From NCBI GenBank assembly GCA_963827575.1, contig CAWHCG010000048.1, positions 197,018 to 261,017 of the forward strand: a stretch of 64,000 nt of DNA. Reading direction: 5' to 3'. This document shows, one piece after another, positions 1 through 64,000 of the stretch. A program made the translations under genes and the position numbers. Below the pieces are notes generated by a model. It was not told the DNA's origin. It saw only the letters and a list, made by a program, of their open reading frames with translations, and did no database searches. Each line of letters begins with the position of its first letter. Within the stretch, counting starts at the first letter, position 1. Source of the DNA: an uncultured beta proteobacterium (lineage in GTDB: Bacteria; Pseudomonadota; Gammaproteobacteria; Burkholderiales; SHXO01).

Positions 1-1440
1 GCGCAGCTCGAGCTCATTGCTGTCGAGGGCCCGGCGCAGGTCGTTCTCCACCGTGAGACGCTGATGGAAGGCGGCGTTCATTTCCGTCGAGAAGAACGCG
101 TAGCTGTTCTTGCCGGCGGCCTTGACGTGGTACATCGCGATGTCGGCGTGCTTGATCAGCGTGTCCGGGTCCTCGCCGTCGGCTGGATACAGCGCCAAAC
201 CGATGCTCGCCGTCGCGCGGATCTCGTGGCCGGCGACATTCAACGGCCGGCGCAGTTCCTCGATCACCTTCTCGGCGATGACGGTGGCGTCCTCCGGCTG
301 CGTCAGCTCGGGCAGCAGGATGGTGAACTCGTCCCCACCCATGCGGGCCAGCGTATCGCTGCGGCGCAGGCAGGCCTGCAGCCGCGCGGCCACGCCCTTG
401 AGCAGCTCGTCGCCCTCGGCATGGCCGAGCGTGTCGTTGACCAGCTTGAAGCGGTCGAGGTCGATGAACAGCAGCCCCACCAGCCGGCGGTTGCGCCGCG
501 CCGAGACCAGCGCGACGCCGAGCCGGTCGAGGAACAGGACGCGGTTGGGAAGATGGGTGAGCTGGTCGTGATAGGCCTGGAAGCTGATGCGCTCCTCGGC
601 GCGCTTGCGCTCCGAGATGTCGCGCGCCACGCCGTAGGTGCCCAGAAAGCGCCGGCCGCGCGACCCCGGCTCGTCGGCGTAGACGCCGGTAGCGGACAGC
701 GCCACGGTGAGCGGCACGTCCTGCGCGCCGCTCTTGCGCTTGAGCCGCAGCTCGATGTTGCGCGCGGCGCGCTCGCCCGTGCGCCGCTCACCGAACGCGA
801 AGCGCGCGCGCTCCACGTCGTCCTCGTGCACGACGTCCGAGTAGTGATGCCCGAGGAGCTCGCCGCGCTCGTAGCCGAGCACCGCCGCCACGGTCGGATT
901 GAGATAGCCGAAGCGGCCCTGCTCGTCGACCGTGTAGATGATGTCCGGCGAGTGATCCACCAGATAGCGATGCAGCCGCTCGGACTGCTCGAGCCGTGCG
1001 CTGATCACCGCGTTGGTGCGCTCCAGACGCTTGCGTTGGAGCGCGTTGTCGACCGTGCGCAGCAGCTCCTCGGGCTGATAGGGCTTGCGCACGAAATCGT
1101 AGGCGCCGCGCCGCAGCGCGCCGATGGCCGAGTCGATCAGATCGTCCGCGCTGACCACGATCACGGTCATCGAGGGCAGGCGCGCACCGAGCCAGTCCAT
1201 GAGGTCCAGGCCGGTCATATCGGGCAGGCGCAGGTCGAGCAACAGCAGGTCGTAGCGCTGGCGCGACAGCGCAGTCATCGCTTCGGTGCCGGTGCCGCAT
1301 TCGTCGATCTCGCGCTCCGGGGCATCGAGCAGCAGGGCAAGGCTGCGCCGCAAGCGCGCCTCGTCGTCCACCACCAGGACGCGCGCAGCGCTGCCCTGGT
1401 CTGGAGACTCACCCGGCTCATGGACGTTCAGAAACTGCAC
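1..1440 (-). CDS. response-regulator receiver / PAS / GGDEF protein running into an EAL-type domain beyond the window edge (3' partial)
   Basis: Own minus-strand translation from GTG 1440: VLVVDDEARLRRSL..LLLLDLRLPDMTGLDL (REC), PAS-like middle, HDQLTHLPNR..GGDEFTILL (GGDEF), then ENDLRRALDSNELELR at position 1 (EAL start). Frame spot-checked at four places. Absent from the ORF track because it has no stop in the window. Confidence 0.8.
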   Translation of the reverse strand, partial: MQFLNVHEPGESPDQGSAARVLVVDDEARLRRSLALLLDAPEREIDECGTGTEAMTALSRQRYDLLLLDLRLPDMTGLDLMDWLGARLPSMTVIVVSADDLIDSAIGALRRGAYDFVRKPYQPEELLRTVDNALQRKRLERTNAVISARLEQSERLHRYLVDHSPDIIYTVDEQGRFGYLNPTVAAVLGYERGELLGHHYSDVVHEDDVERARFAFGERRTGERAARNIELRLKRKSGAQDVPLTVALSATGVYADEPGSRGRRFLGTYGVARDISERKRAEERISFQAYHDQLTHLPNRVLFLDRLGVALVSARRNRRLVGLLFIDLDRFKLVNDTLGHAEGDELLKGVAARLQACLRRSDTLARMGGDEFTILLPELTQPEDATVIAEKVIEELRRPLNVAGHEIRATASIGLALYPADGEDPDTLIKHADIAMYHVKAAGKNSYAFFSTEMNAAFHQRLTVENDLRRALDSNELELR

Positions 1441-1453
1441 CGTCCCTCCGCCC

Positions 1454-3614
1454 TCAACTCGACCCTGCTGCCTGCGGGCCGGCGTCGCCGTGCGCCGGCC
1501 GGCGCGGCAACAGCACACCGAAGATCGTGCCGCGGCCGGCGCTGCTGCGGCACAGGATCCTGCCGCCCAGGCGCCGGACGATGGCCTCGCTCACCGTCAG
1601 CCCGATCCCCTCGTGGCCTTCGCCCTTCGTGCTCACCCCTTGCTGGAACAGGCGCTGCAGCACTTCCGGCACCACCCCCGGGCCGGTGTCGGTCACCTGC
1701 AGCAACACGAACAGCTCGCCGTCCAGGTTCACGTTGTCCGAGGTCAGCAGCATCAGCCGGCCGCCTTGCGGCATCGCCTCCGCCGCGTTGGTCATCAGGT
1801 TGAGCACCACCTGCTTGACCGCGCTGGGCTCGGAGCGCAACAGCGGCAGGCCCGGATCGAGCTGCTGATGGACCTCGATACCGCGGCCCACGAACAGCGT
1901 CTCGGTGCACAAGGTCACGACCTCGCGCACCAGCGCGTTCAGATCCAGCGGCGCGGCGCTGTCGGCCTCCGCGACGAATGGGTCGCCCATCCGCTGGACG
2001 ATGCGCGCGATACGGTCCAGCTCCTCGTTGAGGATCGCCAGTTCTTCGCCGAACTGACCGGTCTGCGCCGCCTTGTTCGCCAGCACTTGCAGATAGTTCT
2101 TCACGATCGCGAGCGGATTGCCGGTCTCGTGCACGACTCGCTTGCCCATGGCGCGGAACTGCGCGGTCAGCTCGGCGCGAGAGCGTTCTTCCTCGCGGCC
2201 GCGCCGCGCGGCATCGGCGAGCGCATCGGCGGCGGCCATGGTCAGCACGCTCAACGTCACCGCTTCCGCGGCCTGCCGCTCATCCCACGGTGCGTCCAGC
2301 GCTGCCGCCACCACCCCCGAGATGCCGGCGCCCGAGGACAGCGGAATGCACAGCAGCCCCTGGGCGCCGAGCAGCCTCGCCACCACCCGGTCGACTGCCG
2401 CGCCCCCCTCCTCCAGCGCGGCCCCAAAGGCATGCACCGGGCGGCGTTCGCGGGCGGCGGTGGCCAGCAGGCTGCGCGAAGTCGCGAGCGGGATGTGCAG
2501 CTCCCGCACTTGCGCGGGGTCGCGATCCAGCGGCACGCCCTTCAGTGCGCGCTCCTCCGCGCTCGCGACGAATATCACTTGACGGTCCAGCCCCAGGAGC
2601 AGCCCCGACAAGCTGCGCGTGCGCCGCAGCGCCTCGCTCTGCCCCTGCGCGGTGGCCAGCGCCTGACGCAGCGCTGCGCGCAGCCCCGACTCACCCAGAG
2701 ACTGTGTGACCTCCCCCCAACCCCGACTTGCCGTTGTGGCCGACATCTGCGGCGCGAACCCCGGCTCGGTCGGTTCCGCCCACGGCGTCGCAACGCTGCG
2801 AGCGAGGTCTACCCCCCCGGCGTTGCGGCCGGCCGCTTCCTGCGCGTCGTCCAGCGCGCGCGCCACGGCCCGCTCGTGCACACCCAGCAGCAGCGTGCCA
2901 TCGCTGCATGCGGCCTGGGACGAACCCTCGTCCTGCAACCGGCTGGCGATGGCGACCACCCGCACCAGGAACGGCGCATCGATCAACAGCTCCGCACGCT
3001 CGCGCTGCAGAGCCACCGCGTCGGCAAGGAACACCGGCTGCGCACAGCCCCTCACGAGGGCGGCGCCCACTGCGTCGTGCGGGCTGGCAGCCGTGGTGCG
3101 CTCCACGCGCAGCAGTTCCAGGTCGCTGCGCGCCGCTGCCAGTGTCGCCGCGTAGTCGCTGCGCTGCCCCAGCAGAGCAAGCTTGCCCACGCCGTGCAAC
3201 AGCCCGCCAACATACGCTGCCTCGGCGGACTGTCCTGCGCGTTCGGCCAGCGCCTCCGCGGTGAGGGCGCACAGCAGGCAACGGCGCCACACCTCGTGCA
3301 GTGCGCCGGATGGTCCCACGTCGGTGCGCTCGGCGAGTCCGCGGACGGCCTGTTGCACGAGGAGTGCCTCGAGCACTGCGGGACCGACCCGATCGACGCA
3401 GGCTTGCAGGGAAAACGCCTCCTCTGGTTCTTGGCTGCCCGCGCCCGCCAAGAGCACCTGAAGCGTAAGTGCAGGGTCACAGCGAATCAGTCCGGCGATG
3501 CCGGCCGTCGGGCAGATTGCGTTCCCCGAGCGCGCGCAGCAGTCGGCTCAACACCCGCGGGTTGACCGCAAGCTCAGCAGGACTGAGCGACCCCCCTTCC
3601 CTCGCAAAGACCAT
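1454..3614 (-). pseudogene. HDOD-GAF-type sensor histidine kinase, reading frame broken once near the 5' end
   Basis: ORF 1454..3457 has GLLHGVGKLALL (HDOD), HETGNPLAIVKNYLQVL (H-box) and NLMTNAAEAM..VTDTGPGV..GIGLTVS (HATPase). The missing start of the HDOD domain (MVFAREGG..NPRVLSRLLRAL from ATG 3614, then GIAGLIRCDPALTLQVLL) lies upstream in another frame. One 1-nt shift near 3498-3512. Confidence 0.7.
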
Positions 3615-3820
3615 CCCTGTTGCGCGCGCTTATTCTGGTTTGGAAAGGTCGGGACAGCCCCCGGCCATGCCGCGGCGCTGCACGGCTCACGCCACTCGTG
3701 TATGCGCGGAGAATTTCGCACAATTCCTCGGTCGCGACAAGCAACGCGAATGCGACCGACAAAAACGATGCTGCGCGCCTGCGAGATCGAGTGCGCCGAT
3801 GTCTCAGAGCGGCGACAGGC

Positions 3821-4663
3821 TCACTCCTTGATGAGCCAGTTCACTCGCCACTGGCCCTCGCGTTCGGGCGACAAGACCTGCCACAGCCAGGCGAGCACAG
3901 CGCGCGCTTCTTCCTCGAAGCCGAACGGCGGATTGACCACCAGCATGCCGCTGCCGCGCAGACTCACCAACCAGGTTTCAGGGAACACGGAGAGCTCCAG
4001 CTCGAGGACCTTGCGAATCCCGGTGGCCAGGACGCCACGTATGAAGCCGTGCATCACGACTGGCGCCATCAGCGGGTACCAGAGTGCAAACACTCCGGTG
4101 GCGAAACGGCGGTGCGACAGACTCAAGGCCTGCGTCAGCCGCTCGAACTCCCGAGCGCGGTCGAAGGAGGAATCCACCAGGACCAGCCCGCGCCGCTCGC
4201 GCGGCGGCAGATGCGCCTTCAGCGCCTGGTAGCCGTCCGCATGCTCTACCACAACCCTGCGATCCTCGGCGAACAGCGCGCCGAGCTGTTTGCAGTCCTC
4301 CAGGTTGAGCTCGGTGAGGACAATGCGATCGGCGTCGCGCAACAGCCGCTGGGCGATGCGCGGCGAGCCTGGATAGCGCCGCAGGCGCCCGTCCCGATTG
4401 TCCGCACGCACGGCTTCCAGATACGGAGCCAGCAGCGCCGGCGCGTCGTTGCGCTCCCAGACGCGCTCGATGCCCTCGCGGTACTCGGCGAGCTTCTGGG
4501 CCCACGGGTGGCCGAGATCGTACAGGCCCGTGCCGGCATGCGTGTCGAGGTAGCAGAACGGCTTGTCCTTGCGAGCGAGCAGGAGCAGGAGGCGCGTGAG
4601 CAGCGCATGCTTGAACACGTCGGCGAAGTTGCCGGCGTGGAAGAGATGGCGGTAGGCGAGCAC
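3821..4663 (-). CDS. rlmJ: 23S rRNA (adenine2030-N6)-methyltransferase RlmJ
   Basis: GTG 4663 gives (M)LAYRHLFHAGNFADVFKHALL.., the characteristic RlmJ/YhiR N-terminus, at a length of ~280 aa. The longer ORF to 4705 runs into a repeat arm. Confidence 0.85.
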   Translation of the reverse strand: MLAYRHLFHAGNFADVFKHALLTRLLLLLARKDKPFCYLDTHAGTGLYDLGHPWAQKLAEYREGIERVWERNDAPALLAPYLEAVRADNRDGRLRRYPGSPRIAQRLLRDADRIVLTELNLEDCKQLGALFAEDRRVVVEHADGYQALKAHLPPRERRGLVLVDSSFDRAREFERLTQALSLSHRRFATGVFALWYPLMAPVVMHGFIRGVLATGIRKVLELELSVFPETWLVSLRGSGMLVVNPPFGFEEEARAVLAWLWQVLSPEREGQWRVNWLIKE

Positions 4664-4670
4664 GAAAATG

Positions 4671-4763
4671 CAGGCGCGAGGCGCGAGGCGCCGGAGGCCC
4701 GTCACGAGGCCAGGCTCGATCTAGGGTTCGCATCTCGCGCCTCGCGCCTCGCGCCTCGCGCCT
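4671..4763. repeat. composite hairpin element, heptamer class (AGGCGCG / CGCGCCT units)
   Basis: The left arm is caggcgcgaggcgcgaggcgccggagg.. (4671-4710). A ~22 nt loop follows, then a right arm tctcgcg cctcgcg cctcgcg cctcgcg cct (4733-4763). It sits between the rlmJ start and the mazG-like stop and overlaps the TAG by 2 nt. Confidence 0.8.
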
Positions 4764-5118
4764 AGAGCTTGTCATACTTCGTCGCCCTGCCCTTCGCCTT
4801 CTCCACCGGGTACTTCTGGCGGTTGAGGTCGAGCTTCTTCCCGGCCACTGCGATCGGATCGACATCGAGCTTGTCGCACAGGCGCAGCAGGAACAGGAGC
4901 ACGTCGGCAATCTCCAGCTCCACTTCAGCCCGGGTTGCCGGCGCAAGATCGCTGCTCTGCTCCGGCGTGAGCCATTGGAAGTGCTCGACCAGCTCGCCGG
5001 CCTCCGCCACCAGCGCCATGGCGAGGTTCTTCGGCGTGTGGAACTGGTCCCAGTCGCGCTCGGCAACGAAGGCGCGCAGCTGTGCGCGCAGCGCTTCCAG
5101 CCGATCGGCGGGGTTCAT
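4762..5118 (-). CDS. MazG-type nucleotide pyrophosphohydrolase (small all-alpha NTP-PPase)
   Basis: 118 aa: ERDWDQFHTPKNLAMALVAEAGELVEHFQW..EVELEIADVLLFLLRLCDKLDVD, the typical MazG-like signature. Confidence 0.8.
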   Translation of the reverse strand: MNPADRLEALRAQLRAFVAERDWDQFHTPKNLAMALVAEAGELVEHFQWLTPEQSSDLAPATRAEVELEIADVLLFLLRLCDKLDVDPIAVAGKKLDLNRQKYPVEKAKGRATKYDKL

Positions 5119-5490
5119 GCCCCAGCCGCCAGTGCGCGTGCGTCACGCCGGCACGCGATCGGCTCACCCCTCCCGCCCTCGTGGAAACCGCGGGGAAGCC
5201 TGCCATTTGCTGGGTGAGCTGGCATGGAAGGGCCCTGCTACTTCACGCCGTGGCGCGCACGATAGTGCTTCTGCAGCAGCTTGCGCGTCTGCAGGTCCAG
5301 GCGCGGGTTGGGCGCCGGCGCACGGGCAGGGGATGGCGCCGGGGGGCGCGCAGCGGGTGCCTTCGCCTTGGCCACGAGTCGACTCCGGAGAAGAATGCAG
5401 CGAAGCATACCAGCAGCGCAGGGCGCAGGCCGCCGGAAGCGGGCTTTGTCAAGCGGGCCGGTGGCCAGTTAACGATCGAGAAGCGCCTTA

Positions 5491-5527
5491 CCCCTCACCC
5501 CGACCTGTCCCGCAAGGGGAGAGGGGG
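5491..5527. repeat. REP-like GC-rich hairpin (CCCCTC..GGGGAGAGGGG type)
   Basis: cccctcaccccgacctgtcccgcaaggggagagggggg. The outer stem is CCCCTC/GAGGGG and the inner stem TCCC/GGGA. Same motif family as 9214, 22211, 37686, 55555, 55648 and 56429. Confidence 0.7.
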
Positions 5528-5642
5528 GCGCCCGGTTCCCAGCAACGCAGGCCACCCATTTGCTCCGCTGAAATTTCGGCGGTAACATTCGTCGGCGCGG
5601 CACGACGCTGGCCCGCAACGTGCATCGCCGAAACTCAAAACC

Positions 5643-6261
5643 ATGTACCCCTTCAGACCTTCACGCTTGCCCATCCGGGCCCTTCAGCTGGCGGGGCTCG
5701 CGGCAGCCTTGCTGGCGGCTGCAGCCCCGCTGCGCGCCGATGAATCGAGCCTCGACGCCGGCCTGGGCTCTAGCCTGGCCCAACTGGAGAGGGCCGGCGC
5801 CAGCTGGCTCACCGCTGAGCAGCCAGCCCGGAACGCGCCCAATCCCAGCGGCGCCCGCACACTTGGTTGCGACCTGGCTGCCCGGCGGGTCCCCGGTCGC
5901 ACCAGGCCTGGCCCTGGAAGGCACCCGCGCCAGCTTTGTCACCGCCCTGCCGCCTGACGACACTCTGGTGGGCGACGCCGCCGAGCGGGCGGCTATCTGG
6001 GCGGTTTCCAGCGTGGGGTCGGTCCCATTGGACTCGTCGCTGTCCCTGTTTGCGCGCATCGGACTGCACTACCCCGAGGCTCGGGGGCAGGCCTCCCTGG
6101 CTCAAGTGGACGAACTGGGACGCGTCTATGGGGTGGGCCTGCGCTTCGCGCCGAACGAGCGCGTCGACCTGCGTGCCGAGATGCGGCGCTTCACCCGCGT
6201 GGGACCGGACGGCTCCACCGACGCCAGCGCAATGCTGTTCGGGGCTCGCGTACGCTTCTGA
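5643..6261 (+). pseudogene. outer-membrane beta-barrel-type protein, signal peptide and barrel in different frames
   Basis: The frame of 5643 gives a signal peptide, MYPFRPSRLPIRALQLAGLAAALLAAAAPLRA. The frame of 5620 gives the C-terminal part ..LSLFARIGLHYPE..GRVYGVGLRFAPNERVDLRAEMRRF..AMLFGARVRF with a terminal Phe. The shift lies somewhere in ~5770-5870 and could not be pinpointed. Confidence 0.4.
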
Positions 6262-6353
6262 AGCCCGCCGCGCCCGGCTCAGGCGTGGCCTCTGTGGTCA
6301 ATGCGTTTCTTGGCTAGAATGCGCTGCCAATTGACAACAACCCGGAGACCACG

Positions 6354-7214
6354 ATGCCCGCCCGCTTTCTGTTGCTCGCGCTTGCACTCGCCTTTTCGAC
6401 CGTCCTGCCGGCGAGCGCCGACGAGCTCAAGGGCACCCTCAAGCAGATCCGTGACAGCAAGAGCATCCGGCTCGGCTACCTGAAGACCGGGGTCCCGTTC
6501 TCGTTCGTCGATCAGGGCGTGCCACAAGGCTATTCGGTGGAGCTGTGCAAGCGCGTAGTGGGGGGCATCCAGCAGCAGCTCGGACTCGACGCCCTGAACA
6601 TCAGCTGGGTCGAGGTCGACGAGGCCACGCGCTTCGACATGGTGACGAGCGGCAAGATCGACCTGGAATGCGGCACGACCACCAACACCGTCTCGCGCCA
6701 GGAGAAGGTCGATTTCAGCCTGCCGATCTGGGTAGACGGCGCGACCTTCGTGGTCAAGGCCGACTCCGCCATCAAGACTCACGCCGACCTTGGCGGCAAG
6801 AAGGTCGCGGTCATGGCAGGCACCACCACCGAATCGGCGCTGAAACGGGCGCTTGCCAGCAGCTACGTCAACGCGGAAGTGATTCTGGTGAAATCACACG
6901 TCGATGGCCTCGAGCTGGTGTTCAAGGACAAGGCCGATGCCTACGCGTCCGACAACACGGTGCTCATCGGTTTGGCGCTGGCGGTGCGCCAAACCATGCA
7001 GCTGCGGTTCGGCGAGGCGATGTTCTCCTACGAGCCCTACGGACTGATGCTGCGCAAGGACGACGGCGACTTCCGGCGCGCGGTGAACCGCGTCCTCGCC
7101 GGCTTGTACCGCGGCGGTGCGATCAAAGAGATCTACATGCGCTGGTTCGGCAAGATCGGCGAGCCCACACCGCTGCTGGCCGCGATGTTCATACTGAACG
7201 CGCTGCCGGAGTAG
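6354..7214 (+). CDS. amino-acid ABC transporter substrate-binding protein (PBP type 3, Glu/Asp-binding-like)
   Basis: Signal peptide MPARFLLLALALAFSTVLPASA, then LKQIRDSKSIRLGY..GYSVELC..GKIDLECGTTTNT..REKVDFS..YGLMLRKDD, the typical family-3 SBP pattern. Confidence 0.85.
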   Translation: MPARFLLLALALAFSTVLPASADELKGTLKQIRDSKSIRLGYLKTGVPFSFVDQGVPQGYSVELCKRVVGGIQQQLGLDALNISWVEVDEATRFDMVTSGKIDLECGTTTNTVSRQEKVDFSLPIWVDGATFVVKADSAIKTHADLGGKKVAVMAGTTTESALKRALASSYVNAEVILVKSHVDGLELVFKDKADAYASDNTVLIGLALAVRQTMQLRFGEAMFSYEPYGLMLRKDDGDFRRAVNRVLAGLYRGGAIKEIYMRWFGKIGEPTPLLAAMFILNALPE

Positions 7215-7557
7215 CCCGGGGCCGCGCATCGAGCGGCTTGCTCTGCGGTGCGGGCACGCAGCGTTGGTGCAGGTCAGGCACCGCATGACGCGCGCGCCGC
7301 TCGAGGGGCAGAGTTGCGTTACGGGCGGAGGCCTGGAGTAGAGGTGCTTTCGCGGCGCGGATTACCAGCCCACACCCAAAGCTCTGCCGCGTTTGTATTC
7401 TGGCGGCAGCAAAGCTTAACCCTGAGGATCGGGCGCCGCCGGACATCCTCCGGTTCGGCGCTGAGTCCGACTTCGTGCTTAGATCGGCACGCGCCGAGGC
7501 GACTTTAGCCTCAGGCCCTCGCCTCACCGACGTGCACTCCAACAGCGGAGGCGTTGC

Positions 7558-9019
7558 ATGCGCTCGCTCTGGCTCGTGACCCTGTGCACCTTGCTGACGC
7601 CGCTCGCGGTTCACGCGGATGAGGACCTGCAGCCTCTTCTCGACAGGATCGAGGCGACACGCCGCGAGCACGCGATCCCGGGAGTGGGGGTGGCGATCGT
7701 GTCACGGGAAAAGGTGCGCTGGGTCGGCGGCTTCGGGGTGATGGACCTCGAGACCGGGCGACGGGTGACAGCCGATACGCTGTTCCGCATCGGCTCGGTC
7801 ACCAAGATGTTCACCGCCCTCGGGCTCATCATGCTCGACGAGGAGCACAAGCTCAGGCTCGATGCGCCGGTGCGCGAGCTCGCACCCGATGCCCCGTTCA
7901 CCAACCCGCATGAGCGGACACACCCGATCACCGTGGCGCAACTGCTCGAGCACACCGCAGGCCTGCAGGATCTGACCCAACCGGAGTTCGAGCACAGCGA
8001 TCCCAAGCCCTTGACCCTGGAGGAAGGGCTCGCCTTCGAACCGGGCCTCGCGCACGGTGCGCTGGAAGCCGGGGTTGCACGCGGTGTACTCCAACGCGGG
8101 CTATGGCCTGGCCGGGTATGTGCTGCAGACCGTGGCCAAGACGCGCTACGAGGACTTCATTACTCAGCGCATCTTTCAGCCCCTGGGGATGGCGAGCTCC
8201 GGCTTCTTCCCGGACGACCAGGCCGCCGCGCGTCTGGCCACCGGGTATGCGACCGACGCGACCACTCCGCTCCCCTACTGGCACATGCTCATGCGTCCGT
8301 TCGGCGGCATTAATTCCACGCCACGGGACATGGCGAGCTTCGTGCGCTTGCTCTTGAACGATGGATACGTCGACGACCGGCGCCTGGTGCGCCCCCAGTC
8401 CATCTCGCGCATGGAGGTGCCGCTCACTTCTCTGGCCGCCCGCAACGGCCTGTTGTACGGCTACGGCCTGGGCAACAACCAGAAGTTCCGCAAGGGCGTG
8501 CTGTTCAACGGGCACGGCGGCGACGCCGACGGCTACCTCTCGCAGCTCGGCTACAGCCGCGACACCGGCATGGGGTATTTCATCGTGATCAATGCGTTCC
8601 GGCACCGCGCCCTGAGCGACATGCGGCGCGAGATCGAGACCTGGATCATCCGCGATCTCGCCGTACCGCCGCCCCGGCCTGCGGCCAGGCCGAGCGACGC
8701 GGCCCTGGAGCGCTACGTCGGCGATTACGACCTCGCGGCCTGGCGCTTCCCCTGGACTACGCGCGCGGAAGTGGCCGAGCAGGCCATGCGGGTCACACTG
8801 GAGAGCGGTGTTCTCTACTCGCAGGTCGGAACGCACGACAGGCAAGAGCTGGTGCCGGCCGGCCCGCAGCAGTTCCGGCGCCGCGGCGAGCCCACGGCGA
8901 CCTGTGCGTTTGTCGAAGACATCGACGGGACCTGGTACTTCGAGGAGGACGAGAGCTGGCGAAAGCGGGGCACCGGGCCGGCCGTGTCGGAGTGGCCGGG
9001 TGCTGTCGCTGCGCCTTAA
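7558..9019 (+). pseudogene. serine hydrolase, beta-lactamase/PBP4* family, one frame break
   Basis: ORF 7558 carries the signal peptide and the SxxK motif (GSVTKMFTALGL). ORF 8057 carries WKPGLHAVYSNAGYGLAGYV (YxN motif) and the rest of the protein. The frames differ by 1 and the junction is at 8040-8057. Confidence 0.75.
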
Positions 9020-9036
9020 ACCCACTGCAAGGAATT

Positions 9037-9319
9037 CACAGGATTAACAGGATCTCGTAGGATTGACAGGATTCTCCCCCAACATGCGAGGCCGAGGGTT
9101 CCTGCAATGTTGGCCGATCACACCCTGACACCGCCGCGCCGGCTGTATGTGCCCCTGCGTCAAGGACGGGCTGATCTGCGCACACGCTCGCGTCTGGCTA
9201 ATCTGATCTGCTCCTTCCCCCTCGCGAGGGGGAAGGCTGGGATGGGGGTGCGCGCAGAAGACTTTACGACACTCGCCGCACCTCGCAGTGGATCCTGTTA
9301 ATCCTGCGAAATCCTGATA
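9037..9319. repeat. composite hairpin element with CAGGATT-type units and a REP-like core
   Basis: Left arm cacaggattaacaggatctcgtaggattgacaggattc (9037-9074). Core hairpin CCTTCCCCC tcgcga GGGGGAAGG (9214-9236). Right arm gatcctgttaatcctgcgaaatcctgata (9291-9319). A 16-nt perfect match links caggattaacaggatc to gatcctgttaatcctg. Confidence 0.8.
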
Positions 9320-9352
9320 CCCGCTACCAGGCGATCGTGTCGACCTTGAGAG

Positions 9353-9775
9353 TCAGGTCTTCGAGCACCAGACCAGCTCGGGCGGCCTGCCGCGCCGGCC
9401 GGCCACGATGGCGTTCTGACCAAACAGCCGGGCAAGGCGGCACGCCCGCGCGCGGCCGATGCCCATCAGCAGGAGGCTCGGTTCAGGCGGCCACGCCGCA
9501 TCGTCGCCCACGCCCGCACCACTCAATGCGGCGAGGCCAAGCCGTGTGGACAGTGCCTGCAGGCGGCGCTGGCGCGCCAGATTGCGCCAACCAGGCAAGC
9601 GGCGGGAGCGCGGATTGCAGGCGCTGACGAAGGCCCACGCCCGCAAACCGCGGTGTCTCAACAAGCGGTCCAGCGCAGCGCTGCGTTGCCCCACGCGCAG
9701 CGCGAGCGGCCCAGCGGGTGCGTCGACCCGGTAGGTCGTCGAGAGGTAGGCGGGAACCAGCAGCGCAGCGGGCAT
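9353..9775 (-). CDS. DUF3293 domain protein
   Basis: From the internal ATG: MPAALLVPAYLSTTYRV..WAFVSACNP..WPPEPSLLLMGI..ARLFGQNAIV, which matches my recollection of the DUF3293 pattern. It starts 14 nt after the WYL gene stop. Confidence 0.65.
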   Translation of the reverse strand: MPAALLVPAYLSTTYRVDAPAGPLALRVGQRSAALDRLLRHRGLRAWAFVSACNPRSRRLPGWRNLARQRRLQALSTRLGLAALSGAGVGDDAAWPPEPSLLLMGIGRARACRLARLFGQNAIVAGRRGRPPELVWCSKT

Positions 9776-9791
9776 CCGCAGCCTGAACGGT

Positions 9792-10817
9792 TCACAAGGG
9801 CTGGCGGGCCGCAGAGGGGGCGTCGACCGCCAGGATGTCGGCAAAGCGGCCGCCGCGGCCGTAGTGGCGAAGAGCCTCGCTCAGCAGTTCACGCACACGC
9901 TCACGCAACGCCGGCGGATCCAGCACTTCGACCTCGGGGCCGTGCTTGAGGATGTCCATGACCAGCTCGCGATCGTCGCTGTAGGGTATCTCCAGCAGGT
10001 AGCTGCCGTCCGCTTCCAGCTGGGCGGTCTGGTTCGGATGCCATTGCTCGGCCGCGACCCAGCGCGCACGCTGCGGGGTGAAGCGCAAGCGTGCCGTTTG
10101 CGTGGCCCTGCCGCTGAAGATGCCGTAGCCGCTGCTCAAAACCTCATCGAGGTCGTTGGCCGGCACCTCGCGCGCAGGCTGGTCGACGATCCGGGCCGCG
10201 CGGATCGCGTCGACCGCAAAGCTGCGGATGTCTTCACGCAGGTGGCACCAGGCGTCCAGGTACCAGTTCTCTCGATAGTGCACCAGGCGTTGGGGAGAAA
10301 CCACGCGCTGCGTCTCCTCGTCGCGCGCCCGCGTGTAGTAGACGATGGCAAGCTGGTGCCGCTCCAGAAGGGCCTGGGCCGTCGCCTGGAAATGCTTGAG
10401 CGGGACGGCGCGATGCGCCGCGTGCAGGATGCGAATGCGCCGCGCCACTGCATCGGCGGGATGCTCCTGGCTGCCGATGGCGTTGATCAGCCGCTTGAGC
10501 AGCGGCTCGACATGCGGACCCAGCAAGCCGGGCTGGAGGTTCTCGAGCAGCTGCTTCATCGTGAGCAGCGCGTAGATCTCCTGCGCACTGAACCACAATC
10601 CGGGCAGCTCCTGCACCTGCGCCTGCGGATCGAAGCAGTAGCCGTTGTGCTCGCGATCCCAGACGATGGGGATGTTCAGCCGCGAGCGCAGGTACTCCAG
10701 ATCGCGCTTGAAGGTCGCGGGCGAAACCTCCAGCTCGTCGCGAATGCGGCGTGCGCTCACCACCTTGTGACGATGAATGAGCTGCTGAATCTTATAGAAG
10801 CGTTCAGTACGATCCAT
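9792..10817 (-). CDS. HTH-WYL-WCX transcriptional regulator (YafY/BrxR/CapW-like architecture)
   Basis: MDRTERFYKIQQLIHRHKVVSARRIRDELEVSPATFKRDLEYLR (HTH), then YYTRARDEETQRVVSPQRLVHYRENWYLDAWCH (WYL core) and a C-terminal WCX-like part. 341 aa. Confidence 0.85.
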   Translation of the reverse strand: MDRTERFYKIQQLIHRHKVVSARRIRDELEVSPATFKRDLEYLRSRLNIPIVWDREHNGYCFDPQAQVQELPGLWFSAQEIYALLTMKQLLENLQPGLLGPHVEPLLKRLINAIGSQEHPADAVARRIRILHAAHRAVPLKHFQATAQALLERHQLAIVYYTRARDEETQRVVSPQRLVHYRENWYLDAWCHLREDIRSFAVDAIRAARIVDQPAREVPANDLDEVLSSGYGIFSGRATQTARLRFTPQRARWVAAEQWHPNQTAQLEADGSYLLEIPYSDDRELVMDILKHGPEVEVLDPPALRERVRELLSEALRHYGRGGRFADILAVDAPSAARQPL

Positions 10818-11345
10818 GCGCAAAATTGTAGTGGCTCGCGCCTGCGCCGTATCGATCGCCTCGATCCGGCACGGCGCAAACGGTCAGCAAAAAAATTACG
10901 CGCGGCAGGCGGGCACGTTAGCGTGTCGCGCCGCCGCGCGGGTCGTGCGTGATTGGCCGTATGCCGACGCGTGGGGACGACGCGGCGTTCGACCAATCAG
11001 ACCAGAGTTCGAGCTGCCTCCAAGCCCGACCCCCAGCCTTTTCCCGACCATCAGGGAGACCGTCGAACTTGACGGCCCCAATGGGACGCGGCAGGTCTCC
11101 TCCCGTCCCTTCTTGTCCAGCCGCACAGGCGGTGGCGGCTCCCTCCCCCTCTCGCCTTTCGAGACCGCTGGGTCGTCTAGTCACACGCTGCCAATCATAC
11201 CCTGTCGGCAGTCGGCGACACACACAAATCTATCAAATTGTCAGGATCAGGTCCAGCGTAATGCGAAGGGCGGTCTCTTGCAACCCCGTTCGGAGATCGG
11301 CCAGACACCGGACTGGCATTGCCGGGCGACGCCAAGCTGCTGATA

Positions 11346-13037
11346 ATGTGGCCGACCCGGAGCAAGATCGTGGACGCAGAGCTTTTCACCTACCGCAAGG
11401 CGCCGGAGCTGGCCACCGGCAGGCCCGGCCGCTACCGTGTGGCGATCGTCGGGGCGGGTCCGGTCGGCCTGTGCATGGCGATCGACCTGGCCCAGCATGG
11501 GATCGACACCTTGCTGCTGGACCAGGACGACAAGGCCTCCGAGGGCAGCCGCGCCATCTGCTTTGCCAAACGCACCCTTGAAATCCTCGATCGGCTGGGC
11601 GTCGGGCAGCGCGCGGTCGACAAGGGCGTGGTCTGGAACGTGGGCAGGGTGTTCTTCCACGATCGCCAGCTCTACCAGTTCGACCTGCTGCCCGAGTCGG
11701 GCCACAAGCGCCCGGCGTTCATCAACCTGCAGCAGTACTATCTCGAGGGCTTTCTGGTCGACCGGCTGCTGCGCACGGGCCGCGTCGATCTGCGCTGGCG
11801 CAGCCGGGTGGCCGCCGCCGCCCCCCGCGCGGATGGCGTCTCGGTCAGCGTGAGCAGTCCGGACGGCGAGTACCTGCTGGAATGCGACTATCTGATCGCG
11901 GCCGACGGCTCGCGCAGCGCAATCCGCACGATGCTCGGACTGGAGGCGAAGGGTCAGGTGTTCCGCGATCGCTTCCTGATCGCCGATGTCAGGATGCAGG
12001 CGCCGTTTCCTACCGAGCGCTGGTTCTGGTTCGACCCGCCCTTTCATCCCAACCAGTCGGTGCTGCTGCACCGTCAGGCTGACGACGTCTGGCGCATCGA
12101 CTTCCAGCTCGGCTGGGACGCCGATCCCGAGGCCGAGAGGCGGCCCGAGCGGGTCATCCCGCGTATCCAGGCGATGCTGGGGCCCGGCCATCCCTTCGAG
12201 CTGGCCTGGGTCAGCGTCTACACCTTCCGCTGCCAGCGCATGGAGCGCTTTCGCCACGGGCGCGTGTTCTTCATCGGCGACTCCGCGCACCAGGTCTCTC
12301 CCTTCGGGGCGCGCGGCGCGAACAGCGGCATCCAGGACGCCGACAATCTCGCCTGGAAGCTGGCGCTGGTACTCGAAGGCCTGGCCGGCGATGCGCTGCT
12401 GGACAGCTACGATGCCGAGCGCATCCCGGCAGCCGATGAGAACATCCTGAACTCCACTCGCAGCACGGATTTCATCACGCCCAAAAGCGCCGTCAGCCGC
12501 ACGTTCCGCGACGCGACGTTGCAGCTGGCCGAAAAATGTACCTTCGCACGCAAGCTGGTGAACAGCGGGCGCCTGTCCCTGCCGCACGCTTACCGTCACT
12601 CGCCGCTCGACACGCCGGACCGCGACAGCTTCGCGGGCCGCATGACGCCGGGTGCGCCCGCACTCGATGCCCCGCTCGGCCAGACCTGGTTGCTGGACCT
12701 GCTGGGTGGCCCGTTCGCGGCCGTGTATTACCTGGACGGGCAACGGCCGCCGCCGGCGGATCTCATCGAAGGGCTGAAGAGCGAGCCGATAGCGGTCGAG
12801 CCGATCGTCGTCTGCGCTGCGGGCGGCGCACCGCCTGTGGGGCTGCCGCCTGATGTTCCGGTCTTCGTCGACACCGAAGGATTGTTTGCGCAGCGCTACG
12901 ACGCGGCCCCCAGCTCGCTGTATCTGTTCCGGCCCGATCAGCACCTGACCGCGCGCTGGCGACACCTCGATCTCAACGCGGTGCGCTCGGCGGTAGCGCG
13001 CGCGGCCTGCCTGCGCGCAGCGGAGGCGGCCGCGTGA
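11346..13037 (+). CDS. FAD-dependent aromatic-ring monooxygenase (MhpA/PheA-TfdB-like)
   Basis: YRVAIVGAGPVGLCMAIDLAQHGIDTLLLD (GxGxxG), FFIGDSAHQVSPFGARGANSGIQDADNLAWKL (DG/GD motifs). Start codon uncertain (11319 TTG, 11346 ATG). Confidence 0.8.
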   Translation: MWPTRSKIVDAELFTYRKAPELATGRPGRYRVAIVGAGPVGLCMAIDLAQHGIDTLLLDQDDKASEGSRAICFAKRTLEILDRLGVGQRAVDKGVVWNVGRVFFHDRQLYQFDLLPESGHKRPAFINLQQYYLEGFLVDRLLRTGRVDLRWRSRVAAAAPRADGVSVSVSSPDGEYLLECDYLIAADGSRSAIRTMLGLEAKGQVFRDRFLIADVRMQAPFPTERWFWFDPPFHPNQSVLLHRQADDVWRIDFQLGWDADPEAERRPERVIPRIQAMLGPGHPFELAWVSVYTFRCQRMERFRHGRVFFIGDSAHQVSPFGARGANSGIQDADNLAWKLALVLEGLAGDALLDSYDAERIPAADENILNSTRSTDFITPKSAVSRTFRDATLQLAEKCTFARKLVNSGRLSLPHAYRHSPLDTPDRDSFAGRMTPGAPALDAPLGQTWLLDLLGGPFAAVYYLDGQRPPPADLIEGLKSEPIAVEPIVVCAAGGAPPVGLPPDVPVFVDTEGLFAQRYDAAPSSLYLFRPDQHLTARWRHLDLNAVRSAVARAACLRAAEAAA

Positions 13038-13231
13038 GCGCGCATCTGCATATCGAGCCGCGCATCCCCGCGCCGGATGACTTCTACGAAGCTCTGATCG
13101 AAGCGCATCGCGGCCTGAGCGACGCGCAAAGCCAGGCCCTCAACGCGCGCCTCATCCTCCTCCTCGCCAATCACATCGGCGATCTGGAGGTGCTGCGCGA
13201 GGCACTGGCGCTGGCCCGCGACGTTCCCTGA
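13034..13231 (+). CDS. DUF2783 domain protein
   Basis: 65 aa, PDDFYEALIEAHRGLSDAQSQALNARLILLLANHIGD, the pattern I recall for DUF2783. The GTG overlaps the monooxygenase stop (GTGA). Confidence 0.7.
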   Translation: MSAHLHIEPRIPAPDDFYEALIEAHRGLSDAQSQALNARLILLLANHIGDLEVLREALALARDVP

Positions 13232-13275
13232 CCCGGCTGGTGCTTGTGTTCGCTGCGGTTTCCACTTATTATTGA

Positions 13276-13291
13276 TTGACCGGTCGGTCAA
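13276..13291. promoter_or_regulatory. candidate TetR(PaaR)-type operator upstream of paaG
   Basis: TTGACCG GT CGGTCAA: perfect 7+7 inverted repeat with a 2-nt centre, 52 nt upstream of the paaG ATG in an AT-richer patch (ttattattgattgacc). Confidence 0.45.
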
Positions 13292-13342
13292 CGAATTGAC
13301 AGGCGCCGCCACCATCGGCGGTTCACCTCGGAGCACACGCGG

Positions 13343-14140
13343 ATGGCGCGAACGTTTCAGAGCATCGTCTTGGACGTGGCCGATGATGTAGCCACGCTCA
13401 CGCTCAACCGCCCCGAGCGGCTGAACAGCTTCACCGAAGCGATGCACGCCGAGGTGAGAGAAGCGCTCGAGCAGGTAGGCGGCGAGCGCTCCATCCGCGC
13501 CCTGATCCTTACCGGCGCGGGGCGCGGGTTTTGTGCCGGGCAGGACCTCACCGACCGCCAGGTCGCAGCGGGCGATGGGCCGCGCGACCTCGGCGCCTCG
13601 CTGGAAGCGAACTACAATCCGCTGGTCCGGACGCTGCGCACGCTGCCAATCCCGGTCGTCTGCGCGGTGAACGGCGTTGCCGCAGGGGCAGGAGCAAGCC
13701 TGGCGCTGACCTGCGACGTCGTCATCGCGGCGCGTTCCGCCAGTTTCATCCAGGCCTTCTGCAAGCTCGGCCTTGTCCCGGATGCGGGCGGCACCTATTT
13801 CCTGACGCGCGCGCTCGGCGCGCCGCGAGCTCTGGGTCTGGCGTTGTTCGGCGACCGGCTTGCGGCCGAGCAGGCGGAGGCCTGGGGGCTGATCTGGAAA
13901 TGCGTGGACGACACCGAACTGCATCCCACCGCCCGCAAAGTGGCAGAGCGGCTCGCAAGCGGTCCGACGCAGGGATTCGCCCGCATCAAGCAGGCGATTT
14001 ACGCGGCCGAGAAGCACGCGCTCGACGCCCAGCTCGACCTCGAACGCGACCTGCAGCGCGAGCTGGGTCGCACCCACGACTATCGAGAGGGGGTCAGCGC
14101 CTTCATGGAAAAGCGTGCGCCCGCATTCAGAGGAGAATGA
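13343..14140 (+). CDS. paaG: enoyl-CoA hydratase/isomerase family, PaaG-like (1,2-epoxyphenylacetyl-CoA isomerase)
   Basis: VATLTLNRPERLNSF..LILTGAGRGFCAGQDL..crotonase fold motifs. Position at the head of the paa operon. Confidence 0.8.
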   Translation: MARTFQSIVLDVADDVATLTLNRPERLNSFTEAMHAEVREALEQVGGERSIRALILTGAGRGFCAGQDLTDRQVAAGDGPRDLGASLEANYNPLVRTLRTLPIPVVCAVNGVAAGAGASLALTCDVVIAARSASFIQAFCKLGLVPDAGGTYFLTRALGAPRALGLALFGDRLAAEQAEAWGLIWKCVDDTELHPTARKVAERLASGPTQGFARIKQAIYAAEKHALDAQLDLERDLQRELGRTHDYREGVSAFMEKRAPAFRGE

Positions 14141-14144
14141 GCGC

Positions 14145-14588
14145 ATGGATCGGCCCGTCCTCGACCCGCAAGCCATCGCCGAGCGCGTGGGCGCCGGCAT
14201 GCTCGCCGAGGACGCTGCTTCGCGCGGGCTGGGCATGCAGATCGAAGCCATGGGGCCGGGCTATGCACGCCTGAGCATGACGGTGCGGCCGGACATGCTC
14301 AACGGATTCAAGATCTGCCACGGCGGCTACATCACCTTGCTGGCGGATTCGGGCTTCGCTTTTGCCTGCAACAGCTACAACGAGCTGACGCTCGCGGCGG
14401 GGATCGTGGTCGATTTCATCGCCCCGGCCCGCGTAGACGATGTGCTCACCGCCGAGGCGAAAGAGGTCACGCTGTCAGGACGCACCGGCGTCTACGACGT
14501 GGCGGTCACCAATCAGCGCGGCGATATCATCGCCGTGCTGCGCGGCCGCTCGCATCGCGTGAAGGACAAGCAGGTCGTGCCACTATGA
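14145..14588 (+). CDS. paaI: hydroxyphenylacetyl-CoA thioesterase PaaI
   Basis: LGMQIEAMGPGYARLSMTVRPDMLNGFKICHGGYITLLADSGFAFACN, a hotdog-fold PaaI pattern. An AGGAGAA RBS lies 8 nt upstream of the ATG. Confidence 0.8.
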   Translation: MDRPVLDPQAIAERVGAGMLAEDAASRGLGMQIEAMGPGYARLSMTVRPDMLNGFKICHGGYITLLADSGFAFACNSYNELTLAAGIVVDFIAPARVDDVLTAEAKEVTLSGRTGVYDVAVTNQRGDIIAVLRGRSHRVKDKQVVPL

Positions 14589-14638
14589 GCTGTGATCGGT
14601 GCACTTCTGCACTTCACGTGTCGCGCCATCGGTGCATT

Positions 14639-14691
14639 GGTTTCCTTGGCGTCCTTGGCGTCCTCATCGGGTCGGGCCTTGGCGGTGAGAG
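14639..14691. repeat. solitary right arm of a composite hairpin element (CCTTGGCGT units)
   Basis: ggtttccttggcgtccttggcgtcctcatcgggtcgggccttggcggtgagagc, with the usual inner GTTTCCT and outer GGCGGTGAGAG ends. No matching left arm was found between the paaI stop and this arm. Confidence 0.7.
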
Positions 14692-14732
14692 CTTGGCTTT
14701 AGCTTTGGCTTAGCCCGACCCGGAACAGCCCG

Positions 14733-16044
14733 ATGACCGTGCGCGCCCCCTCCCCCGCCGACCTGGAGCCGATCGAGCGCGCCAGCGAGGACGAGCTGCG
14801 CGCGCTGCAGCTGCAGCGTTTGAAATGGAGCGTTCGGCATGCGTACGACAACGTGCCGCACTATCGTGCGAAATTCGCGGCGCACGGCGTGCACCCGGAC
14901 GAGCTGAAAGCGCTCGAAGATCTGAGCAGGTTTCCTTTCACCACCAAGCAGGACCTGCGCGACAACTACCCGTTCGGGATGTTCGCGGTACCGCGCGAGA
15001 AAGTGGTGCGCATCCACGCGTCCAGCGGCACGACGGGCAAGCCCACCGTAGTCGGGCTACACCCGCAAGGACGTGGACACCTGGGCGGATCTGGTCGCAC
15101 GCTCGATCCGCGCCTCGGGCGGCCGCGCCGGCGACATCGTGCACGTGGCGTACGGATACGGCTTGTTCACCGGCGGCCTGGGGGCGCACTACGGCGCCGA
15201 GCGCCTGGGGTGCACCGTGATCCCCATGTCCGGCGGGCAGACCGAGAAGCAGGTCCAGCTCATCCAGGACTTCCGGCCCACCATCATCATGGTGACTCCC
15301 TCCTACATGCTTGCGCTCATCGACGAGATGGACAAGCAGGGCATCGACCCCGTCGCCTGCTCGCTCGAGGTCGGGATCTTCGGCGCCGAGCCCTGGACCC
15401 CTGCCATGCGCGTGGCGATCGAGCAGCGCGCCGGCCTCGATGCCGTCGATATCTACGGCCTTTCGGAGGTCATGGGCCCGGGCGTGGCCAACGAGTGCAT
15501 CGAGAGCAAGGACGGGCCGGTCGTCTGGGAAGACCATTTCTATCCGGAGATCATCGATCCGTACACCGGCAAGGTGCTGGCCGACGGCTCGCCAGGCGAG
15601 CTGGTGTTCACCTCGCTGACCAAAGAGGCGCTGCCGGTGATCCGCTACCGCACGCGCGATCTCACCAGCCTGCTGCCGCCGACTGCCCGCTCGATGCGGC
15701 GCATCGACAAGATCACCGGCCGCTCGGACGACATGCTGATCATCCGCGGCGTCAACGTCTTCCCCTCCCAGATCGAAGAGCTGATCTGCAGGACACCGGC
15801 CCTGGCGCCGCACTACCTGCTGCTCGTCGACAAGGAAGGCCACCTCGACACGCTCACGGTGCGCGTCGAGCTGCGGCAGGAGATGCGCTATGCCGACCGC
15901 GACACCGTTGCGGGCGAACTGCAGCATCACATCAAGAGCTATGTCGGAGTGTCCAGCCAGATCGAAGTGGTGGCGCCCTACGAGATCGAGCGCGTCACCG
16001 TGGGCAAGGCCAAGCGCGTGGTCGACCGCCGGCCTAAGGCCTAA
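14733..16044 (+). pseudogene. paaK: phenylacetate-CoA ligase PaaK, one frame break
   Basis: ORF 14733 gives ..[20 protein letters not shown] 15073 continues [35 protein letters not shown].. Together they form a full-length PaaK. There is an extra G in the GGG run at 15054-15056. Confidence 0.85.
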
Positions 16045-16048
16045 ACCG

Positions 16049-16202
16049 TTGAACCGCAGAGGCGCGGAGGCGCAGAGGTAGGAACTTAGAGGATGAAGGA
16101 TGGCAACCCCGGGTCTTCCCCGCTGGTCGATTGGGAGAAGGCGCACGACCGTATCAATGCTCTGGGTTGATTCCTCTGCGCCTCTGCGCCTCTGCGGTTC
16201 AA
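16049..16202. repeat. composite hairpin element (GCAGAGGCG units), paaK-paaA gap
   Basis: Left arm ttgaACCGCagaggcgcggaggcgcagaggtaggaac. Right arm gttgattcctctgcgcctctgcgcctctGCGGTtcaa. Spacer ~80 nt. Confidence 0.85.
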
Positions 16203-16225
16203 AATTGTCGAGGGGGTAGGAAACG

Positions 16226-17239
16226 ATGTACACACAAGCGATTGACCTGCCGAACCAGCAGCCAGACGAGCAGAAGCCGGGCCCGAAGACGCTCGAGAAT
16301 CCCGACTACCAAGCCGAGTTCGACGCCAGGCTGGCGCGCGGCGAGTTCATCGAGCCGAAGGACTGGATGCCGGAGGCGTACCGCAAGACCCTGGTCCGGC
16401 AGATCTCCCAGCACGCCCACTCCGAGATCGTGGGGATGCTGCCGGAAGGAAACTGGATCACTCGCGCGCCGACCCTCAAGCGCAAGGCCATTCTGCTCGC
16501 CAAGGTGCAAGACGAAGGCGGTCACGGCTTGTACTTGTACGCGGCCGCCGAGACCCTCGGGGTGTCGCGGGACGCGCTGATCGAGGCCTTGCACACCGGC
16601 AAGGCCAAGTATTCGTCCATCTTCAACTACCCTGCGCTCACCTGGGCCGACATCGGCGTGATCGGCTGGCTGGTGGACGGTGCGGCGATCATGAACCAGA
16701 TCCCGCTCACGCGCTGCTCGTATGGCCCCTATGCGCGCGCCATGATCCGTGTCTGCAAGGAAGAGAGCTTCCACCAGCGCCAGGGCTTCGACCTGCTGCT
16801 GACCATGATGCGCGGCAGCCAGGCGCAGCGCGCCATGGTGCAGGACGCAGTCGACCGCTGGTGGTGGCCGGCGCTGATGATGTTCGGTCCGCACGACCAG
16901 GACTCCCTGCACGGGACGCAGAGCAGCCAATGGGGCATCAAGCGCATATCCAACGACGACTTGCGCCAGAAGTTCGTCGACGCGACCGCGCCGCAGGCCC
17001 AGGTGCTCGGCGTCACCCTGCCCGATCCGCATTTGAAGTGGAGCGAGGCGCGCGGGCACTGGGACTTCGGCGAGATCGACTGGTCCGAGTTCTGGGCGGT
17101 GGTGAACGGCCATGGCCCGTGCAACCGTGAGCGCCTGGCCGAGCGGGTGAAGGCCCACGAGGACGGCGCCTGGGTGCGCGAGGCGGCCCTCGCTTACGCG
17201 GCCAAGCAGGCGGCGCGTACCGAGGTACTTGATGTCTAG
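16226..17239 (+). CDS. paaA: 1,2-phenylacetyl-CoA epoxidase subunit A
   Basis: [43 protein letters not shown], di-iron ligand motifs typical of PaaA. 337 aa. Confidence 0.9.
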
Positions 17240-17247
17240 CGGAACAC

Positions 17248-17415
17248 GCTCTCACCGCCAAGGACGCAAAGGACGCCAGAGGAAACACCGATCTTGAATA
17301 CCCAGCGCCGAGGTAGCTCGCCTGGACGACCGGCCAATTGCGTCATCAGCCATTGGACGAACGCAGTCCGCTCCCTGGCTTTCCTTGGCGTCCTTTGCGT
17401 CCTTGGCGGTGAGAG
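17248..17415. repeat. composite hairpin element (CCAAGGACG units), paaA-paaB gap
   Basis: Left arm gctctcACCGCcaaggacgcaaaggacgccagaggaaac. Right arm ctttccttggcgtcctttgcgtccttgGCGGTgagag. The arms are near-perfect complements and the spacer is ~92 nt. Confidence 0.9.
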
Positions 17416-17451
17416 GTCTGGTTTGGTTGATCGAGATCCGGGGAGCAGCTG

Positions 17452-17739
17452 ATGGATAGGAAAGAATGGCCGCTGTGGGAAGTGTTCATCCGCAGCAAGA
17501 GCGGTCTGGACCACAAGCACTGCGGCAGCCTGCACGCGCCCGACGCGAAGCTGGCGCTGCAGAACGCCCGCGACATCTACACGCGCCGGCTGGAAGGCGT
17601 GAGCATCTGGGTGGTGCGCGCGGATCACATCCACGCCTCCGACCCGGACGCCAAGCCCGAGCTGTTCGATCCGGCGGAGGACAAGATCTACCGGCATCCG
17701 ACCTTCTACAAGCTGCCGGATGAAGTGGATCACATGTGA
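17452..17739 (+). CDS. paaB: 1,2-phenylacetyl-CoA epoxidase subunit B
   Basis: 95 aa, WPLWEVFIRSKSGLDHKHCGSLHAPD..ARDIYTRR..IWVV, the typical PaaB pattern. Confidence 0.9.
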   Translation: MDRKEWPLWEVFIRSKSGLDHKHCGSLHAPDAKLALQNARDIYTRRLEGVSIWVVRADHIHASDPDAKPELFDPAEDKIYRHPTFYKLPDEVDHM

Positions 17740-17788
17740 GGGGTGAGGGGCTAGGGGCTGGGGAACTACGTTACTCTGGGCAATCGCG

Positions 17789-18542
17789 ATGTCAACGACT
17801 CACTTCGACTACGTTATCCGTCTTGCGGACAGCCCGCTGATCCTCGGCCAGCGCTTGTCCGAATGGTGCGGGCACGGCCCGGTCCTGGAAGAGGATCTCG
17901 CGCTGGCCAATGTCGCGCTCGATCTGATCGGCCAGGCCCGGCTGCTGCTCGCCCATGCCGGCGGGCTCGAGGGCAGAGGGCACGACGAGGATCAGCTCGC
18001 CTTCCTGCGCGCGGAGTCCAGACTATCGCAACTTCACGTTGGTGGAACTGCCCAACGGCGACTTCGGCACGACGGTGGTACGCAACCTCCTGTTCAGCGC
18101 CTACCAGTCGCATTTGTGGGAAGACCTGCAACGGTCCGCCGACCACGCGCTTGCGGCGATCGCGGGCAAGAGCATCAAGGAGGTGCGGTACCATCTGCGC
18201 CACGCGGCCGACTGGACGATACGCCTTGGCGATGGTACCGAGGAGTCGCACGCGCGCGTACAATCCGCGCTCGATCAACTATGGCCGTACACCGCCGAGT
18301 TCTTCGCGCCCGATGCGGTGGACCAGGCGGCGGCAGCCGACGGCTACGGCGTGGCGGTCGCGCCCCTTCAACCGCGCTGGGACGCAACGGTGGGGCCGGT
18401 CCTGGAGGAGGCGACGCTGCGTGTCCCGGAGCGCACGCCGTTTCGCTCCCATGGCAAGCATGGTGTGCACAGCGAGCACATGGGGCATCTCCTGACCGAG
18501 ATGCAGTATATGCAGCGCACCTATCCAGCTTCGCAATGGTGA
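17789..18542 (+). pseudogene. paaC: 1,2-phenylacetyl-CoA epoxidase subunit C, one frame break
   Basis: ORF 17789 gives YVIRLADSPLILGQRLSEWCGHGPVLEEDLALANVALDLIGQAR..LAFLRAE. The frame of ORF 17955 continues (P)DYRNFTLVELPNGDF..VRYHLRHAADW. A 1-nt insertion lies at ~18017-18021. Confidence 0.8.
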
Positions 18543-18549
18543 GGCAGCG

Positions 18550-19035
18550 GTGCTGACGCCGGCGGAGGCCTGGGATGCACTGCGTGCGGTGCCAGACCCG
18601 GAGATCCCGGTAATCTCGGTATGCGAGCTCGGAATCGTCCGCGAGGTGCGCGCCGACGGCGACGCGCTTACCGTCGTAGTCACACCTACCTACTCGGGTT
18701 GCCCGGCGACCGAAATGATCGCGACGTCCATTTGCGACGCGTTGCGGCAAGCCGGTGCGCGGCGCGTGGAGATCGAGACCCGGCTGTCGCCTGCCTGGAC
18801 CACGGACTGGATCGCGCCCGAGGCGGCCGAGAAGCTGCGGGCCTACGGCATCGTGCCCCCGGGCGCGGCGCCGCCAGATGGACCGCGCCCGCTGCGGTTC
18901 GTCCCGCGCCTCGTCTGCCCGCGCTGCACCTCGCGGCACACCGAACGGCTGTCGGAGTTCGGCTCCACCGCGTGCAAGGCGATGTATCGGTGCCTCGACT
19001 GCCGCGAGCCTTTCGAGTATTTCAAGCCGATCTGA
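18550..19035 (+). CDS. paaD: phenylacetate degradation protein PaaD (PaaJ in alternative nomenclature)
   Basis: VPDPEIPVISVCELGIVREV..TPTYSGCPA and a C-terminal CPRC..CLDC zinc-ribbon-like pair. GTG start. Confidence 0.85.
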   Translation: MLTPAEAWDALRAVPDPEIPVISVCELGIVREVRADGDALTVVVTPTYSGCPATEMIATSICDALRQAGARRVEIETRLSPAWTTDWIAPEAAEKLRAYGIVPPGAAPPDGPRPLRFVPRLVCPRCTSRHTERLSEFGSTACKAMYRCLDCREPFEYFKPI

Positions 19036-19044
19036 GACCAACCG

Positions 19045-19236
19045 CATTCACCGCAGAGGACGCAGAGGAATGCACAGACGAAAATGATCTGTCCCTGCAA
19101 GCAGCGAATTGCGAGCACGCTGAGCGGAGCCGCAGCAAAGAGAGCACCGCTAAGCCCGGCTCCCCCCGGACGAACGCTTGGTTCTGTCGCGCATTCCTCT
19201 GCGTTCCTCCGCGTCCTCTGTGCGTCCTCTGCGGTT
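19045..19236. repeat. composite hairpin element (GCAGAGGAC units), paaD-paaE gap
   Basis: Left arm gcattcACCGCagaggacgcagaggaatgc. Right arm gcattcctctgcgttcctccgcgtcctctgtgcgtcctctGCGGTt. Spacer ~116 nt. Confidence 0.85.
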
Positions 19237-19250
19237 ATCGAGTTTGAGAC

Positions 19251-20318
19251 GTGACACCAAGATTTCACACCTTGCGCATAGCCGAAGTGCGCCGCGAGAC
19301 CCCCGAAGCGGTGAGCCTGCGCTTCGAGGTGCCACGCGAGCTGGCGCCGGACTATGCTTTCACCCAAGGCCAGCACATCACGTTGCGCGCACGCCTCGAC
19401 GGCGAGGAGCTGCGGCGTTCCTATTCGATCTGCGCCGGGGTCGACGACGCGGAGCTGCGGGTGGCGATCAAGAAGGTGCCGGGCGGCATGTTCTCCACTT
19501 ACGCGAACACGAGCCTCAAGCGCGGGGACGCCATCGACGTGCTCACGCCGGAGGGGCGATTTCACACTGCACTCGACGCTGCCAGCCGCAAACACTACGT
19601 AGCCTTCGCAGCCGGCAGCGGCATCACCCCGGTGCTCTCGCTCATCAAGACCACCCTCAAGCGCGAACCACGCAGCCGTTTCACGCTGCTGTACGGCAAC
19701 CGCCGCGTGTCGACCGCGATGTTCCAGGAAGAGCTGGAGGACTTGAAGGATCGCTATCTCGACCGGCTGATCCTCTATAACCTGTTCAGTCGCGAGCATC
19801 AGGAAGTGGAGCTGTTCAACGGCCGCCTCGACGGCGGCAAATTGAAGGCCTTCGCCGGCGCGCTGCTGCCGGTGGATACGATCGACGAAGCCTTCGTCTG
19901 CGGTCCCGGCGCCATGCTCGACGAGCTCGAGCGTGCGCTGCGCGAGCTGGGCATGCCCCCCGAGCACATCCATCTGGAGCGGTTCGGGGTGCCCGGCAGC
20001 GAGACGGCGCATCACGTGGAGCCTGGAGATGCGGCGCAGGCGCACGTCACCATCATCCTCGACGGCGGCCGCCGGGAGGTCGAGTTCCATCGGGACGATG
20101 CCTCGCTTCTGGAGGCTGCGCTGCGCGACGGTCTCGATCTGCCCTACTCGTGCAAGGGCGGCATGTGCTGCACCTGCCGGGCCAGAGTCCTGGAAGGCAA
20201 AGTGCGTATGGACAAGAACTACAGCCTGGAGCAGCGCGACCTCGACGCCGGCTTCGTGCTGGCGTGCCAGGCGCATCCGCTCACCGACCGCGTCGTTCTC
20301 AGCTACGACGAGCGCTAG
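19251..20318 (+). CDS. paaE: 1,2-phenylacetyl-CoA epoxidase reductase subunit (FNR-like + plant-type 2Fe-2S)
   Basis: FHTLRIAEVRRET..RSYSIC (FAD-binding RxYS), GSGITP (NAD binding), C-terminal CKGGMCCTCRARVLEG..LACQA 2Fe-2S motif. Confidence 0.85.
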   Translation: MTPRFHTLRIAEVRRETPEAVSLRFEVPRELAPDYAFTQGQHITLRARLDGEELRRSYSICAGVDDAELRVAIKKVPGGMFSTYANTSLKRGDAIDVLTPEGRFHTALDAASRKHYVAFAAGSGITPVLSLIKTTLKREPRSRFTLLYGNRRVSTAMFQEELEDLKDRYLDRLILYNLFSREHQEVELFNGRLDGGKLKAFAGALLPVDTIDEAFVCGPGAMLDELERALRELGMPPEHIHLERFGVPGSETAHHVEPGDAAQAHVTIILDGGRREVEFHRDDASLLEAALRDGLDLPYSCKGGMCCTCRARVLEGKVRMDKNYSLEQRDLDAGFVLACQAHPLTDRVVLSYDER

Positions 20319-20322
20319 AGAA

Positions 20323-20476
20323 GCGCTCACCGCCAAGGACGCAAAGGACGCCAAGGAAGACGACAGACATGCGTGACCTCGAATCCCACCGCTTGTGTCT
20401 ACCAAGTGGTCCGTTCCACTGCCGCAGACGTTTTTCGTTCTTCCTTGGCGCCCTTGGCGTCCTTGGCGGTGAAAGG
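20323..20476. repeat. composite hairpin element (CCAAGGACG units), paaE-TetR gap
   Basis: Left arm gcgctcACCGCcaaggacgcaaaggacgccaaggaagac. Right arm gttcttccttggcgcccttggcgtccttgGCGGTgaaagg. Spacer ~75 nt. Confidence 0.9.
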
Positions 20477-20494
20477 TTTCGGCAGTAAATAGCC

Positions 20495-21109
20495 ATGGCT
20501 AGAACCAGAGCACCGACGTTCGACCAGCAGCGCGCCAGCATCCTGCAGGCGGCGGCCAGCCTGTTCGCGCAGCGCGGCTTCGAGGGCGCATCCATGGCCG
20601 AACTGGCCCGCGCGTGCGGGGTCTCCAAGGGCCTGCTGTACCATTACTACCGCGACAAGCAGCACATCCTGTTCGACATCGCCGACAGCTACATGGACCG
20701 GCTGCTGGCCAGTGCTGCGCAGGTGCGCAGCCGCAAGCTGCCGGCCGAGGAGAACCTGCGCGCGCTGATCGCCCGCTTCATGCGGGAGTACCAGCATTCC
20801 CAGCCGCAGCACATGGTGCTGGTGCAGGACGTGAAATTCCTGGCAGACTTGCAGCGCGCCCAGGTGCTCGGCAAGGAGCGCGAGGTGGTCGACGCCTTCG
20901 CGCAGGCGATTGCCGCGCTCAAGCCACGCCTGCGCAAGAAGGCGCTGCGGGTGCCGCTGGCGATGATCCTGTTCGGGATGATCAACTGGACCTTCACCTG
21001 GCTGCGGCCCGAGGGGCCGCTGTCCTACGAGGACATGGCGCAGGTGGTAGCGGAGATCTTTCTACGCGGAGTCGTCGATACCGCGGCAGCGCAACAGCGT
21101 GCCGCATGA
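20495..21109 (+). CDS. TetR/AcrR family regulator (PaaR-like by position)
   Basis: ILQAAASLFAQRGFEGASMAELARACGVSKGLLYHYYRDKQHIL is a TetR HTH. The PaaR role is inferred only from its location directly after paaE. Confidence 0.75.
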   Translation: MARTRAPTFDQQRASILQAAASLFAQRGFEGASMAELARACGVSKGLLYHYYRDKQHILFDIADSYMDRLLASAAQVRSRKLPAEENLRALIARFMREYQHSQPQHMVLVQDVKFLADLQRAQVLGKEREVVDAFAQAIAALKPRLRKKALRVPLAMILFGMINWTFTWLRPEGPLSYEDMAQVVAEIFLRGVVDTAAAQQRAA

Positions 21110-21140
21110 GCAGGCGACGCACTGGACCGGAGGGAAGCAC

Positions 21141-22133
21141 GTGAAACTCGCCACACTGAACACCGGCGGGCGCGACGGCAGGCTGATCATCGTCAGCCGC
21201 GACCTCAAGCGCGCCGTCGCCGCCTCGGAGGTGGCCCCGAGCCTGCAGGCCGTCCTCGACGACTGGCATGGCAAGGCGTCGAAGCTGGCACAGCTGTCTG
21301 CCGCGCTCAACAGCGGGCGCGCCGCCGACGCCTTCGACTTCGACCCCAACCGCTGTGCGTCGCCCCTGCCGCGCGCCTACCAGTGGGCCGACGGTTCGGC
21401 CTACGTCAATCACGTCGAGCTGGTGCGCAAGGCGCGCGGCGCGCAGATGCCACCCTCGTTCTGGACCGACCCGCTGATGTATCAGGGCGGATCGGACAGC
21501 TTCCTGGGCCCCTGCGACCCGATCCTCGCGCAGAGCGAAGATTGGGGGATCGACCTGGAGGCCGAGGTCGCGGTGATCACCGAAGACGTACCCATGGGCC
21601 TGGAGCCGGACAAAGCCGCGCAGCGCATCCGCCTGGTGATGCTGGTCAACGACGTGAGCCTGCGCAACCTGATCCCCAACGAGCTGGGCAAGGGCTTCGG
21701 ATTCTTCCAGAGCAAGCCGTCCAGCGCGTTCTCTCCGGTAGCCGTCACACCCGACGAGCTGGGCGAAGCCTGGAACGGAAAAAAGCTGAGCCTGCCCGTC
21801 ATCGTCCACATCAACGGCAGTCAGTTCGGCGAGCCCAACGCCGGCGACGACATGACTTTCGATTTTGCGCAGCTGATCGCCCACGCGGCGAAGACGCGCC
21901 CGCTGGCGGCGGGCACCATCATCGGCTCGGGCACCATTTCCAACCTCGACCGCAGCCGCGGCGCAGCCTGCATTGCCGAGAAGCGGATGCTGGAGACCAT
22001 CGACAGCGGCAAGCCGGTCACACCGTTTCTACGCTTCGGCGACCGCGTGCGCATCGAGATGCGCGATGCCGACGGCAACTCGATCTTCGGGGCGATCGAT
22101 CAGGAGGTGCAGCGGTATACGCCGCCCGCTTGA
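21141..22133 (+). CDS. fumarylacetoacetate hydrolase (FAH) family protein
   Basis: A GTG preceded by GGAGGGA. VKLATLNTGGRDGRLIIVSRD..YQWADGSAYVNHVELVRKARGA..EAEVAVIT..GTIIGSGTISN..GDRVRIEM, the FAH-fold pattern. Confidence 0.8.
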   Translation: MKLATLNTGGRDGRLIIVSRDLKRAVAASEVAPSLQAVLDDWHGKASKLAQLSAALNSGRAADAFDFDPNRCASPLPRAYQWADGSAYVNHVELVRKARGAQMPPSFWTDPLMYQGGSDSFLGPCDPILAQSEDWGIDLEAEVAVITEDVPMGLEPDKAAQRIRLVMLVNDVSLRNLIPNELGKGFGFFQSKPSSAFSPVAVTPDELGEAWNGKKLSLPVIVHINGSQFGEPNAGDDMTFDFAQLIAHAAKTRPLAAGTIIGSGTISNLDRSRGAACIAEKRMLETIDSGKPVTPFLRFGDRVRIEMRDADGNSIFGAIDQEVQRYTPPA

Positions 22134-22136
22134 CAG

Positions 22137-22372
22137 CAGGCGCGAGGCACGAGGCTCGAGGCGCGAGAGGTGCGGCCTTGACAGCGCATTCGGAAGGGCC
22201 GCCGAGTGCCCCCTCTCCCCTTGCGGGAGAGGGCTGGGTGAGGGGCCGACACATCGGAACCGCTACCAGCAGGCTCGAGATCGGCCCCGCGCGTCGCCAT
22301 CGCGCGCGCACGTCGCGCCTCGCGCCTCGCGCCTCGCGCTTGCTCGCGCCTCGCGCCTCGCGCCTCGCGCCT
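22137..22372. repeat. composite hairpin element, heptamer class (AGGCGCG / CCTCGCG) with REP-like core
   Basis: Left arm caggcgcgaggcacgaggctcgaggcgcgagagg (22137-22172). Core CCCTCTCCC cttgc GGGAGAGGG (22211-22233). The right arm has ~8 CCTCGCG units (22311-22372). It fills the convergent gap to within 3-4 nt of both stop codons. Confidence 0.85.
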
Positions 22373-22375
22373 GGG

Positions 22376-23263
22376 TCACCCGGCGTTGCCTCCTCGAACC
22401 GAAGTGGATTCTCGCCCGTCGCGCTCGCCCGCCATGCTGCGAAACTCTTGGGCGTAGCGCCGCATCCGCTCTACTGCCGTTGCGCGCTGGCGGGGGGTCA
22501 GGCTGCGGTCGAGGTCTACCATCATGTCGGTAAAGCTGGCTTCCCAGGCGACCATGGTTTCGCGGTATCGCTCGGTGTGACCTGCGTCCGGATCGGTGAG
22601 AAGGGCAGCCAGCCGCATCTGCGCCTGAGGGTCGTCCGGATGATCCCGCAGCACGATGAGCAACTGCGTCTGACGGTGCTTGCGATCCACCAGTCGCAGT
22701 GCCGGCACATTTGGGAAGGCGCGCACGAACTTCATCACGCGTTCGCGCTGGGCCGCATTCGTATCCCCGGTCCAGTCCTCCAGCCGGGCACAGATCCAGT
22801 CAGCGCGCACGCGCACTGCCTCCTCTGGATCCTTTGATAGCTTGTTGACGTACTTGCGGTTGTCCGCTGCGAAGCGCGCTTCCAGACCCTCGAGCTGCCG
22901 GTCGTTCAGAGTCAGGAGCAACGGCGCCAGGCGATCGGCCGCGTGGCGTCCCAGCACCTGGTAGCGCAAGCGCACGGCCCCGACCACCCAGACCACGTCG
23001 TCCCGCTTCAGTCCCCGATCGAGGCGTGCCGCAGCCTCATCCAGCAGCGCAGCGTAGCGGGGCAGCTCCTCGCGCCGATGCCAGGCGTGGAACTGGCCGA
23101 GCTGCGCCTTGAGGGCCCGCGCCTGGTCACGATCCATGTCCACGTAGCCGCTCGCCATGCGCGCGAGAGCCCAGTCGGCGTTATCGTAGGACAGGCGCAC
23201 CGCGCTGCAGGAAGCCAGCAACGCAAGCAGCAAAATGAACAAAGCAACGGGACGGGCGCGCAT
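22376..23263 (-). CDS. lipoprotein, DUF6279-like
   Basis: From ATG 23263: MRARPVALFILLLALLASCSAVRLSYDNADWAL.. (lipobox LLASC), ..FHAWHRREELPRY.. 295 aa. The 630-aa track ORF is an upstream read-through artefact. Confidence 0.6.
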   Translation of the reverse strand: MRARPVALFILLLALLASCSAVRLSYDNADWALARMASGYVDMDRDQARALKAQLGQFHAWHRREELPRYAALLDEAAARLDRGLKRDDVVWVVGAVRLRYQVLGRHAADRLAPLLLTLNDRQLEGLEARFAADNRKYVNKLSKDPEEAVRVRADWICARLEDWTGDTNAAQRERVMKFVRAFPNVPALRLVDRKHRQTQLLIVLRDHPDDPQAQMRLAALLTDPDAGHTERYRETMVAWEASFTDMMVDLDRSLTPRQRATAVERMRRYAQEFRSMAGERDGRESTSVRGGNAG

Positions 23264-23348
23264 GGGCACGTGTTTTAAGGAACGGGCGGTGGTTCTGCCT
23301 ATAATTCTAGCTTGCGTTCGACTGGCGCGAAACCACCTAGGAGACGCT

Positions 23349-24214
23349 GTGCTCAGCTTTCCCGGACCCCATCGTATTGACCTTCCCGCCGCCGCTTTCT
23401 GGCCGTTGCAGGCGCCCTCGCCGCTGCGCCGCTGCTCGGCGGGCACGCCCTTGCGGCGCGCATCAATCCCCCGGCGCTGCTGGAGAACCTCGAAGGCGGC
23501 TACCGTGTGCTGCCGGCCGGCGGTGTATTCTGCGGCGGGGTGACGCCACTGGACGGTCACGAGATCGTGCACGTCCTGCTCCAGCCTTGGGTGCCGCTCA
23601 AGGACGCCTGGGGCTTCATCGAAGCGTATCTCAAAAGCCTGGGCCGCCCAGTGCGGGCCCTGTGCGGCATGGAGCTGCGCATTCCACGGCAGCTCACCTT
23701 CGACGAGTTCCGTGCCTTCAACCGGCCCTATGCGGAGCAGCTCACGAAGTGGAACCTGCTGCTCGGCCCCTACAGCGCGGTGTGCCGCACCAACGTGGTC
23801 CCCGACGCGGATGCGCCCGGCGAGCCCGTGGTGCACGCGTTCTCCTGCAGCGTGCCCTCCGATTACAAGGGCACGACGTTCTGCGTGTCGGGCACCGCGG
23901 ACATCGACGCACGCGGCCAGATCGTTGCCGCGGGGGATCTGTCGCCTGCCGGCATGAAGCAGCGGCTGCAGTACTGCGTGGACGTGATCACCGAGCGGCT
24001 GTCCATGCTCGAGCTCACCTGGAGCGCGGCCACCCACATCGACCTGTGCGTGGTACAGGACATCCCCGGATTGATGGCCGGGGTCGTCGTGCCGGGTCTG
24101 CAGGGTGCAGCCGCGCGCGGCATCCGCGTGCATCACGCGCGCCCGCCTATCGTAGGCGCAGAGGTCGAGCTCGAGTGCAGAGGATGCCGCCGCGAGCTGG
24201 TGGTGTCGGCATGA
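23349..24214 (+). pseudogene. Cys-rich protein of unknown function with a Tat-type leader in a shifted frame
   Basis: TAGGAGA RBS + GTG 23349 (MLSFPGPHRIDLP). One nt later the frame of ORF 23507 reads (S)RRRFLAVAGALAAAPLLGGHALAA then ..GVFCGGVTPLDGHEIVHV... to 24214. The body is not assignable to a family. The C-terminal IVGAEVELE is vaguely RidA-like. Confidence 0.4.
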
Positions 24215-24441
24215 GGAGACCCGGCGCTGTTGAGGATGCCCTCTCGAGCGCAGGCGCGCACGCGCCACAACTGCTTGATTGAACGCAACCAGCGCCGGTC
24301 CGGCGGCGATCGCTGTAGCAGTTGCAGCGCGGCATCGCCGGACGTCAAAGGAACGTCAACTATCTCCACTTCGCCACTTTCTCGCAAGGACCAGATGGGC
24401 GTATAGTCAGCGTCACAAAAAGCCACTCACGAGAAGAGGCC

Positions 24442-24996
24442 ATGAAGACCACAACGAACTGCACCAGCGCCCAGGAACTGCTGCGCATGCCAGACGACGG
24501 CCATCGCTACGAGCTGGTGCGCGGCCGATTGAAGAAGTCCTCGCCCCTGACGCACCTGCAAGGCCGGATCGCTGCCCGCATCACGCTGTCCTTGTTCGAA
24601 CATGTTTCGGCTCACAACCTCGGTGAAGTCCTGCCGGCCTCGACCGGCTTTCAGCTCGCATCGAATCCAGACCATGTGCGTGGGCCCGACGTGGCCTTCG
24701 TGCAGCGGGAACGCTGTCTGACGCTCGGCGATACCCACGGCTTCTGGCCCGGCGCCCCGGATCTCGCCGTAGAGGTGATTGCCCAGTCCGACACGTTCGC
24801 CGACGTCGAGGAGAAGGTGCTCGACTGGCTGCAGGCCGGAACGCGGCTGGTGATCGTCATCAGCCCGCAACAGCGGACGGTCACGACCTTCCGCTCACCC
24901 TGCGCGGTGCGCATCCTCGGCGACGACGACACCCTCAAGGCCGGCGATGTGGTACCCGGCTGGAGCATGCCGGTGCAGGAGCTGCTGGCGGCTTAG
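24442..24996 (+). CDS. Uma2 family (DUF820) endonuclease
   Basis: RYELVRGRL..GFQLASNPDHVRGPDVAFV..PDLAVEVIAQSD..KVLDWLQAGTRLVIVISP, the PD-(D/E)xK pattern typical of Uma2. Confidence 0.8.
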   Translation: MKTTTNCTSAQELLRMPDDGHRYELVRGRLKKSSPLTHLQGRIAARITLSLFEHVSAHNLGEVLPASTGFQLASNPDHVRGPDVAFVQRERCLTLGDTHGFWPGAPDLAVEVIAQSDTFADVEEKVLDWLQAGTRLVIVISPQQRTVTTFRSPCAVRILGDDDTLKAGDVVPGWSMPVQELLAA

Positions 24997-24999
24997 AAC

Positions 25000-25033
25000 C
25001 AAGGCGCAGAGAACGCGCAAAGGCGAGGACCGT
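25000..25033. repeat. solitary left arm of a composite hairpin element
   Basis: aACCaaggcgcagagaacgcgcaaaggcgaggacc lies directly after the Uma2 stop. No convincing right arm was found downstream. Confidence 0.55.
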
Positions 25034-25296
25034 TCGTCCCTGCCGTGCGCGCGATCCGGTCAATGCGGCGTTGGCGGTTCCTGCTTGAGACCGTCGGCGA
25101 AGCCGTTGATGTCGTCGGCCTTCATCCCGCGATGATCCGTCCAACCCGGGTTCCGATGCTCTCGGCCATGGCTTTGCTCCTTGATAGCCGTTGCGAAATT
25201 CCACTACGCGGGTGGCGGCAGCGTTTTCACGCCACCCGCACTGCCCGAACCGTCATGCTACTGCGTGGTCCCAACGCCGACATCGCCGCGTCCCGC

Positions 25297-25794
25297 TCAT
25301 GCGCGCCTCGACGCGATCACCTGGGCCAGATCCAGCACCGGTCCCAGGCGCGCCGAGATGATGCTCTTATCATAGCAAGGCGCCTGCTCGGTGACGCCCA
25401 GCCGCAGCAGCGCTTCCAGCAGTTGGAACGCGCGGTCGGCCAGCGCCTTTTCCAGGTTCACCAGCTGCTGCTTCTCCTGCGCGCCCGCAGCACGGTGCGC
25501 CAGAACCAGAGCGCACGCCTGCGGCAGCCACTCGCAAACCGCCGTCACCAGCTCCGAATGCAGGCCGTGCCGGTGCTCGGCGTCGCGGATCCGGTTGAGC
25601 GCGGGCGTCAGCACATCGCGCATCCACTGGAGCGACGAAGCGAAATCCTCCTGCCCTTGGGCCCGCTGCCGGGCCTGAGCAATGATGGCGCGCAGCTTGT
25701 CGCTGGGAGTGACGGCGCCTTCGACCTTCAGTTCTGCCAGGAACTCCGCGTCTTCCGCGGGGATCCGGGCCGAGATCGGCAGTGTGCGTGCCAT
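25297..25794 (-). CDS. hypothetical protein with RHH/CopG-like N-terminus
   Basis: MARTLPISARIPAEDAEFLAELKVEGAVTPSDKLRAIIAQAR resembles a ribbon-helix-helix. The remaining ~120 aa are helical and unassigned. An AT-rich promoter patch lies upstream. Confidence 0.5.
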   Translation of the reverse strand: MARTLPISARIPAEDAEFLAELKVEGAVTPSDKLRAIIAQARQRAQGQEDFASSLQWMRDVLTPALNRIRDAEHRHGLHSELVTAVCEWLPQACALVLAHRAAGAQEKQQLVNLEKALADRAFQLLEALLRLGVTEQAPCYDKSIISARLGPVLDLAQVIASRRA

Positions 25795-26015
25795 GTCGCT
25801 TGCTTGACTTGGACTGTGTGTGCATATGTATACACTTTAATTCAATTGTTGTCAAGTGTCTGCACGCCCGTCGAAGCGCCTCCGCGGCTGAAAGCAGTTA
25901 CGGCCGGGCAATGGAGAAACTGAGGGACTGCTGTTCTAGCTAGACGCGGCGATCGCTCTCGCAGCCGATGCCTGCGATCGATGCGCGCTGTTCGCTGAGG
26001 GTGGGGTACGGTACG

Positions 26016-26425
26016 ATGGCGCGGACGTTACCCATGCCTGTACCCGCCAAGACCTTCCTCTTCCTCGGCGCCCTCGCCTGCCTGCTGGCGGTGCTGCTGG
26101 GCGCCTTCGGCGCTCATGCGCTGCGCGGCAAGCTGACCGCCGACCTGCTGGCGATCTATCAGACCGCCGTGCAGTACCACTTCTGGCACGCGCTGGGGCT
26201 GCTCGCGATCGGAATCGTCGCCACCTACCTGCCCGCCTCGGCTTCGCTCAGATGGGCAGGCTGGCTCATGCTGACCGGGATCGTGATCTTCTCGGGCAGC
26301 CTCTACCTGCTGGCGATCACCGGCGTCGCGCTGGCTGGGAGCCATCACACCCATCGGCGGCAGCGGCTTTCATCGCGAGCTGGGCGCTGTTCGCGTTCGC
26401 GATCGCGAAAGCCCCTTCAAGCTGA
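26016..26425 (+). pseudogene. DUF423 (YgdD-like) membrane protein, two frame breaks
   Basis: LLGAFGAHALRGKL..YQTAVQYHFWHALGLL..IFSGSLYLLAITGV. Reading on requires +1 at ~26328 (RWLGAITPIGGSGF) and +1 at ~26371 (IASWALFAFAIAKAPSS*). This matches the E. coli YgdD C-terminus as I recall it. Confidence 0.7.
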
Positions 26426-26470
26426 GCGCAGGCGCTTCACAGAGAACGGCAAGACGGTAAGGGCCGAAGA

Positions 26471-26498
26471 AAAAGGGGCAGCCGCAGCCGCCCCCTTC
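26471..26498. terminator. possible bidirectional stem-loop terminator between convergent DUF423 and pncA-like genes
   Basis: aaaaGGGGCagccgcagccGCCCCCttcc: a GC stem flanked by A-run and T/C-rich tails. Confidence 0.4.
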
Positions 26499-26517
26499 CC
26501 TGTGTCGAACCCCGAGG

Positions 26518-27255
26518 TCACGCCATCTGGATATCCGAGGACTGGATGCGCTGGACTCCGGCCTTGGCCATCTCCTTCCAGGCCGCCGCGAGCGAACCGC
26601 CCAGATCGATGCCACGGCAGGCGTCCTCGATCACGTCGGCCTGGAAGCCGAACCTGCGCGCATCCAGCGCGGACCACGCGACACAGTAGTCGGTCGCCAG
26701 CCCGCAGACGAACACGCGGTTGATCCCGCGTCCCTTGAGATAGCCGGCCAGCCCGGTTTCGGTCTTGCGGTCGGCTTCCAGGAACGCCGAGTAGCTGTCG
26801 ACGTTGCGGTTGAAGCCCTTGCGGATGATGAGCTGGGCGTGCGGGATGTTGATGCCGCTGACGATTGCGGCCCCCTCGGTGCCCTGCACGCAGTGGTCGG
26901 GCCACAGCACCTGGACGCCGTACTCGAGGTCGATGGTCTCGAACGCCTTCTTCCCGCCATGCTGAGACGCGAAGGAGACATGGTCTGCGGTATGCCAGTC
27001 CTGGGTCAGCACCACGTTCTGGAAACTCCTGGCGAGCTGGTTGATGAGCGGAACGATCTCGTCGCCTCCCTTCACCGCCAGGCTGCCACCCGGGACAAAG
27101 CAGTTCTGCACGTCGATGACCAGCAGCGCGTCGCTCTTGGTCGGTTTGATCTTGCCGGCGGCGAGCGCGCTGCGCAACGCGCCCGCCTGCAGCGCCAGGA
27201 CGGCTGCTCCCGCCCCGGCAGCGTTCAGAAATTGTCTTCTCGTGATGTCCTGCAT
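26518..27255 (-). CDS. pncA: nicotinamidase/pyrazinamidase (isochorismatase family) with twin-arginine signal peptide
   Basis: An ATG with AGGAGGGAG RBS. MQDITRRQFLNAAGAGAAVLALQAGALRSALA (Tat motif), then ALLVIDVQNCFVPGGSLAV..QDWHTADHVSFA..WPDHCVQGT..VCGLATDYCV (catalytic D, K, C). Confidence 0.8.
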   Translation of the reverse strand: MQDITRRQFLNAAGAGAAVLALQAGALRSALAAGKIKPTKSDALLVIDVQNCFVPGGSLAVKGGDEIVPLINQLARSFQNVVLTQDWHTADHVSFASQHGGKKAFETIDLEYGVQVLWPDHCVQGTEGAAIVSGINIPHAQLIIRKGFNRNVDSYSAFLEADRKTETGLAGYLKGRGINRVFVCGLATDYCVAWSALDARRFGFQADVIEDACRGIDLGGSLAAAWKEMAKAGVQRIQSSDIQMA

Positions 27256-27381
27256 ACTCCCTCCTGTCACCCCTCGGTTATTCTCCCCCCGGGCGTATTT
27301 CGCTGCGTGGTCGCGCCCGCGCCACCGTTGTCCAGCGCCGCAAATTCTAGCACCGTTGGGCAAACTCGAGTCCTGAGGGGG

Positions 27382-28585
27382 TCACTGCGACGGGACGCTC
27401 AGCACCACTGGGAGCTCGGTTGCCGGCGGCGTGTTGCGGCTGCGCCCGCAGCGCACTACGCCATCGATCATCACCATGCCGACCCCCGGAAGGTCGCCCA
27501 GAGCCACGCTTTCCAGCAGCGTCCGCCCGGCGGTGTGCTGGGCTCGATCGAGGAATACGAAGTCCGCCGACCGGCCGGGCTCGATGAGCCCGCAGTCGAG
27601 CTTGCGCACGCGGGCCGTGTTGCCGGTGGCGAAGCAGAACGCCTGCTCGGCGGGAATCCCCCCGAGGCTCGACAGCAGGGCAGATCACCCGCAGGATGCC
27701 GAGCGGCTGCACGCCGGAGCCGGCCGGGCCATCGGTCCCCAGGATCACCCGATGCAGGCACTTTCCCGCGCGCGCAGCCTGGGCCGCGGCCACCGCCACC
27801 TTTTCGTTGCCGTTGTGCACGATCTCGATGGCGCGGCTGGAGCGCTCGCACAGCTCGCAGACGTGCGCTTCTGGCAACGCGGTATGACCGCCGTTGATAT
27901 GACCGATCACGTCCGCATCGGCCTCCAGCACAACGTCCTTGTCGATCAGCCCCGACCCGGGGATCGACGGTCCACCGGTGTGGATAGTGCTCTGGATGCC
28001 GTGCTTGCGCGCCCAGGCCACCATCTGCCGTGCCTCCGCGCCCGCTTTCACGGAACCCAGGCCGACCTCGCCCAGCAGCGTGACCCCCGCCGCCGCCAGC
28101 TCGGCAAAGTCCGACTCCGTCATGCCCTTCTCGATCACCGGAGCACCGGCCAGCACCTTCACCCCGCCCGGGCGGAAGTTGTGGAAGGCGCGCTGCGCAG
28201 TGATGGCCAGCGCCTTGAGTCCCACGATGTCCTTCGGTCGCCCCGGCAGATGCACTTCCCCTGCCGAGATCATCGTTGTGACGCCGCCATGGAGCGTGGA
28301 GTCGATCCAGCCCAGCTGGTTCTGGCGCGGTGTCCAGTCGCCGAACACCGGGTGCACGTGGCTGTCGATCAGTCCGGGAGCCAAGGCCACGCCCCTGGCA
28401 TCGATGAGCGTGTCGGGCTGCGCGGTGTCGCAGTCGTTCGCCTTGCCGACCTGCCGGATCACGCCGTCGACCGCCACGACGGTGTCGGCGTCCAGGATCG
28501 GCCGATCGAGATCACCGGAGAGCAACAGGCCGATGTTGCGGATGACGAGCTTGCCCTTGGGGCCGGTGGTGGTGTCGACTGCCAT
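27382..28585 (-). pseudogene. enamidase-like amidohydrolase (metal-dependent hydrolase superfamily), one frame break
   Basis: KLVIRNIGLLLSGDLDRPILDADTVVAVDGVI..GLIDSHVHPVFGDW..HTGGPSIPG..GHINGG. The C-terminus continues in ORF 27382..27609 (LLSSLGGIPAEQAFCFATGNTARVRKLDCGLIEPGRSADFV). The shift is at the GGG run 27678-27680. Confidence 0.7.
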
Positions 28586-28708
28586 GGATAGCGCTCTCCC
28601 CCCGATGTCAGCGGAGTTTCACAGATTGTGCATGGCGCCGCCGCGGGCGTCCATGCGCAGGCCTGCGGCGATGTCGAGGAGTTGGCGGCGCGTGAGCCCC
28701 GTCGAGGC

Positions 28709-29425
28709 TCACACCGTCAGGTACTCCCGTTTCACGTCCTCGTTCGCCGCCAGCTCTCTCATCGTGCCGCTGTAGCGCACCTGGCCCTTTTCGATGACGT
28801 ACGCGCGCTCGCTCACCAGCCGTGCAAAGTGCAGGTTCTGCTCGGACAGCACCACTGCCAGACCTTCCTGCTTGAGCTCGAGGATCATGTTGGCCATGTC
28901 CTCCACGATCTTCGGCGCGATCCCCTCCGAGGGCTCGTCCAGCAATACCAGGTGCGGGTTGCCCATGAGCGTGCGAGCGACCGTGAGCATCTGTTGCTCG
29001 CCGCCGCTCATCTGTCCGCCGGGACGCTCGCGCATCTCACCCAGATTGGGAAACAACTGGAACAGCCTCTCCGGCGACCACGCGGGGGCGCCTTCCCGCT
29101 GCGGCTGCCGGCCCACTTCGAGGTTGTCCAGCACCGAGAGCCCGGTGAAGATGCGGCGGTCCTCCGGCACGTAGCCGAGCCCCGCCCGCGCTCTTTCGAA
29201 TGGCTGCCGTCCGCGCAGCGATTGCCCGCGGAAGGTCACGGTGCCGCTGGTGCGTTCCACCAGGCCGATGATGGCCTTCAGCGTGGTGGACTTGCCCGCG
29301 CCGTTGCGCCCCATCAGCGCGACCACTTCCCCCGGCGCCACCTCGAGCGAGACGTCGAACAGGATCTGCGCCCGCCCGTACCAGGCGCACAGGCGCTCCA
29401 CGCTGAGCAGCCGCTGCGGCGCCAT
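28709..29425 (-). CDS. ABC transporter ATP-binding protein, LivF-like
   Basis: MGRNGAGKSTTLK (Walker A), LSGGEQQML (signature), LVLLDEPSEG (Walker B). The ATG is at 29425, 1 nt after the LivG-like stop. Confidence 0.85.
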   Translation of the reverse strand: MAPQRLLSVERLCAWYGRAQILFDVSLEVAPGEVVALMGRNGAGKSTTLKAIIGLVERTSGTVTFRGQSLRGRQPFERARAGLGYVPEDRRIFTGLSVLDNLEVGRQPQREGAPAWSPERLFQLFPNLGEMRERPGGQMSGGEQQMLTVARTLMGNPHLVLLDEPSEGIAPKIVEDMANMILELKQEGLAVVLSEQNLHFARLVSERAYVIEKGQVRYSGTMRELAANEDVKREYLTV

Positions 29426-29426
29426 T

Positions 29427-30182
29427 TCAGGAGAGCACCGGCTGCGCATGAAACGTCGCGCCGGTCCCCAGGTACACAGCCTGCACCTCGGGATTGTCGC
29501 GGACCTGTGCCGGCGAACCCTGGGCAATGATCTGGCCGCGCGTGAGCACCAGGACATGCTGCGCATAGGTGAAGACCATGTCCATGCTGTGCTCGGTGAA
29601 CAGCACCCCGAGATCGCGCTCGCGCGCGAGCTCGGCGGTCAACGCCATCAGCTCGTTGCGCTCCTTCGGTGCCATGCCTGCGGTGGGCTCATCCATCAGC
29701 AACAACTTCGGGTCATGGGCAAGGGCCATGGCGAGCTCCACGCGCTTGACGTCACCGTAAGCCAGCAGGCCGCAGGGGCGTTCGGCCTGCTCCGCCATCC
29801 CGACCCAGTGCAGTAGCGACAGCGCTTCGTCGCGATAGCGCTCGCCGGCACGCGACCATAGGTCGAACAGCCGCCTGGCACGAGACAGCAGCACCAACTG
29901 AACGTTCTCGCGCACCGTCATCGACGCGTAGGTGGCCGCCACCTGAAAGGTGCGCCCGACGCCGCGCTTCCAGATCTCGCGTGGCGGACGGCCGGTCATG
30001 TCGACCCCCTCGAGCCTGACGGTGCCGCTGTCGGGTTCGAGCTGGCCGTTGAGCAAGTTGAAGCAGGTCGACTTCCCCGCACCGTTGGGGCCGATCAGCG
30101 CCACAAGCTGCCCGCGCTCGAGTGTAAACGACACCTCGCGCACGGCCTGCACGCCGCCGAAGGACTTGGAGAGGTTGGCCAC
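29427..30182 (-). CDS. ABC transporter ATP-binding protein, LivG-like
   Basis: IGPNGAGKSTCFN, YGDVKRVELAMALA, LLLMDEPTAGM. GTG start. Confidence 0.85.
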   Translation of the reverse strand: MANLSKSFGGVQAVREVSFTLERGQLVALIGPNGAGKSTCFNLLNGQLEPDSGTVRLEGVDMTGRPPREIWKRGVGRTFQVAATYASMTVRENVQLVLLSRARRLFDLWSRAGERYRDEALSLLHWVGMAEQAERPCGLLAYGDVKRVELAMALAHDPKLLLMDEPTAGMAPKERNELMALTAELARERDLGVLFTEHSMDMVFTYAQHVLVLTRGQIIAQGSPAQVRDNPEVQAVYLGTGATFHAQPVLS

Positions 30183-30194
30183 CGCCAGCAGCGT

Positions 30195-31130
30195 TCACGC
30201 CTCCCGCCTCACAAAGCGCTGCACCGCGCCGCGCGATGCCCTGCGGGAACGCCACCACCATCAGGATGATCACCGCGCCCAGTATCAGCCGCCAGTAGTC
30301 GGTGCTGCGCATCACCTCCGTTTGCAAGGCGTGATAGGCGGCAGCGCCCACGACCGGACCGCTCAGGGTCTGCAGCCCTCCCAGCAGCACCATGACCAGC
30401 GCATCGACCGACTGCGGTATGGCAAGCACCGTGGGGAAGACATTGCCCTGGTGATACGCGTGGAGCGCACCCGCCAGCGCGGCCGCCGCACCCGCCAGCA
30501 CGAACGCCGCCCATTGCTGGCGGCGCACGTCGATGCCGATCGCCTCCGAGCGCAGCGGCGAGTCCCTGCCCGCCCGCAACGCGTAACCGAAGGGCGAGAA
30601 GATCACCCGCCGCAGCAGGATCAGGCTCGCTGCCGACCACCGCCAGCGTGAAATAGTAGTAGGCCGTCGTCGAAGCCGAGCCAGGCGGGCGGCCATACCC
30701 CGAGGATACCGTTGTCGCCGCCGGTCCAGCCCGCTGTGAAAGCTACCGACCAGACGATCTGCGCGAAGGCGAGCGTGAGCATGGCCAGATAGACGCCGGA
30801 CAGACGGATGCAGAACCAGCCGAACAGGACTGCAACCGCCGCGGCGGCGAGCGGTGCGGCCGCCAGGTTGACCGGCATGGGCGAGGCCGCATGTTTGACC
30901 AGCAGCGCGCAGGCATAGGCGCCGATGCCGAAGTAGACGGCGTGGCCGAAGGACACGAGCCCGCCGATGCTCATGATGAAATGCAGGCTGGCGGCGAACA
31001 GCGCGAGGATCATGATCTCGACGCTCACGAGCTGCGCGTACTCGCCGGCGAGAACCGGCAGGAGCAGAAGAATCGCCAGCAGCAGCATTGCAGCGGCCAG
31101 CACCGGCCGGCTCGCAGGACAGATGGGCAA
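30195..31130 (-). pseudogene. branched-chain-type ABC permease, LivM-like, about three frame breaks
   Basis: N-terminal part in ORF 30621..31130 and middle part in the frame of ORF 29752..30696 (SPFGYALRAGRDSPLRSEAIGIDV..). Two 1-nt shifts lie at ~30640-30680. A further one at ~30228-30234 restores the typical end ..FPQGIAGAVQRFVRREA* (TGA 30195). Confidence 0.7.
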
Positions 31131-31131
31131 C

Positions 31132-32042
31132 TCAGCCGATCTGCGGCGCGACGCGCGGGCGCGCCTCCGGCTTGCCCAGCAGCCCGTAGGGCCGGATCAC
31201 CAGCACCACCGCCATGACCAGGAAGGTCAGCACCAGGGTGAGCTGCGGGAAGATGAGGATGCCGAAGGCGGACAGCAGGCCAACCAGCAGCGCTGCCAGG
31301 AAGGCGCCGGTCACGCTGCCCATCCCGCCAATCACCACCACCACGAAGGCCTCGGCGATGACGTGAATGTCCATCTGCAGGTTCACCGCTTCCTTGGGGA
31401 TCTGCAGCGCACCGCCCAGTCCGGCTAGGAACGAGCCGAGGAACAGCACGCTGGTGAACAGCCACCGCTCGTTTACCCCCAGCGCGCCGGCCATCTCCCG
31501 ATCCTGGGTGGCGGCGCGCACCAGCACGCCCCAGCGCGTGCGGTGGAACAGCAGCCACAGGACGCCCAGCACGATGGGCCGAGCACGATCAGGAACAGGT
31601 GATATTGCGGGAAGCGCTCGCCGAGGATCTCCACGGTTGCCCTCAGACCCGGGGCGCGCGGGGCGAACAGGTCCTCCCGGCCCCAGATGGCGAGCGCGGC
31701 ATCCTGCACCACCAGCACCACCCCGAAGGTGGCCAGCAGCTGGAACAGCTCGGGCGCACGGTAGATCCGTCGCAGCAGCAGGATCTCCATCGCCACCCCG
31801 ACGACGCCCACTGCCGCAGCGGCAAGCACGATCCCGGTCCAGAAGCCCACCGGTGCGCCGAACCGCTCCATCAGGAACCCGCTCGCGCTGTAGGCCGCGT
31901 AGGCACCCAGCATGTAGAACGACCCATGGGCGAAGTTCACGATGCGGGTCACACCGAAGATGATCGACAGACCCGATGCGACCAGGAAGAGGGTCGCGGC
32001 GTGGGACAGGCCGGTGAGGAACTGGATGAGGAAGACGGTCAC
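31132..32042 (-). pseudogene. branched-chain-type ABC permease, LivH-like, one frame break
   Basis: From GTG 32042: MTVFLIQFLTGLSHAATLFLVASGLSIIFGVTRIVNFAHGSFYMLGAY... The frame then changes at the GGG run 31576-31578 into ..IVLGVLWLLFHRTRWGVLVRAATQDREMAGALGVN.. Confidence 0.8.
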
Positions 32043-32050
32043 TTATGCGC

Positions 32051-32249
32051 AAGGCGGGAGGCGCCTGCCCGTGAGGCGGTGAGGCGGGAGGCGAGGCGTC
32101 CCCCAACACTGCTGGTGAGGCGGGAGGCGGGAGGCGGGAGGCGTCCCCCTCACCCCGCCTCTCTGAACGGGGAGAGGGAGGATGCGGGTTATCTATCACC
32201 TAGAACGCCTCACTCGCTCACGCCTCACGCCTCTACGCCTCACGCGCCT
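32051..32249. repeat. composite hairpin element, heptamer class (AGGCGGG/AGGCGTG vs CCTCACG) with REP-like core
   Basis: Two left blocks (32051-32104, 32115-32149) of ggcggga/gtgaggc units. Core ccccctcaccccgcctctctgaacggggagagggagg (~32145-32181). Right arm gcctcactcgctcacgcctcacgcctctacgcctcacgcgcct (32207-32249), abutting the SBP stop. Confidence 0.85.
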
Positions 32250-33440
32250 ACTTCATCGCCTCCACCGGCCGCTTCTTCCTCACCACGCATCCGCTCGGCA
32301 TGTAGTCCTTGCCGTCGGCGTAGCGCCAGTCCACCATGACGCCCTTGTTGCCCTTCAGGTCGAGCTTGCCGACAAAGGCCCAACGTGGATTGCTGGTCGA
32401 TTGCGCGAAAGGTGATGGGGCCGAACACGGTGTCGATCGTCAGGCCGCGCAAGGCCTTGATCAGCTTCTCGGGGTCGGTGGAGCCCGCTTTCCTGAGGGC
32501 CTCGGCGATCGCCATGAAGGTGGTGTAGCCCACCACCGAACCCAGACGCGGTGTGTCGTTGAAGCGTTTCTCGTAGGCCTGCACGAACTTCTGGTGCACC
32601 GGGGTCTTGATCTGTTCCCAGGGATAGCCGGTGACGATCCAGCCCACCGGGGTTTCGTCCTTGAGCGGGTCGAGGTACTCCGGCTCGCCCGACAGCATGC
32701 TGACCACCGCGCGATCCTCGAACAAGCCGCGCAAGTTGCCCTCGCGCACGAACTTGGTCAAGTCGGCGCCGAACGTGACATTGAAGATCGCATCGGGCCT
32801 GGCCGCGGCCAGCGCCTGCACCGTCGCACCCGCCTCCAGCTTGCCCAGCGCCGGCCACTGCTCCTCGACGAACTCGACGTCCGGCCGCTTCGCCTTCAGC
32901 AGGGCCTTGAAGCTCGCCACCGCCGATTGTCCGTACTCGTAGTTGGGCGCCACCGTCGCCCAGCGTTTGGCCGGGAGCTTGGCCGCCTCCTCCGCCAGCA
33001 TGGCCGACTGCATATAGGTGCTCGGACGCAGCCGGAAGGTGTAGCGGTTGCCCTTCTCCCACACCAGCGCATCGGTGAGCGGCTCGGCCGCGACGAACAC
33101 GACCTTGTTGCGCAGGGCGATGTCGCTGACCGCAAGCCCGACGTTGGACAGAAAGGTCCCGGCGAGCAGGTCGACCTTCTGGCTCGCGAGCAGCTCGCTG
33201 GCATGCCGGGTCGCATCGTCCGGCTTGCCGCCGTCATCGCGCGAGATCACTTCCAGCCTGCGCCCCAGCACCCCGCCCGCGGCGTTCACCTCCTCCACCG
33301 CCAGCTCCCAGCCGTTGCGGTAGGGGATCGTGAACGCAGGCACGGTGGAGTAGCTGCTGATCTCGCCGATGCGGATCGGGCTGCTGCGCATGCGCGGCTG
33401 TGAGATCAGCACCAGCGCGCCGAGTGCAATCGCTCGTCAT
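32248..33440 (-). pseudogene. Liv-type (PBP type 1) ABC substrate-binding protein, frame broken near both ends
   Basis: The body is in ORF 32240..33412 (PIRIGEISSYSTVPAF..NGWELAVEEVNAAGGVLGRRLEV..). The C-terminus continues after a 1-nt shift at ~32377-32382 as AFVGKLDLKGNKGVMVDWRYADGKDYMP..VEAMK* (TAG 32248). The likely ATG 33440 (MTS..) is also one frame off the IALGALVLI signal segment. Confidence 0.7.
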
Positions 33441-33465
33441 GTCGGTGAATGAATGAACACCTATG

Positions 33466-33631
33466 CACCGCCAAGGACGCCAAGAACGCAAAGGAAAACC
33501 AGAGTCTGTTTCGACAAGCGCTAACACCCTTGCGCCATTGACGACGCTGGTGTCAAGGCGCGTCGCGGATCGCCTTTTCAGCGCATCCCTGCTTCTCGGT
33601 TCTCTTGGCGTCCTTGGCGTCCTTGGCGGTG
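33466..33631. repeat. composite hairpin element (CCAAGGACG units), SBP-ligase gap
   Basis: Left arm cACCGCcaaggacgccaagaacgcaaaggaaaacc. Right arm ggttctcttggcgtccttggcgtccttgGCGGTg. Spacer ~97 nt. Confidence 0.9.
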
Positions 33632-33641
33632 AAGCTTGGGT

Positions 33642-35355
33642 TTACGCTTTGGGCGCATCGCGCAGCTCGCGCCGCAGGATCTTGCCGACCGGGCTCTTGG
33701 GCAGGGAGTTACGGAACTCGACGTGACGCGGGACCTTGTAACCGGTGAGGTTCTCGCGGCAGTGACGGATCAGCGCCTCGGCGGTAAGCGCAGGGTCTTT
33801 GCGCACCACGAACAGCTTCACGGCCTCCCCGGTGTTCTCGTCCGCCACGCCGATCGCGCAAGCCTCCAGCACGCCCGGGTGCATGGCGACCACGTCCTCG
33901 ATCTCGTTGGGGTACACGTTGAAGCCGGACACCAGGATCATGTCCTTCACCCGGTCCACGATCTTGAGATAGCCCTCCGGGGTGATCAGGCCCAGGTCGC
34001 CGGTGGCGAGCCAGCCGTCGGAGCGCAGGACCTTCGCGGTCTCGTCGGGCCGCTGCCAGTAACCGGCCATGACCTGCGGTCCGCGCACGAACACCTGACC
34101 CACAGCGCCCTGCGGCAGCGCGCGCTCCGCCTCGTCGCGGATCTGCACCTCGGTGCCGGGCAGGGGCAGGCCGGTGGTGCCGGTGTGCTCTTCGATGTCC
34201 AGCCGGTTGATGGAGACAGCGCCGGAGGTCTCGGTGAGTCCGTAGCCCTCGGAGAGCACGCGCCCGGTGATCTCCTTCCAGCGCTTGGCCACCGCGAGCT
34301 GCACCGGCGCGCCGCCGCCGCCCGCCATGCGCAGGTTGCTGAAGTCGACCTTGGCGAAAGCTTCGTTGTGGATGAGCGCGTTGAACAGCGTATTGACGCC
34401 GACGAAGAACGTGAACCGGTTGGCGCCGAGGGTCTTGACCAGGTTGGGGATATCCCGCGGGTTGGCGATCAGGATCTGCAAGCCTCCGCCGCGCACGAAC
34501 ATCATGCAGTTCAGCACCAGCGCCAGGATGTGATAGAACGGCAGCGGCGCGACCGCGATTTCCTGGCCGGCTCGCACGGTGTTCCCGGTATAAGCGAGGA
34601 TCTGCTCGACATTGGACAGGACGTGCCGGTGCTGCAGTATCGCGCCCTTGGACACCCCGGTGGTGCCGCCGGTGTACTGCAGGAACGCCAGATCCTCGGC
34701 CGCCAGTGGCGGCACGCTCATGCTTGCGCCCGCCCCCCCGGCGAGGGCTTGCGGGAAGCGCACTGCACCCGCGATGCTCCAGGGCTTGACCATCTTCTTG
34801 ACGCGCCGGAACACGAAATTGATCAGCGCCGCCTTTGATCCAGCCCAGCAGGTCCCCGATCGACGCGACTATCACGTGCTTGACGGGCGTGCGCGCGATG
34901 ACCTCCTGAAGTGTGTGCGCCGCACTCTCGAAGATCACGATCCCCGCGGCGCCCGAATCCTTGAGCTGGTGCTCCAACTCCCGAGCGGTGTAGAGTGGAT
35001 TGACGCTGACCACCGCCAGCCCCGCGCGCAGGATCCCATAGACGGCGATCGGATACTGCAGGATGTTGGGCATCATGATCGCCACACGCTCGCCCTTGCG
35101 CAGCCCCAGGCGGGTCTGCAGGTACGCGGCGAAGTCGCGTGACAAGCGATCCAGCTCGCCATAGCTGATCTGGACGCCGAAGCTCTCGAACGCGGGCTGG
35201 TCGCGGTAGCGCTGAACGCTCGCCTCGAGCATCTGCGGGATCGACTCAAACTCCAGCGGACCCAGTTCCGCGGGCGCGCCGGGCGGGTAGCTCTTCAACC
35301 ACGGCTTCGCTTCGCTACCGCTGGTCATCGACTCCATCTGCGTGCTCCCGGCCAT
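33642..35355 (-). pseudogene. long-chain/medium-chain acyl-CoA ligase (FadD-like, AMP-binding), one frame break
   Basis: N-terminal half in ORF 33709..35355 (..PWLKSYPPG..ERVAIMMPNILQYP..). The C-terminal half in ORF 33642..34814 has LQYTGGTTGVSKGA, GYGLTETS, WLATGDLG and KVPRHVEF. The shift lies at ~34826-34834. The ATG 35355 overlaps the upstream stop (TGATG). Confidence 0.8.
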
Positions 35356-35939
35356 CAGCGCAACCCGTCCTGGCCCTTGATCTCGTGGCTCGACAACCCG
35401 CCCACGCGCGCAAGCGGCCGCCCGCTGTCTGTAACGGCCACCGCCACGACGATTTCGCCGGGCCTTGGCGCATCGCCGACCCGTGCCTCGATCGCGTCGA
35501 AATGGCTGCGCACATAGGCGGCGTCCTTGTGCCCGAGCGGCACGTCGATGGCCGTGCCCAGCGTGCCGATTTTCTTGGCCGAGGGTACCAGCGCCGCGCC
35601 TTTCTCGACCGCCCGGCGCAGCGGCGCTCCCAGTTTCGGGTGCAGGATCGCGGCCGCGTGCTCCAGCTCTCCGGCCTCGCCGACGATCGCCGCTTTACCG
35701 TAGCTCTCGGCGTGTGCCGGTGCGATCCCCAGCGCGTGCACGCAGCGCTCCCCCAGCAATCCGCCCAGCTCTTCGCCGATGTCCATCAGCTCGGTGAGAT
35801 CCTCGGCATAGCGGCCGGCGAAAGGATTGGCGACCACCGCCATCGCCACGGCACGCCGCGTTGGCGGGCTCACCTCGCGGCCCATCTCCATGCGCACCTC
35901 GTCCACCTGGACCACGATCTTCCTGATGCTCGCTTTCAT
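35355..35939 (-). CDS. amino acid synthesis family protein (PF06684/DUF1185-like), paralog 1
   Basis: MKASIRKIVVQVDEVRMEMGREV..AVVANPFAGRYAEDL..YGKAAIVGEAGELEHAAAILHP..VPSAKKIG..DVPLGHKDAAYVRSHFD, the pattern I associate with this family. Confidence 0.7.
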   Translation of the reverse strand: MKASIRKIVVQVDEVRMEMGREVSPPTRRAVAMAVVANPFAGRYAEDLTELMDIGEELGGLLGERCVHALGIAPAHAESYGKAAIVGEAGELEHAAAILHPKLGAPLRRAVEKGAALVPSAKKIGTLGTAIDVPLGHKDAAYVRSHFDAIEARVGDAPRPGEIVVAVAVTDSGRPLARVGGLSSHEIKGQDGLR

Positions 35940-35956
35940 CTTGCCTACACCCTTTC

Positions 35957-36060
35957 TCAACCGCAGAGGCGCAGAGAACACCTGTTTGCTGGTGACGCCG
36001 GGGCCAGTGTTCGTGCCATATGCATTTTCCTCTGCGAGCCTCTGCGCCTGTGCGGTTGGA
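35957..36060. repeat. composite hairpin element (GCAGAGGCG units), short copy
   Basis: Left arm tcaACCGCagaggcgcagagaacac. Right arm ttttcctctgcgagcctctgcgcctgtGCGGTtgga. Spacer ~43 nt. It lies between the two amino-acid-synthesis-family paralogs. Confidence 0.85.
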
Positions 36061-36065
36061 CCCGG

Positions 36066-36644
36066 TTAACGCAGGCCATCGGCGCCCTTGATCTCCGTGG
36101 CACGCAGGCCACCCACGCGCTCGTGCACGCGCGGCCCCGTCGCCATCACCAGGCAGTAGATCAGCTCGTCGGCGGCCGGCGCGCCCGGAACATACACCTC
36201 CATGGCGTCGAAGTGGCTGCGCACGTAGCTCGCGTTTACATGAGTGACCGGTACATCCAGTTTGGTGCCGGGTGCGCCCACCTTCTTCGCGGAGGGCACG
36301 ATGGCTTTGGCGCCGCCCAGCACCTCGCGCATGGCATAGCCCCCCGGCACATGCCACAGCGCGCCGTGCTCCAGCTCGCCGGCCGCGCCAATGATCGCGC
36401 CCTTGCCGTAGCCCTCGATCTCGCGCGGCATAACGCCGATCGCCGCAACCAGCCGCCGCGACAGGTCCAGGCCCAGCGGATTGAGCGCCTCCATCATGGG
36501 CATGATGTTGGGCTCATAGCGGCCTGCGAAGGGGTTGGTGAGCACCGCGCACACTGCGCCGCGCTTGAGCGGCCGCGCCGGGAGCGGGCCGAACTCGTGG
36601 AAGATCTCCTCGACCTGGGTAAAGATCTCGCGTATCTCGATCAT
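36066..36644 (-). CDS. amino acid synthesis family protein, paralog 2
   Basis: MIEIREIFTQVEEIFHEFG..AVLTNPFAGRYEPNI..YGKGAIIGAAGELEHGALWHVP..VPSAKKVG..DVPVTHVNASYVRSHFD. Clearly paralogous to 35355..35939. Confidence 0.7.
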   Translation of the reverse strand: MIEIREIFTQVEEIFHEFGPLPARPLKRGAVCAVLTNPFAGRYEPNIMPMMEALNPLGLDLSRRLVAAIGVMPREIEGYGKGAIIGAAGELEHGALWHVPGGYAMREVLGGAKAIVPSAKKVGAPGTKLDVPVTHVNASYVRSHFDAMEVYVPGAPAADELIYCLVMATGPRVHERVGGLRATEIKGADGLR

Positions 36645-36661
36645 GCCCGACCCGTACCATC

Positions 36662-37558
36662 TCAGCCCCTGGATGCAGGCGGCTGCGAACCACCCCGATC
36701 CGGAACCGGCGCCGTCAATGCTGCCACGCCACCGACCGCCCGCGCGCTTCCGCGCAGACACATCACCGCAGCCGCGATAGTACCTGCATCCAGCAAACGC
36801 TGCGCGTGGGCCGCGCCGGCCGCCAGCGCGCGCTCGATCTGCTCTGTCGACAGGGCGCCAACGTCCACGGTCACGGGGCGTGGCCCCAGGTCGGTGTCGT
36901 CCTTCAGCTCACATGCCGGGCGGCGGATGATCGTCGCGGCGTCGACGTCGACGTCATTGGCGATCATGGTCGCGGCCGCGTCGGCCTCGGCGGCGCTGCG
37001 CGCCAGCACCGTCACGCTGTCGGCGATGCCGAGGCTGAAACTGCGCCCGCGCCAGCCGCTGGTGGCGATGCCCCGCACCGGCTGGTCCGCGGTCACTTCG
37101 AAGGCAGCGTCGAGGCCGAGCGGTTTGCGACCTTGCGATCCGCCCAGCTCGGCGACCAACCCGACGCGGTAGGCCTGACCGGGAGCCAGACACACCGCGA
37201 TGTCGCCCCCGTTGTTCACGTACGCACGACGCACGCCGGCCACGCGAAAAAAGCCGATCATCTCGTCGGCTACCGCGCCCGCCACCGCCGCCATCGGAGT
37301 GATGAACCGCTCGCGGTGCGGCCAGCACGCCGCAACCATGCGCTTCGCGACCGGCTGCCGGACCCCGCCTGCGTCCCGCACCGGCGAGCGCAGCATCCGC
37401 AATTCACCGACCAGCTCAGCCAGGACGCGCTCGAAGCGTTGCCATGCACGTCCGACGGCGAGCTCGACCGCTTCCCGCTCGCCGTCTGCCCCGATGACGA
37501 GATCGATCGGCCCATGCTGGAAATGCCAGCGCCCGTCGGGGAAGCGGGCGCGGCTCGC
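36662..37558 (-). CDS. UPF0280 (ApbE-related) family protein, 5' boundary unresolved (no start codon before the conserved N-terminus)
   Basis: In frame: ..FPDGRWHFQHGPIDLVIGADGEREAV.. (37481-37543) and FITPMAAVAGAVADEM..NNGGDIAV..GIATSGWRGRSFSLGIADSVTVLA. The track ORF starts only at TTG 37402. Upstream the frame runs into the heptamer repeat without ATG/GTG/TTG. Confidence 0.6.
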   Translation of the reverse strand, partial: ASRARFPDGRWHFQHGPIDLVIGADGEREAVELAVGRAWQRFERVLAELVGELRMLRSPVRDAGGVRQPVAKRMVAACWPHRERFITPMAAVAGAVADEMIGFFRVAGVRRAYVNNGGDIAVCLAPGQAYRVGLVAELGGSQGRKPLGLDAAFEVTADQPVRGIATSGWRGRSFSLGIADSVTVLARSAAEADAAATMIANDVDVDAATIIRRPACELKDDTDLGPRPVTVDVGALSTEQIERALAAGAAHAQRLLDAGTIAAAVMCLRGSARAVGGVAALTAPVPDRGGSQPPASRG

Positions 37559-37561
37559 TGC

Positions 37562-37857
37562 CCGTGAGGCGGGAGGCGGGAGGCGGGAGGCGTCCGATCG
37601 CGTGAGGGGAGGCGGGAGGCGGGAGGCGTCCCCCGATACTGCTGCGTGAGCGGGAGGCGGGAGGGGGAGGGTCCCCTCACCCCTGCCCTCTCCCCCGTGA
37701 ACGGGGGAGAGGGAGTATGCTGTTGGGCTGCTTCAGTAACGGATTGACGCCTCACGCCTCACGCACTCGAACGCCTCACGCCTCACGCCTCACGCCTCAC
37801 GCCTCACGCCTCACGCCTCACGCCTCACGCCTCACGCCTCACGCCTCACGCCTCACG
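37562..37857. repeat. composite hairpin element, largest copy: AGGCGGG blocks, REP-like core, GCCTCAC x12 array
   Basis: Left blocks 37562-37670. Core CCCTCTCCCCC gtgaac GGGGGAGAGGG (37686-37713, 11-bp perfect stem). Right arm GCCTCAC x2 (37749-37763) and an uninterrupted x12 run (37773-37857), ending 3 nt from the stop at 37861. Confidence 0.9.
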
Positions 37858-37860
37858 GTT

Positions 37861-39309
37861 TCACCCGACCGGCCAAGGATTGAGCCCATCCCATCCGACC
37901 ACACGTATGCGCTCGCTGTCGACGATCTCGCGGATCGTGCGCACGCGGTCCATATGCCCGCCGAGTGCCCGGTAGTCCGCAAGCTGCAGGGTGAACTCGA
38001 TGGGCGCGACGATGGCCGGGGTAGGCACCCAGCCGAAGGAGTTGTGGGGCATGCGGGTGACATCCACCATCACCGTGATGCCGCCCCCGGGCCAGACATA
38101 CACCGGCGCGCCGCCGCAGGTGACTCTGGTCAGCAGGTCTTTGATGGACCGCGTCAAGCGCACCGGATTCTCGGTCACGCCCGCGCGCAAGCTGCCGCCT
38201 GCGCCGGCCAGGAACAGCACCGTGCACAGAGCCGGCTCGCAGTTCTCGCCGATGCGCTCCACCACCTTGCGTACCGCGGCAGGCATCGGCGCAGGCCGCA
38301 TGCGCAGCTGCTCGTCGAGGATGAAATAAGCCGAATCCTCACCGGTAGTCGAAACCATCAGAATGCGGCCGCCTGCTCGCGCCACTTTGGGGTCGAAGCC
38401 GGTGACGATGGACAGCGGATCGGTGACGTCGGTGCCGCCCCAGCCGGTGCCCGGGTTGGCGACCTGGAAGTAGCGCCCCGGGGTGGACTTGCGCCCCCTG
38501 ATCCTGATCCCGGACGGGGGCATGGCCAGGAAGCGGCCGGCTTGATGCTCGGTGAGCACGCCGGTGATGTGGTCGTCGACCACCACCACCTCGTCGACGT
38601 GCCCGTGCCACTGCTTGGCGAAGATACCGATCGTGGCGGAGCCGCATCCCACCCGCATCCGCTGCTCTTCGACGCCGTTGACCACGGGTGCCTTGCCGGC
38701 CTGGATCACCAGGCTGGCACCACCGTCCACCTGCACCTCGACGGCGCTCTGGTTGCCGAGCTCCATCATCATGTCGCAGGTGACCCGCCCCTCCTTCTTG
38801 CTGCCGCCGGTCAGGTGGTGCACCCCGCCCAGCGACAGCATCTGCGAGCCGTATTCGATGGTGGTGACATGTCCCACAGCCTCGCCCTTGCAGCGCACGC
38901 TCGCCTGCTCCGGCCCGATCCAGCGGTCGGTGTCGATCTTGATCTTGAAGCTGCAGTAGCTGAAGATGCCCTCGGTCACGACCGTGACCATGTCCACGCC
39001 CTGATACTGCGAGCTGACGATGAACGGCGCAGGCTTGTAGTCGGGATACGTAGTACCCGAGCCCACGCCGGAAACGAACACGGGGGCATCGGAAATGGGA
39101 CTGCCGTCCCAGTCCTTCTGCTCCAGGAACCCGGTGACCTCGCCGGACTCGCCCGCCACTTTCTGGAACAGCACCACCGGGTCGACCCGGGTCAGTTTGC
39201 CGCCGAAGTTGCCCCACCGGTCGCAAGCGCCGGTGCGCCCCTCGCTGATCTGGCACAGCACCGGGCAGGCGTCGCAGATCACTTTGCCGGGTGCAGGAAT
39301 CTCGCTCAC
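37861..39309 (-). CDS. 6-hydroxynicotinate reductase-like iron-sulfur protein
   Basis: 482 aa with an N-terminal Cys cluster, ICDACPVLCQISEGRTGACDRWGN. Length and N-terminus match proteins I recall being annotated as 6-hydroxynicotinate reductase. The context includes an enamidase-like gene and a Mo-hydroxylase. Assignment is from memory only. Confidence 0.6.
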   Translation of the reverse strand: MSEIPAPGKVICDACPVLCQISEGRTGACDRWGNFGGKLTRVDPVVLFQKVAGESGEVTGFLEQKDWDGSPISDAPVFVSGVGSGTTYPDYKPAPFIVSSQYQGVDMVTVVTEGIFSYCSFKIKIDTDRWIGPEQASVRCKGEAVGHVTTIEYGSQMLSLGGVHHLTGGSKKEGRVTCDMMMELGNQSAVEVQVDGGASLVIQAGKAPVVNGVEEQRMRVGCGSATIGIFAKQWHGHVDEVVVVDDHITGVLTEHQAGRFLAMPPSGIRIRGRKSTPGRYFQVANPGTGWGGTDVTDPLSIVTGFDPKVARAGGRILMVSTTGEDSAYFILDEQLRMRPAPMPAAVRKVVERIGENCEPALCTVLFLAGAGGSLRAGVTENPVRLTRSIKDLLTRVTCGGAPVYVWPGGGITVMVDVTRMPHNSFGWVPTPAIVAPIEFTLQLADYRALGGHMDRVRTIREIVDSERIRVVGWDGLNPWPVG

Positions 39310-39344
39310 GGCTCCACCAAGCTACGACGCTAGGACTGAACGAC

Positions 39345-39562
39345 GAACCGCCAAAGCAACACAGAGGAAACTTGAACGGTCCTCCAGCGAAAATCTGAAT
39401 GGGCCGCCAAGACGCCAAGACGCCAAGGAAACCAATACAGACTCTCTCGCAACCATACGCACAGGGAACCCCGAAGGAGATGCAGGGCTGTTCTTGGCGT
39501 CTTGGCGTCTTGGCGGCCATTCAGGTTTTCCCTCGTGTCTTGGCGTATGGGTTCTTGGCGGC
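39345..39562. repeat. nested/double composite hairpin element (CCAAGACG octamer units)
   Basis: Outer left gaACCGCcaaagcaacacagaggaaac (39345-39371). Inner left ctgaatgggCCGCcaagacgccaagacgccaaggaaacc (39395-39433). Inner right gttcttggcgtcttggcgtcttgGCGGccattcag (39490-39524). Outer right gttttccctcgtgtcttggcgtatgggttcttGGCGGc (39525-39562). Confidence 0.85.
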
Positions 39563-39597
39563 CCCAGCGCTTCTTCCTCGGCGGTCCAATCGATTCA

Positions 39598-42366
39598 CTA
39601 GCGCGACTGGTCGAGGATGGCCTTGCGCACACGGTCGGGCGTCGCGGGCACGTGCGTGATGCGCACGCCGGCAGCATGGCGGACGGCGTTGAGGATGGCC
39701 GGCGCGGTCGGGATGAGCGCGGGCTCGCCCACACCTTTCGCGCCATACGGCCCGAGCGGCTCGGGGTCCTCGATGATGTGCACGACGATCGGCGGCACGT
39801 CGCCGACGGTCGGAATCAGATAGTCGTGCAGGTTGTCGGACCGGCCGGCGTGATACTCCTCCATGAGCGCCATGCCCAACCCCTGGGCGATGCCGCCGTG
39901 GATCTGCCCTTCCACCTGGGTCGGGTTGATGGCTCGGCCCACGTCATGCGCGGCGTGCATCTTCAGGACCTTGACCCTGCCCAGATCGAGATCGACCTCG
40001 ACCTCCGCGATCTGGGCACCGAAACCGTAAGTGGCGTAGGGAACGCCCTGGCCATTGGCATCGAGCGGCGTGGTGGGCGGATCGAAGTAGCCCTCGCCCA
40101 CGGCGATGGCGCCGTCGGCATCGGCCGGCAAAGCAGCCAGCACCACGCGCCACTCCCGTGCGCCGCTGCGGCCCACCAGCGCGCCCGCCTCCACGGCCAG
40201 CCCGGCGTCGGCAGGCGCGAGCAGCAACTCGAGAAGGCGATCCCGCAAGGCCACACCGGCGAGACGAGCGGCGTTGCCCGACACGAAAGTCTGACGCGAT
40301 GCCGAGGACTTGCCGGCGTCGGCGGTGAGGTCCGTGTCACCCATCACCTGGTCGAACATCGCCACCGGCAGGCCGAGTGCGTCGGCGCAGATCTGCGGCA
40401 GGATGGTGTTCGAACCCTGGCCGATATCCACCGCGCCGTTGTACAGGAACACGCAGCCATCGCGGCGCAGGGCTACCCGAATGGTGGAGGGGTTGGCGAT
40501 CACGGTATTGCCGATGCCGTACCACATGCAGGCGATGCCCACCCCGCGCCGGCTGCCGCGCCGCGATCCGGCGAGGGCATGCTGGCAGGCGTTGTACCCG
40601 GCCACCGCGGACAGCGCCTGCTCCCAGGCGGGTTTGAGTGCGGTCAGGCACTGGACCAGTCCAGCGCTGGCTTCGAGCACCTGGCCGGTGGCGGTGGCCT
40701 GGCCTGCCCGGATGGCGTTGCGCCAGCGCAGCTCGAAACGGTCGATCCCGGTCTGTTCCGCCAAGTCGTCGAGCAACGCTTCATGCACAAGCGTGGATTG
40801 CGGTACACCAAAGCCGCGGAACGCACCCGCGATCGGCCCGTTGGTATAGATCGCCCGGGTCAACGCCCGCACGCTGGGCACGAAGTATGGGCCGCTGGCG
40901 TGGATCGGGACGCGGTTGGCGACCGTGTTCCCCCAGGACGCATAAGCACCCGTGTTGAAATCGCCGAAGAAGTCGGCCGCCAGCAGGCGGCCCTCTGCGT
41001 CGCACCCGAAGCGTGCCTGCATGCGGGCGGGATGCCGCTTGGGTGTCGACAGCATCGACTCCGGCCGCGTATAAGCGCAGCGCACCGGGCGGCCGAGCTT
41101 CCAGGCCGCGACTGCCAGCAGCGGCTGGATGGAGATGTCGAGCTTGCCGCCGAAGCCTCCGCCGATCGCCGAGGGCACGATGTGCACCTGGTCCTCGCGG
41201 ACCTTGAGCACGCGCGCCACCTCTTCGCGATCCATGTAGGGCGTCTGCGTGCACACGAACAGGCGGATGCGATCACCCAGTCGTTCGGCGTAGCCGGCCT
41301 CCGGCTCGATGTAGGCGTGCTCGACGAAGCTGGTCGTGAACGTGCCGTGCGCCAGATACGGCGCGGCGCCCAGCGCCGCATCCACGTTGCCTTTGACCAC
41401 GCGGCCGCGGATCAGCACGTTGTCGGGGGCGAACTCGTGCAGCGGAGTGCTCGAAGCCAGAGCGCGATCCATATCCAGCACCGGCTCCTCCGGCTGCCAT
41501 TCGATCGGCAGCTCGGCCTCATCGATCTCCATCACTGCCTGGTATTCCCCCACGAGGGCCAGCACCGCCTCGCCGTGGAACCGCACCCCGCCCGCCGCCA
41601 GCACCGGCTGATCCTTCACCTGCGGGAAGATACCGAAGCTGTTCTCGGGCACATCACGCGCGCTGAGCACATCGACCAGTCCCGGGTGCCGTGCTCGCAG
41701 CGCCCCGAAGTCGCCCAGCGAGAAGCGGGCTCGCGCATGGGGCGAGCGGATGACACGCAGCCAGAGGGCATCAGGGGGTGCGGTGTCGGCGCCAAAGCGC
41801 TCGCTGCCGGTCACCTTGGCTATGCCGTCCAGCTTGGCCACCCGCGCACCGACCGCCTGCCCAGCCGGCGGCTGTGGCGAGTCCACCAGGCCGCGCGCCG
41901 CAGCCAGCACCGCCTCGACGATCTTACGGTAGCCCGTGCAGCGGCACAGCACGCCTGCCAGGCCGTCGAGGACCTGCTCCGCGCTGGGGTCGGGGTGGCG
42001 CGCCAGAATATCGGCCGCGGCCATCAGCATGCCCGGTGTGCAGATCCCGCACTGCGCGGCGCCGTGCGCGAGGAAGGCTTGCTGCAGGGGCGACAGCTCG
42101 CCCCCGCTTGCCAGCCCCTCGACGGTGGTGACCCGCCGCCCCTGCACCTGACCGGCGGCCACCAGGCAGGCGCACACCTGCTGGCCGTCCAGCAGGACGG
42201 TACAAGCACCGCAATCGCCGGCGTTACAGCCGACCTTGGTGCCGGTGAGGCCCAGACCATCGCGCAGCACGTCGGACAGCCGCTCGCCGGGATGCGCCAC
42301 CACCCGGCAGGGCCGTCCATTCAGCTCGAGCTGCAGGTCCGTCTGCGGGCGGAAGCGCTCATTCAC
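39598..42366 (-). CDS. molybdopterin hydroxylase, fused 2Fe-2S + Mo-binding subunit (xanthine dehydrogenase/aldehyde oxidase family; nicotinate-hydroxylase-like by context)
   Basis: N-terminus LTGTKVGCNAGDCGACTVLLDG..GAAQCGICTPGMLM..LCRCTGY (two 2Fe-2S sites), then an aldehyde-oxidase a/b-hammerhead and Mo-binding region (..AHDVGRAINPTQVEGQIHGG..GAKGVGEP). The start is taken at the GTG overlapping the upstream stop (GTGAATGA). Confidence 0.85.
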   Translation of the reverse strand: MNERFRPQTDLQLELNGRPCRVVAHPGERLSDVLRDGLGLTGTKVGCNAGDCGACTVLLDGQQVCACLVAAGQVQGRRVTTVEGLASGGELSPLQQAFLAHGAAQCGICTPGMLMAAADILARHPDPSAEQVLDGLAGVLCRCTGYRKIVEAVLAAARGLVDSPQPPAGQAVGARVAKLDGIAKVTGSERFGADTAPPDALWLRVIRSPHARARFSLGDFGALRARHPGLVDVLSARDVPENSFGIFPQVKDQPVLAAGGVRFHGEAVLALVGEYQAVMEIDEAELPIEWQPEEPVLDMDRALASSTPLHEFAPDNVLIRGRVVKGNVDAALGAAPYLAHGTFTTSFVEHAYIEPEAGYAERLGDRIRLFVCTQTPYMDREEVARVLKVREDQVHIVPSAIGGGFGGKLDISIQPLLAVAAWKLGRPVRCAYTRPESMLSTPKRHPARMQARFGCDAEGRLLAADFFGDFNTGAYASWGNTVANRVPIHASGPYFVPSVRALTRAIYTNGPIAGAFRGFGVPQSTLVHEALLDDLAEQTGIDRFELRWRNAIRAGQATATGQVLEASAGLVQCLTALKPAWEQALSAVAGYNACQHALAGSRRGSRRGVGIACMWYGIGNTVIANPSTIRVALRRDGCVFLYNGAVDIGQGSNTILPQICADALGLPVAMFDQVMGDTDLTADAGKSSASRQTFVSGNAARLAGVALRDRLLELLLAPADAGLAVEAGALVGRSGAREWRVVLAALPADADGAIAVGEGYFDPPTTPLDANGQGVPYATYGFGAQIAEVEVDLDLGRVKVLKMHAAHDVGRAINPTQVEGQIHGGIAQGLGMALMEEYHAGRSDNLHDYLIPTVGDVPPIVVHIIEDPEPLGPYGAKGVGEPALIPTAPAILNAVRHAAGVRITHVPATPDRVRKAILDQSR

Positions 42367-43201
42367 CGGCCAGCCCTCGCAGAGCACGCTGGATCAGCCG
42401 TTCGGCCGCCTCCGTCCGGTAGGCGGCGGTGCCCCGCACGTCGTCGATCGGACTCAACCCCGCGAGATCGTTCGAGTGCACGAGGCCCGCGGCCTGAGCC
42501 AGCGGCCGCCCGACGAGCCGCGCCTCCAGTGCCGGGAGGCGCTGCGCCACCGGCGAGCACGCGCCCACCGCAACCGCCGCCTCCACCACTGTCCCCCTTT
42601 CGTCCACATCCAGGGCAACGGCGGCCATCAGGATTGAGATCACCAGGTAGCGGCGCGCGCCCAGCTTGAGAAAGGTCGAGCGCGCCCGCGCGCTGCGCTC
42701 GGGGATCAGGAAGGCCGTGACCAGCTCGTCGGACTGGCGCGCAGTCTGCCGCCCGCCGGTGATGAAGCCGGCCAGCGGCACGCGGCGCCGCCCGCGCGCG
42801 CTCGCCAGCTCTACCTGCCCGCCCAGCGCGAGCAGGCAAGGCACGCCGTCGGCCGCCGGCGAAGCGTTGCAGACGTTGCCACCCAGGGTACCGGCGTTCT
42901 GGATCTGCATGCCGCCGACCTCGCGGGCCGCCAGCTTGAGCGCATCGAACAGGGCGGGCAGCGGCTCTGCCAGGATGTCGGACCAGGTGGTGAGCGCACC
43001 GATGCGCCAGATGCCGTCCTCGCGGCCGATGCCGCGCAGGACGGCGACACGGGTGATGTCGAGGACATCTTCGCGCAGCGGCCGCCCGACGCGCGCAGGA
43101 TAGAAATCCGTACCCCCGGCGAGCACGGAGAGCGCGCGCCCGGACAGCGCCGCCAGAGCCTCCTCCAACCCGGCCGGTTGCAGATACAGCGGTTGTTGCA
43201 C
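42359..43201 (-). CDS. FAD-binding subunit of molybdopterin hydroxylase (CoxM/XdhB-like)
   Basis: LAGGTDFYPA..IGALTTWSD..QIQNAGTLGGNVCNASPAADG..DVRGTAAYR. The start is taken at GTG 43201, 13 nt after GAGGAG. The track ORF extends to 43258. Confidence 0.8.
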   Translation of the reverse strand: MQQPLYLQPAGLEEALAALSGRALSVLAGGTDFYPARVGRPLREDVLDITRVAVLRGIGREDGIWRIGALTTWSDILAEPLPALFDALKLAAREVGGMQIQNAGTLGGNVCNASPAADGVPCLLALGGQVELASARGRRRVPLAGFITGGRQTARQSDELVTAFLIPERSARARSTFLKLGARRYLVISILMAAVALDVDERGTVVEAAVAVGACSPVAQRLPALEARLVGRPLAQAAGLVHSNDLAGLSPIDDVRGTAAYRTEAAERLIQRALRGLAGE

Positions 43202-43411
43202 AGCCTTGCCTTGCTCCTCGATTGGCGGCGGCTCGATCCGCGGCGGCCCGACGGCCACCGCGCCGGCGGGTGTGGAGTGGCTGCTACAAAGTTTTAAGAA
43301 CCCGCTTTATTCCCGCCCGCGTGGCAACATATCCTACGGGGCGGCAACTTTCAACCCTGCCCCGGCTTCGGTTACTATCGCAGCTCGCAACTTCCGCGCC
43401 CGGGGAACGCC

Positions 43412-43735
43412 ATGACCCACGTCGTCACCGAATCCTGCATCAAGTGCAAGTACACCGACTGCGTGGACGTGTGCCCGGTGGACTGCTTCCGCGAGGGACC
43501 GAACATGCTGGTGATCGACCCCGACGAGTGCATCGACTGCGCAGTCTGCATCCCCGAGTGCCCGGTCAATGCCATCTACGCGGACGTGGACCTGCCCCAG
43601 AAGCAGCTGCACTTCACCGATCTGAACGCGGAGCTCTCCAAGACCCTCCCGTCGATCACCGGCAAAAAGGAAGCCCCGCCGGATGCCGACGCCTGGAAGG
43701 ACGTGACGGACAAGCTGCAGTACCTGGAACGCTGA
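43412..43735 (+). CDS. fdxA: 7Fe ferredoxin (Azotobacter FdxA type)
   Basis: [55 protein letters not shown], the canonical 3Fe-4S + 4Fe-4S Cys pattern. 107 aa. Confidence 0.9.
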
Positions 43736-43751
43736 GGCGCCGGCGGCGCTC

Positions 43752-44438
43752 ATGGCCGTAGCCGCAGCGCCCGCGCGCTCAGCCGCACGCAAGCCCCGCG
43801 CCGCCGCGGTCGTGAAGCGCGACCCGGCCGGCATGCAGCGCCGCATCCTGGATGCGGCCCGGGCGGAGTTCGCGGGCCACGGCTTCGGCGGCGCACGGGT
43901 CGAGCGGATCAGCCGCCGCGCCCGCACCGTGGACCGGATGCTGTACTACTACTTCGGCAGCAAGGACGGGCTGTTCCGTGCCGTGCTCGAGGACAGCTAC
44001 GAGAAGCTCGGCCGCGCCGAGCAGCAGCTCGAGCTCTCGGGGGTCGATGCGGTGGAGGGGATGCGCCAGCTCATCGCCTTCACCTGGGACTACTATCTGA
44101 TGCACCCGGAGTTCATCCGCCTGCTCAACAGCGAGAACCTGTACCGGGGCGAGCACGTGAAGAAGTCCCGCCGGGTGAAGGCGCTGTCCTTCCCGCTGCT
44201 GTCGGTCCTGACCGGCCTGCTCGAGCGGGGTGCGCAGCAGTGCCGCTTCCGCCGCGGCATCGATCCGGTGGAGATCTACATCACGATCGCGGCCCTGGGC
44301 TACTTCTACCTCTCCAATCGCTACACGCTGACGCGCTTTCTCGGTGTCGATCTGATGGCAAAAGCGCGCCGGGAGCGCTGGCTCGAACATATCACCAGCG
44401 TGGTGCTGGACCACATCGCTCTGCCCTCCACAGCTTGA
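43752..44438 (+). CDS. TetR/AcrR family transcriptional regulator
   Basis: ILDAARAEFAGHGFGGARVERISRRARTVDRMLYYYFGSKDGLF, a TetR HTH. Confidence 0.8.
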   Translation: MAVAAAPARSAARKPRAAAVVKRDPAGMQRRILDAARAEFAGHGFGGARVERISRRARTVDRMLYYYFGSKDGLFRAVLEDSYEKLGRAEQQLELSGVDAVEGMRQLIAFTWDYYLMHPEFIRLLNSENLYRGEHVKKSRRVKALSFPLLSVLTGLLERGAQQCRFRRGIDPVEIYITIAALGYFYLSNRYTLTRFLGVDLMAKARRERWLEHITSVVLDHIALPSTA

Positions 44439-44467
44439 CCCACGGAGGACGGAGGAAACAAACTCCG

Positions 44468-45655
44468 ATGAACGCCGCCTGCATTGAGGACCTGCGCGAG
44501 GCCGCGCGCCGCCGCCTGCCCAAGGCCGTGTTCGACTTCGTCGATGGCGGCGCCCAGGATGAGGTCACCCTGCGGGCCAACCGCGCCGACTTCGCCCGCT
44601 TGACGTTCATGCCCCGGGTCCTCACCGACGTCTCCAACCGCAGCCTCGAGACCACGCTGCTGGGCCGGCGCATTGCGCTGCCGCTGGTGGTAGCGCCCAC
44701 CGGGCTGGCCGGGCTGCTAGCGCGCCGCGGCGAGACAGCCGAGGTGCGCGCTGCGGACCGGGCGGGAATTCCCTATTGCCTGAGCCAGATGGCCGCCACC
44801 AGCATCGAGGAGATCGAGCGCGCGGCCCTGCAGCCGTTCTGGTTCCAGACCTATCTGCTCAAGGACCGCGGCGTCAACGAGTCGCTGCTGCAGCGTGCGG
44901 CACGGGCCGGGTGCGAGGTGCTGGTCGTCGCCGTGGACACCAAGGGGCAGGGCCTGCGCGAGCGCGATATTCGCAATGGCTTCACCGTGCCCCCGCGCGT
45001 GACCTGGCGCAATGCGCTCGACCTGGCGCGCCGACCGGGCTGGCTGTGGGACGTGGGACTGGGCCCGCGGGTCACCTTCGCCAACCTGGCCGGCAGCCTG
45101 GTGGGCAGCAGCGACATCATCAGCATCGCCCGCTTCGCCCAGGAGCAGTACGATTTCAGCGTCGACTGGTCCCAGATCGACTGGTGCCGGGCACGCTGGC
45201 AGGGCAAGCTCGTCCTCAAAGGAATCCTCACCCCCGACGACGCCCGCCTTGCGGTCGAGCACGGGGTCGACGCGCTGATCGTCTCCAATCACGGCGGCCG
45301 GCAACTCGATGGCGCCCCCTCCACGATCGCCGTGCTGCCCCTCATCACCGCTACGGTACGGGGCCGTGCGGAGGTGATCCTGGACGGCGGCGTGCGGCGC
45401 GGTACCGATATTCTCAAGGCGCTCGCGCTGGGCGCGCGTGCCTGCATGGCCGGCCGCCCGTTTCTGTACGGGCTCGCCGCCGCCGGCGAGCAGGGCGTGG
45501 CACGCGCCATCGAGATCTTCCGCAACGAGCTGGATGTGGCGCTGGCGCTGCTCGGACGCCCGAGCGTCGCGGATCTGGATGAGACTGTGCTTGCTAGCGC
45601 GCTTCAACCGACGACAGGCCCAAGGCCAACCGCGAACGACGCAAAGTCCCTGTGA
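44468..45655 (+). CDS. FMN-dependent alpha-hydroxy acid dehydrogenase/oxidase (LldD/glycolate oxidase family)
   Basis: DLREAARRRLPKAVFDFVDGGAQDE..APTGLAGL..FQTY..VVAVDT..LKGILTPDDA..VSNHGGRQLDG..DGGVRRGTDILKALALGA. Confidence 0.85.
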   Translation: MNAACIEDLREAARRRLPKAVFDFVDGGAQDEVTLRANRADFARLTFMPRVLTDVSNRSLETTLLGRRIALPLVVAPTGLAGLLARRGETAEVRAADRAGIPYCLSQMAATSIEEIERAALQPFWFQTYLLKDRGVNESLLQRAARAGCEVLVVAVDTKGQGLRERDIRNGFTVPPRVTWRNALDLARRPGWLWDVGLGPRVTFANLAGSLVGSSDIISIARFAQEQYDFSVDWSQIDWCRARWQGKLVLKGILTPDDARLAVEHGVDALIVSNHGGRQLDGAPSTIAVLPLITATVRGRAEVILDGGVRRGTDILKALALGARACMAGRPFLYGLAAAGEQGVARAIEIFRNELDVALALLGRPSVADLDETVLASALQPTTGPRPTANDAKSL

Positions 45656-45745
45656 AGGCGGATCCGTGACGTGATCGGAACCTTACCGAAGCCGCCACGC
45701 TGGGCGGCGCGCGCGACTCTGCAGGCCATCGGGGTCCACGCGGAC

Positions 45746-46432
45746 CTATCGGCGTTTTAGCTGGTCAAAGCGACGAGCAAAACTGTCGATGAGTGACTCC
45801 ATAACGGGTTTGAACTGAGATTCAAAGTCCTCGTCTGTGACCAAGCCCAGCCTTTCGGATTGCCAGCCACTCGCCTTGCATTCCAAGTGGTGCCCTCGGA
45901 GTGCAGTCTTGATGCCACCGCCCTTTGCTTCGCCCGCGATCCAGCTGTAGCATCGGAATACCACGCCTCGAAGGGTTTCTCCCGTCTCCTTGGCCTGTTT
46001 CCGTCGCCACTCCGCGAATGAAGGAGGCTCTTCGCTTTGGCTTCCAAACACCGGGAAGTCCGGTAGCTTCCCGAGCTGCAGCTTAGTCCACTCTTTCAGT
46101 CGGTCGAGCACTTCCTCGCTGTAAGCATCCTTGCCCTCAGGCCACTGCGCGTGCAAGCCTATGTGGTTAATGTAACGAACAGCGCAGAGCTCCTTGTTTT
46201 CTGCAAACTGAAGCTCTAGTTCAAAGTCGCTATCGGACGGCTTATCCAGCCGCTGTCCTTCCTGTCGTTGGTACCACTTGTGGACTCTTGCTGTCACTGT
46301 CTCCAGGTCCCGCAAGCATTCCTTCTCCGTCTTGTAAGTATCGGCGCCGGCATGGGCCGGTAGAAGAAGCGCTATCCCGAGGAAAAGCGGCGATCGGCGC
46401 AGGAGCGCCGACCACGTTACAGGTATGAACAT
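45746..46432 (-). CDS. hypothetical secreted protein in a lower-GC islet
   Basis: From ATG 46432: MFIPVTWSALLRRSPLFLGIALLLPAHAGA (signal peptide), then a charged 200-aa body with no motif I recognise. Codon usage and GC are visibly lower than in the neighbours. Confidence 0.5.
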   Translation of the reverse strand: MFIPVTWSALLRRSPLFLGIALLLPAHAGADTYKTEKECLRDLETVTARVHKWYQRQEGQRLDKPSDSDFELELQFAENKELCAVRYINHIGLHAQWPEGKDAYSEEVLDRLKEWTKLQLGKLPDFPVFGSQSEEPPSFAEWRRKQAKETGETLRGVVFRCYSWIAGEAKGGGIKTALRGHHLECKASGWQSERLGLVTDEDFESQFKPVMESLIDSFARRFDQLKRR

Positions 46433-46799
46433 ATGGCGTGCGTTTGAACGATTGAATGATAGTCCAACCCGTGCCACGCCGGTAGTCAGGATCGCTCAGT
46501 GTCGGATTTCGACGACTTCCGCCGTGCTGCTCACGTTCCGGCAGGCTCGTCGACCGGCCTTGATCGGCGGCCATGCCGCCGGCAGACGACATCGCCACCA
46601 CCGCGAACTTCTTCAACTGCCCGAAGAACGAGCAACTTCTCCCGAAAGAGCTCGGCGCAAGCGGCGGATTTGCTCTGTGCACGGCGAACGCTCTCGTCGA
46701 ATCGCCGCTTATCCGAGGTCACGTCGCGTCCACTCCGACGTCGCGTCCACCGACCAGTCTCTCACTCATGGCTCCATGCGTCATGCGTAGAATAGCCGC

Positions 46800-47579
46800 A
46801 TGAATCCTCCGCTCGACGCCGCAACCGCGGCCATCTCGCTCGACAACGTCGACAAGGTCTACCCCAGCGGCGTGCGCGCGTTGGAGCGCATCGACCTCGA
46901 TGTACGCAGCGGAGAGTTCCTCACGCTGCTCGGTCCCTCGGGTTGCGGCAAGAGCACTCTGCTGCGCCTCCTTGCGGGGCTGACGCCACCCACCACCGGG
47001 CAAGTGCGGCGGTACGAACCGCAGGACCGGCCCGTCGCCTTCGTGTTCCAGCAGCCGACGCTGATGCCCTGGGCGAGCGTCACCACCAACGTGCGCCTGC
47101 CGCTCGACCTCGCCGGCGCAGACCGGGTGCCGGCGGACGCGCGTGTGCACGACGCCCTGGCGCTGGTGAGGTTGCACGGCTTCGAGCATGCCTATCCGCG
47201 CGAGCTTTCCGGAGGGATGCAGATGCGCACTTCCATCGCCCGGGCCCTGGTGACGGACCCGGGACTGCTGCTGATGGACGAGCCCTTCGGGGCGCTGGAC
47301 GAGATCACCCGCGTGCGCCTGGACCGCGAGATCCGCGATCTGTGGGCCCGCCAGCAGCTCACCGTCGTGTTCGTGACCCACAGCATCTACGAGGCGGTGT
47401 TCCTGTCCTCCCGGGTGCTGGTGCTGTCGGCCCGCCCGGGACGCATCCTGGGCGAGGTGCAGATCGATGAGCCGCATCCGCGCACCGAGGCTTTCAGGGT
47501 GAGCGAGCGCTTTGCGCGCTGGTGCCTGCGGCTGTCCGAGCTGCTCGCGGCCGGCAGCGCCGAGCCGACCCCTGCATGA
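46800..47579 (+). CDS. ABC transporter ATP-binding protein (nitrate/sulfonate/taurine NitT family)
   Basis: LLGPSGCGKSTLLR, LSGGMQMRTSIARAL, LLLMDEPFGALD. Confidence 0.85.
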   Translation: MNPPLDAATAAISLDNVDKVYPSGVRALERIDLDVRSGEFLTLLGPSGCGKSTLLRLLAGLTPPTTGQVRRYEPQDRPVAFVFQQPTLMPWASVTTNVRLPLDLAGADRVPADARVHDALALVRLHGFEHAYPRELSGGMQMRTSIARALVTDPGLLLMDEPFGALDEITRVRLDREIRDLWARQQLTVVFVTHSIYEAVFLSSRVLVLSARPGRILGEVQIDEPHPRTEAFRVSERFARWCLRLSELLAAGSAEPTPA

Positions 47580-47652
47580 GCGGCCAAGGAAAGCGCCTTG
47601 AGCCCAGAGCAACTCAGCCAGTGGCCCGGCAAGCAGCCTTGGACAGAAAACC

Positions 47653-47834
47653 ACAACCAAAGGCGCCAAGGCACAGAGACGCCAAGGAGTCATACACGAG
47701 CACCCACAGCGTTGGCGCAGCCTTGTCCTTGGGCTGCCAGCGATGGCTAGCCGGCCCCTGCTGAGCCACCTTTGCGCCTTTGCGTCTTTGCGGCTTTGCG
47801 ATCCTCGCCGGCTCTCTGTGTCCTCTGTGGCTGC
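47653..47834. repeat. degenerate composite hairpin element (CAAAGGCGC units), ATPase-permease gap
   Basis: Left arm acaACCaaaggcgccaaggcacagagacgccaaggag. The right arm is cctttgcgcctttgcgtctttgcggctttgcg plus ctctctgtgtcctctgtgg. The arms match less well than in other copies. Confidence 0.65.
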
Positions 47835-47846
47835 TTTCTCTTTGCG

Positions 47847-48629
47847 ATGAGCCGCACTCTGAGCTATGCCGCACCGGTGCTCGTAGGGCTCGCGGTCCTG
47901 GGGCTGTGGCAGTTTCTGGTCACCGCCTACGAGGTCCCCAGCTACCTGGTGCCCTCTCCGCTGCTGGTAGCGCGCACTCTGCTGCAGGACTGGGGGTTGC
48001 TGGCGGCGGCGCTGCTGACGACGCTGCGGGTCACCGTCTGCGCCCTGCTGCTGGCTGTCCTCCTGGGCGTGGCGATCGCATTCGTCTTCGTGCAGAGCCG
48101 CGTGATCGAGGCGAGCCTGCTGCCCTACGCGATCCTGCTGCAGGTCACCCCCATCGTCGCGATCGCACCGCTGATCATCATCTGGGTCAGGGACCCCAGC
48201 CTGGCGCTGGTGATCTGCGCCACCATCGTGGCCATCTTCCCGGTGATCTCCAACACCACGGTGGGGCTGCGCAGCGTGGATCCCAATCTGCTCGACCTGT
48301 TCCGGCTCAACCGTGCCACCCGCTGGCAGACGCTGGTGCGCCTGCGCATCCCCGGTGCGCTGCCCTATTTCTTCACTGGGTTGAAAGTTGCGAGCGGCCT
48401 GGCGCTGATCGGTGCGGTGGTCGCGGAGTTCGTGGCTGGCACCGGCGGCACGGCCGCGGGCCTGGCCTATCAGATTCTGCTGTCGGGGATTCAGCTCAAC
48501 ATCCCGCGCCTGTTCGCCGCTTTGCTGCTGATCACTCTCACCGGCGTGGTCCTGTTCGCTCTGGTGTCAACGCTGGGGCGCATGGCGTTGCGCCACTGGC
48601 ACGAGAGCGAGCTGCGGCCCGAGCGCTGA
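47847..48629 (+). CDS. ABC transporter permease (NitT/SsuC-like)
   Basis: From ATG 47847: MSRTLSYAAPVLVGLAVLGLWQFLV..PSPLLVARTL.. Six TM-like segments and an EAA-like loop (..LFRLNRATRWQTLVRLRIPGALPYF). Confidence 0.8.
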   Translation: MSRTLSYAAPVLVGLAVLGLWQFLVTAYEVPSYLVPSPLLVARTLLQDWGLLAAALLTTLRVTVCALLLAVLLGVAIAFVFVQSRVIEASLLPYAILLQVTPIVAIAPLIIIWVRDPSLALVICATIVAIFPVISNTTVGLRSVDPNLLDLFRLNRATRWQTLVRLRIPGALPYFFTGLKVASGLALIGAVVAEFVAGTGGTAAGLAYQILLSGIQLNIPRLFAALLLITLTGVVLFALVSTLGRMALRHWHESELRPER

Positions 48630-48705
48630 GCTGCGTTGCGCGCTTTGGCGGGGACAACACGCTGCGAAGCAGCTTGTTGCGTCGCAGCCAGGGCCGGGAT
48701 GGGAG

Positions 48706-49377
48706 TCACGCCGCGGCAACCGCCTCCTGCAGGCAGACACTGGTCCCTGCCCACCGCGGGTCGGGCTCGATGCCCACGTCGTCGCGGCGTGCTTCGCGCT
48801 GGTCGACCCAGGCGCCGTCACCGTCCAGAAAGCGTGAGAGGCTGGCCCGGACTTTCTGCCTGGCCTTGAGCAGCCGGGTCTTGACCGTGTTCTGGGGGCA
48901 ATCCTGGATGCGCGCGATCTCGACCAGGGACAGGCCTTCGTGCAGCGACAGCCGCAGGCATTCGCGCTGCGGCGGCGGCAGCTCTTCGAGGGACAGCATC
49001 AGGCGCTCGCGCCGCTGGCGCTCCACGGCCGCCCGATAGGGATCGCTGTCCTCGCAGGCCAGGGTGACTTCGACATCGTCCAGACCGTCATGCTCGGGCA
49101 TGCGCGCGCGCATCACGTGCAGCGCCTTGTTGCGCGCGATGCCCAGCAGCCAGGTGGTGAAACGGCAGGTGCGGTTGAAGCGGGTCGCCTGCCGCCACAC
49201 CTCGAACATGGTGTCGATCACCACCTGCTCGGCTTCGTGCGGATCGCGCAGAGTGTTCAGGGCGAAAGCGTAGACGCGCCGCCCGTAGGCGCGGTACAGA
49301 ACGCACAGGCTGGCCTCGTCGCCGGCGGCCATGCGCTCCAGCAACTCGGCGACCTGCAACTCGGTCAGCTCCCTCAT
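48706..49377 (-). CDS. ECF-type RNA polymerase sigma-70 factor with ~35-aa C-terminal extension
   Basis: Region 2 (VYAFALNTLRDPHEAEQVVIDTMFEVWR..FTTWLLGIARNKAL) and region 4 (LPPPQRECLRLSLHEGLSLVEIARIQDCPQNTVKTRLLKARQKV). Confidence 0.85.
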   Translation of the reverse strand: MRELTELQVAELLERMAAGDEASLCVLYRAYGRRVYAFALNTLRDPHEAEQVVIDTMFEVWRQATRFNRTCRFTTWLLGIARNKALHVMRARMPEHDGLDDVEVTLACEDSDPYRAAVERQRRERLMLSLEELPPPQRECLRLSLHEGLSLVEIARIQDCPQNTVKTRLLKARQKVRASLSRFLDGDGAWVDQREARRDDVGIEPDPRWAGTSVCLQEAVAAA

Positions 49378-49563
49378 GTCGATTCCTCTCCACGTCGGTG
49401 GGGCCCGGGCATCGGGCGAACGCCGCGGGGAACGTCTCCCCGTGGCGTGAAGAGTGTCACAAGCCGGCTGCGCAATGGAGCTATCGAAAGTTAGGGGTCG
49501 GCCCTTGCAGCGGCCCGCGCGTGCGGCTAACCTGCTGCGATTTCCACCTCCGAGAGCATCGCC

Positions 49564-50574
49564 ATGAGGTCACCGCGCATTGCTGCCTTGGGCCCGTCCC
49601 GCAGCGCCTTCCGGCTGTTTGCCTGGCTCCTGCTCGGGCTCGCTGCGCCGGCGGTCCCGGCCCAGACGCTCCCCAAGGTCGTATTCCTGACCAACTGGCT
49701 GGCGCAGGCCGAGCACGGCGGGTTCTACCAGGCCGTGGCCGAGGGCACCTATCGCAAGCATGGGCTCGACGTGGAGGTGCGCATGGGCGGGCCGCAGGTG
49801 AACGTGGTCCAGCTGCTCCTCGCGGGACAGGCCGATCTGGTCATGGGCTACGATCTGCAGACCATCAAGCTGCTGGAGCAGGACCTGCCGGTGGTCACGG
49901 TCGGCGCGACGTTCCAGAAGGATCCCGCGGTGATCATCGCCCATCCCGACGTCAAGACGATGGCCGATCTCAAGACCCGCACGCTGCTGATCGGGCAGGC
50001 GAGCGAGACCACGTTCTGGCCGTGGCTCAAGGCCAAGTACGGGTTCACCGATGCGCAGAAGCGCCCCTACGCGTTCAGCGTGCAGCAGTTCCTCGTCGAC
50101 AAGAACGTCGCGCAGCAGGGCTACGCTACCTCGGAGCCCTACTCGATCGAGAAGGCCGGCGTGAAGCCCACCGTGTTCCTGCTGGCCGACGCCGGCTACC
50201 CACCGTACGCCCAGACCATCGTCACGACGCAGGCGACCGCCAGGGACAAGCCCGAGATGGTGCGCAAGTTCCTCCAGGCCACGGCCGAGGGGTGGAAGAG
50301 CTACCTGAGCAACCCCGCACCCGGCAACGCCCTCGTCAAGAAGGCCAATCCGCAGATGGAGGACGCACTGCTCGCCTTCGGCTTGGCGAAGATCCGCGAG
50401 TACGGGCTGGTGACCGGCGGCGACGCCAGGACCCAGGGCATCCTCGTGATGACCGACGCGCGCTGGAAGCAGACCTTCGAGTTCATGGCCGGCGCCGGGC
50501 TGGTGCAGCCGCAGCTCGACTACCGCAAGGCCTACACGCTGGAGTTCCTCAAGGCAGTGAAGGTCCTGCCCTGA
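49564..50574 (+). CDS. ABC transporter substrate-binding protein, NMT1/THI5-like
   Basis: A signal peptide ..LLGLAAPAVPAQT, then KVVFLTNWLAQAEHGGFYQAVAEGTYRKHGLDVEV..GQADLVMG. Confidence 0.8.
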   Translation: MRSPRIAALGPSRSAFRLFAWLLLGLAAPAVPAQTLPKVVFLTNWLAQAEHGGFYQAVAEGTYRKHGLDVEVRMGGPQVNVVQLLLAGQADLVMGYDLQTIKLLEQDLPVVTVGATFQKDPAVIIAHPDVKTMADLKTRTLLIGQASETTFWPWLKAKYGFTDAQKRPYAFSVQQFLVDKNVAQQGYATSEPYSIEKAGVKPTVFLLADAGYPPYAQTIVTTQATARDKPEMVRKFLQATAEGWKSYLSNPAPGNALVKKANPQMEDALLAFGLAKIREYGLVTGGDARTQGILVMTDARWKQTFEFMAGAGLVQPQLDYRKAYTLEFLKAVKVLP

Positions 50575-50613
50575 CTCGGGCGACGCCGACACCACACCGC
50601 CCCGGCGCCGTAG

Positions 50614-50807
50614 CCTGCCCCGGGCAGCGACCCCTGGGGCGCCACCCCGCCTCGTAAGAGGCGAGGACAGAAGACCTCCCCTCCTGCCCGAGGAGGGGTG
50701 GCACGCGAAGCGTGACGGGGTGGTGGGAGCCTGCCCGAGCAGGTTTGCGCCACACCACACTGCCACGTCGCGCTCCGCGCGCCACCCCGCCCCGTGAGAA
50801 GGCGGGG
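50614..50807. repeat. cluster of four GC-rich REP-like hairpins
   Basis: CTGCCC/CGGGCAG (50614-50626), CGCCTC gtaa GAGGCG (50648-50663), CCCCTCC tgcccga GGAGGGG (50678-50698), CCCCGCC ccgtgagaa GGCGGGG (50785-50807). GCCACCCCGCC occurs twice. Confidence 0.7.
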
Positions 50808-50824
50808 AGGTTTTGCTTTTCTTG
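50785..50824 (+). terminator. candidate rho-independent terminator
   Basis: A CCCCGCC..GGCGGGG stem followed by aggTTTTgcTTTTcTT. It lies ~210 nt after the SBP stop and upstream of the amine dehydrogenase cluster. Confidence 0.5.
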
Positions 50825-50965
50825 ATTTCGCGTCCTTCGAGGCGCACTCGGCGAGTTCCCTTTTGCGCGCCCAAGACAGCCTAGTTGCGGCGTCCTGAGG
50901 ACAGTAGTAATCTCGACACCGCTTGGTGGGCTGCTCGAGGCCCGCCCGCTCTCGGGGAGGAAACG

Positions 50966-52120
50966 ATGACGCCTGACTTTCTGCGTGCGCCGCACTTGGC
51001 GTGCGCTGCCGTTGCTCTGGGAATCGGCCTGTCGACCGGCGCGCTTGCAGAGTTGCCGACCGAAACGCTCAGCACCGCGCCGGCCATCACGGCCAAGAAC
51101 CGCGCCTACATCGGCGATGTGGCGATCAACTACATCGCCGACGGCAAGCTGCACGTGGTCGACACCGACACGGGCGCCTATCTGGGCGTGGTCGGCAGCG
51201 GCTTCGCCGGGCAGTACGTCCTCAATGCCGACACGCGCGAGCTGATCATCGCCACCGGCTATCTGTCACGCGGGCAACGCGGCGAGCGCACCGATATCGT
51301 CGAGGTCTGGGACGCCGACACCCTTACCTTCAAGCACGAGATCGTCATTCCTCCGAAACGGGCGATGGCGCTCAACTACGAGGGCCTGTTGCGCCTGTCA
51401 GCCGACAAGCGCTGGCTGTACGTGCAAAACTCCACTCCGGCAACTTCCGTGACCGTCGTGGACATGCAGGCGAAAGCCGTCGCCTCCGAGATCCCGATGC
51501 CCGGCTGCTGGGGCATCTACGTTCCCGCCTCCCGCTCCGACCGCTTCACTTCGCTGTGCGGCGACGGCACCATCGCCACCGTCACACTCAGCAACGGCCA
51601 GCCCGCCTCGCGCGCCAACAGCGCCAAGCTGTTCGATCCGGACAAGGACGCCTGGTTCGTTCAGGGCGAGCAGGACGGCGACAGCTGTCACTTCGTCAGC
51701 TTCCTGGGCAATATCGCCGAGGTGAGCATCGGCGGCGACACCGCCACGCTCACAGGAACCTGGCCGCTGGTCACGATGTCGGCCGACAAGAAGAAGAACT
51801 GGCGTCCCGGCGGCTACCAGCCGCTGGCCGTGCATCCGGCGACTGGCCGCTTGTACGTCACCATGCATCCCAACGGGGCGGAGGGCAGCCACAAGAACCC
51901 GGCCGAGCAGATCTGGGGCTTCGACCTGAAGTCGAAGAAGCGTATCGCGCGCCTCCCGGGACACTCCTCCATCGCGCTGGAGCCTTCCCCCGACGGCAAG
52001 CGCCTCTACGCAATCGACATCGTCAAGACCGAACTGATCGTGTTCGACCTCGGTGCCAAGCCGAAGGTCCGTAGTGCCACGCAGATCGGCATGGTCCCGG
52101 CGCAGATCGAAGCCTTCTGA
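50966..52120 (+). CDS. mauB: TTQ-dependent amine dehydrogenase large (heavy) subunit, MauB/AauB family
   Basis: A signal peptide, then ..VYIGDVAINYIADGKLHVVDTDTGAYLGVV..ATGYLSRGQRGERTDIVEVWD..GCWGIYV..WRPGGYQPLAVHP.., a seven-bladed propeller pattern typical of methylamine/aromatic amine dehydrogenase heavy chains. Confidence 0.85.
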   Translation: MTPDFLRAPHLACAAVALGIGLSTGALAELPTETLSTAPAITAKNRAYIGDVAINYIADGKLHVVDTDTGAYLGVVGSGFAGQYVLNADTRELIIATGYLSRGQRGERTDIVEVWDADTLTFKHEIVIPPKRAMALNYEGLLRLSADKRWLYVQNSTPATSVTVVDMQAKAVASEIPMPGCWGIYVPASRSDRFTSLCGDGTIATVTLSNGQPASRANSAKLFDPDKDAWFVQGEQDGDSCHFVSFLGNIAEVSIGGDTATLTGTWPLVTMSADKKKNWRPGGYQPLAVHPATGRLYVTMHPNGAEGSHKNPAEQIWGFDLKSKKRIARLPGHSSIALEPSPDGKRLYAIDIVKTELIVFDLGAKPKVRSATQIGMVPAQIEAF

Positions 52121-52677
52121 TGGACCTGTCCGCATTCGCTGCCGACCCGATCGCGGTGGGGACCATCGTCGGCGCCCTGGCGCTGGTGATGTTCGCCGCG
52201 GCGTGGCACAAGTTGAGCGAGCCGGACGTGTTCGCCGGCTCGCTGGCGGCGTACCGGTTGCTGCCGCAAGCGCTGGTAACGCCGGTGGCGCGGCTGCTTC
52301 CCTTGGCGGAAGCGGCATTGGGCGCTGGCATCCTGCTGCCCGCCACGCGCCCGATTGCACTGCTGTTGCTGGCAGGGCTGGTACTCGTCTACGGGACGGC
52401 GATGGCGATCAACCTGCTGCGCGGCCGGCACGACATCGACTGCGGCTGTGGCGGCGCAACGCATCCGCTGTCCTGGGGGCTGGTAGCGCGCAACATCGTG
52501 CTCGCCGCGGCTGCTTTGATCGTCAGCCGGCCCACGCTGGAGCGCAGCATGGACTGGATCGACGCTCTGACGCTGGTGCTGGGCGTGCTGGCGTTCTACG
52601 CGCTGTATCTCATGGCCGACGAGCTGCTGCGGCAGGCGAGCCGGCTGGCGCAGATCAAGCGCGCCGAGCAGGATTGA
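52120..52677 (+). CDS. mauE: methylamine utilization protein MauE-like membrane protein
   Basis: FAAAWHKLSEPDVFAGSLAAYRLLP..NLLRGRHDIDCGCGG, the characteristic MauE motif. The ATG overlaps the mauB stop (TGATG). Confidence 0.8.
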   Translation: MDLSAFAADPIAVGTIVGALALVMFAAAWHKLSEPDVFAGSLAAYRLLPQALVTPVARLLPLAEAALGAGILLPATRPIALLLLAGLVLVYGTAMAINLLRGRHDIDCGCGGATHPLSWGLVARNIVLAAAALIVSRPTLERSMDWIDALTLVLGVLAFYALYLMADELLRQASRLAQIKRAEQD

Positions 52678-52682
52678 GCGAT

Positions 52683-53294
52683 ATGACGAGCCTGATGATC
52701 TCGAACGCCCTGCTGTGGGTCCTGATGCTGGCGGTGATCGTGGCCCTGTGGGCCCTGGCGCGCCAGGTGGGGATCCTGTACGAGCGCATCGCGCCCATGG
52801 GAGCGCTGGTGACCGACGCGGGACCGAAGCTCGGCGACAAAGCGCCGGTTTTCGAGCTCCCCGCGCTCAATGGGACGCTGGTGGGCATCGGCGGAGAGCG
52901 CCCCAAGAGCCAGCTCATCTTCTTCCTGTCGCATAACTGCCCGGTGTGCAAGAAGCTGCTGCCGGTGCTCAAGTCGGCCTCGCAGGCGGAGCGCGAGTGG
53001 CTCGACGTGGTGCTGGCGAGCGACGGCGACTCCACCCAGCACCTGGGCTTCTACGGTGAGGCCAAGCTCCAGCAGTTCCCCTATGTGCTGTCGGCGGACC
53101 TGGGCATGACCTACCGGGTCAGCCGGCTGCCTTACGCCGTATTGATCGACGAGCGCGGAGTGATCCGCGCCAAAGGGCTGGTGAACTCCCGCGAGCATCT
53201 GGAAAGCCTGTTCAACGCCAAGGAGCTGGGGGTAGGCACGGTGCAGGACTATATCCGCGACCGTGTCGGCGCGCAGCCCGGTGAGACTGCTTGA
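52683..53294 (+). CDS. mauD: MauD-like thioredoxin-fold protein
   Basis: An N-terminal TM segment, then KAPVFELPALNG..LIFFLSHNCPVCKKLLP (CxxC) ..RLPYAVLIDERGVIRAKG. Confidence 0.8.
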   Translation: MTSLMISNALLWVLMLAVIVALWALARQVGILYERIAPMGALVTDAGPKLGDKAPVFELPALNGTLVGIGGERPKSQLIFFLSHNCPVCKKLLPVLKSASQAEREWLDVVLASDGDSTQHLGFYGEAKLQQFPYVLSADLGMTYRVSRLPYAVLIDERGVIRAKGLVNSREHLESLFNAKELGVGTVQDYIRDRVGAQPGETA

Positions 53295-53335
53295 ATCCGT
53301 AACGTAGGCCCGAATCCGCAAAACTAGCAGGAGGG

Positions 53336-53881
53336 GTGAACATGACGCTCTTCGAAACATGGCTTGATCGCTTCACCGAGCGCCGCGTGCGCCGAGCCGC
53401 ACAGTTGACCGGCCGCCGCAGCGCGGTGGCCAAGGTGGGCGCGGCGCTGGTGGGTAGCGCCGTGCTGCCGATGCTGCCCTTCGACCGCTCGGGCCGGGCC
53501 TATGCCCAGCACGGGGGCGCCGGCGGCGGCAAGGCCGAGGATCCGATGGCCTGCGAGTACTGGCGCAACTGCGCACTGGACGGGTTCATGTGCGGCTGCT
53601 GCGGCGGCTCTGCGACGGCTTGCCCGCCGGGTTCCGTGGTCTCCAAGGTGAGCTGGGTGGGCACCTGCAAGAATCCGAAAGACGGCACCGCCTATCTGGT
53701 GAGCTACAACGACTGCTGCGGCAAGACCGCCTGCGCCCGTTGCCTGTGCAACTTCAACGAGGGCGAGCGGCCGGGCTATCGCATGGGCGTGTTCAACGAC
53801 ATCAACTGGTGCATGGCCAACACTCAGACCATGTACCACTGCACGGTGTCGGTGGTGGTGGGCGTATCGGATGCCGCATGA
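53336..53881 (+). CDS. mauA: TTQ-dependent amine dehydrogenase small (light) subunit, MauA/AauA family
   Basis: A long leader (..RRSAVAKVGAALVGSAVLPMLPF) and a Cys-rich mature part, ACEYWRNCALDGFMCGCCGG..SWVGTCKNP..SYNDCCGKTACARCLCN..INWCM. Confidence 0.85.
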   Translation: MNMTLFETWLDRFTERRVRRAAQLTGRRSAVAKVGAALVGSAVLPMLPFDRSGRAYAQHGGAGGGKAEDPMACEYWRNCALDGFMCGCCGGSATACPPGSVVSKVSWVGTCKNPKDGTAYLVSYNDCCGKTACARCLCNFNEGERPGYRMGVFNDINWCMANTQTMYHCTVSVVVGVSDAA

Positions 53882-54335
53882 GGGGCCCGCAGCGTTAGCC
53901 GGTTTAGCTCTGACCCTCGCGGCCGCCACCGCGAGTGCGCAGGATACGAGCGGCAGCGGCGTGTTTGTTCAGGCCTGCGCCCCCTGCCACCAGCCCGACG
54001 GCAGCGGGACGCCGGGTTATGCCCCGCCCGTGAAGGGTGCGTACTGGCAGAGGCTGCTCGCCGAGCGCAGCTATCTGCCGCGCGTCATCGCATTCGGCTT
54101 GACCGGTCAGATCAAAGTCGGCGAGTCGGTGTTCAGTGGCGGCATGGCCGGGCAGACTCAGCTCACCGATGAGCAGGTCGCCGCCGTCGCCAATCATGTC
54201 GCCTCCGGGCTGAACGCCGGCCAATTGCCTCCCGGCTGGAAGCCCTACGATGCAGCGGAGGTGGCCGGGGTCCGCGGGACTGCACGCGGCAGCGCCGAGC
54301 AGCGGCAACTCCGTAAGCAGGCCCTCGCGCCATGA
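53871..54335 (+). CDS. monohaem c-type cytochrome
   Basis: Signal peptide ..LALTLAAATASAQD, one CxxCH (CAPCH), and a distal Met candidate in ..SGGMAGQ.. It overlaps the mauA end by 11 nt. Confidence 0.75.
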   Translation: MPHEGPAALAGLALTLAAATASAQDTSGSGVFVQACAPCHQPDGSGTPGYAPPVKGAYWQRLLAERSYLPRVIAFGLTGQIKVGESVFSGGMAGQTQLTDEQVAAVANHVASGLNAGQLPPGWKPYDAAEVAGVRGTARGSAEQRQLRKQALAP

Positions 54336-54781
54336 ATGCGCGCCGTGCCGGCGCGCTCGCCGGTGTGCTGCTCGCCGCCACGGCGCCCTGCGGGCTGGCG
54401 GATGTCAAGGTCTACCAGGGCAGCGAGCACGACTACGTGCTGCATTGTTCAGGCTGCCACTCCATGGACGGCAGCGGCCATCCCGACTTCGGGGTTCCCG
54501 ATTTCCGCAATCAGATCGGGTATTTCCTTCGCCTGCCGGAAGGTCGCGCCTTTCTCATGCAGGTCCCTGGCCTGCTGAGCGCGGGCCTGTCGGATGATCG
54601 CAGGGCCGCGGTCACCAACTACGTCATCAAGACCTTTTCGGGAGATTCGCTCCCGCAGGACTTCCTCCCCTACACCGCCGACGAGGCGAAGCGCTACCGC
54701 GAGAACCGGCCGGCCGACGTCGCGGCCAGGCGGGTCCAGCTGTACCAGCAGCTCAACGGGCTCGGGTACGCACTCAAGTGA
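54332..54781 (+). CDS. monohaem c-type cytochrome
   Basis: Signal peptide MNARRAGALAGVLLAATAPCGLA and one CxxCH (CSGCH). The ATG overlaps the previous stop (ATGA). Confidence 0.7.
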   Translation: MNARRAGALAGVLLAATAPCGLADVKVYQGSEHDYVLHCSGCHSMDGSGHPDFGVPDFRNQIGYFLRLPEGRAFLMQVPGLLSAGLSDDRRAAVTNYVIKTFSGDSLPQDFLPYTADEAKRYRENRPADVAARRVQLYQQLNGLGYALK

Positions 54782-54906
54782 CGCTCGAGGCATTCAGCGA
54801 ACATCGGCTCGGTTGAACTAGCCAGCGCGCCTCCGCTCTGAGCTATTGGAACATGCCCCCAGGCATGTCGGCTGCCGCCGTGCGGCTCTACATCACCCAC
54901 CATTCC

Positions 54907-55356
54907 ATGCTCAAGCACCTCGCCAAGCTCCTCTCCGGATCCCAGGACGTATCCGCGCCGCCCTTCGAGCAGCAAGGGCTGGAGAGTGCGGTCGCCACCC
55001 TGCTGTACGAGATGACGCGCATGGACACCGAGGTCAAGGCAGTGGACCTCCAGGCGGCACGCGCCGCGCTCGCGGATCTGCTCGGTCTCGACAGGCAACG
55101 GGCCGATGCGCTGCTGGAGGAAGCCGGGCACAAGGTCGGCCGTCTTACTTCCTACTTTGCGCCGGTGTCCGTCATCAACCGCCATTTCGAAATGGACCAG
55201 CGCATCCGCTTCGTCGAGCACATGTGGCGCGTCGCCTACGCCGACGGCGGGCTGGACCAATACGAAGACCATCTGGTGCGCAAGATCTCGCACCTGCTCT
55301 ACGTGCCTCACGTTCAAGGCATGCTGGCCCGCCAGCGCGCTCGCGGCGCCGCTTGA
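54907..55356 (+). CDS. TerB-family (tellurite-resistance-like) protein
   Basis: From the internal ATG: MLKHLAKLLSG..ATLLYEMTRMDTEV..FVEHMWRVAYADGGLDQYEDHLVRKISHLL, the pattern I associate with small TerB-family proteins. Confidence 0.6.
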   Translation: MLKHLAKLLSGSQDVSAPPFEQQGLESAVATLLYEMTRMDTEVKAVDLQAARAALADLLGLDRQRADALLEEAGHKVGRLTSYFAPVSVINRHFEMDQRIRFVEHMWRVAYADGGLDQYEDHLVRKISHLLYVPHVQGMLARQRARGAA

Positions 55357-55410
55357 CTACCGCCTGAGGCGGGACATCTGGCGTAGCGGCGCCTCAAGAG
55401 CGAACCCCAT

Positions 55411-55686
55411 TCATCCGCAGAGGATGCCGAGGACCGCAGAGGAGGATCGCTAACCTCAGCGACCACGAAGGTCACGAAGGAACACGAAGAAGGCTCTCTC
55501 GTGCTGGTCGATTTGCGGGCCGCCTTGGTGGCTCTATCTGCCCCCTCTCCCCAGCCCTCTCCCACGAGGGGAGAGGGGCCCGCAGCGGCGTTTCCGCCGT
55601 CACTGTGACCGGGCACCAGTGGAAACTACGGGAGAACCACCGAAACTCCCTCTCCCCTTGTGGGAGAGGGTTGGGGGAGAGGGGGA
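55411..55686. repeat. repeat jumble: two different left arms without partners plus two REP-like hairpins
   Basis: cCGCagaggatgccgaggaccgcagaggagg (55411-55445). gaccacgaaggtcacgaaggaacacgaagaagg (55460-55494). CCCTCTCCC acga GGGGAGAGGG (55555-55577). CCCTCTCCC cttgt GGGAGAGGG (55648-55670). Confidence 0.75.
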
Positions 55687-55699
55687 TGGCGAAGGCTGC

Positions 55700-55984
55700 G
55701 ATCCCGATGTCATCAGGGTCGGCGAGATGCGCGACGCGGAGACCGCCCGCATCGCCATCGAAGCGTCCATGACCGGCCATCTTGTCTTGTCTACGCTGCA
55801 CACCAACTCTTCCGCGGAGACGGCAGCACGGTTGATCGAGCTCGGCATCGACCCGTTCAGCTTGTCCGACGCGCTGCTCGCCATCGTGTCGCAGCGGCTC
55901 GCGCGCAAGCTGTGCAGCCGCTGCCGCAAGGCGTACGCGCCCAAGCCCGAGGAGCTCGACGAGCTGGCCGCCGAGTACTACTAC
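55700..55984 (+). pseudogene. internal fragment (~95 codons) of a GspE/PilB-family secretion ATPase
   Basis: [69 protein letters not shown] covers Walker B/His-box to the tetracysteine start. The Walker A half upstream is absent and the normal C-terminus downstream is not recognisable. Confidence 0.7.
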
Positions 55985-56113
55985 TGCGCGCACCGGCGTC
56001 AGCCCGGGCGGGCCGAGCGCGATCAATTGCTGGCGCAGGACGCAGCTCGCCGTGCGCGGGCTCTGCGCCGTAGCTCTATACTGGGCTGCATCGCGACTCA
56101 CAGCGGAGGCACC

Positions 56114-56425
56114 ATGCTCGTCAAGTTCGACTCCAAAGTCGGCGCGCTCACGATGTTCGGTGACGTTGCCGTCGAGCTGCTCAAGCTCATGGGTCACTCG
56201 GGAACAGTCCCGAGTGCCATCCTCGCGCCGGATATCTCTGCGGCGCTCGAGCGCCTCACGCTCGCTCTCGACCAAGGGGCATCGCTGCCGGCCACGCCGA
56301 CCGACGAGGAGGATCGGCGGGAGGGCCGCAAGCCGGTGTCCCTGCGCCAGCGCGCCTACCCGCTCATCGACCTGCTCGAGCGTGCCGCCAGGAACAACGC
56401 CGACGTGATGTGGGAGCGCGGCTAG
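56114..56425 (+). CDS. DUF1840 domain protein
   Basis: [61 protein letters not shown], as I recall DUF1840. It is in the same frame as the upstream GspE fragment but has its own ATG. Confidence 0.6.
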
Positions 56426-56455
56426 CCCTCTCCCCTCACGGGAGTGGGGACAGGT
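56426..56455. repeat. REP-like GC-rich hairpin
   Basis: ccctctcccctcacgggagtggggacagg, with a CTCCC..GGGAG stem, directly after the DUF1840 stop. Confidence 0.6.
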
Positions 56456-56645
56456 GTGGGGGATTGTTTTCTCAATGGAGCCAATGCATCCGGCGGGTTT
56501 ACGCCCGGCTGACTCGCCATTGCCTGCTTTTGAAGCAGGAAGTGTGCTTGCAGATCAGACCCTTGCAGCCGATAAGAGCTGGTCGGACCGGGCCTGGACG
56601 GCGGGATCCGACGCTACCGGTCGTAAGCCTAAGGAGGACCAGACG

Positions 56646-57176
56646 ATGGCGCGTTTTCGTTCCAGTATCGCGATTGGAGCCACTCTGCTTGCAGCCTGCG
56701 GGAGTGGCGAGTTCGCAGATTTGCAGGGTTTCGTCGGCGACCCGCACAACGAGCTGCGTGGGCGCGTAGAGCCGGCCCCGCAGGTTGCGGCGGCCGAGCC
56801 CTTCGCCTATGAGGTTACGGATGTGCCCGACCCGTTTGCGGCGCAGCGTGTAGTGCCCAGAAATGCCGACCCCGGCCTGCCGGCCCCGAGACGTCCGGGC
56901 CCGCACGAACCGCTTGCCGCCTATCCACTCGAATCACTCGCGATGGTCGGCACGCTCACCCGCGGCGGGCAGCGCTGGGCGCTGATCCGCACGCCCGAGA
57001 ACGCGATCTACCGTGTGGCCCGCGGCAGCTTCATGGGCCAGCAACTCGGCGAGGTGGCCGCGATCAGCGAGGCGTCCGTAACGCTGCATGAATACGTGCA
57101 GGACACCGTTACCGGTCAGTGGAGCGAGCGCGTCAGCAATCTCCTGCTCCAGGACGGCGAGCGCGGTCCGGGCTAG
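56646..57176 (+). CDS. pilP: type IV pilus assembly lipoprotein PilP-like (orphan)
   Basis: AAGGAGG RBS. MARFRSSIAIGATLLAACG (lipobox), ..PLESLAMVGTLTRGGQRWALIRTPENAIYRVARGSFMGQQLGEVAAISEASVTLHEYV, the PilP core pattern. No pilMNOQ genes are adjacent. Confidence 0.65.
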   Translation: MARFRSSIAIGATLLAACGSGEFADLQGFVGDPHNELRGRVEPAPQVAAAEPFAYEVTDVPDPFAAQRVVPRNADPGLPAPRRPGPHEPLAAYPLESLAMVGTLTRGGQRWALIRTPENAIYRVARGSFMGQQLGEVAAISEASVTLHEYVQDTVTGQWSERVSNLLLQDGERGPG

Positions 57177-57179
57177 GCA

Positions 57180-57838
57180 CTCAGCGGCACAGCCGCGGGC
57201 TGAGGGGCACGCACGCCGGTGCGCACTCGCCGCAGTTCGGCGAGCACGAGCGGCTGCGCGCCGGCGGCGGCGATCGGTCGGATGCCACGCGCCGAAAGCG
57301 CCGCCGCGAGATCCGCCAGGACTGCCTCGCGGCGGCGCACGAAGCTCGTCGCAAAGCATGCGGTCGCAATGCGCATCCGAGCACCGCAACGTTGAAGCGC
57401 TGCGCGAACATCTCGCGCGACAGCGGTGCACCTACATCGTTGGGCGCGGAGACCATCGACAGGAACATGATGTCGCGCTCCTTGCCCTGGAAGGTGCGTG
57501 CGTCGCCGCACGCCACCGCGTGGCGCCGCAGTGCCTGCGGCCCCAATTCCTCGGCGAGCCGGTCCCACACCCTCAGTCGCCTGATCCTCGCCGAGCAGCG
57601 AGACCACGCCGATGGAGCGCTGCGCCATCCCCGGGTCGGCCGCGATGCGCGCGATCTCCTGGGCGATGTAGTCGATCTCGGCCGGGTTGAGCCCGTCCTT
57701 GCGCACACGCGTCCTCGATGCATACGTCGACCAGCGGTCGGATCCAGCCGCTCGGAGGGGCGCGGCAGCCGCAACGGCTTGAGCTCCTGGTGATCGAACT
57801 CGCGCTTGGAGTACTCGATGATCGCGCGCTACTTTCAA
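57180..57838 (-). pseudogene. C-terminal remnant of a superfamily-1 (Upf1/DNA2-like, AAA_11/AAA_12) helicase, several frame breaks
   Basis: Pieces lie in three minus-strand frames: IIEYSKREF..ELKPLRLP, NPAEIDYIAQEIARIAADPGMAQRSIGVVSLLGEDQA, and CGDARTFQGKERDIMFLSMV..AQRFNVA. The N-terminal ~800 aa expected for such helicases are missing. Confidence 0.55.
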
Positions 57839-58184
57839 TCCGCCTGCTGCCTGGAGCAGAGCCGCACAGGCGCGAGAGAACTACAAGTCAGTGTCTGTCG
57901 GTTCAGCCCCCAGGCAGCAGCGCGGCAGGCTGAACACTCCGTTGACAGTGTGTCGCAGCGATGGCACGGGGGTTGCGAAGTGAGACGGTGACCCGGATCG
58001 ATGGTCAACGGATTGTGAGAGGCCACGTCCGACGAGGGAGGAAGTGCTTGATGCATCGAAGCAACGCATTGCGACAACCGGCGCGAGCCTGGGCCCGGCG
58101 CATGCGCATTTGCGTCCGTTGCAAGTCGCGCAACGACGCTGCCCGCGCACGCACGCAGGTCGCGGCAACCCCGTACCACACACC

Positions 58185-60263
58185 GTGCTTAGATTGCTCG
58201 CAGAGCTGCCGCTGAAGTCCAAGCTGCTCATCACCAGCTTCGTGCTGCTCGGGCTCGCGGTGGCCCTCACCTGCGGTCTCGCGGTAGCCAGCTATCTGCA
58301 GGACGCCAGGGCCCGCGTCACGAGCGAAGCGGCCACCCGCGCGCGGCTCGTTGCGCAGGACGCCAAGCCCGCCCTGCTTGCGTACGACAAGGCCGCCGCG
58401 CACACCGCGCTGCAGGCGCTGCGTCTGGATGCGCTGGTGCAAGGGGCGCGCCTGTTCGACGATCGCGGCGAGATCATGGCCGAATACCGGGGCAAGGATT
58501 GGCGCGACATCGCGCTGCCGCTGGCGGCCCCGGCGACCGAGGCCGATCGTTTCGACGACTCGCACCTGCAGACCACTCGTGTGATCAAGGCAAGCAATCG
58601 CACCATCGGCACACTGGTCGTAGCGACCAACCTCCTTCCGTTCCGCTATGAGCTGACCGGCTTTGCCGTCAGGATGGGCCTGATCGCAGTAGTCGCCCTG
58701 CTCATCGCGTGCAGCGGTATCCTGCTGATGCACACCGCCATCCTCGGTCCGGTGGGCTCACTTGCGGCGCTGGTGCGTCGGTCCGTCCTGGAGAAGCGCT
58801 TCGAGCTGCGCGCGTCGACCCAGCCGCGCGACGAGGTCGGCGCACTGGCAGCCGACGTCAATGCGCTGCTCGAGCGCATCGGCGAGCGCGAGGCCACCCT
58901 GCGGCGCGAGCTGATGGAGCGCAGCGAGACGCAGCGGCGCATCGAGGAGCTGGCGCACTTCGATCCTCTCACCAAGCTGCCCAACCGCCACTACTTCATC
59001 CGCCAGCTGGAACGCGCGCTGCTGGTTGCCATGCAGTCGGGCAGCGCCGGCGCCGTACTGCTGGTCAACCTGGCCGCCTTCCGCCAGGTCAACGAGCGCC
59101 TGGGGCACGACGCGGGCGACACCCTGCTGATGCAGTTCGGGCGACGCGTGACCGCGAAGCTGCGGGAAGGAGACATGCTGTGCCGGCTGGGCGGCGACGA
59201 GTTCGCCCTGATTCTCCAGCAGGTGAGCGGCGAGAGCCACGTCACGGCGGTCGCGAACAAGATCCTCTCCGTGGTGAAGGAGCCGATCCCGGTAGGCGAG
59301 CAGGATGCGCAGGTGGGCGCCTCCATCGGCATCGCCGCGTTCCCGGTGGACGGTTCCGAGCCGCACCTGGTCCTGCGCAGCGCGGAGACGGCGTTGCGGC
59401 GCGCCAAGGTGAACGGCAACAACAGCGTGTGCTTCTTCGCGCCGGAGATGCTGGACCGGCTGCATCCGCAGCTGAACATCGAGGCCGAGCTCAGGCGCGC
59501 GCTCGACAACAGCGAGCTGCGGCTGCACTTCCAGCCGCAGATGGATCTGGCCACCGGAGCGCTGCGCGGCATGGAAGGGCTGGTACGCTGGCAGCATCCC
59601 GCGCGCGGGCTGCTGCTGCCGGGCGAGTTCATTCCCATGGCCGAAGACAACCATGCCCTCATCCGCGCGATCTCCGACTGGACCCTGGATGCGACCTGCG
59701 CGCAGCTGGCCGCCTGGCAGACCGCAGGGCTGGAACCGGTCACCCTGGCAGTGAACTTCACGCCGGTGCAGCTGCGCGACACCGGCATGGTGGCGCGCCT
59801 GGACCAGTTGCTGGAACGCTATGGCGTGCCGGGCTCGCGCATGGAGCTGGAGATTACCGAGAACCTGTTGATGGCCGAGCCGCGCGCCGCCGAGATCCTG
59901 AGCGAGCTGCGCAGCCGCGGGCTGCGCATCGCGGTGGACGACTTCGGCACCGGCTACTCCAGCCTCGCCTATCTCAAGGATCTGCCGATCACCGCCCTGA
60001 AGATCGACCGAGGCTTCGTCCACGGCGTGCCCGATTCCCCCAAGTACGCCTCCATCACCCGCGCCATCATCGGCATCGCCCGCCATCTCGGCTTCGAGAC
60101 CATCGCCGAGGGGGTGGAAACCCCGCGCCAGGCCGACTTCCTGCGCGCGCTCGGCTGCACCGCCTATCAAGGCTTCTGCTTCTCCGCCGCCGTGCCCGCC
60201 GACGAGGCACAGCGCTTCCTGGCTTCCCCGGATCGCGCCAACCTCGATCGGGCCGTGGCCTGA
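58185..60263 (+). CDS. membrane sensor diguanylate cyclase/phosphodiesterase (TM-periplasmic domain-TM-HAMP-GGDEF-EAL)
   Basis: From GTG 58185: two TM segments flank a ~150-aa sensor region. HAMP (..DEVGALAADVNALLERI), HFDPLTKLPNR..GGDEFALIL (GGDEF), ELRLHFQPQ..EITEN..DDFGTGYSSLAYL (EAL). Confidence 0.85.
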   Translation: MLRLLAELPLKSKLLITSFVLLGLAVALTCGLAVASYLQDARARVTSEAATRARLVAQDAKPALLAYDKAAAHTALQALRLDALVQGARLFDDRGEIMAEYRGKDWRDIALPLAAPATEADRFDDSHLQTTRVIKASNRTIGTLVVATNLLPFRYELTGFAVRMGLIAVVALLIACSGILLMHTAILGPVGSLAALVRRSVLEKRFELRASTQPRDEVGALAADVNALLERIGEREATLRRELMERSETQRRIEELAHFDPLTKLPNRHYFIRQLERALLVAMQSGSAGAVLLVNLAAFRQVNERLGHDAGDTLLMQFGRRVTAKLREGDMLCRLGGDEFALILQQVSGESHVTAVANKILSVVKEPIPVGEQDAQVGASIGIAAFPVDGSEPHLVLRSAETALRRAKVNGNNSVCFFAPEMLDRLHPQLNIEAELRRALDNSELRLHFQPQMDLATGALRGMEGLVRWQHPARGLLLPGEFIPMAEDNHALIRAISDWTLDATCAQLAAWQTAGLEPVTLAVNFTPVQLRDTGMVARLDQLLERYGVPGSRMELEITENLLMAEPRAAEILSELRSRGLRIAVDDFGTGYSSLAYLKDLPITALKIDRGFVHGVPDSPKYASITRAIIGIARHLGFETIAEGVETPRQADFLRALGCTAYQGFCFSAAVPADEAQRFLASPDRANLDRAVA

Positions 60264-60954
60264 TTGTTCCGCGACCGCGGCTGACCGCCTTATCCGGCCC
60301 ACACCGGCTTCGTCGGTTTCTTTGGCCGATCCCGCCAAGATCTGCGCTCCACCACGGGCGTAAGTGCAAGCGCAGCTACGTCCAATCCGCACGCGTCCCC
60401 ATGCTGACCATCCCGCGTGGACACTCTACTCCGCCAGAAGACAGCAGCAGCGGTGCGTTTCGCTTCGGCGGGCCTACCGCGATACGTTTCAAAGACGTCG
60501 CATAGGACGACCTAACATTCGAACCGGCGGCATGACGCCTTTCTTAGGCGTAGGATAGAAATTCCATTTTTGCGTTGGGCGTCTCCAGGGTACCGGCGAC
60601 GAGTGCGGAACCGCACCCACAAGGTCGCGAGATGTCGACCCGCACGACACGATTCGGTTCTACGGCCCGCGGCTGCACGAGGCGGCGATGATCCCGGTTG
60701 CTGTGCCCACGTGGCAGCGACACCGAGGACGACATCTTTGGCGCCCCAGCCGGCATCTCTATCGCCGTCTCTGCGGGGACCGGTGGAACCGTTCTATCGA
60801 AGGCTGGAAGAGCTAGGATGGGTCGAAGGGAAGAACGTCGCCTTCGAGTTCCGCAACTCGTGACACGCAAGAGGGGCAAGTGGTCACGTCCCGACTCCCG
60901 GTGGCCTACCAATTGTACGTTCGCGGCCATCATCGGCCCCGCCGGCGCCCGAAT

Positions 60955-61617
60955 GTGACTCCGCTGCACCTCATACTGCTCCTGGTTCTGCTCGCGGCCC
61001 TGATCGGCTTCGTCGAGCTGGCTTCGCTGACGCTGGCGTTCGAGAAACTCGGTTTGTCGGCGCGCTCGGCTTACCTGCTGCTCATGACCACGCTCGGCGG
61101 CAGCTTCCTCAACCTGCCTCTATTCCGGATAAACGCCGCGCCGTCAGGCGCCGCGGCGGTGCCGCCGCAGTTCCGCAACTTCCTGCGCCTGCCGATGAAG
61201 CTGATGCCGGGCAAGATCGTCATCGCGGTCAACGTGGGCGGCTGCGTGGTGCCACTGGCGTTCTGCATATATCTGCTCAAGAACTATCAGCTCGACCCGC
61301 TCTACGTATTGATCTGCATCGCCGCCGTGGCAGCCGTGGCGCGCTCCTTCAGCTGGCCGATCCCGGGTGTGGGAATCGCGATCCCGATCTTCATTGCGCC
61401 GGTGGCCGCGGCGCTCATCGCCTGGCTGCTGAGCCGCGAGCAGGCTGCGCCGCTGGCCTACATCGGCGGCACCCTGGGTGTGCTGATCGGCGCCGACTTG
61501 CTGCGCCTGCCGGATATCCGGCGCATGGGAGTCCCGGTGGCCTCGGTCGGCGGTGCCGGATCGTTCGACGGGATCTTCGTGACCGGGGTTCTGGCCGTGT
61601 TGCTGCTTGGGCTGTGA
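60955..61617 (+). CDS. DUF1614 domain membrane protein
   Basis: From GTG 60955: ..GGSFLNLPLFRI..IAVNVGGCVVPLAFCIYLL..LAYIGGTLGVLIGADLLRLPDI..ASVGGAGSFDGIF, as I recall DUF1614. Confidence 0.65.
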   Translation: MTPLHLILLLVLLAALIGFVELASLTLAFEKLGLSARSAYLLLMTTLGGSFLNLPLFRINAAPSGAAAVPPQFRNFLRLPMKLMPGKIVIAVNVGGCVVPLAFCIYLLKNYQLDPLYVLICIAAVAAVARSFSWPIPGVGIAIPIFIAPVAAALIAWLLSREQAAPLAYIGGTLGVLIGADLLRLPDIRRMGVPVASVGGAGSFDGIFVTGVLAVLLLGL

Positions 61618-61626
61618 GCGCGTAGT

Positions 61627-61656
61627 GAAACGGCCGGCTTCGCGCGGGCCGTTTTC
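61627..61656. terminator. bidirectional rho-independent-type terminator
   Basis: gAAACGGCCggcttcgcgcgGGCCGTTTTc. The stem is ACGGCC/GGCCGT with an A-run on one side and a T-run on the other. It lies between convergent features. Confidence 0.55.
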
Positions 61657-61675
61657 GCTTACGCGGAGGCGCGGA

Positions 61676-61963
61676 TCAGAGCGGACCGTGGTCCCAAGGT
61701 CCCCAGATCGCACAGGTCATGCCGCTGCCCGGCGTCGAGCTGCCGAACAGGTTCACGAACAGGATCTCGCCGTCGGGGCTGAAGCAGGCGCCCACGAACT
61801 CGCTGTCGTTCAGCATATTGACCGCGAACTCGAACGTCTCGCCCGCGAGGCCCAGGCCGATCAGGCGGTTCACGTTCTCGATCCCCGGGGTGAGCGGGTG
61901 CGTGCCGTGGTCGTCGACCCCATTGTCCAGATACTCCGTCGGACCTCTACACAGGCGCTCCAC
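61676..61963 (-). pseudogene. C-terminal fragment of a PhoX/DUF839-family protein
   Basis: ..SEFVGACFSPDGEILFVNLFG..GMTCAIWGPWDHGPL* resembles the conserved PhoX/DUF839 C-terminus. Only ~95 codons are present against ~600+ expected. Confidence 0.5.
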
Positions 61964-62199
61964 AATAGACGCTCAGCATCCCGCCAAGCCGCGAAATTGG
62001 ACAGTAAGGGTTCGATAGGATGCCGTCATCGGCGCATCCAGCCACCCGTTGGCTCGCAGCGGCGATCAGCCAAGTGGCGCGAGGTGAGATCGACACCGCA
62101 CCCGAGATCGCTACCGGCCTGTATCGGGGCAAGGGTGAGCAGTCTCCTGTCCCAGCAGGAGGTGTAAGCTGGGCGCTGTGACTGGCCGAGTACCAGCAC

Positions 62200-62670
62200 A
62201 TGAGGCTCCACCGACCCATGCCGGACCCGCAACTAGCGTTTTCCCACGAGGAGCAGGTTGCCTTCCTCAACCGCATGCTCGAGGCCGAGCGCGCGGGGGC
62301 GAACGCGCTGCTCAAAATCCTCGAAGAGCACCCCCGCGGCGGCGAAGCCTGGATCGCGCTGCGTCGCGTCCACGCCGACGAGGCGCATAACTGCGTGCTG
62401 CTCGGCCAGCAGATCCAGCGGCTCGGCGCCGATTACAGCCACGCCACGGGCGACTTCCTCGCCAAGCTGCTCACGGTCGAGGGTCGGCACGCGCGCGTCG
62501 AGTTCCTTGCGAAAGGGCTCCGCTGGGCGGTGAAGCGGTTCGATGAGGCACTCCCGCGGCTGGACGGCGCGGCGCGGGACACGATCGTCGGCATGCGCGA
62601 GTCGCACCTGCGCAGCATCGAGAGCTGCGAATCCGTCGCCAGGACGCTGGCCGAGGACGTCGGCCGCTAG
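62200..62670 (+). CDS. DUF6306-like ferritin-fold protein
   Basis: EEQVAFLNRMLEAERAGANALLKIL..RRVHADEAHNCVLLGQQIQRLG..FLAKGLRWAVKRFDEALPRL, the pattern I recall for DUF6306. Start codon uncertain (62200 or 62218). Confidence 0.55.
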   Translation: MRLHRPMPDPQLAFSHEEQVAFLNRMLEAERAGANALLKILEEHPRGGEAWIALRRVHADEAHNCVLLGQQIQRLGADYSHATGDFLAKLLTVEGRHARVEFLAKGLRWAVKRFDEALPRLDGAARDTIVGMRESHLRSIESCESVARTLAEDVGR

Positions 62671-63248
62671 TTCGCCTCAAGCCCGGCGCCTTGCCAGCCG
62701 CCGACGCACTTGCTCGATCGCCTCGCCGGGCAATCAAGCAAATTGCTGACTCATCGCGCGAAAAATCGGACCATGACCAAGTCCGGCGGTTATGGCCCCG
62801 CGGACGAAGCGGAATGGCCGCTTTCCAGAACTCGCTATGACCGCAGTGGGTCGACAACCGACGGTCGCTTGTCTCTGGAGCGGTCGTTCGCCGGAATATG
62901 TCCGCTTCCGAGGACCGCCATCGGCAGCAGCCGGCCAAGAGCTGACGGTCGCTCTGATTTACCACAGCTCTCCGCTCGGCTACGTCCGTGCTTGCTGTTC
63001 CGCCAGAACAGGGCCTTGCGGATCGGAACGCGAGTACAGAACTCTGGCATCCCGTAGACTGACGTACCGCCCATGCAGCGTATCCCGCTGGGCGATATGA
63101 TGAAGTAGCACAATAAGCCGCTGATTTGGTTGCTAGATAAGCCAAAATCCCGGAACAAGTCCATCCGGGATATGCTGCATTCCTGCAGTTGATTTCAAAG
63201 TTCGGCGTCACGAGGGAGACGGCCGTGGGCCGCCGACGAGGTAATTCA

Positions 63249-64000
63249 GTGATACGACGCATTAGCCGGTTCTGGTTCGTGTACCAGTTCGCTGCCCTGG
63301 TCGCCTACGTCAGCTTATTCGCTATGGCTAGCGCCGCCGATGCACAGCAGCCGCCATCGCCGCGGCGCATCGGAGTCGTCCTCGTGGGCTTTTCGCCAGA
63401 AAGCAAGGAAGTGCAGGAGTTCCCCCGAGGGCTAAGGGACGCAGGCTACGTTGAGGGACGCGACATTGTGATCGAGTGGCGATCAGCCAGTGGTGATTAC
63501 GATCGGCTAACGGAGTTGGTCGCCGACCTGGTCCAACGCCAAGTCGACGTGATCGTGGTGGAGAACACGCTTGCAGCCCGGGCAATCAAGCGTGCCACGT
63601 CCACTATCCCTGTCGTCATGGCGATCGTCGCTGATCCAGTTGGATCCGGCTTGGTCGCGAGCCTCGCGCGTCCTGGGGGAACATTACTGGGCTTTCGATG
63701 ATGCTGACCGAACTCAGCGCGAAGCGACTCCAACTGCTCAAGGAAGTGCTCGATGCGCCACTCGTGTCGCGGTCCTGTGAATTGACTGTACTGTGGCACG
63801 CAAAGGTGATCGAGGACCTGAAAGCGGCCGCGCCCTCGCTGTCGATCGAACTGAGTTTTGCGGGCGTAAGAACTGCCGAAGGAAATTGGCCTGGCATTTT
63901 CAACCGTCAACCGAGCGCACGCTCAAGCGCTGTATGTAATTGAGCATCCTCTCTTCGTTGTCCATCGGACTACGGTTTTCAAGCTAGCGTCGAACGCCCG
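63249..64000 (+). pseudogene. ABC_sub_bind-family (PF04392-like) substrate-binding protein, frame broken, runs to the window end
   Basis: RRIGVVLVGFSPESKE..GLRDAGYVEGRDIVIEWRSASGDYDRLTELVADLVQRQVDVIVV..IPVVMAIVADPVGSGLVASLARPGG. After a 1-nt shift at ~63675-63684 it continues NITGLSMMLTELSAKRLQLLKEV.., with a later stop at 63943. Confidence 0.6.

Follow-up and report, generated by a model that had tools for sequence, protein, structure and literature searches.

A probable REP/BIME-type palindromic mosaic repeat in the first codons of a UPF0280 gene of an uncultured Burkholderiales bacterium

In the 64,000-nt stretch of an uncultured Burkholderiales genome analyzed here (the window), a UPF0280 (ApbE-like) gene lies on the minus strand downstream of a gene for a 482-aa protein, and a discrete palindromic mosaic element stands between them. 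The features of this junction are as follows.

37861-39309, minus strand: upstream gene of 482 aa with stop codon TGA at 37863-37861 (ORF list).
37862-37864, minus strand: orphaned native GTG start of UPF0280, overlapping the upstream TGA (GTGA), recognized from relatives with the same overlap.
37562-37858, minus strand: the whole palindromic mosaic element, 297 nt, delimited by boundaries, excision, fold and arm complementarity.
37773-37856, minus strand: purine-rich (R) arm, distal block of 12 perfect GTGAGGC units with TGA in three frames.
37747-37764, minus strand: proximal part of the R arm, 2.5 units; 37765-37772 lies between it and the distal block.
37733-37736, minus strand: site homologous to the internal start of relatives, where CTG 37736-37734 is one base out of frame and overlaps the in-frame TGA 37735-37733 (alignment A1, frame arithmetic).
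37673-37713, minus strand: central repeat of the TM/PIT intrastrand-triplex type, CCCTCTCCCCCGTTCACGGGGGAGAGGGCAGGGGTGAGGGG, with its hairpin part at 37686-37713.
37563-37670, minus strand: pyrimidine-rich (Y) arm of GCCTCCC/GCCTCAC units in three blocks (37563-37592, 37606-37628 and 37650-37670).
36662-37561, minus strand: UPF0280 gene body, beginning at codon 3 (GCA 37561-37559) and ending with the stop (NCBIfam NF003322 and homologs).
37396-37402, minus strand: first canonical in-frame starts, TTG 37402 and ATG 37396, the latter used by the existing call P0001 (244 aa).

Orthologs of the upstream protein end in NPWPVG followed by the stop codon; the protein itself had no match in Pfam or NCBIfam, including any for the label "6-hydroxynicotinate reductase-like", and an exact-sequence look-up gave no record. 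The downstream frame, read up to the element, scored 373 bits against NF003322 (cut-off 290) over profile positions 8-281 of 295, and the conserved N-terminus FPDGRWHFQHGPIDLVIGADG, encoded at 37543-37481, is in frame with the rest, as the original prediction had it. The N-terminal stretch FPDGRWHFQHGPIDL lies outside the protein if UPF0280 is read as truncated.

In-silico excision of the element gives back a canonical N-terminus, VKAASRARFPDGRW, with a GTG start 10 codons ahead of the conserved D, as elsewhere in the family; most UPF0280 orthologs start 9-10 codons before DGRW. The insertion point falls after UPF0280 codon 2. The suggestion that the element had replaced the native start did not hold, as GTG 37864-37862 survives and overlaps the upstream TGA just as in the element-free relatives L001, L202, L074 and L243, but it now opens only GTG AAA CCG TGA. 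Because every reading frame of the 12-copy purine arm contains TGA, the native start is cut off from the UPF0280 body. Downstream, it had been noticed that no canonical start lies between the repeat and the conserved N-terminus, and none was found in frame from TGA 37735-37733 to TTG 37402; direct reading of the codons showed that this interval is also free of CTG, ATT, ATC and ATA. As assembled, UPF0280 is without a usable start. No signals for unconventional initiation were found at the gene, a scan of 37300-38000 gave no terminator-like or promoter-like site, and an Rfam 15 scan of the whole 64-kb window gave no gathering-score match.

The element ends in perfect 9-nt terminal inverted repeats (CCGTGAGGC/GCCTCACGG) and, along the gene strand, runs from a purine-rich arm through the central TM/PIT-type repeat to a pyrimidine-rich arm. 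The two arms are 87-91% complementary to each other. The view that the arms make up a single large element is borne out. The predicted array of 12 GCCTCAC copies is exact at 37773-37856 (84 nt), its end having been set one base too far at 37857; the upstream TGA 37863-37861 does adjoin it, but the gap to the run is 4 nt rather than 3. Ten overlapping 21-mers were found in the run, versus 0 in 100 shuffles. TRF reported a longer span (37747-37857, period 7, 15.4 copies, 94% matches, score 195) because of the 2.5 further units at 37747-37764. The perfect central stem at 37686-37713, readable as 12 bp with a 4-nt loop or 11 bp with a 6-nt loop, is present as described and belongs to a longer motif that reaches 37673 in a three-block layout. 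The left arm does reach the UPF0280 gene, as three GAGGCGG-unit blocks; each has only 3-4 uninterrupted units, and the arm is without any stop codon in the UPF0280 reading frame. The sense RNA of the element is predicted to fold at -206.7 kcal/mol, compared with -157.2 +/- 6.0 for shuffled sequences (z = -8.3).

At least 10 repeat-armed palindromes, this element included, occur in the 64 kb, accompanied by 4-5 TM copies, and the element at UPF0280 is the only one among all of these that does not lie in an intergenic gap. A sibling copy at 32071-32251 is built from the same modules and shares the 3′ end CCTCACGGGCAG, and both window copies contain a module, CAGCAGTxTxGGGGGACGCCTC, that is missing from the L002 ortholog. 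Further full TM copies are found at 22211-22245, 55541-55577 and 55648-55685, along with one degenerate copy; the only inverted TM pair of the window is at the 55.5-kb site. The purine arm is 5′ and the pyrimidine arm 3′ in 10 of 10 elements of the window, and the same polarity was found in independent loci of other genomes (13:0 and 26:1). The element belongs to a large, genome-wide family of fixed polarity in a soil-type Burkholderiales genome. In a check for base-level covariation within a nonamer family, the paired fraction of the arms was 0.937, versus 0.931 with shuffled partners, in a search whose pattern fixed the outer units of one arm. A genome-wide scan with the 15-nt pattern ATACTCCCTCTCYCC returned mostly chance matches and a few true TM copies without repeat arms; the TM copies found in other phyla are likewise without repeat arms.

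At the orthologous junction, lineages L002, L199, L203 and L204 have a composite element, whereas L200 has a degenerate form of it and L205 the array only. The central bodies of the orthologous elements show 75% mean column identity (alignment A1), and heptamer copy number varies from roughly 3 to 14 units across related lineages. In L199, the element can be read straight through. Immediately 3′ of the purine arm, a single homologous position is occupied by an in-frame ATG in L002 and L203 and by a TTG in L204. Judged from these reading frames, the element-bearing relatives keep UPF0280 expressible, either because TGA-free arm units would be read through or because a new ATG or TTG is available, in which case the central repeat and the pyrimidine arm are predicted to become an N-terminal extension. 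Gene calls in further lineages have N-terminal extensions resembling translated repeat-arm or central-repeat sequence. The replacement start of the relatives is missing in the window. The distances from the hairpin to the D codon (158, 128, 92, 92 and 95 nt) all equal 2 modulo 3, in five of five lineages, one of which comes from an error-prone assembly. The window, L002 and L199 have total insertion lengths divisible by 3, L203 and L204 do not, and this length rule was consequently dropped as evidence. The presence of the element on the UPF0280 tree is patchy, and both vertical inheritance with losses and repeated insertion at the same site fit its distribution.

Taken together, the locus appears, with somewhat better than even confidence, to be a palindromic mosaic repeat of the REP/BIME kind lying in the first codons of UPF0280 at a former GTGA overlap with the upstream gene. 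That 12 units are identical suggests a recent expansion. Arm length probably changes by slipped-strand mispairing, and complementarity between the arms is probably kept by hairpin-templated (quasi-palindrome) correction. On the operon transcript, the element would probably fold into a long hairpin, an intercistronic structure that might act as a barrier to 3′ exonucleases, as a possible substrate of RNase III and as an obstacle to ribosomes by the stop codon; the likely outcome would be lower or uncoupled expression of UPF0280. This putative role at the RNA level is drawn by analogy from E. coli, where REP hairpins affect mRNA stability as well as ribosomes near the stop codon.

The resemblance to REP and BIME sequences lies in the high-copy, GC-rich palindromes, mosaic in build, that occupy operon gaps or gene ends near stop codons. 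The element has the features of a short, GC-rich, imperfect palindrome present in many copies outside genes, but instead of clusters of alternating REPs with conserved linkers, it has a single central repeat flanked by arms. In place of single REP units, these arms consist of tandemly repeated 7-9-nt units; their purine-5′/pyrimidine-3′ polarity is strict, and the present copy lies inside a coding sequence. No GTAG-type head was seen at the element ends. Palindromic elements of Rickettsia are inserted in frame in protein-coding genes, and the element resembles them in being a palindromic repeat inside an ORF that is apparently translated in relatives, judging by the L199 read-through and the N-terminal extensions of L002, L203 and L204; it differs in that the insertion here is at the extreme 5′ end and, in this genome, carries stop codons. 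The intercistronic MIRUs of mycobacteria, whose units of 40-100 bp are tandem repeats at stop/start overlaps within operons and whose small in-frame ORFs preserve coupling, share the tandem repeats at such overlaps but have no palindromic arms.

The center of the element was compared with published TM motifs. E. coli has 23 TM copies listed by Holder et al. (2015; PMC4666352), who found no stable triplex in vivo and tied TM motifs to local genome variability. The TM/PIT pattern is defined by a pyrimidine block, a short loop, a complementary purine block, a 2-nt spacer and a third, G-rich block, and the sequence at 37673-37713 on the minus strand follows it as CCCTCTCCC-loop-GGGAGAGGG-NN-GGGGTGAGGG (against Table 1 of PMC4666352). 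The center is close to the E. coli copies and can rightly be called REP-like, as originally proposed, and the published link to variability fits the variable junction found here. However, TM motifs have been described singly or as inverted pairs, without complementary tandem-repeat arms (PMC4666352). Tandem heptamers at many intergenic sites are also known as the TAACTGA arrays of Beggiatoaceae, which lie within a few nucleotides of start codons (MacGregor, 2015; PMC4679880), the cyanobacterial STRR sequences and the GGACCGG repeats of Geobacter (PMC2700814). The start-codon geometry of the TAACTGA arrays resembles that of the pyrimidine arms here. All three are direct arrays that lack a complementary partner arm and therefore form no long hairpin, and their sequences are unrelated to the present ones. 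String searches of the literature for the arm sequences found no paper, and concept searches found only direct-heptamer systems.

Several known classes were considered and set aside. The polarity is the reverse of that of an integron attC site (purine unit 5′, pyrimidine unit 3′, where RYYYAAC...GTTRRRY is expected), and the arms are multi-copy arrays. No GC-rich hairpin followed by a U tract, as in an intrinsic terminator, occurs in 37300-38000. A contingency locus does not suit a long tract with stops in all frames, where slippage frees no start codon. As for a MITE, inverted repeats are present, but no target-site duplication was found, the flanks GTGAAA and GCAGCG sharing none.

A possible, though on present evidence unlikely, explanation is that the element is real while a one-base indel, in a stretch rich in repeats and homopolymers, hides an ordinary in-element start like that of the relatives, with UPF0280 intact. 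Three other 1-base frameshifts, in genes that otherwise look intact (a fadD-like gene near 34820, paaC near 17990 and a livH-like gene at about 31200-31470), occur in the 64 kb, so the missing internal start could partly reflect assembly error. The stretch from the CTG to the hairpin is 41 nt in the window, compared with 40 nt in L002 and L204. Furthermore, an ORF at 37270-37755, starting from GTG 37755, runs uninterrupted across the entire element, so that a long ORF would also result if a single base were missing. Yet removal of the single extra base yields a CTG start only, and a second change would be needed for ATG. If errors came uniformly at about 1 per 20 kb, one would be expected to fall within about 40-200 nt in only about 0.2-1% of cases, and the frame from the hairpin to the gene, being the same as in relatives, argues against an indel in that part. 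UPF0280 here is thus either genuinely start-less or hit by a 1-nt assembly error.

It is rather improbable that the element is instead a mobile, non-autonomous (MITE- or REPIN-like) sequence that was inserted independently in several lineages, with GTGAGG-like stop/start overlaps as its target. Its discrete boundaries and perfect terminal inverted repeats, the second copy at 32071-32251 with identical modules and 3′ end, the patchy distribution on the UPF0280 tree and the module common to the window copies, which has no counterpart in the L002 ortholog, would all accord with mobility. Apart from the missing target-site duplication, what speaks against it is that comparison of L205 with L202 shows in-situ amplification of a native GAGAGGC at the junction, and that orthologous central bodies resemble the sibling copy about as much as they resemble each other; moreover, an unsystematic look through the window ORFs identified no transposase or RAYT.

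The existing gene call assumes a functional, truncated UPF0280 protein starting from ATG 37396 or TTG 37402, and this is improbable. Although P0001 still scores 295.8 bits against the NF003322 cut-off of 290, its match begins at position 59 rather than 8 of 295, in agreement with the original remark that these starts delete conserved sequence; profile positions 1-58 are lost, and with them DGRWHFQHGPID, which is the best-conserved motif of the family. In addition, the Met at 37396 is not conserved, being Leu in relatives, and the 150 nt upstream of the truncated start are still an intact, conserved reading frame. A phase-variation switch, in which slippage of the 7-nt unit turns UPF0280 on and off in the population, would draw on a unit length not divisible by 3, 12 identical units as a good slippage substrate, copy numbers that differ across lineages and pyrimidine-arm units within a stretch that relatives seem to translate, but it is very improbable, given that TGA in all three frames of the 12-copy arm lets no copy number open it, that pyrimidine-arm blocks have only 3-4 uninterrupted units, that like elements fill many unrelated intergenic gaps, that the frame from hairpin to gene is conserved rather than variable and that unit slippage alone reaches no state with a start codon.

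Returning to the REP/BIME-type repeat, a further thought, offered as a long shot, is that translating ribosomes might, in functional terms, skip the folded palindrome. The GTG/TGA junction is found on one side of the stem base and UPF0280 codon 3 on the other, and the hairpin might hold the stop and restart sites together. After completing the upstream gene, ribosomes would then pick up translation across the base of the stem, either through reinitiation or, at the extreme, through a gene-60-like bypass, with take-off at CCG-TGA and an in-frame CCG in the last pyrimidine block. In other genomes, the first purine-arm unit often supplies the TGA that ends the upstream gene, and the downstream start is often found 1-12 nt beyond the last pyrimidine-arm unit, without a Shine-Dalgarno sequence; this geometry comes from an automatic ORF approach, noisy in GC-rich DNA, that covered long ORFs only and few recognizable N-termini. 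Examples include what we take, from N-terminal sequences alone, to be gmk, nrdR, dnaJ and lptE-like genes, and rlmJ (Pfam RsmJ) in the window shows the same stop-arm/start-arm geometry. If skipping occurs, UPF0280 would be produced without a conventional start.

The family follows a simple, unexplained rule, of which no description was found in the searchable literature: the purine arm always lies 5′ and the pyrimidine arm 3′, and the arms often bridge the stretch between one gene's stop codon and the next gene's start codon, in which no ribosome-binding site lies. For annotation, UPF0280 and probably other genes are mis-called, either truncated or N-terminally extended, where such elements touch gene ends in this uncultured Burkholderiales group. 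Finally, one junction offers a natural series (intact, array only, read-through palindrome, palindrome with a new start and palindrome without a start) that shows the ways in which two translationally coupled genes accommodate a selfish or structural repeat.

A discrete palindromic element inserted behind codon 2 splits the UPF0280 gene; it leaves the native start codon intact upstream and introduces, through its purine-rich arm, stop codons in all reading frames. The junction lies between two genes:

37861-39309, minus strand: upstream 482-aa gene, stop TGA at 37863-37861
ending at 36662, minus strand: UPF0280/ApbE-like gene, downstream partner of the element junction

The element is 297 nt long and spans 37858-37562 on the sense (minus) strand, with GTG AAA directly on its 5' side; it is bounded by CCGTGAGGC and GCCTCACGG, a pair of perfect 9-nt terminal inverted repeats. 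Twelve exact GCCTCAC copies occupy 37773-37856 (21-mers of this array kind occurred in 0 of 100 shuffles), within a wider TRF array call of 15.4 copies with 94% matches (37747-37857), while the left side (37563-37670) consists of GAGGCGG units in three blocks. The two sides are 87-91% complementary, the element centre is a perfect hairpin (37686-37713), and the folding energy of the sense RNA is -206.7 kcal/mol, compared with -157.2 ± 6.0 in shuffled sequences (z = -8.3). Promoter-like and terminator-like signals are absent, as is any Rfam family. The repeat array, the hairpin and the missing start were all recovered, so the original prediction, which described 12 uninterrupted GCCTCAC copies, a left arm, a perfect central stem and a gene without a start codon between its conserved N-terminus and the repeat, was an accurate account of the sequence.

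Overall the element is REP/BIME-like in behaviour, and the repeat at its centre has been described before. Positions 37673-37713 (CCCTCTCCCCCGTTCACGGGGGAGAGGGCAGGGGTGAGGGG) form the three-block TM/PIT motif catalogued previously (Holder et al., 2015; PMC4666352), of which three further full copies and one degenerate copy lie in the window. Elsewhere, an inverted TM motif pair (55541-55685) lies immediately ahead of a type II/IV secretion ATPase gene fragment (55619-56425, plus strand), which matches Pfam T2SSE only at positions 211-320 of 370 and looks like a gene remnant adjoining the repeat pair.

The proposal that the element replaced the native UPF0280 start was not borne out. GTG 37864-37862 is kept upstream of the element, where it overlaps the upstream TGA in the classic GTGA arrangement, as likewise in element-free relatives (loci L074 and L243, and L001 and L202, with the overlap intact), and in silico excision of the 297 nt yields VKAASRARFPDGRWHFQHGPIDL..., placing GTG 10 codons before the conserved Asp, the position where most orthologs start. 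Because excision restores an ortholog-type start and the element-free relatives share the same GTGA, it was concluded that the native start is stranded rather than replaced. As assembled, this GTG opens only GTG AAA CCG TGA, the GTGAGGC arm carries TGA in all three frames, and the gene frame contains a TGA at 37735-37733, after which no ATG, GTG or TTG, nor any CTG, ATT, ATC or ATA, occurs until TTG 37402. The frame up to the element begins its match to NF003322 (NCBIfam equivalog) at profile position 8; the version from ATG 37396 enters only at position 59 of 295.

Comparison with the closest UPF0280 matches, from Burkholderiales metagenome-assembled genomes (68-84% identity), revealed compensating starts at the same junction. 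Locus L205 carries a five-unit array amplified from a native GAGAGGC, with the frame still open from GTG; L199, on an error-prone long-read contig, carries the full composite element in units without TGA and is open from an upstream ATG; and L002, L203 (ATG) and L204 (TTG) carry the composite element in TGA-containing units, with a new in-frame start just past the purine arm. L200 holds a degenerate form. The central bodies of the orthologous elements share 75% mean column identity (alignment A1). Distances from hairpin to Asp codon (158, 128, 92, 92 and 95 nt) are 2 mod 3 in all five cases, with arm lengths differing (chance probability ~1-4%), and this constant phase suggests that translation of the centre and pyrimidine arm gives the protein an N-terminal extension. 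In additional lineages, gene calls include peptides resembling translated repeat-arm or central-repeat sequence, e.g., SRLTPH, PLSREGRGE and FTLHSS. In a rough protein tree, element-bearing lineages are mixed with element-free ones; the element must therefore have undergone repeated gain, loss, or inter-copy conversion. At L213 (Ga0105241_10003047), the junction upstream of UPF0280 holds a different, 349-nt insertion, with two TM-like hairpins followed by approximately three units (each ~60-80 nt) that end in GAGTCGAAG.

In the window, the internal-start position reads CTG (37736-37734), one base out of frame and overlapping the in-frame TGA, and there is one extra base between this position and the hairpin relative to L002 and L204. 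An assembly artefact could account for the lesion at UPF0280, as a single indel would bring CTG in frame or join the open frame from GTG 37755; however, a single indel alone yields no ATG. Single-base frameshifts are present in three other window genes, encoding a fadD-like ligase, PaaC and a livH-like permease:

33642-35355, minus strand, junction near 34820: fadD-like AMP-binding gene of the same operon, ...GWIKGG, then ALINFVFRRVKKMV in another frame
17928-18542 and upstream, shift near 17990: paaC, ...LAFLRAES, then DYRNFTLVELPNG in another frame (Pfam PaaA_PaaC match begins at profile position 89)
30621-32042, minus strand, shift ~31200-31470: livH-like permease downstream of the sibling element, frame change after ...LFLIVLGP

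These represent either assembly error, at roughly one indel every 20 kb, or several genuine pseudogenes in the genome.

At least 10 paired elements of one plan occur in the 64 kb:

near 4672, 16055, 17256, 19052, 20331, 22138, 32071, 33469, 37562 and 39405: paired elements

In each, 2-4 tandem units (up to 14 in the 37562 element), 7-9 nt in length, make up the left arm, which is followed by a centre of ~40-190 nt and a right arm of complementary units, the unit sequence varying by element (GAGGCGC, CGCAGAGG, CGCCAAGGA, CGCCAAGA, GTGAGGC). Arm polarity is strict: every element in the window has its purine-rich arm 5' of its pyrimidine-rich arm (10/10), and loci retrieved from other genomes follow the rule 13:0 (heptamer type) and 26:1 (nonamer type). 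Being palindromic, the elements show this polarity on either strand. Co-directional genes flank nine of the ten and convergent genes the other one, five occupying successive gaps of the paa operon; the sibling at 32071-32251 shares its modules and its 3' end with the 37562-37858 element. Occurrences of the nonamer arm are mostly from uncultured Betaproteobacteria of soil and groundwater, and four-copy runs of the heptamer alone occur in many phyla. Solo pyrimidine-type arrays without a recognisable purine partner lie at 14643-14664 and 47769-47800 (TCCTTGGCG x2.4; CCTTTGCG x4). Four direct repeats of ~9-10 nt at 9034-9074 (ATTCACAGG / ATTAACAGG / ATTGACAGG), which look unlike the GC-rich elements, could be protein-binding sites. 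In a Burkholderiales MAG (JBKJMN010000113.1; L121, 6566-6678), five GTTAGGC units stand beside five GTGAGGC units; GTTAGGC equals GTTRRRY, the core of integron attC sites, but the arms have the polarity opposite to that of attC.

In other genomes, the first purine unit often supplies its TGA as the stop of the upstream gene, and the downstream start then lies 1-12 nt past the last pyrimidine unit, without a Shine-Dalgarno sequence, so that the elements run from stop to start. Examples include gmk, nrdR, dnaJ and an lptE-like gene (identities read from N-terminal sequence alone) and, in the window, rlmJ (Pfam RsmJ match; 3821-4720, minus strand), where the upstream stop TAG adjoins the purine arm (GAGGCGC units) of the element at 4671-4770 and the likely GTG start lies 12 nt past the pyrimidine arm, with no Shine-Dalgarno motif. 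The folded stem would hold stop and start sites side by side, and there is a slight chance that it preserves translational coupling across the insertion or, at the extreme, supports a bypass like that of T4 gene 60, the features of which have been reviewed (PMC5009743).

Direct heptamer arrays near start codons have been described in Beggiatoaceae (PMC4679880) and heptanucleotide repeat elements, both intergenic and intragenic, in Geobacter metallireducens (PMC2700814). In the searchable literature, which is incomplete, no description was found of the arm sequences or of tandem-repeat arms that are complementary and fixed in polarity. Arm length may change through slippage, as lineage-to-lineage differences and the run of 12 identical units suggest, and complementarity may be kept by hairpin-templated correction; in one lineage, L203, GTGAGGA is paired with TCCTCAC. 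The transcript hairpin would behave like a REP element beside the stop codon.
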